A stretch of DNA of 61,620 bases, counting the filler, from Hausera hauseri (Eukaryota), in the NCBI GenBank assembly GCA_046269625.1. It is 11 parts of 11 records of this genome, joined end to end, with 100 filler letters (N's around TTAATTAATTAA, not from the genome) between each part and the next. Parts side by side here need not be neighbours in the genome. Positions count along the whole stretch, not along the records: positions 46,659 to 56,545 come from JBJURY010269952.1; 10 more parts are not named here. One strand, 5' to 3'. The stretch's first letter is position 1; each line of letters starts with the position of its first letter. Under the pieces are notes generated by a model. It made no database searches and was not told the DNA's origin. It saw only the letters and a program-made list of their open reading frames with translations. Below are positions 1 to 61,620 of this stretch, piece by piece. The translations under genes and the position numbers were made by a program.

Positions 1-59
1 GAGGAATGGGTATCGATCCCTCGCACATTTCGAGTTGCCTTCTCAGTCATCATGACTCT

Positions 60-800
60 TGATAGGAAATCCAAATAGCAAATTATGTCGCCGTGCAGGC
101 TGAAGTTCAAGCTCTTGTCAGTGAATATTCCACTGAAGAAGATTCTGTCATTTACACAGTCGGCTCAGTCATTCGTCATCATCGGTGCCCATGGGCATTC
201 ACAGCCCGCGCAAGTGGAAGAACGGTCAAAGAGGCTAGTGGCGCCTTTGCCTGACTACCAGCAGCCTGACTATAGAGGTGATGGCAGTGACGAAAACCCT
301 CCAATGGCTTGAAACACAGAAGCACACTCACGTTTGCATTCTATATGAGTCAATGAACATGCTTAAGAAGGTCTGGCTGGACACGTAGGCAGTGGCTTGA
401 ATCACTGCAGAGGATCACCTTTATATTAGTACCAGGCCATGCCGGTGAGGAGGGTAACGAGACAGCTGACTGATTGGCCAGCTCAGCTGTCATATCAGAC
501 GGTCAACCAATGGATCGCGCTGATGTCATCAACACTCTCAGAGAGTGTGGACGGACTGAAGACCTCAATAATCGTGATACAGCATCGATCACCAGAATGC
601 AAGAACTTGGGGTTAAACACGGCCAAGCCAAAGGCGAGCATCAGACGTGCAAGACGACTTGTTAATCAATACAGAACTGTCATAGTTGACTATCACACGC
701 TGGGGGAAATAGTGATGCGGGGATCTGAGCACCTATGGAATTGTCCGGAGTGCAGGGATGATGTTCCAGCTCGTAACTACCAATGTACAACGGTTGTTTA
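60..800 (+). pseudogene. 3' end of non-LTR retrotransposon ORF2: degenerate RNase H domain plus C-terminal Cys/His remnant
   Basis: Manual translation gives EDSVIYTvGSV (IYTDGS motif, ~135-170), WAFTARASGRTVKEASGAF, and ITFILVPGHAGEEGNETAD*LA (~420-480; LINE RNase H WVPGHxGxxGNExAD motif). EHLWNCPEC follows near 730-755. Contains stops and frameshifts. Confidence 0.75.
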
Positions 801-874
801 CACTTCAGTTTGATAACTGCAATTTCCACATTTGCGTAGGTTAAACTTTTGTCATAGACTCAATTTGTGTGCCC

Positions 875-950
875 GGGGCTGTAGCAGAAGTGGTAAATCG
901 TTTGCTTAGCACGTTAGAAATACATGTACCATGATTCATACACGGTAGGT
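875..950 (+). repeat. Possible tRNA-Ala-derived SINE head / tRNA relic
   Basis: GGGGCTGTAGCAGAAGTGGTAAATCGTTTGCTTAGCACG resembles the 5' half of tRNA-Ala(AGC) with an A-box. There is no intact B-box or T-arm. Confidence 0.3.
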
Positions 951-2247
951 GCACAATTTGTTTTCATTTAATATACGCCTTTTTATTTTCGCACATATAT
1001 GTTTAATTTAGTTAACTAGTTCATTGTGCGGTCATTGTGTTTTAGTTACCGGAATCGACGTGAGAAATTAAGGGGTGTATTGCAAAACCGGAACTAGCAT
1101 CAACGCATTAAACTATTTTTGATGACTTTTATAACACACATGAGCATACTCACGGAGTCACTAAGAATACATACACCAGTAAAACTGCGTCTTCAGCCAA
1201 AGCAACGCCTTTGTGACTGCCACGATCTCCATTGTCATTGTAAGTACGTGGCTACGCCCACCACCACACCAATGTAACACCTATGCTTTTAATATTAGTA
1301 TTGGTGGTTTTAATTTCTATATTTATCCATATAAATGTTAGCACCCAATAATTATATGTGTACACAGACGCACACATACATACGCGCGCGCGCGCACACA
1401 CACACATACACACCCACGTATGTATATTTAGAGGCTGTTCATTTGACTAAAGTAAAATTGAAGAGTGCACGAAGCAAATAATGTAATATGCTAACACTTT
1501 GAAAAATTCCACGCTCCGCCACTGGTGATAAGTCGTCAGATGAAAGTGACATACTGCTAATAGAAAGAAAGCGAAGAATGGAAGAAAAAGATAGAAGAAT
1601 AATAGAACGAACTGAAGAATCGAATGAAGAAGGAGACTCAGAAAATGTTGATTGTAAAAATATAGAATAATGAGAAATAGAGATAATAGTTAGAAAGATG
1701 AAAAAAAAAACATAACACAACAGATGAAGATAAACCGAAAGCAAAAGTGGAGAAGCAAGCAGCAATAAAAAGGATCTATAAGAAGGCTGAAGATGTCAAG
1801 AAGAGGAAATGTAGACACACAAGTAGTATAGGATGTGCAAAACATGTATAATTTCAGATGGTTACATAAGGTGTGATGAATAATTCGGGGGGGGGGGGGG
1901 TAACGCCAGCCCTCCTGTTGGTGTAGGGGGAATAATAAAATATTAAGGGGCAGACATCTTTTGTGAAATTTTTGTAAGGGGTAGAACATTTTTATTTGAT
2001 TTTTCTTTTGTTAGCTAAGATTAATAAGGTGGGCAGCCGGTGTTGTTATCTGAGGGTGGCTATTATCAGCAATTTCTATTATTAATACGAGTCATGTTGT
2101 TATATAAGGGGGTTTCATCATATCCATATTTGTTGCGGGGTCGGGTGATTCAAAAGGGTCATCGGGTCAAGTGATTCCCCAAGGTTGCGGTGTTTACCAA
2201 GGTGCTGGAGTCATTCCCATTGGTCATCGGGTCCATCATCAGCGTGG

Positions 2248-2300
2248 GGGTCGTCGGATCAGCCCAGGGTCGTCGGATCAGCCCAGGGTCGTCGGATCAG
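2248..2300 (+). repeat. 19-bp tandem repeat GGGTCGTCGGATCAGCCCA x~2.8
   Basis: Copies start at 2248, 2267 and 2286 (partial). Confidence 0.85.
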
Positions 2301-2778
2301 GTATTTTACCAAACCTGTCCATGCTTGTTCTCGGATGCTTAGTTTCTCAAACTTGTCCAGACTTGTGTTAAGAGGTAGTTTTCCAAAATGTTGGGTGGGG
2401 ATAATTTGTGTGTTTAGTATACATAAAGACAACATTTAGTGACGTACAAATAAAACAGACGCAGTGTGTATTTATTGTTGCATCATTTATTTTTCATAAG
2501 TTTGACAATATATATTCTAATAAAATATTCTCATATATTAGAATTATAATCACAACATCACAACCAAAGAATAGTTCAACGGAGGGTTTAATTACATAGA
2601 TTCACATTGTCATCGTGTATACACAATTTTTATTTACAGTATGTTACATCACAATAGTACATTACAGCATTTATTCACAAGTGCACTTTTTATTAAAATT
2701 TCGTAGGAAATATAATCACAGTCAAAATATATTTTACAAATTTACATACTATACATGGGTATCTATGTGTGTGCGTGT

Positions 2779-5700
2779 TTAAATGTCGAGTGGCATTGTT
2801 GTGACTTTGTTGGACTGGACCTGTCTTTTAATTTAAAAGTAAGATAATTAATTCCTGTGTTGTGTGTAAGTGTATACTGAGGATTTATGTAGTTTGAACC
2901 CTATGTTTGTCCATCCCTGTGGTTGTTGTGTCTCTAAAACTGATAAAAATGTGTCTTTATCTAAAGTGCTGTGTTGTTTAGAGAAACCTTTTGTACTAGT
3001 TTTGTTGTAATTCCCGAAGCAATGGTAAATTTACTACAAAGTGATATCATTTCTTCGCCCACGTATTTTAATTTAAAGAGTCCCAGAGTTCTCTTATCGA
3101 ATGCTTTTCTTTCTCTACAAGCCTGACAATCTACCCCCGCCTTACCCTCACCACTAATGAATTCGGACCTATGCGTGGGACAGACTTCAGTGGGAAATCA
3201 TTGATTGTAAACGCTAAAAAATTCTTCTCTCATTTGTGGGTGACTACATCGGCTAGGCCATGCATACTAAGAGCCAAATACAAACGATCCGTATCCATCT
3301 CACAAAGTTGAAAGTCCGACCTATCTACAAATTTGTCTATGAAATTATAATAAAATTCTAACATTCTTAACTTCACGTATTGATATACAAAAAAAAAGCC
3401 TATCTGCAAGGGGAGATTCCAAACTGTTTTGTTGTTATGCATGTTTACTTCAAAAAGATCAGGACTAATTTCTGTTATTTTTTAAAACAGGGGACTATTA
3501 ACGGAATCGGTAGTGTCACCACCCTTACAGTAAGACACGTCATGTTTGGTAAGCGTTTTGCCGTAAGAGGCATTCCTGAACTTCATTGTCTTGCTGGTAA
3601 TGGCGTATATATCATATATATTCTAGACGCTCTCACCAAACTTTTTGAAACAAGCTATTGGATGGTATTCAGTGACCATGGTTCATATACAACAGTAATA
3701 ATGAGGTGGCCAGGAGCATCTTTTCGCCTTTGTAACTCCCTACTAGCGTACGATGGGAAATTGTCAAGAGTTTGTTCTCTGTTGCATATTTAGGCATAAA
3801 TGTCGGCTCTAGAGACGTCGACTTTTTTTAATATTGGAGTCATTTCAGAGAAATGTTTCCTTCAATTTTTTCAGGGACGTGTGTCACGCGCCATCTAGCC
3901 AAAGCATTTGTTAGCCTTTATGGTGTCAAGAATTTATTTTTTGGTTGGTGGCCATGTGAATGGATTGTTTTTTACTCGCACCCCAAAAAGCTTAGTGCTC
4001 AAAAAAGCCTTTATTGCTGGATTTGACTTCTTCAGAACTTTCCACTCACATTCCCACATCACCATGACTTCATCATGACTGGCTATTCGCTCGTGAATTT
4101 TCAGTTTTCAAATACAACTTGCCCAATGGTATCTTGCTGATGGGGTTAATGACCTTACTACAGACGATGGGGCAATTCAGATGCCCGTGAAAGAAACACT
4201 CGTGGAATTGATACGCATAACGCAAATTTTTATCCCACCCATCTACTCTATCATGCAAGGAACCTAAAGCAATGTCCCTACCGTTGTAGTGAGTTTTTAA
4301 AGTTATTTTATTTTCGTACTCTACCCATGCTAACCACTCGTGACTCTGTCGTGTATAAGAATTAACTTTATGTGCTTTAAACCCGCCTTTCCTATTCCTA
4401 ACTGTCGCGAAATCGTTCGGCATGTCTTGCATTAAAGTCCATAAATATAGCGCATTAGCATCGTTTACTTTAATCCCCAGAACTAATTTATTACCCCTAA
4501 TTAGTGTCTCACCTGCCTAGTGGTACCTATAGAAAATAATTGACAGCCTGTCTACTATTTTATCCCTAAGGCTTTTATGAAGTTCCTTTTCTCGCTTGGA
4601 ATATAAAGAAAAAGCTACATCTGAGGGAAGTTTTTAAAAGGTGCTCAGCATTACACCGGGGACCAATATCGCGTCGCGAAAAATATCAACTCCTAACTTA
4701 GAATAAAATTCAACCTGTCTTTCTAACTCATATAAAAAGGGTACTACATCCTTATTATACCAAATCAGAAAATTTCGTAGCGTTTTCATGTGGTTTCCAG
4801 CCCAAATTTGCTGATAGTAAGTGTATTCCTCATTGGAGATGTTGGTGTTTTTAAGGGTCGAGAAAAACGCTGAGTGGGGAGGTAGACTAGTTTCACCCAA
4901 TTTAGTTAAATCATCTATGTATTCATAACAAAGATATCCCTTACTTTCCTCTATCTTATATGCGACTAGATACTTGCTGTAACTAAAACCCGGGACTAAA
5001 TAATTACACAAGTCTAGAAATTTCAACTTTTGTGTAAAAATGCACATAAAGTTATTGTTTCTTTAAACTATAAACTTAAAAGGCTTGACGAATGCCCCAG
5101 TAACTCCAGCCCAGTCATTTTGGAGATTTTCTTCTTCTTCCCCATCACTGCCTTGAGCGATGAGTGCACTTATGAAATAGGATTTAATCACATTAATATT
5201 ACATTTTCCCTAGTTAAAACCTATGACTGGGAGCTGGTGCAAATAAAACATTAACCTGACTAGGAGTGTTCTATCTTCTAACTTGCCTAAGTCTTTAAGT
5301 ACGTCCTCTTAACTGCTTAAAAGCCACCTCTGAAATTTTTTCGAGATGGGCGAGTACATCATTAACCAAGGCTTGAGGGTCCTAGTTTGTAAATAAATAT
5401 ACCGTAATTCCAGGCACATTATAGGCTACAGAGCACATTAACGGTGCGTGCTTTGCAACAGAATTTGTTGCACTAGCCAAGGGAAGTAACTCTGTCTCTT
5501 GGAAATTTGTCTCGAAATTGAAGGTTGCACGATATGGATACACAAAGTTAGTGTCAACAGATATCCCGACTAGATCAATTTCTTCCCAAATAATCTCGGG
5601 TGGGTTGTAAACACCACCATTAAAGAAATCGACAGGTTTGCCTCCATTACAAGTCTTGTCATGTCTTGTCAAATTACGGTAGATGGGCCAAAGCTTGTCG

Positions 5701-6500
5701 CATTTGCTACACGAAAAGGCATGTGCTGCTTGGTCAATATCTCAAATACAAATAACACAGGCTAATAAATATAGTGTTACCATATATTCATCGCTGCCTC
5801 TGAGCTTGGGTGTCAGTACTTCTTGCTCATCAAATTAAAAAATATCTATATTTATCTAAAACCCTTTCTAAATTAAGAATATCTATTAAACTAACACCGG
5901 GGAAACTATTCAGAGTCTTCGAGACCCTGTTAATCATACAAATGCTAACAAATGCTTCATGGGATCTTTTGTCGACTTTCTAATATTTTTAATGGCACTA
6001 CCTTCAAAAATGGCTAAAAATCTTTAAAAAAAAACAGATTGTTTGTATAGAGTTTGGAATACAAGTCGTGTTGTAATGTAAAATGGCCTCGTTGTTTGTA
6101 ATGTGTACAGGTATTTTGTATAGATTGCGTCCTACTGGGTAATCGTTTAGTTGATAAATATAAAAAAAAAACTAGATGAAGGTATGGAGTCTACTGTGTA
6201 TTTTGTGTATGGCCTATTATGTAATGCAAAATAAAAAGGGTCGTCTTGCTCTAGGTGTCTAATGAAATCTACAAAGTCTGCCCTTTTATTGATAAATTTA
6301 GGTGTGTCTAGTACTGCTACATTGTTAGATGATGCATGGTAAAACCTAAGATCCCCTGTCTGCCTGTGCCTAAGCATGAAATTATGGTTGGAATTAATCT
6401 TGAATCTACGAGTCTGACACTTAAATATGTTGTCTAAAAGACAAATCCAGTCGAAACGGTGTGTAGTGCCTGGTCTATGAAAATATGTGTATATGTGTTT
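2779..6500 (-). pseudogene. polB: Polinton/Maverick-type protein-primed family B DNA polymerase (pPolB), frameshifted, with VSR-like nuclease insert
   Basis: Fragments lie in the expected order: N-terminal region (FYHASSNN, 6147-6377), ExoI-like YRATFNFET (~5520), KFLDLCNYL..KGYLCYEY..WYNKDVVPF (4634-5047), motif A NDANALYLW (~4440-4467), motif B MKFRNASYGKT (~3555-3590), motif C EMDTDRLY (~3280-3302) and C-terminus TTMPLDI* (2779). Confidence 0.88.
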
Positions 6501-6769
6501 GCAATGTTTCTGTGTGTTTTATAGATGCATAATTGTCAACATATTTATTTCTTACAACATAAGGCAAATCAACTAATGAGTCATATTCAGAAGCTCTTTT
6601 TTAAATTTTTTCTTGGAAGGACCAGCCCTGTCCTCAGTCAGTTTATGTTTGTTTTCTTCAGAACGAACATACTGCTCATTCGATGAAGCAGATCTCTGTT
6701 GTTTTCCTTGGAAACGAGCAGACATATAGCAGCCACTGTCAATTGAACGTCAGATGGAGCAGATATCTT

Positions 6770-6945
6770 TAATGAGGCTCCATGATGTCTCTTTATGTGG
6801 ACCAATAGATTGTCACTTCTAGTAAAAAGGTGCCCGCATATTTGACATGGCTGTTTTTGTTTGCCATGTGCAGTATCATTATGCCGTCTAGGGGTATCAG
6901 CACGTGTGAAAATTCTATTGCAGATGCCATACACATGTATTTGTT
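6770..6945 (-). pseudogene. Tandem C2H2 zinc fingers upstream of (possibly originally fused to) pPolB
   Basis: GICNRIFTRADTPRRHNDTAH and CQICGHLFTRSDNLLVHIKRHH match the C2H2 pattern. Same strand as pPolB. Confidence 0.75.
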
Positions 6946-7349
6946 TCCGTGAAAGACTGCAACATTGTTTTGAGGATTGGTCCCAAGACCTGATTTCATC
7001 CTTCTATGCAGTAGATCAAGGCTTGCTTTCCAACTCTCCCATGACAGTTGTCCTCAAGGCTTCAGTACAGGATTAACTGGTAGGATTCCCTAATCCAAGG
7101 TTCCCATTGTCACAGAACCGCCTAAGCCTTAACATTACCCGAGGCCATGTATGTGTTTCCCACACCACCATACCCAGAAGTTTCATTACACTAAATACAT
7201 ATGTGATAAACATAGTCTAAAAGCCTTAAGCAAGTTACAAATAACAATATACAATACGCTCTTGGCAGTTGATATATCTGTACTCCAATATTTTTCTTTA
7301 CACACGTCTAAAACCAAATGAAGTTAGCTGCAGTATGTCTCTTGGTTCT

Positions 7350-7546
7350 ATATGTACCATCAGATGGCAGATGTGACACAGAAATCAAAAGCAGAATTGC
7401 ACAGGCAAAAACAGCATTCAAGAAAATGAAAAGCATATTGTGTACAACAAATCTGTCATTAACATTGAAAAAGAGAGTCCTGCAGTGTTACATTGAACCC
7501 ATACTAATGTATGGCTGCGAATCTTGGACACTAAGTAAAAAACTGG
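7350..7546 (+). mobile_element. RTE-clade LINE reverse transcriptase C-terminal fragment (truncated by contig end)
   Basis: SDGRCDTEIKSRIAQAKTAFKKMKSIL...LKKRVLQCYIEPILMYGCESWTL is the typical post-RT region of RTE-like LINEs. Confidence 0.8.
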
Positions 7547-7646
7547 NNNNNNNNNNNNNNNNNNNNNNNNNNNNNNNNNNNNNNNNNNNNTTAATTAATT
7601 AANNNNNNNNNNNNNNNNNNNNNNNNNNNNNNNNNNNNNNNNNNNN
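7547..7646. other. Artificial contig-joining spacer (44 N + TTAATTAATTAA + 44 N); identical spacers at 12035-12134, 17705-17804, 24284-24383, 28393-28492, 32973-33072, 37289-37388, 41468-41567, 46559-46658, 56546-56645
   Basis: Ten identical 100-nt blocks whose core places stops in all six frames. The flanking sequences are unrelated across each block. Confidence 0.98.
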
Positions 7647-10600
7647 GTTCGTTCGATCATTTTTCATTCTTTCGTTCGTTTCTTCGTTATTTCGTTCTTT
7701 CTTTCGTTCGATCCTTCGTTCTTCCCTTGTTCATTCGTTTTTTCTTTCGTTCGTTCGTTTGTTCCTTCGTTCGTCCGTTCTTTCGTTCATTCGTGAGTTC
7801 GTTCTTTCGCTCATTCGTTCCTTGTTTCATTCCTTCATTCGTTCATTTGTTCGTTCCTTCGTTCTTTTGTTCTTTCGTTCGCTCGTTCCTTCGTTCTTTC
7901 CTTCCTTCTTTCATTCCTTCATTCGTTCATTTGTTCGTTCGTTCGTTCTTTCGTTCTTTTGTTCGTTCGTTCGTTCGTTCTTTCATTCGTTCATTCTTTC
8001 GTTTGTTCGTTCCTTCGTTCTTTCTTTCCTTCGCTCCTTCTTTCGATCGTTCGTTCGGTCGTTCGTTAGTTTATTCTTTCAATCATTGGTTTGTTCTTTC
8101 CTTCGTTCGTTCATTCTTTCATTCGATCTTTCGTTCGTTCCTTCGTTCCTTCCTTCTTTCTTTCGTTCGCTCTTTCGTTCCCTCCTTCGTTTGTTCCTTC
8201 CTTTGTTCGTTCCTTCATTCTTTCCTTCGTCTGTTCGTTCCTTCAATCGTTCTTTCGTTCATTTGTTCCTTCCTTCGTTCTTTCGTTCCTTCGTGAGTTC
8301 CTTCTTTCGTTCGTTCGTTTGTTCGTTCGATCATTTTTCATTCTTTCGTTCGTTTCTTCGTTATTTCGTTCTTTCTTTCGTTCGATCCTTCGTTCTTTCA
8401 TTCCTTCATTCGTTCGTTTGTTCGTTCTTTCCTTCCTCCGTTCTTTTGTTCATTCGTTCGTTCGTCCTTTCGAACGTTCCTGCATTCGTTCGTTCTTTCG
8501 TTCCTTCGTTCGTTTCTTCGTGAATTCATTCCGTCGTTCGTTCGTTTATTCCTGAGTTCATTCTTTCTTTAGTTTGTTCTTTCTTTCTTTCGTTCTTTTG
8601 ATTATTCTTTCGTTCCTTCGTTCATTCGTTCATTCTTTCGTTCGTTCCTTCGTTTCTTCGGTCTTTCGTTCCCTCATTCGTTTGTTCGTTCGTTCTTTCA
8701 TTCGTTCATTTGTTTTTTCGTTTGTTCGTTCTTTCATTCTTTCGTTCCTTCCTTCCTTCGTTCTTTCGCTGTTTCGTTCGTTCTTTCGATCTTTCGGTCA
8801 TTCATTTGTTATCTCAATCATTCGTTCTTTCGTTCGTTCTTTTGTTGATTCATGCGTTCGTTTGTTCGTTCTTTCGTTCGTTCGTTTCTTCGTTCGTTCC
8901 TTCCTTCTTTCGTTCCTTCGTTCTTTCGTTCTCTCATTCGTTCGTTCCTTCGTTCGTTTGTTCGTTCATTTGTTCATTCTTTCGTTCGTTTCTTCGTTAT
9001 TTCGTTCTTTCTTTCGTTTGTTCCTTCGTTCTTTCCTTCGTTCTTTCATTCCTTCATTCGTTCATTTGTTCGTTCTTTCCTTCCTTCGTTCTTTTGTTCA
9101 TTCGTTCGTTCGTCCTTTCGAACGTTCATTCATTCGTTTGTTTGTTCTTGCATTCGTTCTTTCCTTCGTTCTTTTGTTCATTCATTTGTTCTTTCTTTCG
9201 TTCGTTTGTTCGTTCTTTCCTTCGTTCGTTTGTTCATTCGTTCGTTCTTTCTTTCGTACGTTCGTGCGCTCCTTCCTTCGTTCGTTCGTTCCTTCATTCG
9301 TTCGTTCCTTCATTCTTTCATTCCTTCTTTCGTTCATTTGTGCGTTCGTTCCTTCCTTCCTTCATTCGTTCATTCGTTCGTTTTATCGTTCCTGCGTTCT
9401 TTCGTTCCTTCGCTCGTTCTTTTGTTCGTTACTTCATTCGTTCGTTCGTTCTTTCGTCCGTTATTTCGTTCTTTCCTTTCTTCATTTGTTCTTTCGTTCG
9501 TTCGGTTTTTCGTTCCTTCGTTCGTTCTTTCGTTCGTCCCTTCGTGAGTTCGATCCTTCGTTCACTTTTCGTTCATTATTTCTTTCTTTCTTTCCTTCGT
9601 TCCTTCGTTCGTTCGTTCATTTGTTCGTTCGTTCGTTCCTTCGTTCGTTTCTTGATGAATTTGTTCGTTCGTTCTTTCGTTCTTTCCTTCCTTCGTTTTT
9701 TCGCTGTTTCGTTCGTTCTTTCCATCTTTCGGTCGTTCATTTTTTTTCTCGATCATTCGATCTTTCCTTCGTTCGTTCGTTGATTCATTCGTTCTTTTGT
9801 TCCTTCATTCGTTCGTTCATTTATTCCTTCATTTGTTCGTTTTTTCGTTACTTCGATCTTTCGTTCCTTCGTTCGTTCCTTTGTTCGTTCCTTCGTTCGA
9901 TCGTTCGTTTGTTCGTTCCTTCAACATTCCTTCGTTCGTTGCTTCGTTCCTTCGTTCTTTCGTTCGTTCGTTCTTTCTTTCGTACGTTCGTGCGGTCCTC
10001 CCTTCGTTCGTTCTTTCGTTCTTTCCTTCGTTATTTCTTTCTTTCCTTCGATCGTTCTTTCTTTCTATCGTTCCCTTGTTCGTTATTTCTTCCGTTCTTT
10101 CGTTCTTCCATTCGATCTTTCGTTCGTTTGTTCGTTCGTTCCTTCCTTCATTCGTTCGTTCTTTCATTCGTTCATTAGTTCCTTGTTCTTTCGTTCGTTC
10201 TTTCTTTCGTTCGCTCGATCGATCGTCCTTTCTTTCGTTCCCTTGTTCGTTCCTTCCTTCGATCGTTCCTTCCTTCGTTCGTTCGTTCTTTCTATCCTCC
10301 CCTCGTTCGTTCCTTCCTTCGTTCGTTCGTTCTTTCGTTCTTTCTTTCGTTCTTTCGTTCGTTCATTTTTTCGTTCGTTCTTTCCTTCGTTCGTTCATTC
10401 ATTTGTTCGTTCTTTCCTTCTTTCGTTCGTTCGTTCGTTTGTTCTTTCGTCCTTTCGTTCGTTCTTTCGTTCGTTCATTCTTTCATTCGTTCTTTCCTTC
10501 TTTCTTTCTTTCATTTGTTCGTTCTTTCCTTCTTTCGTTCGTTCGTTCGTTCTTTCTTTCTTTCTTTCGTTCATTCTTTCGTTCGTTCGTTCTTTCCTTC

Positions 10601-11010
10601 GTTCGTTCTTTCGTTCTATCTTTCCTTCCTTCGTTCGCTCGTTCTTTTGTGAGTTCTTTCTTTCTTTCATTCGTTCCTTCAGTCGTTCTGTCGTTCTTTC
10701 ATTCGTTCGTTTGTTCGTTCGTTCCTTCTTTCCTTCGTTCTTTCGTTCCTTCCTTCCTTCCTTCGTTCTTTCGTTCGTTCGTTCGTTCCTTCTTTCTTTC
10801 TTTTTTTCGTTCCTTCCTTCGTTCGTCCGTTCGTTCTTTCGTTTTTTCGTTCGTTCGTTTGTTCCTTCATTCGTTCGTTCATTCGTTCTTTTGTTCTTTC
10901 GTTCTTTCTTTCTTTCATTCGTTCGTTCCTTCGTTCGTTCGTTCGTTCGTTCGCTCGTTCTTTCGTTCGTTCATTCGTTTGTTCGTTCATTTGTTCGTTC
11001 GTTTTTTCGT
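7647..11010 (+). repeat. Degenerate (TTCG/TTCC/TTCT/TTCA)n tetranucleotide satellite
   Basis: About 3.4 kb of TTCN units. All long F/S/R/V-rich ORFs here are artefacts of the repeat. Confidence 0.97.
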
Positions 11011-12253
11011 TATGTTGCATTTTTCATGCCGATCCATTCGTCTTATCGTAAGGCGTCCATAATATAAAATGCTCAACTACTGATTGGCTACGTGGTCATC
11101 CTATTTCCACGGCCAGAAGACCCGAACAATGGGAAATTTTTACTGTTTGAAATTTTCCCATCAATTTTTCCCATGTTCCCATGGTCAAACCGAGTTAAAG
11201 TTGTGTGCATTCGATTCTCAATCATCGGTTTGACATTTGCACCAAACATTGAGCAATTCGTAACTCGTGCCTCGTTTCTCATAAAACATTTCTTGTTTTG
11301 CTTCTTTTGCTTCTAGCGCCGCCCAGTAACATTTTCGACTCTCGCTGCGCTACAAAATTTTTCTGCGCTCATCGAGTTCTACCAATTTCCGTCGGTAACA
11401 TGTGTGGCATGTGACATGTGCTTCCGGCTCGGGGGGGTCTACGACCAAAAAACATGATATGCTCAGAATTGCAAGATAGTTTGGACAAACGTGGTCCCAC
11501 GTCGATCTGAGTACTTTTGGGAAAGTGGGATGGAGCGCTCACTTCTACCTACTTGATGATTTTGACTTTAACACTGCGTTTTTTCGATGATGACGATTTT
11601 GACTTTGTAGCAATGCGTTTTATTGCATTTTTCACCCCGATCGATTGGCCTGATCGTGAGGTGGCTATACTATTAAATTTTTCTCTCCTCATGGGCAATG
11701 TATTAGACCAATTTCCATCTCAGGAAGACTTGAACATGGGGAAATTTTATCACTTTAAAAATTTCCCATGGATTTTTCCCCATGTTCCCATGGTCTGACC
11801 GACTTGCAACATTGTCCATTGCAATCGCCAATATCGATTTTTCTTTTGTACACATTTTCCCAGTGCTAGCAACATGTTTCACGTTACACGTGGACCATTT
11901 CCTGTTTTGATTCTTCCTCTTCTAGTGCCTCTCCATTACATTTTTAGCATACCGCACCTATATTATCTTTTGCTCACCACGCCACGGGCTATCGATATAA
12001 CCTGGTCCAAAGTCCATTGTTCCACATCCTTTTCNNNNNNNNNNNNNNNNNNNNNNNNNNNNNNNNNNNNNNNNNNNNTTAATTAATTAANNNNNNNNNN
12101 NNNNNNNNNNNNNNNNNNNNNNNNNNNNNNNNNNATAATTACTTAATAGAAAATTTGTAAGAAAAAGTCAGTATAAACATAGAGTCAAAATTATGCCACA
12201 ACTAACAAACTATAATATTTAATCAACCAGGTTTTTGTCAATTTACCCATTGG

Positions 12254-13593
12254 GTGAATGTGGGCACCACAGATGTCATACCGAAGGGACGACAGTTAAA
12301 GAAACACTTACACAGACACGGACATAAATACTGCGTTCTAAGCGACAAGAGCAATGAAAATATTTTATATTACGAAAGGAAAGGAAGAAAATTGATAGTT
12401 ATTCCAAAGGGGTTACGAACCGAAGTGCTGATGTCAGAACACGATTCATATTTAGCCGGACACATGTCCTGGAAGAAAACATTGGAAAGAATAATGAATA
12501 AATATTTTTGGCCTAGTATTTATATTGATGTAAAAAATTGGGTAAATGCTTGCAAAGTATGTGCCACTAAGCAAAAGAAGACAAAAAACTACATGGCCGA
12601 ATTAAAACCAATCCATGTGCCCGATAGGCCCATCAAGCTATTTCTATGGATATCGTAGAACCTCTTCCTTCGACACACAAGAACAATAAGTATATCTTAA
12701 CATGTATTGATCGGTTAACCCATTTTGTCGAGTTGATAGCATTAATCGATCAAAAGGCTGAAACTTTAGCAGAAGCCGTCGTAAGAAGGATTATTTGCAG
12801 ATACGGGCCCCCAGACCAGATACTCACAGATCGAGGAAAAAATTTCACCAGCGGACTATTCGAGAAAATCACTAAGATATTCGAAATTGAACATCTAACA
12901 ACTACAGCGTGTCACCCTCAATGCAACGGAATGGTCGAACGAATGAATGCCACCGTTATACGCGTATTATCAGCAGTAGTAGCAAAGGACCAAAAGGATT
13001 GGGACGAATTTCTGGAAGGAACCCAATTTGCAATTAATACTACACCACATCCAGCGACAGAATTTACACCATTCTTCATGATATATGGACGCGAAGCCGT
13101 GTTACCCACGGAATTAGGAATGACCGCATACACGGTTAACTTCGAAGATTTAGAACAAAACTTCGCAGAAGTGTTACAAATGCGATTGCGGAGGTGTTGG
13201 GAAATCGCCAAAGAATTATCCCAGGAATATCAAGAGCAGTTTAAAAAGCAATATGATAAGAAAGCAAAACCGCATGATATAGAATAAGGAAATTGGGTTT
13301 ATGTACATTACCCAGTAGCCAAGAAAGGCACCTCATTAAAATTAACTCGCACAGGCAGAGGACCGTACAAAGTTACCAAAGTTACGCCAACCACAGTATA
13401 CATCAACAAAAATGGAAAGGAAGAAGTTGTTAAGACAGAGATACGACCCAATAAGCGTTACAATTTACGCCAACGCGAAATAAAAACTTCCGCAATAGTT
13501 GCTAGACCGATATCGTACGTTCAGATAGTTTTAGCAATATCGTTAATTTCATCTTATATTCCGAGAACACAAACTAAAAAGTGGCACGACTAA
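12254..13593 (+). pseudogene. pol: Ty3/Gypsy integrase (HHCC, DDE, GPY) followed in frame by an env-like signal peptide
   Basis: HDSYLAGH...CKVC zinc finger; MDIVEPLP, TDRGKNF and CNGMVERMN core. After a stop at 13285 the frame gives GRGPYKV, then RYNLR..ARPISYVQIVLAISLISSYI. One frameshift at ~12650. Confidence 0.93.
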
Positions 13594-13699
13594 CCTATAC
13601 TGGAAGATATTTACGGAATTCAAAAAAGTGGAACAATATTGGAGGTTATTAAAGCGGGAAGAAAACCATCGGTCGAAGAAATTCAAAGATTGTTACAGT

Positions 13700-15986
13700 C
13701 AATGTCAGTTTGCAATTACTCGCCAAACTCCACATGCGTGATCCACATTTGGTCAACGTGGATATCTATTATCAATTGAAGGACCAAAAATGGGATTTGT
13801 TTCAAGGAAGACAAAGTCGGTTCAGCACATTCGTATTTAATAGTAAGAAATTCCACAATTGCAAACTGGAATTCCGTATCGCGGTCTTACCTGTGAAGAT
13901 GATGGTCGAGAAAACTGAAGAGGAAACAATACCCGTCTCATTGCCTCCCTTAGAATTTAGGCAAAGGCCTACTGAAGAAAAACAAGACGCGCATCTACAC
14001 GCTTTTAGACTAGTATCTGATGACAGGAATATCAGGATTGCCACAGTAAATTATGGGGAAGGAGAAGAAGGAAATTATATCCAAATTGAAATATCCATAC
14101 GAGAAGAAAACGGAGCCGTAGTTTATTCAAAAATCATCAACCCGAGAAAGAAAGTACAAGAAACCTATGCAGAAGTGACCGGGATTAAAAGAGAACAATT
14201 AATCCACGGAAAGGATTCCAAATTAGTGCAAGAGGGAGTAGCACAGTGTCTCTACGGATACGTCTTAGAGGGGTATCAAGTAGAAAGAATGATAAAAAAT
14301 TAAACATGCCAGTAACTCACCTAGCCGGAGTGAGAGAGATAGAAATCCACCCAACTGTAATGGGACAAATGGAAATCAAGACTAAAGAGGAAAAAGGTCA
14401 TCTACCACCGACCGTGGAAGGCCGATTTAAGTTAATGGTAGAGGCAATGACCGGAGGAAACATAAAAATAAGCCGACTTTTAACCGCTAGTCAACGATCC
14501 CAATATCTAAGAGATATAAACGCTGGGTTAAATGGAAACATGAATGGATTCCCAGTAACTCCGGACAAAACCTACGGAGTTTCCCCAAACTTGAAGGGAT
14601 CAGTTCACGATACAGAAAACATTTCTGCACATATTCTCCACCAAGAAACATCGAGATGACATCAAAGTGGAATTATCAAATAAATATCCAAGGATTGAAA
14701 ACCAAAAAGGCGGAATATAAACTACAAACAGATGAAAAGCCAAGTACAAGTTATGGCGCCGCATTAATTGCCGAAAACACTGAAATTAATAATCTATTTA
14801 AAATACCCGAAGTTCACCGGAGATACTTAGAAGAGAAAGATAGAATTCGAGAGACCGAAATCGCAAAAACAACCAAAAGGGAAACCTCCTTTCTCGACTA
14901 TTTATTCAAGAAAAAAAGTAAAGAAGGAGAGAAGGGACCAAAGGAAGAATACAAACCAGACAAGAAAGAATCAAAACTAGAGCGAGCGGACAATCCAAGA
15001 ATACGAGCAGAAGGATCATCAAATACAACCGCACAATTCCATATCGAGAAGTCCACGAGAATACCAAACAAACAGAAGGAACAGATAACGGAAACAAATA
15101 TATTAAGAAAGAAGAACTCTACGGAAGATATACACTACGCCACCACGGCGGATCACCCTAGAATGTTGGTAGCAACAGAGTACTACAGCCAACAAAAGAT
15201 TAAAGAGGCAATGTTCTTCGTCAAATTAATGCCAACGAGACAAGTTTACGAAAACACTTATGTATGGGAGAATCCTAAGATCTGAAAGTACGTTGCCCCG
15301 ATATTTCAGTCCAGAAGAAATGGCAAACTTTTAGTCCCCGTAGATAAATCTATGAAGTCATTACTTAAAAAGCAATATCAAAAATACCGATCGACTGATG
15401 AAGTTCCCGATTTAGATCGAGATACTATCAGCAATTGGACTCTAATACCCGTAGGATGTAATCATAAGAAAAGCTCTATAAACCCAAAACAAAAAAGAAT
15501 ATATGTCTATATATATCAGGATAAAGAAAGATTNNNNNNNNNNTGGTAGAACCCATCGAAATTATGATAAGAGTCGACTTGGACGATGAAAACTGGGAGA
15601 AAGAGGATAACGAATGCCCAGTATGTGAAGCAAATTTAAAACAAGGATACGTGGTACTAGATAATCCCGATTGCCGACATAAATATTGCCGAGACTGTTT
15701 GGAGAAATGGACGTTGGATAATGGAAAAACCACATTTCCAGTATGAAGAGCTGAAGCTGCTGATTTGAAATACTACTCAAACGGTAGTTATACTCGAGTA
15801 GTTAGAATAAAACCGTACCACAGTTACGAAATAGAAACGAACCCCAGGGAAAACCAACCAAGTGCCAGCTCTGGACTCAGTTTGAAACGACGCATGGAAC
15901 TGTTACGAGCACCCCGTTCTCACGGCACCTCTCCTGACGCAATGGGCACATCCGAGGATGCCGCTCAGGGAGGAGAAATGTTATGA
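13700..15986 (+). pseudogene. Gypsy 3' accessory ORF: inactive DEDDh/REX4-like exonuclease fold + linker + conserved domain + C3HC4 RING (disrupted)
   Basis: VVYSKIINPRKKVQETYAEVTGIKREQLIHGKDSKLVQEGVAQCLYGYVLEGY resembles the REX4/ISG20 core. RING CPVC-x15-CRHKYCRDC-x12-FPV* lies at 15615-15746. Collinear with the contig 9 ORF. Confidence 0.75.
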
Positions 15987-16698
15987 TACAGCCTCATAAT
16001 ACAGCTAAGAATTATTGAGCGTAACTGAAATGAATATGAGAGAATCGAAATCTTTGTGTATAATGAATTAATATATTTAGTCTATTGTATAGAATGTAGC
16101 GATATAATTATCAAATAATAATAGAATGTATTGAATTAAGTACAATTTGCTGATTGTAATTAGAAATGAAAAGCACAAAAAGAGAAAACTAATTGTATAC
16201 AATCAAGAGAATGTAAAGAAAAAGGCAGACAAACGACGGAGGTAAAACTATATAAGGACGAAGAATTTAGAGGAGAATAAAACATTATAACTTGTCGAGG
16301 CTTACGAATAGAGTTGAATACCGATTTCAGTAAAAATCGACTATATTAATCTTCAACTAGTGATTCGTATCGAACGTGTACAATTTGTGCTGAGTGCAAT
16401 TAAAGGTATATCATAATTGCTGTTTTTTTAAATCCCGTATAATCTGCATCGCTTCTTAAAAGTGACTTGACGACATTAAGGATAAAATCATCACGTTAAA
16501 TTCTATAATTAAGAGAAAGAACTGATTAACTTTTCGCACAGGACCGCAAGAATTCACCGGCATTGTAACGAAATAATCGATAAGGTACATTCTATCTACT
16601 CGATAACGGTAGACTGACCTGCTTAAGTTAATAAACTTCAAGTGTAACTATTGTTATATAGTGGGAGTTGATTAGGGGCCACCGCAATATATATAACA
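15979..16698 (+). mobile_element. 3' LTR of the contig 3 Gypsy element, preceded by PPT AGGGAGGAGAAA (15967-15978)
   Basis: TGTTAT...ATAACA terminal inverted repeat. TATATAA at ~16249. The purine tract is directly upstream. Confidence 0.8.
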
Positions 16699-17804
16699 CA
16701 TGTATTGTAGTTTAGGTAAATTTTGAATATAATTAAACTTCTTCTGGGGCTTGAATCAAAAATCGTTATTTTACTGAAATATCAGTTCAAAATTTGTAAA
16801 ATAACTGAATAATAATATTAAATATCCACAAAAAACATATCAATCAACTCTAAAAAATATTAGTCAAATAGACTGTAAAATTCCAAAATTTATAACAATT
16901 ATTCGAATCGACTGTTGACAAATCCAAATCTCAGCCATAAAATTAAAGACCGAATTTAATTAATGAATAATAATTCAACTTTTTAGAATTATACAATACC
17001 TTACAAAATGAATGTGGAGATGTGTACACAACTTAAGTATATAGTTTGTATGCAAGATACAAGAATTCTTTATAACTTCCAATTATAGTAATTTAATAAA
17101 ATTTTGAATTACTTTAAAACTTGAAACACTTTCAAAATATTTCCACTTGAAAAGGCGCATAATATTCGATGATGATCTATTCTCATTACTAAAGTGATAA
17201 TTAACTATATGTGTTAGGATTCAAGTTCATTTGTACGTGTCTTAAATCAAGCGAAATTGTTAGTGTCATCATTTAATAAAAACTATTCACTCAGCAGTGG
17301 AACAATCAAATAATTTTTCAATGTGCATTGCTTCAGAACTACGTTTTAAATTTGTAAGTTGATTGTGTCTGATTCTGAGTTCATTTATTTCAAATAGTAA
17401 TACGTCTGCAATAGATTTAACAATATGTAAGCACATTTTATCTCAGAGTGAAAGTAGTGACCAGAAATTTAAAAATATGAGTAGGTACTTTTCTGATTGG
17501 TCGGAAAACCACTTTTTCCCACCTGATTGGTATAACGGTTATTTCACTAAAAATTTCTCACAGGCGCCCCCGGGCCGCAAAGGTGGTTTTACAATGGACT
17601 TTGGACTAAGTGATATCGATAGCGCATGAGGAGATGAGCAAAAGTTATTATGGGTGGGATGTATCTAAAATGTAAAGGAGAAGCGCTAGAAGAGGAACAA
17701 CTAANNNNNNNNNNNNNNNNNNNNNNNNNNNNNNNNNNNNNNNNNNNNTTAATTAATTAANNNNNNNNNNNNNNNNNNNNNNNNNNNNNNNNNNNNNNNN
17801 NNNN

Positions 17805-18420
17805 TAAGTCTTTCACAAAACAAACACAATTATAATATTGTCTTTAAAAAATTTTGTCTTTATCTAAACTATATAACACACGATTATAATTTTGTCACAT
17901 TTTATGTCTTAATAAAACTATAACACACAATTGTAATATTGTCTTTGAAAAATTAAGTCTAACAAAACTATATAACATACGAATAAAATTTCATAAGTCT
18001 TTAACAAACTATATAACACAATTATAATATTGTTTTTGAAAAATTAAGTCTTTAACAAAACTATATAACACATACGAATAAAATTTCATAAGTCTTTAAC
18101 AAACTATATAACACAATTATAATATTGTCTTTGAAAAACTTTGTCTTTAACAAAACTATATAACATACACACGAATATAATTTTGTCTTTGAAAAATTTT
18201 CTAACTCTTAAACAAAACAAACACATTATTATTTCGTAAAATGTTGTCTCTAACATAACTATGCATAATTTTTTAAAATGTTGTAAGTCTTTAACAAAAG
18301 ACGATTATAATTTTTTGTCCTTATGACAGTCTTTAATATACCTATATAACAAAAATACAATTTTCATGAAAAATAAACTGATAAAAATTTATTTTTTACA
18401 AATTATACATTTTATACATT
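17805..18420 (+). repeat. AT-rich minisatellite (core AACTATATAACACA..ATTATAATATTGTCTTT)
   Basis: The core recurs many times. A near-exact ~75-nt block is repeated at ~17960 and ~18053. Confidence 0.8.
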
Positions 18421-19519
18421 CAACAAATCTTTTCACTCAAGATTAGGTTATGTGCTGGTGTAAACTAATATTTTGGGCAAAATGACAGCATATAACAGGC
18501 AGTAAAGTATCATTAATATAAAATACCTAATTTCCATAACGATAGGATACCAATTTTCCAAGCACGATTTTTATTGGTCCAAATTATAATGCTTAAAAAT
18601 ACCAAAGCTGCAGTGGTTCTTTTCTGAATTACCTTTGTCTGGCTTACATTCTGACCCCATTGTTGCTAACCTGCAAAACTTGTCAAGCTTTATACTGAGA
18701 AAACATCAGACGAGAACATACAGTGGAGCCACTACTAAAGAGACAAAACCCGACAACAAAAAACAGCTAAGCGGATCACTAAAGCCTCTGCATAAAAGCA
18801 GATTAGTCTGAGAAACAGTGCATTACACAGCAACAATACCACAAGCACGTGGTCCCACACTAGACTTCAGTACAATCAAACAACGGACGTCAAACCAGTA
18901 TTCAAACCTGTTTTTGAGCAGAAATCTCCTTTCACAACAAATTGGTGTCTTAAAAACCTCTTGCATAAGCGTGAGTAATACCCGGTGCACAAGTTTAGTG
19001 GCGCTTGGAAACAAACTGGGTCCTAAAAGGAATAGTTTCCTTTAGGAAAACTAAAACTCAAATCTTTTAAAGCGAGGGTTTATATCATAAAGGCCTAAAG
19101 GGATAGTTCAAACCTTTTAAAGTGGGAGTTCATTGCTTAATATGGCATGAAGGCATCAAAAATATATTCTTCATCATTCCACCCCTTGACTTTATGGCAT
19201 ATTTAGCTATGAATTATCCTCTAATCCTGAAAATTACAATAATATATTTGACATAAAGGCAAATAAAAATTCATTCATATATCACTCCACCCTTTTGCCT
19301 TTATGGCACAATTAATTAAACAAAGCATATATTTGATATAAAGGCAATTCAAAAACAAAGCATATATTTGACATAAAGGCAATAATAATCATTCATATAT
19401 CACTCCACCCTTTTGCCTTTATGGCACAATTAATTCTGAAAATGTTGTCCCGTCATCAACGGTGGATCCATGTCTGAAAACAGTGGCATCATTATGACTT
19501 TCATAATGAGGTTAGGGTA

Positions 19520-19774
19520 TTAATTTTGAAAATTTTGCCCTATATAACCCCAACCCTCAGGGTGACGGCGGCGTTCCACCCACCGGTCTATCATTTCACA
19601 ACAGAAATCCAAAAATTCCATTCTTGTAGTGAAATGATCATACCGATTAAAAATGTACTGGCCACTCACCCAATACTCTATCGTCAAACTATCTGCAGGG
19701 TCAGTAGTATCTATTTCAACAGTGGTTTGTTCTGTTCCAAACCAATGGTCTCTAATTCTAGCTGCTATTTTCAT
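19520..19774 (-). CDS. 84-aa ERV 3' ORF of unknown function
   Basis: Its ATG overlaps the env stop (ATGA). It is open and lies between env and the PPT. Confidence 0.45.
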   Translation of the reverse strand: MKIAARIRDHWFGTEQTTVEIDTTDPADSLTIEYWVSGQYIFNRYDHFTTRMEFLDFCCEMIDRWVERRRHPEGWGYIGQNFQN

Positions 19775-21074
19775 AATGGTGTGTTATATAATTTTTGATT
19801 AATCCTATTTTTAACTCTTTTTATATAAAAGCATGTACACAGGTTACATAAGGTTAATATGGTTATACATAATACTAACACAAGCAAAGGAGGTACTGCA
19901 TATTGACGCGCCGTAGATGACATTCCTGTAAAAATATCCCACCAGTGATGGGCCGACTCTTGTTCTATCAGTTTAGCCACATGTAAAACCTTTCCTTGGG
20001 CGATGTATGTGGACACTGTTAAATCGGACATGTTAGACTTATGAGACTTAATCATTTCAGTTAACTCCGTAGATTTATTCAATGCACATTTGAAACGATC
20101 CAGGGAGACTCGCCATGGCAAAATGTTGCGAGTATCAGAGCTATAATTAGTCAAACGATAAGTCTGGTTGTTCCAAGGCTCTACATCTTTAATTGCCATT
20201 CTATCTCTTTCAGAAATATTTTGGCAGTTTCACCTTGAGTCATTACTACTGAGGGCATCCAAACTCCAACTTGAACTGCCAGCGAAGCATGTTGTCCTGT
20301 ATTTGATAACATTGTTCTGGTCACCTCGTTGTCAATGGTGTTAGACAAACCCAATACAGTACCTGTTCCTCCCAACAAGGTGTCATACCACGCCCTTTTG
20401 ATCCTCGAACAACGTGGTAGTGATGGGAAGTGCACCTGCCAGTGTACATCAGTTGTCAACAGAGATTTTGCCATCTTTCGACAGGCTTGTATGGCAGGGG
20501 CTAGTTGAGTTTCAGCTGCCTCTGTGTTATTAGGCAGAGTCCAGATTACTTTATCAAAACGTGTCCTGTTCACAATTGCTGTAGAATTTCCTACCCAGAT
20601 TGCAGTTTCATTGGCACTAAAATCAAAGTCTGTTCCACTTTTTTCGCCCTGCTTACATGTGCCCTTTTCATGCATAGGACACAATGGGACACGTGCATGA
20701 ATCTTAATTCGACATCCCTTGGACACTACTGGAACATTTCTCCCCCTGAAGCACTCTTGGCACATGTACATGGGACAGTCAGTGGTAATATTTCCTATGA
20801 AGCATCCATAGTTTTCTGGGCATGTGAAGTTACCCTGTGCTCTGTTGCGAGGTGAGCTCAACCATCCGATCCGAAAACTATCGATTTTCTCCAGAGCTCG
20901 ACCTGGTACTGCTGAGGAGAGGTCGGCCAGGATCACCATGGCACCAACGACAAGGATCATGATGCCCAAACAGCCTGCACCACCTCTGAGGCGACGCCCA
21001 CGTCTGGTCATGATGATTGTGGAGCACCTCAGGCCCCACCTTAGGTCCTTCAAACACAAGCGCCAAGGAAACAT
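19771..21074 (-). pseudogene. env: ERV envelope glycoprotein (one frameshift at ~20190)
   Basis: Splice acceptor TTTTTCTGTTTATTTCAG (~21080-21097). Signal peptide GIMILVVGAMVILA, Cys-rich SU with N-glycosylation sequons, furin site RIKR then fusion-peptide-like AWYDTLLGGTGTVLGL, and TM PLLVLVLCITILTLCNLC. Confidence 0.85.
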
Positions 21075-21924
21075 CCGCTCTGAAATAAACAGAAAAATAC
21101 TCACAAACACATGGATTAGTTTTCTCTCAAATAACATTTAAATGCAGGAACCTTCATGTTTTAGTACTCCTGACTCCACATGATCCTGAAATAGCTATTA
21201 ATTTTCCTATTTTCAAATGTATATTCTTTTCCTCTGTTAACTGTCTCACTGGGTGGTGCTGAGGGGTTTGGTGAAACATGTAAACATTTCTCAAAGCTCG
21301 GGTCAGCTGTCCCATATCAAATCCAGCACAATAAACTTTCACCTCTTTTTCCTGACATTTTTCCCTTAATTCATGGGTTGGTAATCCATCTATTTCTGCT
21401 GGTGGAACCCCGGCTTGTATCAGGGCCCTCTACAATTCAGAGCGAGTGGGTCCCTGTGTGTTATTTCGGCCGTCCCTTCTCGGCCCACGACCCATCTGTT
21501 GAGAACCCTGCCCTTGATTTTCAGCTCTCACAGCACTCCAGTCACCCAGTGCACCCAGCTCCATAATCTGGCTACGAATTTCTGTCATAAATACACCAGG
21601 AGCACCCGACATTCCTGTCAGCACCACAGCTCCTCTTCTTTTTTTTTCCTCTTTCCAGCATACTGCTCCCTCTCAGCTGGTCTCGTCATGTTTCCTAATG
21701 TTTTCTAACTGTCGTTGTAATACAGAGTTCATTTCAGCTTCCTCTAACGCTCTTCTATGTTTCAACATCTCTGCTTTACTCTGTTTATTTTCCTTTTATA
21801 AAACTTCCAACAAAACAGCTGGATCCCTGGTCTGCAAGAATCCCTCTCACTCCGTCTCTCGGACACCACACTGCTGACCTACAACAGGGGCTTCCCCCCC
21901 CGACAAAACATATTTCTACACAAA

Positions 21925-22400
21925 TTGTTTCTGCTTTATGAGCAGCTGTGCTACTCGGTCTCCTTTTCGTAACACAAAGAGACTTTCTCCCTGATGTTTA
22001 CAAATCACACCCAACTCCCCTTGGCCCTTTGACTCTAGCTTGAATCAGCTCTTTATCTCAGGTGTAATCATTCAATTTAAGGGAGTGGTATCTGGTGCAA
22101 TGAATCTATTAATCAATTAAGACACAACCTGTAAGAAATTCAATTTTCATTTGGTTAAATCACATTTTGTCATTCAAATTTTTTTCTTTTTCCACATTTA
22201 TTTCAACAGTTCATTCACCCTCTCAACCAATCCAGTAAAATAAGTCCCATTATCTGTTTATATGTGAATGGGAACCCCACAAAAATGTCTCTAATGTTCT
22301 CCAACATTTCATTGTTGACACCTGGTTTCAAAGACATTATCAAAAGCTGTCTGTTGTTTTCCTCCCCAAACAAACTCCTCATTTAACTGATGTTGATCTG
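21925..22400 (-). pseudogene. pol: ERV pol remnants: RT thumb, integrase core, post-integrase dUTPase
   Basis: EEFVWGGKQQTAFD (~22335-22380); TDNGTYFT/GLVERVNELLK (~22200-22257); [30 protein letters not shown] (~21935-22027, dUTPase motif 4). Confidence 0.7.
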
Positions 22401-23149
22401 TTGTTCACAAAATAAAATATGCTTTCCAAACAATGTGATATCCATTTACAAGAACTCGGACTCGTTTACACTAATATAAAAATCCAATTCTTAGACTTGA
22501 CCTTTTGGCTCACACAGGCCACCGTACAACGCAGTCTAGCTCAGAAAATCTCCAGATGTAGTTCCTTAGGTCACATCCTGTATCCTGTATAAGCTATTCC
22601 ACACGTGTGATTTAAAGCAGTGCACTCTTTTAAATCCTCCTTTTAAAAACACACACACAAAAACTAAACCTAAGGCTACAGCTTTCATGAAAGGCTGACC
22701 GCCCGAGCACACACCCCTGCATACTGTACGATTTCAGAGGTTCCACATTCACTCAAACACTCACACGTCTCTTCGCACTCTCTCCACAAGCTGAGAGTCA
22801 TCTTAAAGAAGGAATCTGACAGTCAGCAACACAGAACCGCCTGAGATTTCCTCCCTCAAGCTGCCCCCACCCTTGCTCTTGTCTCGTCTCCCTCAGAGGC
22901 TAAAACACACACACACACACTGACTCAGTGGGTCAACTCCCGAACAGAACCAGAACTTAACATGTTTACATAAACTCACGCAGAATAACACACAACTTCA
23001 CAACTCCACACAAAGATTTATGAACAACTACACACACTTAACAACAACACACTGTTTGGCCAACACAAAAAACACATTCTGCACACCGGTTTTCCATGCA
23101 TAACACTTCTAACACAGCGACTAAGTTCCTGACCTGCAGGAATTTAAAT

Positions 23150-23881
23150 TCCTCCCCTGGCTCAGGACGCATTCTCCTGCGTCCTTTGTAATCCTCATAC
23201 ATTTCTCAGTCCACCCAAATACTGTCCTTGGGGACATGGTTCATTTCTTTTCCTATATTTTCCTCTTAACACATCGGGTAAAACCTGTTGTTCACCTCTT
23301 CACTAGTTTCACACTCCTGCTTCCAGCTGGAGAAACGGGTGGACGACCGCAACTCCTGCACACACATTTCTCACCCCAGATATAATCATTTTCACTCTCC
23401 AGATGTTACCGTCCAAACTTGACGGAGCTCTAACTCTTTTTAGTGACACGTTTCGTGTCTTTTTCCTGCATTTTTTCCACTTTAATCTTGATACCCGCTC
23501 AACTCTACTCCTCCTTTCGAGCTGCGCGGTCAGGAGCTGAACAAACAAGCAGGCAGTCTGATCCTGCAAAGCTTGCGTCTGATTTTCCTGACTCTCCTCC
23601 TGCAGATTTTTCCAAGCAGTCGCACGAACCCACGTTCGGCGCTGCAATCCTACAAGCGGAGCGGACTTTTTAATCTCTATTCCCTGCAACGCAGTCAAAA
23701 CATCACCTGGTTTGTCTGCTTTTAAACTCTCACACCAGGGCTCGGGGCGTCCCCCTCCACCCCTCAGACACAAAGCCAGCGTTGGGCAATCTTCCCAACC
23801 TGGTACAACTTCACTGGACTTCTGTCCTGACGCTCCCGTATCGTCTTTTTTCTCAACACTTTTTTCCTTTCGTTTGAACAT
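23150..23881 (-). pseudogene. gag: ERV gag N-terminal part
   Basis: First ATG after the PBS. Has VPGWE..PEPW at the N-terminus, a coiled coil and a DGNIW motif like class III Gag. Frameshifted. Confidence 0.65.
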
Positions 23882-23918
23882 GGTGCAGCCGTTCAGAATT
23901 ATTTAAATAAAGGTTAAT

Positions 23919-23936
23919 ATCCCATCCTCGTCGCCA
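23919..23936 (-). promoter_or_regulatory. Primer binding site complementary to tRNA-Ser(GCT) 3' end
   Basis: The plus strand reads ATCCCATCCTCGTCGCCA, matching the last 18 nt of vertebrate tRNA-Ser(GCT) including CCA (recalled sequence). Confidence 0.85.
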
Positions 23937-23939
23937 AAA

Positions 23940-24283
23940 TGTTTTATGAAATATCTTTAATAAAGGGTTCGTGAACGGTCTGCCCCAGTAATTCACTCGA
24001 AAGGAAATAAAACAAAGAGACTGTTTCTGCTAGAAATAATAGTGTCATTTATTAAATCTGCCACAGAAAACAGCTAAGCAAACATGTACACTTGTACACT
24101 CTTAACACAATATGATATGAGAGCCTCTCACCCGTGACACCTGGTCGGGAAGCCTTCGACCTGGACAGAAAGGATCACACCACCGCTGAGCACCTCGCGC
24201 GTTGGCCTACAGCAGACTTCTAAACTCTGTCACATTGCTGTGTTTCTTAAATACCCCTCCCCGACCAGGTCGTGTGAGAGTAA
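23940..24283 (-). mobile_element. Partial 5' LTR of the ERV
   Basis: Ends ...AAAACA 3 nt before the PBS. Contains TATTTAA (~24250) and AATAAA (~24050) on the minus strand. Confidence 0.7.
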
Positions 24284-24383
24284 NNNNNNNNNNNNNNNNN
24301 NNNNNNNNNNNNNNNNNNNNNNNNNNNTTAATTAATTAANNNNNNNNNNNNNNNNNNNNNNNNNNNNNNNNNNNNNNNNNNNN

Positions 24384-27300
24384 CATCGCGCGAGCGTAGC
24401 CTCTCCAGGCACTCATTTCGTTCCAAATCTCCTGGCGGATGAATGATTTGTTTTTATCACTTGAAATTTCCTAGAAATGCAGAAAAATGTCTTTTGGGTT
24501 GTAGATATTACGACGAGCGTTTTGCGGTGGACAGCCCTATCTGTATTTACCATACAAAATTCAACTCTCTAGCCAGATCGTGTGTTCCGGGTTGTAAACA
24601 TTACAAAAGCAACTTCAGTTTTTCTTTATTTTCTTCTCCGCCTCTTTCTGACTACCAGTCATCTTCTTTCCCTCCACAATCTTCAAAAAGCTAAAAAGGC
24701 CACCAGATGTTACGGCACATTCTGGCGTAGGCAATACTGCTCAATCTTCTGGCCGTCTTAACACCGCCTCCGCAGTTTTTCTATTAAAAGCTACACTGTT
24801 CTCTAGCAATGCTCCACATATCGATTTTCTCATCGACTCCGGAGCTGCCTTTTCACTCCTCCATTTGTCCTTCGTCCCTACATCAATGGCAGTTTCTTCC
24901 TCTCTGCTTTTCACCACCAGCGGTCAACCTTTGTGAATCGCAGGTACCACAGAACTGGTTTTTACATTCTCAAACTTACCAGGCAAGTTTGTCTGGAAAT
25001 TCCACGTGGCCAATATTAAATCTCCAATAATCAGCTGAGATGTTTTGGCCGCACATGACCTGCTAGTTGACTGCAAATATGGTTGTTTGCTACGTAGAGA
25101 CTCCGTCGTGAACGTTAGCGACCGTCTAACAGACAGCGCAACAGGCCAATCGTTTGCGAACTCACATGTGAATTTGGCAAATTGCTTATCGGTTGATAAC
25201 GTTACATCTAGTAGTTTATCTATTTTCTCAGTTACACCTCAAACACCAAAGTCGATTTTAAAACAATCCGTTAAAACGAATGTTGACGGCGGCAATGTTG
25301 TTCGTTCTTCGCCAATCACAGTCAACGCCTCCTGTGATAATACGCCTCAATCATTTTTATCACTAGATTCCAATCTCAAATCCTACATCAATTCTTCTTG
25401 TTCTTTCATACTCAAAAAGGACTATAGCTTTAAGCCCCTATCAACAGCTTATCACCACATTGCACCCAACACCACAGACCCATCAGACAAAAGGTGAGAC
25501 CATTATCGCCTCGTAGACAAAAAGCCCTGGAATTAGAGTTTAACGAACTCGAAAAATCTGGTATTATTCGGAGGTCCAAATCACCACAGGCTTCACCACT
25601 ACATGTAGTGGCAAAAAGGACAGTACTTTTTGACCATGTGCCGTTTACCGTCTAGTAAACAATCTAACCATCATGGATTCTTGCCCATTACAGCTCATAA
25701 ATAACATCGTGCACATTCTTAACAACACCAATACCTATTCCACAATAGATCTGCAAAAAGTCTACCATCAAATTCCCGTTGCACCCGATGACATTCTAAA
25801 GACTGCTGTCATCACTCAATTTGGCTATTTACGAATACATGTTTATGCCATTCGGTTTACGTAACGCAGTCCAAACCTTTCAACGCCACATCGACACCGT
25901 TCTCTCAGGCCTTAATTTTGCTCATCCTTACGTCGATGACATATTAGTTGCCTCCAAATTCGTGAAACAACATTATAAACACCTTCGAATTATTTTTCAC
26001 AGACTACATCATAGCAACTTACAAGTTAATTTCTCCAAAGGCAACTTCCTTCAGAAACGTGTCAAGTTCTTAGGCCACATTATCACTCCTCACGGCCACT
26101 CTCCACAACCTGATCGACTACGTCAATTAAAAAACGTAACACTACCAACGACCACTACAGATATGAAAAGTTTTCTTGCAACACTACATTTTGTCCACAA
26201 ATACATACCGCATTGCTCTGAGCTTACAGCACCTTTCGCACACCTCTCATCTGGAAAGAAAAGACGGCTAATCCAATGGACTGCCGATTTAGTTACCAAA
26301 TTCGATCACTTACGTGAAGGCCTAAAACCGTCGAAATTCTGGCCTATCCAAAACCCAACGAGGAGCTATTACTTACCACTGATGCCTCTTTTACAGCTAC
26401 TGGTGCAATACTACACCAAATTTCCAACGGCGTTGACGAACCTTTGGAATTTTACTCTCGAAAACTCACAATCAGAAAGCAGATGTTCTACATTCGATCG
26501 TGAGCTACTAGCCATAGTTCTGGCAGTAAAACATTTCAAGCATCTCCTCCTGTCTCGCCCATTTATCATCCAAACGGATAACAAGCCTCTGCTGCACATC
26601 ATGTCACTAAAACAGCAATCACAGAGGCAGGAACGACAGATATCGTACCTATCTACATTTAGTTTTGTCATAAAGTATATTTCAGGTACGGAGAATTTGG
26701 TCGCGGATTTCCTGTCACGGTCGATCGGCTCAATTACGGTTGAACCAATATTTTCTACCGAAATTCTAAAGCTCAATCAACCGTCTGCCGATATTCTTAG
26801 CTCTTTCAAATTTTTCGAAATCATTGATGGCATTGCATACGACACATCTAACCACGGTAATAAAAAAATCATACTCACTCCTTCTTTGCAGAAACCAGTT
26901 TTTCTTCACACGCATTCACTTCATCACCCAGGCTCGAAAGCCACGTTTCGCTTGCTCCAACGTCATGTAGTTTGGCCATCAGTGCGCACAGATGTACAGG
27001 GTTGGATTAAGGAATGCATCGCCTGTCAAAAATACAAAGTCAACAAACATCTTAAACCGCCGCTTTACCATTTCCCAAGTACATAACATTTTCATACCGT
27101 CTATCTTGATCTCGTCGGACCTTTACCTTCCGATAACGGGTATCAACATATTTTCACTATAATGGATCGTGCTTTTCGTTGGCCTGAAGCCGTTCCCCTC
27201 CGCTCAACAAACAGCGATTCAGTAGCAGACGCCTTCATCAAAATCTGGATTAGTCGTTTTAGATCTCCACGGCATATCATAACGGACCAAGGTCCGCAGT

Positions 27301-28392
27301 TCGAATCGGAACTTTGTAAATCGCTTGTTAAACGCTTGGGGATATCACATTTCCATACAACACCGTACCACCCACAAGCAAATGGCCTCCTTAAAAGATT
27401 CCATCAAACTATGAAAATTTCTTTAAAAATCCTAGCAGACAATTATCGTAATTGGACGTCCATTCTGCCATTTGTTGTACTCGGTTGGCGCAACACCCCT
27501 TCGACCACCACAAATTGTTCTCCAGCCGAGGTACTTTTTGAGACTCCAATACGGGCTCTGTTCGAACTTTCCGACTTTGACGACAATCCGACAGACGAAA
27601 GCATTCGCGCAGCACAATCGCACTTTTTTGAGGTCAACTCAAACTCATTCTGCTGCTTATTTAACAATAACAAATCGTACATACCGAAGGATTTATACTC
27701 AGCCAAATTTGTATGGCTGAAGGATCAGTCACCTTCAGGCTTTCGACCTCAGTATATTGGTCCATACAAACTACTTCACCTCTCATCTTATACAGCTATT
27801 ATCTTACGCCACGAAAAACCCTACAATGTCCACATTTCAAACGTTAAGCCCGCTTTTTTCGTTGATGACATTCCGGATGCCTATTTTACCTCCAACCCCA
27901 ACTCAAATCTCGCTCCTTCCATTCCTTCCTCAAACTTTCTCCACGATTTCACTCCCTTACAACAACCGCTCTTCTCTCACACTAAATTATCCTCAACTTC
28001 CGCACCGCTTACTGAATCTACATCGCTTACTCCGTTTTCTCCGCCCGCATCTTTCCCCTCTCTTTCACCATCCCCACCACCTTCCGTTTCTTCGCCTCCG
28101 TTGTCTGATTTATTCCCTTCACTATCTTCAACGTTTTCACTTCAAGCAACACAGCACAGTGAATCAGAAAACCTTCCAAAACGTCCACCACAAAATATCG
28201 TCCAACAACCAAGCACAAACCAACCAAATAGGACAGTCAGAGTGACAATCAGTGCCTATAGCAGGGAAAAATCCGTAAACGGAACACAACGCCTCATACA
28301 CACCAAAACCCAATAGGTACTAAACAATTTTAGCGTTTCGCCTCGTTCTGTTTCACCCTACAGTTTATTTTCTGCCACAGGGGGGGGGGTGA
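24384..28392 (+). mobile_element. pol: Ty3/Gypsy element (CsRN1/Kabuki-like), gag end through pol to PPT, degenerate
   Basis: Gag CFYH..KC..GC motifs x2; protease FLIDSGAAFSLL (~24825-24862); RT MPFGLRNAVQTFQ/PYVDDILV; RNase H FDRELLAI, TDNKPL; IN HHPG..CIAC, DLVGPLP, TDQGPQFES, IGPYK. G-rich PPT at 28379-28389, then TG. Confidence 0.92.
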
Positions 28393-28492
28393 NNNNNNNN
28401 NNNNNNNNNNNNNNNNNNNNNNNNNNNNNNNNNNNNTTAATTAATTAANNNNNNNNNNNNNNNNNNNNNNNNNNNNNNNNNNNNNNNNNNNN

Positions 28493-29090
28493 CCTTCAGG
28501 ATTTGCGGATTATTTGTTTCTCGTTGGCTTTTCAAGTATCGACGTGAATCTTGAATATCCAAAATTGCGTCTGTCTCCTCTGGAACCGTACTTCGCCTCT
28601 AGATCTTCCTGCGTCTTAATTAAGCTTGCCTTAGTCGGTTGGGTAAACGATACGCTCCGAGGATTGGGCATGACCGTGCTGTGGCCTTCCTTACCACATG
28701 TATAGCATATTAAGTTTCCGTTTCTACCAAACCGTTGTCGACCGTCCACATTTATGGATGATTTCGAGCGGCTGTCGCTCCTAGAATAACCCTGATTTAA
28801 GGATTCTATCTGGTTTTTTCTACTAAATTTGTTTTCACTGCTTTTAAAATCATCGTCTATTTCCATCTTTGAATTTGAAACTTCTGTTATTGTTTTTGCA
28901 ACCATCTTCGACTTCGCGTTCATGTCATTTGAATTTCGATTACTGTCTAAACTTTTGTTCTCGTAGCGTGGATTCCTATCCATCCTAATATCGTAGTTCC
29001 GATTTCGACCGCTTTCTTGGTATCGTCCACCATTTCTGTTTATATCGATGAGCTCATTTCGTTCTACGTTCTTGTCGTATCGTTCATTGT
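28493..29090 (-). pseudogene. gag: Gypsy gag C-terminal fragment with zinc knuckle
   Basis: R/N/S-rich region followed by ICYTCGKEGHS (CCHC knuckle with the last Cys missing). Confidence 0.6.
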
Positions 29091-29194
29091 GCTTAGCATA
29101 TCGGTTTTTAGTACAGCACTATAGGCTAATAATTCTTATTGAAGTCGATACTGTGTAGCTGATAATTATAGCTTGCTTGTCAAAAGTTTTGAAG

Positions 29195-30190
29195 TGATAT
29201 ATATGTATATGTATATATTGGGGTGGCCCTACTCAACTTCCACTGTATAACATTAAATTCAGTCAATTGATTCGTTTTTTTTTTCAGAAAGTTTGGTTTA
29301 CCGTTCTCAGTAAATCAGGATGTGCCTTAACGATTTTATCGGTTTAAGAACGTATCTGCTGGTACTGCATGTAGTCCTCTGCAGTAAATTTATTAGCTTT
29401 CCTCTTAACTATTTAAATTTAAGTTCAAGATTTTAATCCTTTGGATAGTCAAATCGATCTTAAGGAAACTTAAGACTTCGCAATAAACAATACAATTACC
29501 AATTTACAATAGGAAAATGTCTCGTTACACGTTCGATAAACGTCAGTTAAATTAAATTAAATGATTCTGGAAAATTTCTCTGAATCCAAGGCACTCTGTA
29601 TCTGTAAATTCTGACTATAATCGGTTTCACAACTCTATCGGTTAACGATTCAGTTTCAACTGACTACCTCTCATTCTGTCTCGCTGTCTATTTATATTCG
29701 GTAGCATAGCGGATTTCGATTGGCTTACTTCTTTTTTGGTTTTGATCGATCACTAATCGAGTCGACAATGCAAATAAAGTCGAGCCTAAATTAAAAACAA
29801 ATAAATGTAGAAGAAAATGACAGAAACCAATTACCTGAACTTCTAGTAATTTTAATTGATTGAATCGGGTGAGGAGACCGGTTTTCTTGATCCTGCTGAT
29901 TCCTGTTGGACAAATAAATGCGAATTCTGACATTTAAATAAATTTACTTTTAATTTTCTGGTGATTCTATGTAAATTTTTATATTGACATTGCATAATGG
30001 ATTGGGTGTAAAATAGGTATAAATACTGTACATTTTAGACATAAATTCATGAACAATTCTTGTCTTTACTTTGCTGTCTTGACAACTGCTATACCTTACG
30101 TAAGTATCCTTGCTGTTTAGTAGTCGCTTGGTAATCGTTTTATTGTTATTTTTGTTTTTATGTTCATACGTATTCATGCAGTGATAACCA
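29195..30190 (-). mobile_element. LTR related to the contig 3 and contig 9 LTRs
   Basis: The reverse complement near 29195-29252 (TGTTATACAGTGGAAGTTGAGTAGGGCCACCCCAATAT..) matches the contig 3 LTR end (TGTTATATAGTGGGAGTTGATTAGGGGCCACCGCAATAT). Both share ATAGAGTTG..ACCGATT after a TATA box. The 5' boundary is uncertain. Confidence 0.6.
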
Positions 30191-30899
30191 ATATATTATA
30201 TTTTTATAAATTTGTTATTATTTCTTTTTTTTGGTAAGTAACCAAATTAACTAACTAACCATTAAGTAACTGGTTAAAGCCGTCCAGGTCAACCCTACTT
30301 GACGGCGTCCTATTTAATATAAAGTAAAGAGAGCCAAATAAACCTTAAGGCCAAATAAGTATACGCCCACAGGCAGCTACTGCCCCGACACATCACCTAT
30401 AAGCTAGTGATAGGTAGGACAGTACTTCTGATTACCTCTAAACTTAAGTATTGACAGACAACCAAGTGCCTACTTTTGTTCTCTCCACTAATTTGAATAA
30501 AGTATTATTAAGTCTCTCCCAACCTAAAATTGGTGTAGATTGAACAGTATTACAAGCAATTTTATATGAAGCTGCTCAAAACGATTCCATTAGTTATTTC
30601 GAGCAACCTACGAATCAAAATGATTCAATAAAATGGACATTAACACAAACTCATACTACAGGAAAAAATGCGAAACACTGCTTACAGCACTACAACGTAT
30701 TCAATCATTCGATCGAAATTATTCGATGCCACATTATCCTGGCTGTCTTATTAATTACTTATACGCCGCCCTCTTATCCGTCGCTTCGTTTCCGTAATAA
30801 AATTGTTTCACTGATTCATCGATCTGCCAATTCGTGGACGAGTCTTAAATATTTCCATCGAATCGCAGTCCCACTGAAGGAGAATACCGCACTGCAATC

Positions 30900-31260
30900 A
30901 CCGGTAAACAATGCAAATTCCTTCTACGGGAATTGGATCATTTGTATCCGTTATTATCCACTGCCACAGTAAAGACTGTGTGCATGAGTTTAGTCAATAA
31001 GTTAACTCTGGACTGCAGCCGGTCTCGAAAATATTTGGAATTTGTTCACGGGTTACATTCGAATATCCAATTTGCCATAGAAGGTCGATTTGGATATTCG
31101 GAAAAGTGCACGACAGGCACTTGCCAATTGCGGATTAAATTTATCGACCGATGTCTCTTTTCCAATTGATACGCAACATCCTCGTGGGTTATACATCGTT
31201 TGTGAGTCATTTGTACTGTCGTCGAATTTATCTGTGACTGAATTTCTAACTATTGCCGAA
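30900..31260 (+). pseudogene. Possible Penelope-like RT remnant
   Basis: YLEFVHGLHSNIQFAIE resembles the PLE FLxxLNSxHPNIxFTxE motif; IHRL*VICT follows. Weak and fragmentary. Confidence 0.3.
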
Positions 31261-31714
31261 CTTCATTGAAACACATCGAATGCACTCAACGACAAATTCT
31301 GGACAATTAAGAGGACAATACCTGTTCCATCAGATCCGAAAATGACTCACACAGAAACAATGCATGCGGGAAACTCGGTAACTCCGGATTTTCGAATCCG
31401 TCGCGGCGAGGCTGAGGCCCCGGCTGCCCACTCTATACCATTGGTTCAGACGGCACCGTTTGTTGCCGCTCCACGACACGCCCACGGCCACACAACCTCT
31501 CCTTACTTCCTTTTTTTTCTTAAATAACACACATTTGCACAAATGCAGTAACACATTTTTACACGGCGGCAATCTACACCTTTATCTCCACCTTCTTTTG
31601 CTCATCTGACTTTTACCTAACACACACTACAGCTTCACGGTACCTCTCGTTGGAACTCTGCAATCTTCGTCATTTAATATATGTCTTCACATTCACTTCC
31701 GCATTTGTGGTGGC

Positions 31715-32972
31715 ATGGATTCACCACTTACTATGGACATCACGGACAAACCCACCAAACCACCGATCTCTATCACTTACTTACCCAAACAAAGCGCCTC
31801 AAACAGTTTGACACAGCACACACTCCCCACTCATTTACCCAGAACAAAATACTTCCTCGATAGCCAAAATTCTACTCAAACATGGTTAAGACTGCATCAA
31901 TTCTGGCTCTAATCACAAAACGTCGTCGACCCCTTATCCAAAGCCAACAGCCTATTTTTTCATTTACCTGCCTCCATCAAAACAAAAATCACAAACATCA
32001 TCGACATCCTTCAGCACACCGATTCATATGCTCAACTTTATAGTGCTGTTCATAAGCTCACTCAGCCGTCAATCGACTCTATCATTGAAAGATTTTTTAA
32101 TGACAACACCATGGGCCTTCAGAGGCCTTCTGAATTCTTGCGCACATCCTTGTCTCACCTCAATACCCTTGGCGTAACATCTGAGCATAGTCCAGAACTT
32201 CTTCGTTGTTACTTTTTAAACGCATTGCCCCTTCAAATAAGAGCTTTGCTCACTGTGGTCGAAGAGTTCACGGCACTGGAAAAGTTAGCCGAACTGGAGG
32301 ACAAAGACTATGAGGTGCTTCACTCACACACAGCACCAACTGTCTCTGCGGCATTAACAACAAACCACCAACAATTAAATGCAATGCTGCAGCAACAAAT
32401 TGTGCAATTACGCACAGAAAATAAAATGTTGCAAAAGACAATTAACAACATAAACGAGAAATTAAATGAGTTAACGCTCTCTCAACGGGGTTTTTCTATG
32501 GCTGCTTCCCATAATGTATTTCATCAACGAAAAAGACGGTCGCCTTTGTCCGTGCGGTAGTCTATTTGCTACTATCACAACAAATTTGGTAACAATGCTC
32601 AGAAATAATGCATCGGTTGTAAATTTTACTCTCCCGATTTTAATACAAGCAACAAATTTTGCATCTATCACGCAAAATTTGGAATAAAAGAACAAAAATG
32701 CCTACCTGGCTGCAACTACAACACGCACAATAAAATCAACACTATTAAACCCACACAAAATAGCAGGCCAAACTCATCAGCTACAAAAAACTGATGTCGC
32801 CGCTAGGACACACGGCAAGTTCTAGCAAAGGCAGCAACTTGCAAAAAGATAGCCGACACATTTTCTTTGCTGTATTCACGTTGGAAGCAGCAGTCGTCAC
32901 TCCAACAAAGCAAAACATTAACTTTCTTATAGACACCGGCGCAGCAATCTCTCTACTGCCACCAACACAACA
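31715..32972 (+). pseudogene. gag: Gypsy (CsRN1-like) gag plus start of protease; same family as contig 5
   Basis: A single frame with stops runs 31715-32794: MGLQRPSEFLR, FLNALPLQIRALL, CYYHNKFG and CIYHAKFG..KCLPGC. AAAAAAC-TGA slippery site at ~32785-32794, then protease FLIDTGAAISLLP. Confidence 0.85.
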
Positions 32973-33229
32973 NNNNNNNNNNNNNNNNNNNNNNNNNNNN
33001 NNNNNNNNNNNNNNNNTTAATTAATTAANNNNNNNNNNNNNNNNNNNNNNNNNNNNNNNNNNNNNNNNNNNNATAACGAACAATCATTGGTAAACCCCTC
33101 AGCTCCACGATACGTAGTGCATACAATATTATACCAAATGCATCAAGTGTAACAGATGTAACGAAATTTGGATGAAAATGTTGTACCTTATAAACGGAAA
33201 TTTACGTATAAAACTGACGATAAAAATGA

Positions 33230-36200
33230 ACAACAACCACCAATAAGGCCAGAAATATAAATAGAGGTAAAAGGATACCCAATGATGGCTTTGCTACACA
33301 CAGGATCTACTACAACGATAATGGGAAAGAGTCAATTACCAAAGGAGTTAAAAAGGAAGTTACGAAGAGCAACTACCACATTAGTAAATGTAGGAGCATT
33401 CGGTACAGAAGAGGAAGTTAAGATGGTTTTGGATTTCAAAATTAAGATTGGCAAACAAATACTGAAACATAATATAAGGATAGCCGACAATTTGACTAAT
33501 AAAATTTTAATTGGGTGTGATATATTAAACAAATTGTTGAACGCTTACATAGATGTAAGAACCTGTCAACTTAAGACGTTTGGTGAAGATAGAAAAAAAG
33601 ATTGGTCTCACTAACAGAAGACATCGCTATACCAGCGCGATCTGAGATAGTAGTACCCGGAAAAATAGAAAGTCAAGTATTACAGGAGGTTATTTACTTT
33701 GAACCATTCCCACAAGTTATGGAGAAGTATGAAGTTTTAGTTGCCACCCCTCCATGTAGATAGACTAAGGGATGGAAAGATCCATTTGCGAATTTGTAAT
33801 ACGGCAAGCAAAGAAAGGCGATTAAGAAAGAATACGACATTGGACGAAGCGACGACCAGTGAGGAAATAATAAAACAAGAAATATGTTTAGCAACTTCGG
33901 ATGTAATTAAAATAGAAAAATTGATGATAGAGAAGTTAAAGAAGGAACCAAATGAAAATAGAGAAAAAGATAAAATTATCAACATCAGTTGGCATGAGAA
34001 GCTACAGAAACGTGAAATTTTAACTAAGGAAGAGAAGAGGATGCTAAGGGAACTATTACAAAAGAATGATAATCGATTTGCGCAAAATGATTATGACTTG
34101 AGTACAATAAATATAATACAACATACTATTAAGTTAAAGGAGGGTCAGGATAAACCAAATAAGAAAAGACCATATCGATTAGCATGTGACAAAAAACAGG
34201 AAGCACGGAAAATAATAAAAGAAATGAGAGAAAATAAAATAATTCGACTTAGCTGTTCTCAATGAGCAACGCCAGTGGTAATGGTAAAAAAGAAAGACGG
34301 CACGATGAGATTTTGTATAGACTATAGAGCACTAAACGAAATAACGGAGACAAATACCTATCCGTGCCAAGAATTGACGAAATATTGGACAAATTACACG
34401 GATCAACAGTTTTTTCAACAATAGATTTGCAAAAAGGTTATTGATAAGTGGAGGTGAAAGAAGAGGATAAACCGAAAACAGCCTTCTCAATTGGAAAAGG
34501 GTTATGGGAGTTTAACAGGATGCCATTTGGATTAAAAAATGGACCGCCAACGTTCCAGAGAGGAACAGAACTCCTGCTGTTAGACGCCACACATGCTATG
34601 GTATATATTGATGATGTAATAATAGCGTCACCAAATTTTCAACAACATCTAAAGGATCTGAAAGATTTCTTTGACAGATGCGAAATAAGGGGTCTGAAGA
34701 TACACCCAAAGAAGTGTTCATTTGCCCAAACGGAAGTAGATTTCCTCGGACATAGAGTAGACAGGCATGGTGTAAAACCTCAAGACAAGCTCTTAGGAAA
34801 AATAAGAGACTTCCCAAAACCAGGTACATACAAAGAATTACGTCGTTTCTTAGGTTTGGCAAACTACTACCGAAGATTTATAAAGGATTTCAGTAAAATT
34901 GCAAAACCTTTATATGAACTATTACGTGATGATCTAGACAAGGTTATTTGGACGAATAAATGTCAAAAAGCTTTTGAATATCTTAAAGATAGACTGTTAA
35001 CTGCTACTATATTAATCTATCCTAATATGACCAAACCATTTATTTTAGCAACAGATGCAAGTAATTATGGCGTAGGAGCAGTGTTGTCACAAAAGGGTGA
35101 AGACGGTAAGGAACATCCAGTAGCTTACGTTTCACGAAAACTCAATAAACACCAGAAAAAATACGCGGTGATAGCGAAAGAACTATTACCAATAATATTT
35201 GCCCTAGAAGTATTTTCGCTGCATATCAGTGAGAATAAACCTCTCTTAATTTATACCGATCACCGACCGTTACAATGGCTAAAGCAGCATGAGAATCCAA
35301 ATAATAGACTCCTACAATGGGCTCTAAAGTTATAGCCTTTTACACTGAATTTCCAATATAAACCCGGATCGCGAAAGGCAAACGCGGATTATTTATCTAT
35401 AATACCCCACAAATCAGAAACAGAAAAGCAGTCGTTTCAGCCGTATGGAGTATGGATAGGTCCGTAGAAAGAATTAAGGCAAACCAAAATAAGGACGCTG
35501 AAATAAGAGCCATTAAGAAATATATAAAAGACAAAACCATACCAGCTGACAGAGAGTTAACTCGCCACCTGGCCGATTTAGTGAATCTTATGAAGAAAAA
35601 GAAGGATTTCTATATTTTATTCATCAAAACGGACCTGCCTTAGTAATTCCAAAGAAAAATAAAGCAGTTTTATTGACTCAATATTACGATGGACTGCAAG
35701 GTGTTAACCAATCAGCCAGTAAGACTCTTAATAAATTAAAATGGAACTACTTCTTACCAACAATAATGAAAGATGTACAGGAATGGTGCGATAGTTGCAA
35801 ACTTTGTGCTACCCGGAAAAACACGGGATCAAAATTCAAAGCAACACTAAAGGTATGGGACAACCCTCCAGCGCCATTCGAGTTTACCGCAATGGATATA
35901 ACGGGGCCATTACGGCTGACATGGAATGGAAACAGATATATCTTTGTCTTCATTGACTATTTCACGAGATGGGTTGTTGCCCTACCAATAGCGGATATGA
36001 AGGCTGATACAATCGCTGATAAATTCGTGGAGAATATAGTATTTAATTATGGAGCCACAAGAATCCTCTTAACTGACCAAGCGCCGAATTCAACCGGAAC
36101 GGTAATGCAATCCATATACGACATTCTGAAGATATTAAAACTACGATCCACGCCGGGACACCCGGAGAATAATGGAATGGCCTAGAGGTAAATTGGAGAT

Positions 36201-37288
36201 TTAAAAGGAAAATTACAAACGGTACTAAATACTAGACAAGACGACTGCGACGAATATATCAATGCATGTGTTTTCTTAAATCGGACATCGGTTAATGAAG
36301 CTACTAAAGAAATCCCCTTTTACGTAATGTATTTAAGGGATGCAAGACTGCCAATTGACTTAGATTTTAATGTGAAACCCGTTTCGCACCTAATGCAAGT
36401 AGAAGATTATAAACGGCTCATGCAGGAACGCATTCATTTGGCATATCAAACAACTGGAAATAATCAGAGTATAAATTAAAATATAAAAAGTACTACGACA
36501 AGAAGACCAAACAGCCAAAAATTAAGATAGGTGACCAAGTAATGTTATATTCACCGGCAATTAAAAAAGGTAAAACATCTAAGTTGGATAGGTCATATAA
36601 AGGACCATATTAAGTAGAAAAAGAGGATCTACCGAATATTTGTATGAAGAAAAATAACACGTCTTTGAAGGTCCACGTTAATAGATGTAAATCCGCGGCC
36701 AAGGAGAGTGAGTTAAGGGAAGTTGAAGAGTTAGTGCAAAGTATTAATGAGAAAGTAGTCGAAGTAGACTCAACAAATAGACCTCATCGGTTCACGACGG
36801 GTCTATTATGGATCATCATCTTGTTATTTTCCGGAGTTATAGGACAGATGACTAATCAAGAAATTGAACAAGCAAAAATGAGACATGCAGTGGCCATAAA
36901 AGAAGATCTGTTAATGAAAGCTCCACAGTATAAGATAACATATTCAGAGAAAGGTCAGAAAGTGATAATCTGAAGTATGCCATAACAATTTCCCCCAACG
37001 TATATAATGGGGATACAAGTGATACCTTGGTATGATAACAAGAGAGATCCCAACGAGTGACAATATAATTGTCTATTCCATCCACGGGCCGGTCAAACAC
37101 AGTGTATTGTACAAGGCTCAGGCTTTAACTACATATATCTTACATTTATTAAAAAGCAGGGAGATTATTATAGAAGCTAGAAAACAAAATTCTATAGATC
37201 AATAGTGATCCCTACTAGACAACAGATAAACAAAACACTATTAGACGAAATAATACTCAACCAATTAATAGTAAGACCAATGCGATTT
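33230..37288 (+). pseudogene. pol: Ty3/Gypsy pol (PR-RT-RNase H-IN) with in-frame env N-terminus
   Basis: PR ALLHTGS; RT MPFGLKNGPPTFQR, VYIDDVII; RH LATDASNYGVGAVLSQ, TDHRPL; IN CDSCKLC, MDITGPL, LTDQAPN, GPY. Signal-peptide-like TGLLWIIILLFSGVIG at ~36797-36844. Several stops. Confidence 0.93.
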
Positions 37289-37764
37289 NNNNNNNNNNNN
37301 NNNNNNNNNNNNNNNNNNNNNNNNNNNNNNNNTTAATTAATTAANNNNNNNNNNNNNNNNNNNNNNNNNNNNNNNNNNNNNNNNNNNNTCTTCCATTGTG
37401 ACAAAACTGAATCAGATTATTTCATCAATCACTATTTGGATAAATAAAGATTTGTAAATGTTATGCTAATAAATTTTTATTACTTATTTCTTACGTTTTT
37501 CTCATTAAAGGGAAAACCGCTTTGTTCTAGGGTAGGACTTTGTTCCGGGGTGGGAAAACCCATTTGGCCCCAATGCTCTCGATTCGTCCTCTACTCCTAT
37601 TGGCTTACTTCCTTTCCCCCGATGACGTGTCCTCTTCCCATTCGACAGTTTTCCTTCCCCGCGATGACGTGTTCTCCTCTTATTTGCTTCCTTACTTCCC
37701 TGGGGGGGGGGTTGGGGGAAAACTCCTCCCTTCCTACTACTCGAATAATGTATTCGATTATCTG

Positions 37765-38770
37765 TCATTGGATTCGGATTCTTCATATATGGCTTTCTAT
37801 CTGTGTGCGCTATTAGAATTATCGATTTCAGTGTGCTTCACATTCAAATTAACACTAAGATTACTCAGTTAATTAAAACAAATAAGCACCGTCGACTTAC
37901 ATAATTTTTACCATATTGACAAACTTTGTTTTAATCGACAATGGTGCACTGCATAGCGCTATCTTTGATTTCACTATAGGTTTTTGAATATGGTAAATCT
38001 ATTGGACTGATCGGATTCTTCAAATAACGTAAGCTTGATTGAGTTTTCGAGTTCAAATCGCTAATTATTCGATTTCGAATAATGTATTAGAATATCTAAC
38101 ACAAGATTCAGATTCGCCATAAATAAATTCCTATCTGTCAACGCTTAAAGATTTATTGATTCCATTGTGCTTTACCTCCAATTTTACCCTCAAGTGTGCA
38201 ATCAAAATAAGCACAGTTTAATTACTTAGTATTTTATGTACTTTTTACTTGTTATTAAACCTTGTTTTCATCAGCAAGGATGCACTGCATGGCGCTAACT
38301 TTGATTTCATTACAAGTATTCGCATATAGGGAATCTATTGGACTGATCATATTCTTCGAATAATGTATATTGATCGAGTTTTCGAGTTCGAATAGCTACA
38401 TATTCGACTTGGAAGCTCGAATTCGAATACCTGATGTCATATTCCGATTTAACATATGCATCTTCCTATCCGTCTGCGCTATTAGATTTATCGATTCCGC
38501 TTCACTGGGCTTTAAATGCAGATTTTGCTTAATTAGAAATATTGATTTTGTATCTATATAGCACATTTTCATGGAATAACTTTAATGCATAAGGGGGTAT
38601 TCGGACATGAGGAATCGATTGCCGTTGTTAGATTTTTCGAAAAGTTCAATATTCGATATTCGGGCCAAAATTTTTTCGAATTTTGAATGTTCGACTCGAT
38701 ATTCGAGATCGCCATACTCGACTTCCTATCTGCCCCCGCTAAATGTTGTATCGAATTTTGATTCCTTGGA
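37765..38770 (+). repeat. Degenerate ~335-bp tandem repeat, ~3 copies
   Basis: TGCACTGCAT.GCGCTA..TTTGATTTCA...AATCTATTGGACTGATC occurs at ~37945 and ~38281. TTCCTATC(T/C)G..GCT motifs occur at ~37795, 38128, 38463 and 38723. Confidence 0.7.
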
Positions 38771-41632
38771 TCATAAAAACCTATGGGGTGTCTGTCTCAG
38801 TTGTGCACTAATGCGCACTGTCGATTGGCACATGTGCAAAATAGATTTATCGACTAACTTTCCGTTGGCTGTTTATTGAAATAACTTCGAATTAAATCTA
38901 AACATTAATGCCTGTTTCAATTCATCCTCACATCCATAAAATTATGAATAGTTAAAATGCCAAATTCCCCAGCACCACATTACATAAATTTTTATTAATC
39001 TAAATTATTTACTTATACATATAATCAAAGTATTGATTGTGAAAATGAAAAATTCAAACATGAAATAATTCTCAGAATTCAATTTGACAATAAAAAACGA
39101 ACCTAAAATAAACCCATGGGTAAACATCATTTCACCAACAAACAACGACATCGAATATGAACACAAATTAATGCTAGTCGAATGTAAATGAAACAAAAAA
39201 ATCTACTGAGCTGGAAAACATCTGCTCATGAGTACATTTGCAGTCGTACTGTTCTTTTGTTTTTAGAGAAAAAAAATTAAAATAAAAAAATATAATAAAC
39301 AGTGCCGTACCTGTCAATTCCCAGCCGAGCATTACGGACGACCGAGAGTCGAGAGTGAGAAGGAAAAGCAATGTCTCTACAATACGATTTTTGTAAAGCA
39401 TTAGGAAATGTTTTTTCACTTTATTATTTGTACTACAGCAATGACTAATCACTACATCGATTCAGATTAATGCTAACTTGTAATGAGTTATAGAAATGAG
39501 TTTGTAATTTCACGATGATGGCTTCTTTGATGACATAGCGCGTTTGGAATAATTGACTTCAATAATTGTGATACTGTTTGTTGTACAAAATATTAATGGA
39601 ATTATGAATAGGCAGTCGATAATTATTACTGTTTTAAATATTTAGTAATTTACTACTGATAAATTTTTCAGTAGTGATTTCAATTATTAATTATGGTTCT
39701 TTATACAATGTATGAAATTGGTTTAAAAATAACGTATCCAAGGAGTTCTTTTAAGTTTTGCTCCATATTCGGATAATAAAAATGTAGTTTGCAGTAGTGA
39801 TGATAAAAAGACTGATGTTAGAATCATATTCAAAATTTACAATCACCTGATAATTTAATCACATTTACTGAACTGGTCAATCACTGAGTACTGACCAGTC
39901 CAGAGTCACCGTTGTCGTTGCGTCTGAACAAATTTCTTTCCTTGGTGTCGGCATTTTTAATCAATTAGATATTTAATTAACATTTGCTGTATTAATTTGG
40001 CATTTGAATGAAAAAGAACTTGACGATCGAACGATTTCGAATGCACCTGACAATCCGGGGGCTAGTCGTACGGGAAATGTCAATTGTAAAAGTAGTAAAT
40101 TGTTGACAACAGTAAAATGGGATGTAATTTTCTTAATTGTGGTCATGTCCATGTCGGGTAAACCAATTACCGGGCCGTATTAGACGACAGGACAGAGAAA
40201 AATTTTGATTGAAAATTCTGTTCGTTTGTTGAGGTTGCTACTTCAGTTTTTATGATAATATTATATACAAAATGCATAACTACAAAGTGGTGTTCCCGGG
40301 GTTTGGATTTAAAATGAAATACGAAACTTGTGGTCCATTGATTGTCTGAAAATTGGGCCATAGTCCACTTCATATTCCCACATTTTATTATTGATTAATA
40401 ATTTGGGCACCCGCATTACAGTGTATCGAAAAATTAAAAAGCAAAATCTGTCTTGAAATATATTCAACTGTTGTTTTGGTTGAATTGTACTTTGGATTTC
40501 GCTGTGAGAACAAATTACAATATGGAGAATTTGCGAATATCAGGAACGTCATCCATGAGTCACTTCTGGTGTTCTATCAATTGTCCAGTAAGTAGGTTAC
40601 AATTTTGCAGGCAGTTCATTTACTGGACTTATGAGTAATAACCTCGGGTATTAAGTTGCAATTATCCATACTGGAGGAATAAGATACGAAAAAATTCATG
40701 GCAAGGTTGGTATTTTGAGGAGGGGCACACCGAAGGTCTCCTGGTAACCAGACTTCTGAAACCTGATGATTTACCATATTTCCGCTATACACCTATTTGT
40801 TCTGTTGCAACTGAAACCAATGGCGAATGGGCAAACTTGGGTTCTTTTTGAATCTCTAATCTGTGATACCTTTTTTTCTACTTTCTTTATGGTTATGTTC
40901 AATACATTCCCTCTTACTAGTCCAGATGCCATCTCCAGTTTATCATATATTTTTGATTGATCAAATCTATCTTCAAATTGTCAGTATTCGTTTCGTACGA
41001 TCCAGTATCGACAAACTTCGACAATTTCATTTCGTTAAACTGTTGCAAACTCGGATCCGGACACAATTCGTTGCTGTTTTGAAGAATATCCTCGACAATT
41101 AGCTGATCGATAAAGTGATAAATCTGCGGTCGTAACGGATAATCTCGGAGTACTTTTCACAATCCGTTTTAGCGACACTTCGATACAGAACTCGAAATAA
41201 ATCTTCCGAATTTAGGTAATAGCTCGGGTAATGGCTTGGTTCTTTTCGTTTAGTTCTTCTTTTACCATTGTGCAATCGTTCAGAAATGTGTTGATGTGTT
41301 CGTGAGTTTCAACGTATCAATTGTCACGCAGAAATCCATTGTAAATCCCCAATAAACCGTTAACATTCACCGTTAAATTCACGACGTAGATAAAGTCTAT
41401 ATTCATACTCCGATGGTTTTATCTCTCCTATACAAAAATGCGGATGAATCATAACGCTTATAAACAGNNNNNNNNNNNNNNNNNNNNNNNNNNNNNNNNN
41501 NNNNNNNNNNNTTAATTAATTAANNNNNNNNNNNNNNNNNNNNNNNNNNNNNNNNNNNNNNNNNNNNTGTTTTGTTTCAAAACGATGATCTGTCTTAGGC
41601 TTAACCTTTATTTTTATTTCAGCAGAGTAAGT

Positions 41633-44059
41633 ATGACCGAGAAGACGAAGATTTCCTCAACCAGCTTCGACATCGACAGTTTCCTACAGAAGCACGTTAC
41701 GGTCCTGAAACCCTTATCAAAGAGTCTATATCGACAAATTGGAGAACATCTGAAGAATACTAACTACCGGGAATTTACCCGAGAAAGTGAAATACCAAAT
41801 GGGTTAAAATGGGGGCTAGAAGAGAATAGATGGGTTCGGCTATATGCCATGCGAGGTCCTAAGGACGTACGAGTGTACCACTTAAGGGACCTAATTCCCT
41901 ACGAACCAACGCATCAGCAAATGTATATACATGTCGCTGATGGAGAAATTCAATATAGGATCGTAGGACAATCCTGGAGTACACAAAAAGGGAAACAAAG
42001 GAAATTTAGTACCTATGAACTATGTTGCTATAGCCTTATGAATTACACTCTAGAGTTCAGGATCGCAGAACTTCCGACCAAAATCATGATTGAGATGATT
42101 TGGCGAACAGAAGTAATGAAGCCACTACCATCGCTACTATATATACAAAAGCCATCAGAAGACGAGATAGAGCAAAATGGAGAATCTTACAGATTAGATC
42201 CAGACGGTAGGAACACCCGGATATTAGCCGTAAACTATGGAGAGAAGGATGACGGATGGTATATTCCGATTGAGTCTTTATCAGAAATACAAATGGAGAA
42301 GAACTTATAAACAAAATAATCGTGCCTCGAGCTGGGGTAAAAGATACTTTTCCCGACGTTACAGGGATTACGAAACCACAGCTTGAAAAAGGGAAGTATT
42401 TCTTGGAGATCCGAGAAGATATAAGCCATTGCTTCTATGGATATATTGTTACCGGATTTCGAGTGCACAAAGCGTTGGAGCGACTAGGAATTAGGCAAGA
42501 ATACATAGCCGGAATTCGAGAATTAAGACGAAACTTATCAGTCGTGAGCCAAGTAGAAAATACGTTGATGCGGAAAAGAGGTTGCCTGCTTCCGTCAGAA
42601 TCGCGCGAATCGCAATTTAAGATGATGGTAAAAGCCATGAATGGCGAACAATCCAAATTTCCTAAGTTGATGACAGCAAGTCAACGGACCAAATTTATAA
42701 AAGATATCTATGGCTCGTTACGATGGGATCACGAGGGGAAACCCAAAAATCACATGCAGAATGCGATATTCGACAACAACCCTAAAATTCTGATACAAAA
42801 ATTCCGAAAAGGGTTTAGTGAATACCCGAGTTATCTGCAGATCGAACCCCAAGAACATAACCGATTTCGAGTGACAGTTCAAAATAATCCAGTAGAAGTC
42901 CCTAACAGCCAACAGAAACCGACGACCAGTCAATCGTAAAAAGAAACAATAGCGATATCAAGTAACCCCGACAACTCAAGAAGGCAAAAGACAAAAACTT
43001 CCTTCCTGGAATATATCAGTAAAAAGAGAAGCAAACCCAGTAAAAATCAAACTGACGAAAATAAACCCGCAGCCGACAGCCCAATTCAGAAGGACCCGAT
43101 AAATGATCCAAAAGAAATACCAAACCAACAAAGAGCAAAGGAAAACAACGAAAATCAGTTAAAAACTACCACCACCGGATCGTTCAAGACAGAGGTTAAC
43201 GTTTTTCGGAAAAACCGGGAGGAAGATACCCCAATTATAGTTACATAATTTGGCCAAGTGAAAGAATACAAGAGAATCCTCGCCATGACCGAATACTGTA
43301 GCAAAGGAAAAATTAAATAGGCTATACTTTATGTGTCCACCGTCCCTAGAAGGGTAGGCTGTGGAAATGGATATGCCAGAGAAGATACCAACATTGGCAA
43401 ATACCTAGCTCCAATATTTCAATCGAAGAGTGGCACCAACAGATTAAAAATTCTCGTGGATACCCAAGTTAGAATCCAACTTAAACGGCAATACAAGAAA
43501 ACGGGAATACCTGATTTGGATAAACAAGAAATAGTCGAATGGACATTGGTCACGGTATCCGACGATCCGAAGAAAAGTTCAATAGACCTCAATCAAAAGA
43601 GATTATACGGATACTTGTACCAAGACAAAAGGACTGGTATTCGAGGGAATAAAAGTTGATGAAAACCTTGTGGACATCGATGGAGCTGAGAAAGAAGAAT
43701 GTCCCGTCTGCGATGCGGATCTCTATGAAGGATTCGTAGTATTGGACAACAAAGACTGCAAGCACAAATATTGCCGGTACTGTTTGGAGACGTGTACCAT
43801 GAAAAATGGGAAAACAACCTGTCCAGTATGTAGAGCCGAGGCTACAAGACTGACATACTACGCAAATGGAAGAAATAAAAAGATAGTGGAGATTATACCC
43901 AAAAGACCCACTACATCCTACCACTTTGACTTACAGTTGCCATCAGACATATCGGATTCAGAAGCGTACTTACGCGGACGAATGAACCGATTACGCGATA
44001 CCTCTACTGATGCAATTGGCACATCCGAGAGTGCCGCTCAGGAAGGAGAAATGTCGTAA
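41633..44059 (+). pseudogene. Gypsy 3' accessory ORF (~800 aa originally): N-domain, inactive DEDDh exonuclease fold, linker, conserved domain, intact C3HC4 RING
   Basis: Fragments 41585-42310, 42322-42939, 43333-43659 and 43670-44059 are collinear with contig 3. IIVPRAGVKDTFPDVTGITKPQLEKGKYFLEIREDISHCFYGYIVTGF. RING CPVC-x15-CKHKYCRYC-x12-CPVC at 43700-43831. Confidence 0.8.
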
Positions 44060-44819
44060 AATGGCAGTAAAACGTGAATTGTACATATGTAAATCAAACC
44101 AAAAGTGAAACCGAAAACAACTGAAAATAAAAAATTATTATTAATCAGAATTAACCAGTGAATCTGTAAATATGAAAATAGTTTATTGGAACGAAGAATT
44201 GTTGGATATTCTTTAACTAACGGAAAAACGGAATGAAATTGTAAAATATTCTTTGTAAATAATAATTGGAATATTATATGTGAATAATTGCTTATGACTG
44301 CCAACTACATAAGGCAGTACAAAATCAGTTACCTGAACATTAGTGAAGTTGAGTTGAATTGTTTTGAGCTATTGGAAAAGTTCTGATATCCAGATATTCT
44401 TGAAGATTGAAATTTGTTCGAGCTATTGAAGTGCTCTACGATATTCGAGTATTCCTCGAAGGATTCCGCAGTTGAATTATTGAAATCTTGAAGCCGGTAT
44501 TACTCATTAATCCGACGAATGTATCGTCTGGTATATTTTCTTTATTGTCAATAAACTTGTATTATAAAATTCTCTTATAGTTTCCGTCGCTCCTTACGAG
44601 GGACTTGTACTACACTAAGAATTAAAATCATATTAAACTTCATAGTTAAGTTGAGAATTTGTAAACTACACAAGGCACCTCACGCAGTACACGCATCTTA
44701 AAATAGTGCAAACATTCTAATGAGAACGTTAGAACCTATCTGCTTATTATTATTATCAAATCGGATTTCATTATTGTTATAGTTGGGTTTTGGATAGGGC
44801 CCACCTTCAACTACTAACA
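44052..44819 (+). mobile_element. 3' LTR of the contig 9 Gypsy element (PPT AGGAAGGAGAAA 44040-44051)
   Basis: Starts TG right after the PPT. Ends TAGGGCCCACC...TAACA like the contig 3 LTR. AATAAA at ~44550. Abuts pPolB coding sequence. Confidence 0.72.
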
Positions 44820-46558
44820 CAATCTTCTTGGATAAGGTCGCCCTTTGAACACCTTTAGCCAGCCACAAATCTCGAGATGGTTGCCTCATTCACCTCGTCT
44901 TTGAATTTCCCAAGGACCTTTTTGTTGGCGATTTAATAGTTCGGATGCTCCTTCGGATAGTCAAACGTATCCATATGCTGTGTCAACTTAGCAAAGTCTG
45001 CATAAATGTCTTCCATATGGATCTGATAGATGAAACTATCAGTATCCATGTACACGAGCTGTATGGACTTCAATGTGGGGATCATGATGTCGTAGTGGAA
45101 TTTGTACATCAAGGTCTTTGACAGGTCCGATATTGCCATACCCACATATATGGGCTAGTTGAATTGCAAGGATGTTTTCAGCATATAGACGCTGACCAAG
45201 TTCGCCGCATATATGATGCTGATGTGGAAGTAGAACTTGGGAATGAGCTTCTTTGCCCGCTTCCAATCAGATACCAGTTCGATGTTGATCCTGTTGCGGA
45301 TATTCTCCATGGTCTTGCCCAAAACGCTGTTGTTGTAATGCTTAAATTGGTCTTTTTCAAAGTCGTTCTTGGCATTGGTTCGCAGCTTGGTATTGAGGCC
45401 TATATATGGCTGCAGCCAGTTGGACTGGCTGAACTGTATGGCCCGATGGATCTTCGTAATGCGGAATCCATTGCTGACCGCCTGCTGGAGATTTATGTAG
45501 TGGACTACATACATCTCCCTACTATCCAAATGGCAGAGCAGCTTTGTATGTTTTCCATAGGACGGAGGCTTGCTTTCAGGAAGGAAAGGCAGCTGCTCAT
45601 GCCTTGTGTGGATAGAAGTCGTATATTCTATATTCACCTCCAGTACATATCCCTTATCTCCACTGGGATCTAGGTCCAGTATAGAGATGTTTTCAGGATA
45701 CTCGACCCATTTGAAGTTATCGTACGGCAATGCGGCGCTCATTGACCGTCCATACAAGTTGTTGGCATCCAGGCATGACATATATGAGGATTCCTTGGAT
45801 GGACCATACTGGGCCATATATTTTTTGTTGGTCTCGCTATACTGGTGAATGGCCTGGAATATTCCGCCTCTAATGCTCTCTCGGTCATGAGGATCTTGTC
45901 GTTATCCTTTATGATCTGCAGCCTGACACCTGTACATTTCAGCATAGCTGCCAAACTTATTCCTGGAGCCGTAAAGAAATGAGCTTGATCCAATGCATGC
46001 CCCATTATCGTAGCATCCATGAAACTCTCAAAGGCATCCGTCAGCAGCAGCACATCCGTCTTGAGGTATATGTAGCTGTATTCTTCTAATGTTCGGCATT
46101 GGAATGCATTCCAGACATTTTCAGCATGCTGGTAGTCCATATCACCGATATCGTAATCAAAGAGGATATTGTAAAAGTCCTTCTTGGCCGGCAATGAGGT
46201 CTTATCCAGTGTTTCCCATAAAGTTATATAGTCATAAGAAAACACGCCTTTCCTTTTAATCAGGTCAAAGGTAGTGGGGAAGAACCGCTTTGTCTCCTTG
46301 AGTTATTCTGCAGGGAGGTTCTTTACTAAACTGTCCAGTGACGATGACATAAAACAAAAATTGTCTATGAAGCAAAGTCTGATTTTTCCAACATGCTTGG
46401 CAAAGGTGATATATTTTTCCACACTGTTTGGGATCACATCTATATTGCCACAATGTTGCCTAATTTTCGGACTATGAAATGGGAATCATAGCCACTGAGA
46501 TTATGGAACTCTACAGGCACATATGTATATGTTTTGCAGCAGTTGTAGCATTGTGCCC
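44820..46558 (-). pseudogene. polB: Second Polinton-type pPolB (different lineage), truncated at its C-terminus by the LTR insertion
   Basis: ExoII VPVEFHNLSGYDSHFIV; KGVFSYDY; ExoII/III region YLKTDVLLLTDAFESF; motif A LDANNLYG; motif B KHYNNSVLGKTMEN; motif C YMDTDSFIY; then GKFKDE and AKGVQRATLSKKI up to the LTR junction. Confidence 0.92.
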
Positions 46559-46658
46559 NNNNNNNNNNNNNNNNNNNNNNNNNNNNNNNNNNNNNNNNNN
46601 NNTTAATTAATTAANNNNNNNNNNNNNNNNNNNNNNNNNNNNNNNNNNNNNNNNNNNN

Positions 46659-47857
46659 ATAGAATTTCTTGACTTATGTACAATTGAGTCGCCTGGTGGC
46701 GCATGTTTTTACCATGTGGACAAACCTACAGTGCAACAAACCTTCGCCTTACTTGATCAAGATTCAATGAAAATAATCGACAGATGGGAAACACCCCTTT
46801 TGCGAACCCCTTCGTTTCGAATTTTTAGAGAACCATTTTTGGCTTATCAATATTTATGGATTGAAGGACAGTCTGGAGTTTTAGTGCAAATTAAAGAAAT
46901 TAGATTAAATTTTACTAGACGGACTATTGCTCCAAAATTATCCCTCGATTTACCACGTTTTCCAATATATTATAATAAACCGACATGGGTCAGAATTACC
47001 ATTCCAATATCCGAGACAAGCATATATTTCATACACGATTGGTTGATTCCCCCTGTTCAACCTTTATTTACATCAGGATCATTTTTGTGAAAAGCAATCC
47101 CCTATTCTTCTATTGATGTTTTGCGAACACGGTGGAACCCTGCAGTACTAGAAGCTACATATTTAAGGAAACATTGGTTGGTGTCCGTGGGACCTTCTCC
47201 ATCTCGGCTTGTAATAATAAAGAAAGAAGATATCCATTTTCGACCCTCTGTATGCCGGATCCCGTTTGCAATGTTGATAAACCCATCACGTCGACTCATA
47301 ATTAATACTACACTAAATTTAAAACATTTATTCTCATCTAATTCATCTCCATATATAAAACCAAGAGTCGCTATGTTAGACTCACGAATAGTTCCTTCGA
47401 AAATGGACCTCCTAACTACAACAGTTAACTTTATATCAAACCAATCCTTATCTGAATTGGCGGCGCATGAACACAATACAACACACTTTGAAATTTCCAA
47501 ACCGTTGGAAAAACCCATATTATTTGAAACAAATTTTTCAGATTGGAAGCAAAAATTTGCCTTTTATTTTTTTCACGTATACCGGCCTCAACAACTGGTG
47601 CATTAGTGAAACCTAAACAAAACTCATTACCTTTCTTCTATATATGGGTAGTTGTAATTATCATATCGGGCATATTAATTATAGTATGCTTTTTCCTCGC
47701 CGTGTATTTTAAAAAATCTAACGAAACGTTTTATGCGCAATATATTAATGAATATGAAAACATACCACCGTATGATATTAATCTTAATCTAAACTATTTC
47801 GCGCCCGACGAGATTGCCGGCAGACGGAATGATGATGTTTACAGCAGTATTTTATAA
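46659..47857 (+). pseudogene. env: C-terminal part of env-like type I membrane glycoprotein of a Gypsy element
   Basis: Multiple N-x-S/T sequons, TM IWVVVIIISGILIIVCFFLAVYF followed by KK, and a Tyr-rich tail. Lies upstream of the accessory ORF remnant and LTR. One stop and one frameshift. Confidence 0.6.
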
Positions 47858-48144
47858 CAATTAAGATTTGCCACGACCTATTATTTTCAGGTGCGGGCAT
47901 ATATTTCTAATACCCACCTTTATTTTTTAGTGGCATCTACAAATCCCAATAGATGCTTATAGTCATCAAATGGCCACCGTACCGCTGAACAACTTCCACC
48001 ATCAAGCGTCAGAAGCGAAGCAACCCAATCAGATGCCAAATACTGATGATTTATATACATGGACAGACTCAATTACGTTAGACTCTCCGTGATCATTGAT
48101 TCCGTTTGACGTTAGTGGGAAACGTCGGCTTAGACCCCCCCTTA

Positions 48145-49088
48145 TGTTGACGATTGTGGTGTAATTTCTACACCTGTTTAATTATGTTTTACATTAATTA
48201 TCTTAGCAGCATAATAGCTGCAATGGTTAATCTTTATTCATATTGTTTAGCAGCATAATAGCTGCACTAATTAATTTTTTTGTTGTTGTCTTTTGTGTTA
48301 GATGTATATATATATATACATACCCCTGTGTACAAAAAAATAAAAATAATGATGTTGTATAGTTGCCTTGCTTTTGGTTATTTCGTAAAATTTTCCGCGA
48401 TATTACTGCAATAAAGTATCTGCGTATTCTACGATAGAAGAGAAGGAAGAGTTATTTACTAGGCCTCGATATCAAACTATCAGTGGGTATATTTGTTAAC
48501 TTCTTTTATTTAATCTTAATTGTTACATTTTTTTGGTGCTGTTTAAAATTATCAATTGGCCCTAAACTTGGTTGTTTGTTAAATTCGTTTGTTTGTATCG
48601 AATAACGCGTGGACTATTCGGCGAATTGCCACGGTTATTCGATCGTCTGTGAAACAATTTTTGTTGGATAGATTGATAAAATCGTTTGTCTGACTTTGAT
48701 AATTGGGCCTAATTAAGTATTTTTGTTCCGTCGGTCGGCATAAAAGACTTGTGTGCGGGGCGTTTCCTTTGACAACAAAACAAGGGAATAAACTAAGTAT
48801 TGGAAAACAGATAATTATCCTCCTTTTTGGTTACGAAAATCTGGTCATCGGAGTGCTCCGCTTTTACAAGATCCGTTAAAACGTAGTTGTAGAGTTTTCG
48901 TTTTACCAGTTAATTGTCCTTAAGCTAACCTTATTCGGTGAGACTTGTGACTAACAGAGATTAATTAGAAATTACAAGCTTGTCTTCCTTTCTTTTAATA
49001 AGGATAAAAAGAGGAGGCTGAAATAATAATACTAAATTGATTTTATACCCGAATAAGAGAAAGTTTAATAAATAAGTTAATACCAACA
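48145..49088 (+). mobile_element. LTR shared by two tandem elements
   Basis: TGTTG...CAACA ends. TATA-rich stretch at ~48305-48320 and AATAAA at ~48410. Followed by a PBS. Homologous to 54496-55538. Confidence 0.88.
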
Positions 49089-49096
49089 TAAAAATT

Positions 49097-49114
49097 TGGC
49101 GACCACACCAGGAC
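49097..49114 (+). promoter_or_regulatory. Primer binding site, probably tRNA-Arg(TCG)
   Basis: TGGCGACCACACCAGGAC lies 8 nt after the LTR end. Its complement ends GTCCTGGTGTGGTCGCCA, like a tRNA-Arg(TCG) 3' end. Confidence 0.7.
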
Positions 49115-49269
49115 CCGATTTTCGAATTTAAAATTTTCTTGGTCTGGCTAATAAGTTGAAGAGGTCATTCGACGAAAAGGTAGTCGTAAGTGAAAATATT
49201 ATAAGAAAGGTTACTGAACATAGTGCTATCACCCCTACAGAAGAGTTTAAACATTCGCAAGTACAGAGA

Positions 49270-52200
49270 ATGTCCACTTTTGCAAACCTAAATTTAGGAC
49301 GTTACTCCGGGGAAACTACGGAATTTGATGATTTTATGTTAGTATACGCGGCACAAGCAGACGGGTTAGAGTGGAATGATAAAGAGAAAATTAAGCGTTT
49401 GGTTGCACATTTGGAAGGAATTGCTTTACAAGCTTACTTGCAAATTGAGGAAAAGGAGAAAATGAGTTGGGATAAATTTATCGATGTACTTAGAAGAAAC
49501 TTGGATCCCGATCCATCTTCAAATGCAAAACTAAGAAGTCTACGATCTAGAGTACAATTACCTGGAGAATCTGTTAATAAATTTGCATTTGCCCTTCAAC
49601 TACTTGGTAAGCGATATAAGGAAGCCTTGGAGAAGGAAGACATTGTTAAAGATGATAAAAGTGCACCTAAGGTATTTGCAATGGAACCTATCCTAATAGA
49701 TTGTTTTATCACTGGACTTAATAGTCCTAAGTTACAGAGACAATTGATCGAAAGTGACGTCTCTACCCTGAGTGAGCTAATAAGAAAGGCAATAAATTTT
49801 GAAAATGTAGAAAACAAATTAAATCAAATTAATCAAAATTCAATCAATAACAATCAAATTTCAAGTAATAACTTTAGACCCCAAAATCAAAATCAAAATC
49901 TTAGACGGTCTATTCAGGCTTGGCGAACTCCATCATGGTCATATTGACAGGCCGGCTGGCAAGTTCCTTCGATACCGCGTTGGAGTCCGCCTCGTTGGAA
50001 TGTTGGTAATAACCCGAACGTTGATCAAAATTTATTTCCCAATATTGACCCGAATACTGTAAAATCACCTATAAGAACAAATCTGCAATCGCAAAGAATG
50101 AGCACTCCTATTAAAGACATGGCCGCCGGAGCAAATTTGAATAGAAAACAATGGATTAACCCTCCAGAACAGCAAAAACGATATCCTCTCCGATCACAAA
50201 CTACACAGCAACAAGCAATGGCGTTAGAAAGGGACAAAGTCAATTACAGAGGATTAATTCAGTGCAACCAATGTAAAAAATTTGGACATATTGCTAAGTC
50301 TTGCCCAGAAATTAAAAGAACACCGGTATTAATGTCACCTTATATTCAACAACCTAAGCAGTGCAATATCTGTGCACAATGGGGACATGTAGCTCGAAAC
50401 TGTCCAACCCAGGTAAGTATGATGAATGAAAATAGATTTTGTTATCATTGTAATCAAATCGGACATGTTTGGAAAGAATGCCCACTGTTAGAGAGCCACA
50501 ATAATTTGACCCTTATGCAGGATGATCCAAATTGTCTTGGAGTACAGTTCGATAATTTAGAAGACTATGAAAATTATGGAAATTGGTGGAATCAAGAATT
50601 TGATAATTCAGATTATTATGGGAATTATCAAAACTTGTGGAATCAAGGAGTATGTTACGATACTATACAATATGACCAGGATTTTGTTGAAACACAGATG
50701 GGAAATTCAGATAATTATGAAAGTTATGAAAATTTGTGGAATCAAGAAATAGATAATCCAGAGAATTATGGTAATTATCAAGAATCATGGAACCAAGGAG
50801 TAAATTACGATAATAGTGATGGGAATTGTCAGAATATGAATAATGTAGATATAGAATTTGAATTGAAACGATTGAGGGCTGAAACGGACGAAATGCGTAC
50901 TCAATTGGATAGATTGAAAATATTATATGGAAACCAAGTTGTTTTATTTGGAACTAAAAAGGAGACATTGGAGGATGGACGTAATACTGATAGTGACTGT
51001 GGACAGATGAAGTGTCCAAAAAAAGTAAAAATAATTGGACCGATGATACACGATGTGGGGTGTAAAGAAGATGAAATAACTCAGGATGACAATGATGCTG
51101 GAGTAGTTAAACGCTATGATATTAAAGGAAAATTTGTAGATAGTAATGATGACGGACCGCAAAGAGTTAATTATAGAAAGTGGTACTGTCAAGATAAAGA
51201 TGAATTAAATAATGGATCGAGTTCTATTGAAATAGATGTATGCGAAGTATGGAAAACAAACGATGTTGAAATTTCATTAGAAAATGAAGCTGTAGGTTTA
51301 AATGAAAATTGTTTGAGTATACTGACTCTTGATCCTAGTGATGATAGTGATAAAGACATGATTATTGAAACTGATTTTGATAACATAATATTGAGTAATG
51401 GAAATAATGACGGAAATGTTTCATCAAATGTAGAGGTTAATGAGAATTTAGATATTGTAAGTGATGGAAACTTTGATTTTAATAGGTGTTATAAGTTAAA
51501 TGAAACTATAGATCGTAAGGATTTATTGGAAGAATCATATGAGGAAATTGTTGATACTTTAGGTGTAGTTCGAAAATTTGAAAATTTGAAAAGTGAAATT
51601 CAGAAAATAGTTAATGATATTATTGACATTAATAGTTTTGATAAGGTAAGTTGGATAGATGATTCAGAAATAAAATTACATGACAGAATAAAGGAAGTAA
51701 ATATTGATCTTGGGAAAACTTTGGAAGAAAATATCGTTAATGTAGATTGTAATAAAGTAACTATGTTTGAAAACCAGTTTTCGATGATTAAACGCGATGA
51801 TGGAGTGGAGTTTGAGAAGTTTTGGAATAAAGCGGACATGAACTTGCGAAAAAGATTGATAAAGTTGAAATGTCCGGATGTATTTCAGAAAGATGATATA
51901 AACTTACAACGTTATGAAGATTTTATGGATAAGATGTCAGTTAAAAGGACAGAAATTCAGGTGGATTTGAAAAATTTCTTAAACCAGGTTCAAGAGAAAG
52001 GCTGTTTTGGTCTGGATAAAAATGCAGTAGAAAAGGACATTGAATTAGAAACACGTTGTAATCCCCGATGGTTTAGTGATTATTTTCGAAGATGCAAATA
52101 TAAATTTTACTCTATTGAGATAATTAAAAACATATATGAATTTCAAAAAATGCTTATGATTAAAGAACCTGACGTAATAAAGGTTAAGCAAATTCGGTAC

Positions 52201-52725
52201 TGTGAAAAGTCTTATAGAGTTTGTAACATAGAAATCCAATGTATAAGGCATGTGTTTAAAGTTGGCGAATGGGTTATAAAATTGGAGTTGAATTGGTTGA
52301 TAGTCCTGTTAATAAAGGTGAAAGAACCAGAGGAGGTATTGGAAAAGTTGGTATATTGGATGCTCTTGAATGGTCGGTTTCAAGCCGAACGAAATAAAAA
52401 GAACGACAGACGAGATGAGGCTGGAAAAATGATGACATTGATGAAATATGAGTTAAAAGTTTGGATTATGAGAAAACGATCAAGAAAACCCTCTTTTGCT
52501 CTCTTTCACATATGTGTGGTCGAAATTATCATTTCGGGCATAGTAATTATAGTATGCTTTTTCCTCGCCGTGTATTTTAAAAAATCTAACGAAACGTTTT
52601 ATGCGCAATATCTTAATGAATATGAAAACATACCACCGTATGATATTAATCTTAATCTAAACTACTTCGCACCCGACGAGATTGCCGGCAGACGGAATAA
52701 CGATGCCTACAGCAGTATTTTATGA
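49270..52725 (+). CDS. gag: Gag (capsid + 3 CCHC knuckles) extended by a long acidic region and fused in frame to the env TM/cytoplasmic tail; one TGA at 49945-49947
   Basis: YSGE..FDDF..WNDKEKI..HLEGIA, RVQLPGESVNKF and FITGL capsid motifs; knuckles CNQCKKFGHIAKSC, CNICAQWGHVARNC and CYHCNQIGHVWKEC. ORFs 49156 and 50098 share a frame. The last ~70 aa are nearly identical to the env tail at 47640-47857. Confidence 0.85.
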
Positions 52726-52806
52726 CAATTAAGATTTGCCACGACCTATTATTTTCAGGTGCGGGCATATATTTCTAATACCCACTTTTATTTTTTAGTG
52801 GCATCT

Positions 52807-54450
52807 ATGAATCCAAATAGTCAATCAGTATCCTCGACAGAATCCACTATAACCCCCAATGATGTGCAGTATCTACAACAATCACTAGACAAATATTCCA
52901 CTATCCGTGTAGAAACAGATTCAGCATCTATTGAACGTTCCCTGAATGATATTCACCCACCTCTATATCTTCTCCCACTTACCTCTCAACCTTATTCACA
53001 ATCACAACATTTCTTAACTTATTCACCTCCAATTCGAAATATTGCCCAAAGTCTGCAATTTGCAAGTTTAGAAAATATGCCTCGCTTACCTATTCACCTA
53101 CCTACAAAGGTACCCATTCCCTTTCTCTACGAAGTACTACGTTCACGTGCTGTATATAGATCGTTACGTATGGATAGAACGCTCCGTTACAGCACTATTA
53201 AATATCCTTCTACATTTACAATCCCAAATAAGTATAAAGGTAACAGTCTGCATGATCGGTGTATTGTAATTTCTTATTGGTCCCATAGTTATGGGCCTAC
53301 ATCCTTAAGGCAAGCCGTTGAGCAACTACTCTCTATCACGAATTTCCCATTGCAACCTCGTAATTTATTGTTAACTGTTGCTCAAGGTTCTATTGTACTT
53401 GAAGTTTCTAAACCACCGTTTCCTAAATTTAAACTTTATGCATCGTCTCAAAGGTCACTTTTATTGACGGAAAATATTTGGGACTCAGAATTATTGACCA
53501 TCTTAACAAGGGAAGCATCTATTCTATATCTTGAACTTGAATATGTAGATACCCCATTCTGGTATCAACATTTTTACGCCTCATCTAATGGAAAACTATC
53601 CTTTAAAGAATTAGATTGGCTTCCACAACCTCCGCCTCAAGCATTACACTCTTATATCCGTACTCCTAATCCTTATTCAATTAGCGACTTACTTTTTATA
53701 GGCTACACTATAGCCTTTTCAGGAACATTGCCGTTACTTATCCAAATATATTTAGCTGACCTTACCAATGATCCTAATGAACCATTGACAATAAGATACA
53801 AATCCTATATAAGACCCCGAGAGAAAATAGATAATATTGATAAGCATTGTCATGGTATCTCGTTGGATGATTTGGAGGGTTCACCGGATTTTGCATTATG
53901 CAGGGCCCATATTCAGCGTGCCATAATTGGCAGAGTAATAGTAACTTTCGATCCACAGTATCTTCTTAACCTTTTGCACCTACCCCCTACCCTATTATTA
54001 GGCCAATTAGATCTCAATATTAGCCATCATGGCTTCAAATCCTTCCTGTCCATATTTCGGTCTACCGAATATTATATTGCAGGCAAAATGAACGCTGAAT
54101 ACATGGTGTACATCGCCCATGACATCTATAAAGAAAGGAGACATTTTAATTCGCTCTCACCCCCTTGGCGCCCCAAATTATTACCTAACGTCATATCAAA
54201 ATGCCCAAATAAATTACCATCACAAATTCCCCATTGTTCTTGGTCAGACCTTTCCTTTTTAGAATATCCATCACTAGACCTTCCCTCTCATACATCACGT
54301 ATCCCAATAGATGCTGATAGCCCTCAAATGGCCACCTTACCGCTGAACCAGTACCACCGTCAAGCTTCAGAGATAAAGCAATCCAATCAAGCCCCAGTCA
54401 TTGATGATTTACATACATGGACAGATTCTATTATTCTAGACTCTCCATGA
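52807..54450 (+). CDS. Intact accessory ORF with degenerate DEDDh/DnaQ-like exonuclease fold, no RING
   Basis: 547 codons open from ATG 52807. YKSYIRPREKIDNIDKHCHGISLDDLEGSPDFALCRAHIQRAIIGRVIVTFD resembles the DnaQ/REX4 core. Confidence 0.75.
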   Translation: MNPNSQSVSSTESTITPNDVQYLQQSLDKYSTIRVETDSASIERSLNDIHPPLYLLPLTSQPYSQSQHFLTYSPPIRNIAQSLQFASLENMPRLPIHLPTKVPIPFLYEVLRSRAVYRSLRMDRTLRYSTIKYPSTFTIPNKYKGNSLHDRCIVISYWSHSYGPTSLRQAVEQLLSITNFPLQPRNLLLTVAQGSIVLEVSKPPFPKFKLYASSQRSLLLTENIWDSELLTILTREASILYLELEYVDTPFWYQHFYASSNGKLSFKELDWLPQPPPQALHSYIRTPNPYSISDLLFIGYTIAFSGTLPLLIQIYLADLTNDPNEPLTIRYKSYIRPREKIDNIDKHCHGISLDDLEGSPDFALCRAHIQRAIIGRVIVTFDPQYLLNLLHLPPTLLLGQLDLNISHHGFKSFLSIFRSTEYYIAGKMNAEYMVYIAHDIYKERRHFNSLSPPWRPKLLPNVISKCPNKLPSQIPHCSWSDLSFLEYPSLDLPSHTSRIPIDADSPQMATLPLNQYHRQASEIKQSNQAPVIDDLHTWTDSIILDSP

Positions 54451-54495
54451 TTTTTTTGTTGCGTAGTGGACAACGCTATCTTAGGCCCCCCCTTA

Positions 54496-55538
54496 TGTTG
54501 AAGACAGTAATTCAATTAATTAACTGTGAGGGAAGCAAGTTTTTTTGATTTGACTCACATTGATTGTTGTGAGATTGCTTTTGCCCTCGTTGAGTCTATG
54601 TGAAGCGCTTATGTAAAGTTGGTATTGTGACTGCAGCTGTTGCAATTATCCTTGTAAGGAATTCTATCACATTGTCTGCAGCATAATAGCTGCAATGATG
54701 AAGTCTAATTTTTTTCGTGTGCATGATATATATAAAAATGTATTGTAAACTAAAAAATAAAATATAGAAGTGTTATATGCGATTTTGACTTATTTATTTT
54801 CACGATCGTTGGCGCAATCTTTTCTACGATTTTACTGCAATAACATTGGTATTCGAATAGAAAAGGGAAAGAGGAGGACCATTGACTAGTTTGACGTGAA
54901 CCTAGTGGGTATAGTTTTTGGTTCTTTTATTTAAACTTGATTGTCATAAGATTTTCTTTTGTTGTTTTTTATTTATTGTTATTTAAAAGCACTTTTGGCC
55001 CCTAAATTCATCTGTTTGACAAAACTGTATGGTTGTACTAAATAACACGTGGACGATTCAGTGAATTGCCACGGTTGTTTGGTTGTCTGTAAAATATTTT
55101 TTGGAGAAATTGATAAAAGTATTGCTTGATTTTAATAACTGGGCCTAATTAGGTATCTCGTTCCGTCAGTCGGCACCAAAGCCTTGCGCTACGGGCGTCT
55201 CATTTGATAACAAAAGACAAAAATAAATTGAGTGTTGGGATACAAGTAATTATCTTTTGGTTATAGCAACCTGGTCATCCGAGTGCTCCACCTTTACAAT
55301 ATTTGTTAAACGTAACTGGGGAGTTCTCGTTTTGCTAGTCTAGTTGCTTTTAAGCTAATTTTTTTGGCGAAGCTTGTGACTTACGTAGATTAACTAGGAA
55401 TTACAAACTTGCTGTTTATACTGCTAATATAGATACAACTGAGAAATTTATTGGGTAAAAAGGGGCTGAAATAATAATATTAAATTGATTCTAAACTTAA
55501 AAAAAAGAGAAGGTTCAAAGAGTAAGCCAGAACCAACA
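54496..55538 (+). mobile_element. 3' LTR of the pol-less element
   Basis: TGTTG...CAACA ends and collinear similarity to 48145-49088 (e.g. GCAGCATAATAGCTGCA, GAATTGCCACGGTT, GGGCCTAATT, GCTGAAATAATAAT). Confidence 0.88.
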
Positions 55539-56645
55539 ATGTCAATAATTTTACAACATTGGTTATGTGTTCCCAAAAGAAACGGAAATTTCTCGTTATT
55601 CAGCAATTTTCAATCTCGATTCTAATCGACGCTACAGTCGATGCTACTATGTTCTCTCTTTCTCTTTTTGATTCGGTATTTATATACACTGGTTTGTTGG
55701 TGTAAGTGTTTACCTTTCGATTATTTCTAATTTTCTTACATATCTACTCATTAATTCTAATTGACATACACCATGCATTAATAATCTATATTTTCTAATA
55801 TGCCATTTATCACTCTTTATGAATACAAATCCAATAATTTTTCAGAAAAATCTACAACAACTAATCTATATACAGAATAATTGGCATATTTGTTTATGTA
55901 TTCCTCATATTTCGCAGCACATCAACTAACAATTAAAATGAATTAATCAATCTGTCCTCTTCAGTGCTATTTGACGTTTTAATTCATCTTGACAGCATTT
56001 TTTTGACGACATTTTAATGTTACACTATTCCCTAATTCTATAATACTAACTGTATTTAGGAAAAAAGGCTTCGTGCAAAAAGCACAGAATCCGAGGATAG
56101 AATATTGCAGAGATTGGCAGTTGCTCATCAGGAAATGGAATTCGGTAAATAATTCTGAATTTTAGCGAATTTGCAAATGTCATCGAATGTCCTTGATTCT
56201 TTACAAAAGTAGTATTTTTTAAGAACCTACATTTTATGCATTTAAAGTGAGATAAAATTGAATTTTTCTCATCAGATTTATGATCATTTTACAGTGATTC
56301 GCCTATTTGGACACTTAGTTCTATGGCACAGGAGTAGGGGGAAAATACCGCTTCTGGCTCAACCCCCCCGGGGGGGTCGGATCGATAAATCGATTTGCAC
56401 ATGTGCCGATCGATAGTGCACATGGAACACTATCGATCCATAAAGTGCTAGGCAACGGTTCCGTTTGGCACCGTTGCTAGGCACATTTTTGCACATTTCA
56501 CAAATCGATCGCTGCACAGTGCAGTATTGATCGAATCGATCGGGANNNNNNNNNNNNNNNNNNNNNNNNNNNNNNNNNNNNNNNNNNNNTTAATTAATTA
56601 ANNNNNNNNNNNNNNNNNNNNNNNNNNNNNNNNNNNNNNNNNNNN

Positions 56646-57600
56646 GTAGTGATGTACGCCACTAATTACGAAGAATTTTTGTAGCCGAAACGGAAATCAA
56701 TGTTAAAACATACAAACTCGAGATTCAAGATTTTCGAATTGAGGATTATTTGAAAAACAGGGACGAATATTTTTATTACAAAGGACAAGCTGGAATAACC
56801 GAACAATATGATAAAAGGATAACGAGCGATTGTAAATTAGACTAAATTAGCTTTAAAATATGCCGACCTCGAACAAGCATCACCAATAATTCAGATAAAA
56901 GGTGTTTTCGGTCGAGTTTCCGGAGAAGAGATACATGCAAGATGTTCCGGTATTATACCAAGATATGCCGAGATTGTTGACGCCAACTACTCTAATTTTA
57001 CTAGCAAACTCCACTTACCCAACAATTTTGAAGGATTGTAAACGAGTTTTGGAGAACCAGTGTTCAGACAGCGAAACCGATTGGGAGAGTTTATCAAATG
57101 GAGGCATAATCACTCCACCCATAAAGCTTACAGGAACTAATTTAATAAAATGTATAAGGAATGATAAATTTCAGGACAACGCAGCTAAAGAAATTTACAG
57201 ATCCGAAGAAGTTGAAGCGCTGAGACAATTTTTTGCTTTTCCACGTTAGCATATGCATGAATAAAAACCCAGCTATGCATACCATATTAGAAGATACGCG
57301 TTATCAAGCGAAAGAGGAATCGTTGCTGGGCGCTAACAACTATCAAATAATTACCACAGTAATTTTTCATAAAATTTGTGGAAAATATTTAATTTTTTGA
57401 CAACCGGCATCTGGATTTTTAGCAATCTATTTCTTAATTCAATTGGTTAAAGTAGTAATTCAAGCAGTTATAAACGGATACGAAATATTCACCCTAACAA
57501 GATTTTCGTGTAAAATTTTAACCACTATTGTAACGCCATTCGGAAAATTCTTAAAAACTTACGAAGAAAGTATGGAAAGTGGATGTTGAACGACATGTTG
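56646..57600 (+). pseudogene. env: Degenerate env C-terminal half with TM region
   Basis: Cys-containing ectodomain fragments, then YLIF*QPASGFLAIYFLIQLVKVVIQAVINGYEIFTLT (~57385-57500). Confidence 0.5.
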
Positions 57601-58199
57601 GTTACCATAATCGTAAACCGAAAAGACACGTATTTAATTAGAAGCAGAAGTTCATAAATATTAAAACGCAAAGAAGCGATTCTGATGATGACGAGCATAA
57701 GGGACGAGACGCCGTCTCCAGGATAAATAGACAAAAACTACTCCGACACAAAATCACCTTTACCAATATTACCGACAAATGCGTCGATATAAGAAGATTG
57801 TGAGAAACAGTCTATGAGATCATATCAAATGCATATCTATAGAAGACCATTCAGTTTTGAGGATTCTTACGAATGAACAAAACATTACAGTGTATTATTC
57901 AAAGTGCACGAAACGAAAGGAACATCTGCTGCGCATCGACATCTAGCCGTTGACAATCACAGAATACTTTATTTGCCTAGAATACCCAGAACGAGTGAAA
58001 TACAATCAATGTTTTCAAGAGGCTATGAAATGCAGACGTTTAGAATCCCAGAATCGCAACCGGTAACCAGAAGTCAAGAAACAGAAACCGTAAATCGCGT
58101 GAATAATGAACTGTATCCAAATGGAGAATTAAGACAGTTAATTGATCAACCAGTTGCAGCCACAGAAGTTAGAATCGATAATTCAAAATCTCAAAATAG

Positions 58200-61100
58200 C
58201 ACCGAATTGCTATGTTATGGTAATCGAAGGAAGACCCGTTGGTAAAATTCAGATAGAAGATTGGGAAGTTTACACACTAATAGATACGGAATCCGAGATA
58301 TCACTGATAAAACATGAATCGATACCACAAGTTTTACGAAAACAATTATATCCACCACAAACAACAGATTCAGGAAGCATCGTAGCGTTTGAGCAGTCGT
58401 CACAAAGTAAATATCCATCGAATCCGAAAACTCACTTAATGGGACAATCTTTTCACCACCAATTTTCAGTAATTGAACAAGTAGTGGACGATGTAGTACT
58501 AGGATGCGATTTGTTAATACAACTACAAAATGTAGCCATAGACTTTTATGCTGGAAAACTAATAGAACTTGGACCGATAAAAGGAGTAAAAACTACTAAG
58601 GATAGAAAATTAGGAGAAGTATGTATTCCGGTATATGAGAATATTCCACTCAGATCAGATATGTTAATATATGCTCAAATCCGTCAAAATGAAGAAGAAT
58701 CAGTACATTTTGAACCAAAAGAAACATTAAACCCGAGCATCGTACTCAGTATTATACTAACGAGTATCAACAGTCCATGTACCGGTCAGAATAGCTAATA
58801 ATGCGCCAACCGCAATTAAACGTATAGTTTCGTCAATAACTATCGGGGGAAACCCTACAAATGCGCCGAATTTCCACTTCATATCAAAACTAAATTCTCA
58901 CCGGAATCATACGGTCGCTATTATGAACTCTTGTGCCGTTATAAATCAATTATCGCACAGCCAAAGCCTTGAGATTAGCGATTCCACTCAAGAAAAAGCC
59001 TTGTTCAAATGGTGAAATCGATCTTGAAGAGCAGAAGATGCAAAAATGTTATTCGCCGCCGCATTCATTAAAGCCCGAAATAACAAAGGAAGTCAACGAA
59101 TGCTTAAAGCTGACATAATTAGACCGAGTTATAGATTTCGGTATTCGCCTATACTCATGGTTAAAAGGAAGGGTACCAAAAAAACAAGGATTCTTTTCCA
59201 TCACCATCAGTAAAAGAATCACTGGACAGACTGTGGAAAAAATGGTTTACCACACTAGACTTACGATCTGGATATTGGCAGGTAGAAATAGAAGACATTA
59301 TGCCATTCGGAATAACTAGCGGACCAGCTATTTTCACTCAAATGATGAAAATGCTGATGGGATTCGAACATGCATTTGCATATTTGCACGACGTAATAAT
59401 CGCGTGAAAATGGAAGAGGAACACTTAAAAGATATCGAAGATACGCTCATGAAAATGGAACAAGCAGGATAAAAAATCACTGTTAAACAAAATATCAGAC
59501 TGTACGGAACCCCAGAATGAAAAATAATTGAGAAATTCGTTAGGGTTATATGTGGATATTACGCTACCTACGTACCAGATAGCTCAACAATAAATGCATC
59601 CTTGTACTGTTTACTGAAAAAAGAATTGAATGGAAATGGACCGATGTTGAACAGAAGGCTTTCGATGCCAGTAAAGGTATTGGATGAGTTATCACAGAAA
59701 CCAAAATGGACGAAGACTTCCTCTATAATTGCCAGACCAATATCATATGTACAGACAGTCATCAATCGTTGCTTACCTTCCAAAAACCAAAGGAGACAAC
59801 CCTTCGTATGAGAGACAGCAGCGACTAGGAAGATGGTTGGATATGGGGAACTTGTCCAGGGTCATGTAAAGTTTCAAATACGATTCATTGATGGCACCAG
59901 CAAATTATTGAGAAAATGTGATTTCCCCTACGGAACCCAACGAAAATGTTGTGAAATAGAGTTTGGACGATCATACGGATATAACTTTCAAATGTTCTAT
60001 TATAATTTCCACAGAGCGCAAGCTTACAACTATCCCCACAACTCAACATTGACATGCCAAAGCGGGACGAAACTAGTCAAGCAAAGACCTCACAGACGAA
60101 TTTCGGAGGACAACATAATTGGGATTACAAAAGACAAAGAATAAAAGTATCCAAATTAAACTAAATCACGAGTGCCCGGTGATAGTCAAATCTCTATTCA
60201 ATTTATTCCGATAGGTAGAACCTTGTTGTAAAATTCCATTAGGACACGAGTATAAAATAAAATTCGATTTATACGCAATCCGACCAAAGGAATCAAGGAA
60301 TCAATATCGCCCAAAAACTGAGATATGGAAGATTTCATTGGAAGCGACAAGAAAGCTAATACTTGACACATAACAATAGAATCGTGTTTCGCTTTGAAGA
60401 GACATTAAAACTATAAAATTAAAACTGAATGTCGTAAATACCTTCCACTTATGCAGCAGCAACTTAGGTAATTATGAACTGGAATTCCGAATCGCCGCGC
60501 TTCCAGTAAAGCTCCACTTCGAAGTTATATCTCTACATCCAACTACCCCAATTAGTATTCCGACAGCAATCCACAGAGGAAAAATGTCCGTATAATGGCG
60601 GTAAATTATGTGGACACATCCAGTGATAAAGCAACGGATGCACAATATGAATCGGCCTCTACCCAATTTCAGTCGATGTTGGAAGTAATGAGTGGAAAAC
60701 ACTTCCGTATTGCAAAACTTTTAACAGCTTCCTCATATACCTTAGAGATATATACGTGCCGTTAAAAGGGGACCACGAATGGTCACCTAAGGACCCAAAA
60801 CAGAATCTCCAAAATTCGATGAATCCCAAAGAACTAACAACCATTTCCAAGTTACGATCGAAAATTCCCGGAACACCAATACGAACCAGAACAACCCCGA
60901 AACGAAAGCTGAAAATGCGATTCCAAGCTCAGTCCAATTCAGTAAAAGGCAGGTCAACGACGATCAATGGAACATTCAAGAAGTCCCAAATACCGGAACG
61001 AAAATTCAGTATAAGTAGAAATAAAACAATTGAATTTCACAAAGTACGAAAGTAAAAGAAACGAGAAAACCAACCAATTCCTTCAACATCGAATCCAAAG

Positions 61101-61450
61101 ACAGAAAATCGCATCCAATAGCGAAGACACCAAACGGGTACTCGAACGGACAAAAGCGTCTTTCGGCGAAATGATAAGTCGGAAGAAAAGGGGTCAATAT
61201 TCAAAAAACAGAATGAACGAAGTTAACACTTTACGAAGGGAAAACCCCGAAATTAACCGAAACGGCCGAAAAAATAGATCATGTAAAAGAATGGCCGAAA
61301 ATCCTAGTAATGGCAGAGTATGTAGCCGTGGGAAAATTAGAGGCACTATTTTACATGCATACGGCCCAAAACGAACACGCACACGCGAACCCCAAAATGG
61401 AAAAGTACCTAACCCCAGTAATCAGATACAAAATCGGGAGTAGAAAGTTA
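58200..61450 (+). mobile_element. Heavily deleted Gypsy element of the contig 3/9 family (PR, RT, env start, accessory ORF remnants)
   Basis: TLIDTESEISLI; WFTTLDLRSGYWQVEI; MPFG; AYLHDVII; SSIIARPISYVQ (matches contig 3); LYAIRPK; NYELEFRIAALPVK; MAVNY; FQSMLEVMSG..AKLLTAS; YLRDIY. Confidence 0.75.
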
Positions 61451-61620
61451 ACCGAACTGTTGTAAAAAGACCATCAGCAGTTAAAACGTGTATAAATTGT
61501 AAATACAGAACGAAACTGAAACCACTTTATTGTAATCAGAAATTATAGAAAATCGAAAGGAGATTAATATTAATTTACAAGAACGCAGAATGATTAATTA
61601 GTTTACGCAGAACTTTGATG

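What the first reader, a model, noticed from the sequence alone, without database searches (positions are those of the whole stretch)
52807..54450. Intact, RING-less distant homologue of the accessory pseudonuclease
An uninterrupted ~550-codon ORF occupies the same slot (after the env tail, before the LTR) in a different family. It has IRPREKIDNIDKHCHGISLDDLEGSPDF..IQRAIIGRVIVTFD (DnaQ-like HGI motif) with no ExoI DxE (LFIGYT) and no ExoIII H/D (MNAEYMVYIAHDIY). Upstream LELEYVDTP and KELDWLPQP echo LEFRIAELP and PSLLYIQKP of contig 9. It is one of very few long, non-repeat ORFs here free of stops and frameshifts, which suggests current function. It also implies the pseudonuclease plus its N-domain is the core module and the RING is optional.
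Basis: partly seen in the sequence, partly recalled or inferred. Interest (0 to 1): 0.72.

Follow-up and report, generated by a model that had tools for sequence, protein, structure and literature searches.

The report
Retrotransposon pseudonuclease behind a leaky stop
A family of giant virus-like jumping genes in an animal genome carries an extra gene predicted to be a catalytically dead RNA-trimming nuclease, placed in frame right behind a stop codon with a plant-virus-type read-through signal, so ribosomes likely slip past the stop and hang the dead nuclease on the inner tail of a membrane protein.

Summary
The 547-codon ORF and all quoted motifs are real. It is the 3' accessory gene of a multicopy giant Ty3/gypsy element (gag-fusogen-pol-second membrane protein in one frame). 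Its C-terminal half is predicted to fold like ISG20 (Z 12.1) and lacks the ExoI and ExoII acids; it is a distant homologue of the RING-bearing contig 3/9 proteins (hhalign E 7.7e-4, 257 columns); dN/dS is about 0.1-0.2. The scan noted this pseudonuclease before on other pieces of this genome. The frame opens 81 bases earlier, directly after the membrane protein's stop, in the context TGA-CAA-TTA (tobamovirus CAR-YYA read-through motif) followed by a hairpin. TGA+CARYYA stands in 38 of 47 relatives, in 22 of 30 copies of the very distant RING clade, and a motif-only search found two more lineages. A splice acceptor 70-98 bases downstream is conserved too, so a spliced soluble form is a serious rival or partner. 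No RNA data were available. The upstream 'env tail' is not the fusogen. Intactness reflects selection on the element and a young copy, not a host function: this copy lacks pol.

The parts
48145..49088 (+). LTR 1 (TGTTG...CAACA), shared between the preceding copy and this one
   Evidence: 74% identical to LTR 2 over 908 aligned bases
49097..49115 (+). primer-binding-site-like sequence (TGGCGACC...)
   Evidence: same motif after the LTR in 5 related contigs; tRNA not identified
49270..49947 (+). gag N-terminal part (Retrotrans_gag / Ty3_capsid), ends at an in-frame stop
49948..52490 (+). rest of gag (3 CCHC knuckles) and long linker; fusogen, PR, RT, RH, IN and the ectodomain found in relatives are absent here
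52491..52722 (+). transmembrane segment (about 52510-52566) and cytoplasmic tail ending YSSIL of the post-integrase membrane protein
52723..52731 (+). TGA CAA TTA: stop codon in CAR-YYA read-through context
52737..52767 (+). predicted 3' hairpin, 10 pairs, starting 12 bases after the stop
   Evidence: not recovered by RNAalifold
52774..52798 (+). branch-point-like CTAAT, T-rich tract and AG (52797-52798): splice-acceptor-like site
52726..54450 (+). accessory frame, 574 codons from the stop; first ATG 52807 (not conserved)
53056..53505 (+). conserved N-domain of unknown fold
   Evidence: no hit
53686..54162 (+). ISG20-like DEDDh pseudo-exonuclease domain (residues 294-452)
54418..54447 (+). conserved C-terminal motif WTDxIxLDSP after a variable tail
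54496..55538 (+). LTR 2
46659..48093 (+). 3' end of the preceding tandem copy: ectodomain, TM, TAA CAATTA (47855), accessory ORF lost by a 1.5-kb deletion

Best explanation
The ORF is the 3' accessory gene of a giant Ty3/gypsy element, encodes a domain predicted to be an ISG20-like but catalytically dead exonuclease, and is likely made by read-through of a UGA-CAA-UUA stop, which would attach it to the cytoplasmic tail of the membrane protein encoded behind integrase, where it likely binds RNA rather than cuts it. Shown: reading frame, copy family, selection, conserved stop context, absence of ExoI/ExoII acids. Inferred: read-through itself (about 0.7), membrane topology from hydrophobicity, RNA binding (about 0.4). 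Most ribosomes would stop and give a membrane protein ending in Y-x-x-I-L; a minority would add N-domain, pseudonuclease and tail (plus a RING in the sister clade). The likely use is to hold element RNA or host RNA-silencing factors at the membrane where particles form. A spliced, soluble form from the conserved acceptor probably exists beside it.
For: TGA+CARYYA in 38 of 47 distinct family-A junctions and 22 of 30 B/C junctions, where CAATTA (15) alternates with CAACTA (7) as the motif allows; background 13 of 3140 stops in the window. The two clades are about 3.2 changes per site apart and 15-20% identical. A motif-only search (238 hits vs 164 control) led to lineages D and E with TM/tyrosine tail upstream and a homologue downstream (E 4e-23, 1.5e-15; 3 of 12 picked hits; 6 were known families, 3 background). 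The frame after the stop has a stop in 8 of 47 copies, the other frames in 47 and 34. Synonymous divergence drops to 0.315 in codons 1-24 against 0.63-0.72 elsewhere. First Met ranges from codon 28 to 75; the first ATG after the acceptor is out of frame in 7 of 12 long open copies. Hairpins: 87% and 95% of cells paired, 0 of 500 shuffles as high. CAR YYA, UGA read-through in that context and 3' stem-loops are described in PMC2754532 and PMC3159437 (passages). Fold: ISG20 top in 4 searches that partly share input.
Against: No RNA, ribosome or protein data. An AG acceptor is present in 47 of 47 A and 27 of 30 B/C junctions, and in B the first ATG after it is in frame in 21 of 22 copies, so splicing alone could serve B/C. 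Lineage E keeps TGA in 12 of 12 but strict CARYYA in only 5 of 12 (CAACGA in 4). RNAalifold gave no consensus structure and the single hairpin folds only at z -1.5; the pair counts reflect few events in related copies, and pairs-with-double-change was not above shuffles in B/C (202 of 500). dN/dS of codons 1-24 is 0.54, so protein-level constraint there is not shown. 8 of 47 copies have a stop in these codons, several through slips in the T tract. The model is middling (pLDDT 57) and no Foldseek hit reached E 0.001.
Confidence: 0.58

Rival explanations
1. The accessory protein is made only from a spliced subgenomic mRNA that joins a 5' leader donor to the acceptor at 52798, as a soluble protein; TGA-CAATTA and the hairpin are conserved for another reason (splicing control, packaging, DNA-binding site).
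For: Acceptor AG in 47 of 47 and 27 of 30 junctions, branch-like YTRAY in 25 of 47 and TRAY in 28 of 30, conservation ends right after the AG; fixed in-frame ATG 22 or 10 bases after the AG in B and C; GT(A/G)AG donor-like site in the leader in 5 of 6 copies.
Against: First ATG out of frame in 7 of 12 long open A copies; AG phase differs between lineages (1 in most A, 2 in one A subfamily and B/C) yet the frame from the stop stays open; exact CARYYA variation TTA/CTA; no spliced retrocopy among 113 loci.
Confidence: 0.25
2. The domain is an active or partly active nuclease with a rearranged site (D382, E431, H438, D439), trimming element RNA or DNA as proposed for rotifer DEDDy ORF3.
For: D382 39 of 49, E431 36 of 39, H438 30 of 35, D439 33 of 35 conserved in family A; nuclease domain has the lowest dN/dS, 0.09.
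Against: No acid on the ExoI strand (G299 48 of 50, Y300, A/T301); ExoII position is F/L; none of these four residues is kept in B/C.
Confidence: 0.1
3. This copy has been domesticated by the host and is kept intact for a host function.
For: 574 open codons although the flanking LTRs are only 74% identical and pol is missing.
Against: Six other full-length open copies at 53-58% identity; the deleted, pol-less neighbour frame of 925 codons is equally open, 1 stop in about 1770 codons, which fits a young copy; LTR mismatch fits a mosaic tandem array.
Confidence: 0.07

Closest known systems
GAG-ENV-POL errantiviruses with gB-type Env (Chary and Hayashi, PMC13524379: abstract, outline, passages, supplement term search) and planarian Burro/GYPSM1 (PMC6431247, section 7 read)
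   Same: Ty3/gypsy, gag with 3 CCHC, fusogen (PF24664, E 3e-72) in frame between gag and protease, one giant polyprotein.
   Different: Here a second membrane protein follows integrase, then a leaky-context stop and a pseudonuclease. 'readthrough' and 'exonuclease' have 0 occurrences in that paper's main text, and 'exonuclease' and three peptide motifs 0 in its 7 supplements (cells over 400 characters are cut). No BIR, MATH or BCL2 domain was found in the stretches scanned.
DEDDy ORF3 of bdelloid Juno and Vesta LTR retrotransposons (PMC5408684, passages)
   Same: DnaQ-like exonuclease gene in the 3' slot of an LTR element.
   Different: Those are RNase D-like DEDDy with intact catalytic residues, replace env and lack TM domains; this one is ISG20/DEDDh-like, lacks the acids and coexists with a fusogen.
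SIRE1 of soybean (via PMC2829016, passage; original paper not held)
   Same: An ORF separated from pol by a single stop and expressed by stop-codon suppression.
   Different: Plant Ty1/copia; the extension is the env-like protein itself; here an animal Ty3/gypsy, UGA, and the extension is cytoplasmic.
Type I read-through of tobamo-, beny- and pomoviruses (PMC3159437, PMC2754532, passages)
   Same: CAA-UYA after the stop; a local stem-loop as predicted for benyviruses; C-terminal extension of a structural protein.
   Different: Usually UAG, plant RNA viruses; read-through here is untested.
ISG20 / ISG20L2 / SDN1 DEDDh exonucleases; dead DEDD proteins Maelstrom and EXD1 (as described in PMC5408684)
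   Same: Predicted fold (Z 12.1, rmsd 3.8, 136 residues); conserved RP..I......GI segment.
   Different: 13% identity; D11 and D94 positions (PMC7756014, passage) fall on G299 and L386.

Membership tests
DEDDh / DnaQ-like exonuclease fold (ISG20 group) | RNase H-like DnaQ fold | tested here: met
   VIA Z 12.1 to 1wlj, next rows also DnaQ-like; Foldseek top ISG20 E 1.9e-3; Atlas 0.92 to RNase_T clusters, 161 shared features; model pLDDT 57
Active DEDDh exonuclease | ExoI D-x-E on strand 1 | tested here: not met
   no conserved D/E in residues 295-309 of family A; register inferred from range 69..227 vs 6..178; E13 numbering recalled
Active DEDDh exonuclease | ExoII Asp (ISG20 D94) | tested here: not met
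   Y385 aligns to residue 93, so D94 falls on L386 (F in 45 of 48)
Active DEDDh exonuclease | ExoIII H-x4-D | tested here: inconclusive
   no residue-level alignment returned; E431, H438, D439 conserved in A but not B/C
Active DEDDh exonuclease | 3'-5' nuclease activity | not testable with these tools
   bench assay
Ty3/gypsy GAG-ENV-POL errantivirus | LTRs, gag, fusogen before PR-RT-RH-IN with IN last | tested here: met
   in relatives L166, L033, L032; the window copy itself lacks fusogen and pol
Ty3/gypsy GAG-ENV-POL errantivirus | placement on an RT tree | not tested
   no reference RT set on hand
Type I (CAR-YYA) programmed read-through | stop followed by CAR-YYA, conserved, in frame with a long ORF | tested here: met
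   38 of 47, 22 of 30, 5 of 5, 5 of 12 in lineages A, B/C, D, E
Type I (CAR-YYA) programmed read-through | 3' stimulatory structure | tested here: inconclusive
   for; weak or none
Type I (CAR-YYA) programmed read-through | measured read-through product | not testable with these tools
   needs reporter, ribosome profiling or mass spectrometry
Rotifer DEDDy ORF3 | RNase D-like DEDDy with intact acids | tested here: not met
   best matches are DEDDh ISG20-type, RRP6/WRN at Z 7.5; acids absent
Contig 3/9 pseudonuclease-RING family | profile similarity over N-domain and nuclease domain | tested here: met
   hhalign E 7.7e-4, 257 colinear columns, 19% identity, probability 25%; direct hmmsearch on the broken window contigs only E 0.04
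Contig 3/9 pseudonuclease-RING family | C-terminal C3HC4 RING | tested here: not met
   0 of 12 A loci, 0 of 10 D/E loci (several cut short), 6 of 12 B/C loci

The most novel reading that the evidence does not exclude
An ancient clade of animal envelope-carrying retrotransposons encodes, besides its fusogen, a receptor-like second membrane protein whose cytoplasmic module (N-domain, dead ISG20-like nuclease, optional RING ligase) is switched on by plant-virus-type UGA read-through, with a splice acceptor giving a soluble twin; the module is swapped between element backbones as a fast-diverging counter-defence cassette against host RNA silencing.
Probability: 0.35. Interest if true: 0.8.

Novelty: new variant of a known kind. 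Interest (0 to 1): 0.63.

Why it matters
Known retroelement read-through sites join gag to pol, or pol to env in SIRE1. A conserved CAR-YYA site that extends a post-integrase membrane protein with a pseudo-enzyme, kept across lineages under 20% identical, would be a new use of recoding in animal retrotransposons and can be tested with a 100-base reporter. It also changes the annotation: the gene starts at the stop, not at an ATG, and the upstream protein is a second, unnamed membrane protein rather than Env. Dead DEDD folds are host piRNA-pathway parts (Maelstrom, EXD1), so an element-borne one is a candidate silencing antagonist.

Tried and rejected
Pfam: no family for the ORF or three intact relatives at E 1; a B relative hits RNase_T at E 0.0016. 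Three protein-database searches (single protein, alignments A5 and A3, near lengths only) found nothing; the representative search gave one hit, P0003, E 1.3e-4, which by eye belongs to lineage E; metagenome contigs none. No RNA holder listed; the two runs laid were contigs of unknown kind and say nothing on splicing or expression. No spliced retrocopy among 113 loci or by one tight pattern. RNAalifold: no consensus structure. The careful tree did not finish; the quick tree of 47 rows was used, fragments under 200 residues left out except four D/E rows. Literature: 10 searches; none listed a paper on this read-through site, but one search was badly phrased and most subscription papers are not held. 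PMC5009743 and PMC3985635 (passages) added nothing. Rejected: ATG 52807 as the family's start; 'env tail' as fusogen; homeodomain-site reading of CAATTA (broken by CAACTA in 7 of 30; motif recalled).

Full report
Observation. The window is 11 joined contigs; the finding lies on the 10th, which is G000:C269952 of an 869-Mb eukaryotic assembly. The open frame starts earlier, at 52726, directly after the TGA that ends the upstream 925-codon frame.

The element. The contig reads: 3' end of one copy, LTR 1 (48145-49088), primer site, gag with an in-frame stop at 49945, three CCHC knuckles and a long linker joined to a transmembrane segment and tail, the accessory ORF, LTR 2 (54496-55538). Relatives show what is missing here: one frame carrying gag, linker, a Monjiviricetes-type fusion glycoprotein (E 3e-72), protease region, RT and RNase H (L166, 3061 open codons), and integrase followed in frame by a second membrane protein (L033, L032). 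This is the GAG-ENV-POL layout of Burro and of gB-type errantiviruses of flatworms, nematodes and bryozoans. So the 'env tail' is the tail of a second, unnamed membrane protein, and the window copy is an internally deleted derivative.

Copies and selection. A search with the nuclease region gave 150 scored matches of 1407 candidates. Of the 30 best loci, 7 (the window included) are open from the stop to the same C-terminal LDSP, 574-627 codons, 53-58% identical to the window protein. Pooled over 10 copies dN/dS is 0.15 in the N-domain, 0.09 in the nuclease domain and 0.17 overall; synonymous sites are near saturation, but the closest pair (dN 0.048, dS 0.296) gives 0.16 too. The window copy has 1 stop in about 1770 codons of gag, linker and ORF, so a young insertion of a selected element gene explains intactness without a host role.

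Fold. Pfam gave nothing. The only PDB sequence hit was ISG20, E 1.4; a 77-sequence profile gave ISG20L2 0.037, ISG20 0.059, SDN1 0.43. The domain model (mean pLDDT 57, 96 of 245 residues over 70) matched ISG20 first by Foldseek (E 1.9e-3, no hit under 0.001) and by VIA (Z 12.1, rmsd 3.8, 136 residues, followed by other DnaQ-like nucleases). The Atlas gave 0.92 to RNase_T clusters with 161 shared features, a lead rather than proof. ISG20 D11, D94, D154 are catalytic. The ExoI strand has no conserved acid (G299, Y300, A/T301), D94 falls on L386 (F in 45 of 48); ExoIII was not aligned residue by residue and conserved E431, H438, D439 remain in family A only. The N-domain stays unassigned.

Relation to contigs 3 and 9. 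B and C end in a RING; A, D and E show none. The quick tree separates B+C from A+D+E by about 3.2 changes per site; without a root, gain or loss of RING is open.

The stop junction. The ATG at 52807 is private: other open copies have their first Met at codon 35-75, while QL(K/R)xAxxYxF right after the stop is shared. Among 47 distinct A junctions from 80 loci, 44 have TGA and 38 have TGA+CARYYA; among 30 B/C junctions from 50 loci (5 ran off the contig, the rest lacked this part), 27 have TGA and 22 TGA+CARYYA, 15 CAATTA and 7 CAACTA. In the window 13 of 3140 plus-strand stops have such a hexamer. CAR YYA is the tobamovirus read-through signal, works with UGA, and 3' stem-loops often assist. 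The frame after the stop carries a stop in 8 of 47 A copies against 47 and 34 in the other frames, and in 10 of 30 B/C copies against 14 and 28. Synonymous divergence halves in codons 1-24. A hairpin 12 bases after the stop pairs in 87% of cells with double changes at 6 of 10 pairs; B/C have a different hairpin, 95% paired, with two A-U/G-C swaps between B and C. Against: RNAalifold found no consensus and the single fold has z -1.5. A motif-only genome search (238 vs 164 control) and 12 hand-picked hits revealed lineages D and E with a tyrosine-motif tail upstream and a homologue downstream; D has TGACAATTA in 5 of 5 junctions (2 by construction), E has TGA in 12 of 12 but CARYYA in 5, CAACGA in 4.

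The rival signal. A branch-like motif, T tract and AG lie 70-73 bases (A) or 95-98 bases (B/C) after the stop in 47 of 47 and 27 of 30 junctions, and conservation ends at the AG. In B the next ATG is in frame in 21 of 22 copies, in C in 5 of 8, in long open A copies in only 5 of 12. No spliced retrocopy was found and no RNA run was listed. Both signals look selected; the simplest reading is two products, a membrane-bound read-through form and a soluble spliced form.

Mechanism and novelty. Shown: frame, family, selection, stop context, missing ExoI/ExoII acids. Inferred: read-through, topology, RNA binding, counter-defence. Precedents are rotifer DEDDy ORF3 (active site intact), SIRE1 env read-through and dead host DEDD proteins. 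Ten paper searches listed no report of this arrangement, nor did term searches of the errantivirus survey and its supplements. The scan had already noted the dead nuclease and its RING form on other pieces of this genome; the lines shown do not mention read-through, and a word search for it returned nothing. Verdict: new variant of a known kind, interest 0.63.

Noticed in passing
window 46659-55538; L031, L032, L033, L040, L045: Accessory ORF, one LTR, then gag of the next copy: head-to-tail arrays sharing single LTRs in 5 fetched contigs and the window.
   Followed up: partly
L032 vs L033: Integrase 97% identical (dS 0.48), ectodomain 80%, accessory ORF 57% (dS saturated): the 3' module has a deeper history than pol and seems to be exchanged between backbones.
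   Followed up: partly
window 46659-47620; L033:3923-6853; L092:36-989: Second membrane protein behind integrase, about 350-residue ectodomain with 7 N-glycosylation motifs, no Pfam family in A; weak fibronectin-III-like hit (E 0.0097) in B. Tails end Y-x-x-I-L/T in all five lineages.
   Followed up: partly
L084, L127 and other B/C junctions; window near 41625: GTAAGT, a perfect splice donor, 4 bases after the acceptor in 23 of 30 B/C copies: possible micro-exon or recursive splice site.
   Followed up: no
window 47855-47960: The preceding copy has TAA in place of TGA and has lost 1.5 kb of the ORF between short microhomologies.
   Followed up: partly
L071, L041, L091, L093: Copies with a sense codon at the stop position, giving a direct in-frame join; single decayed copies, significance unknown.
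   Followed up: no
window 48135-48144 and 54486-54495: A C-rich run (CCCCCCCTTA), not a purine tract, directly precedes both LTRs.
   Followed up: no
window 7647-12034: Contig 2 is a TTCG/TTCT-type simple repeat; its long frames are artefacts of the repeat.
   Followed up: no
window 4076-5062 and 45158-46302, minus strand: Fragments that look by eye like type-B DNA polymerase of Polinton-type elements (label recalled, not searched).
   Followed up: no
L039:2220-3695: A 492-codon intronless frame resembling by eye a TRAF-family protein lies just downstream of a family-A copy (label recalled).
   Followed up: no
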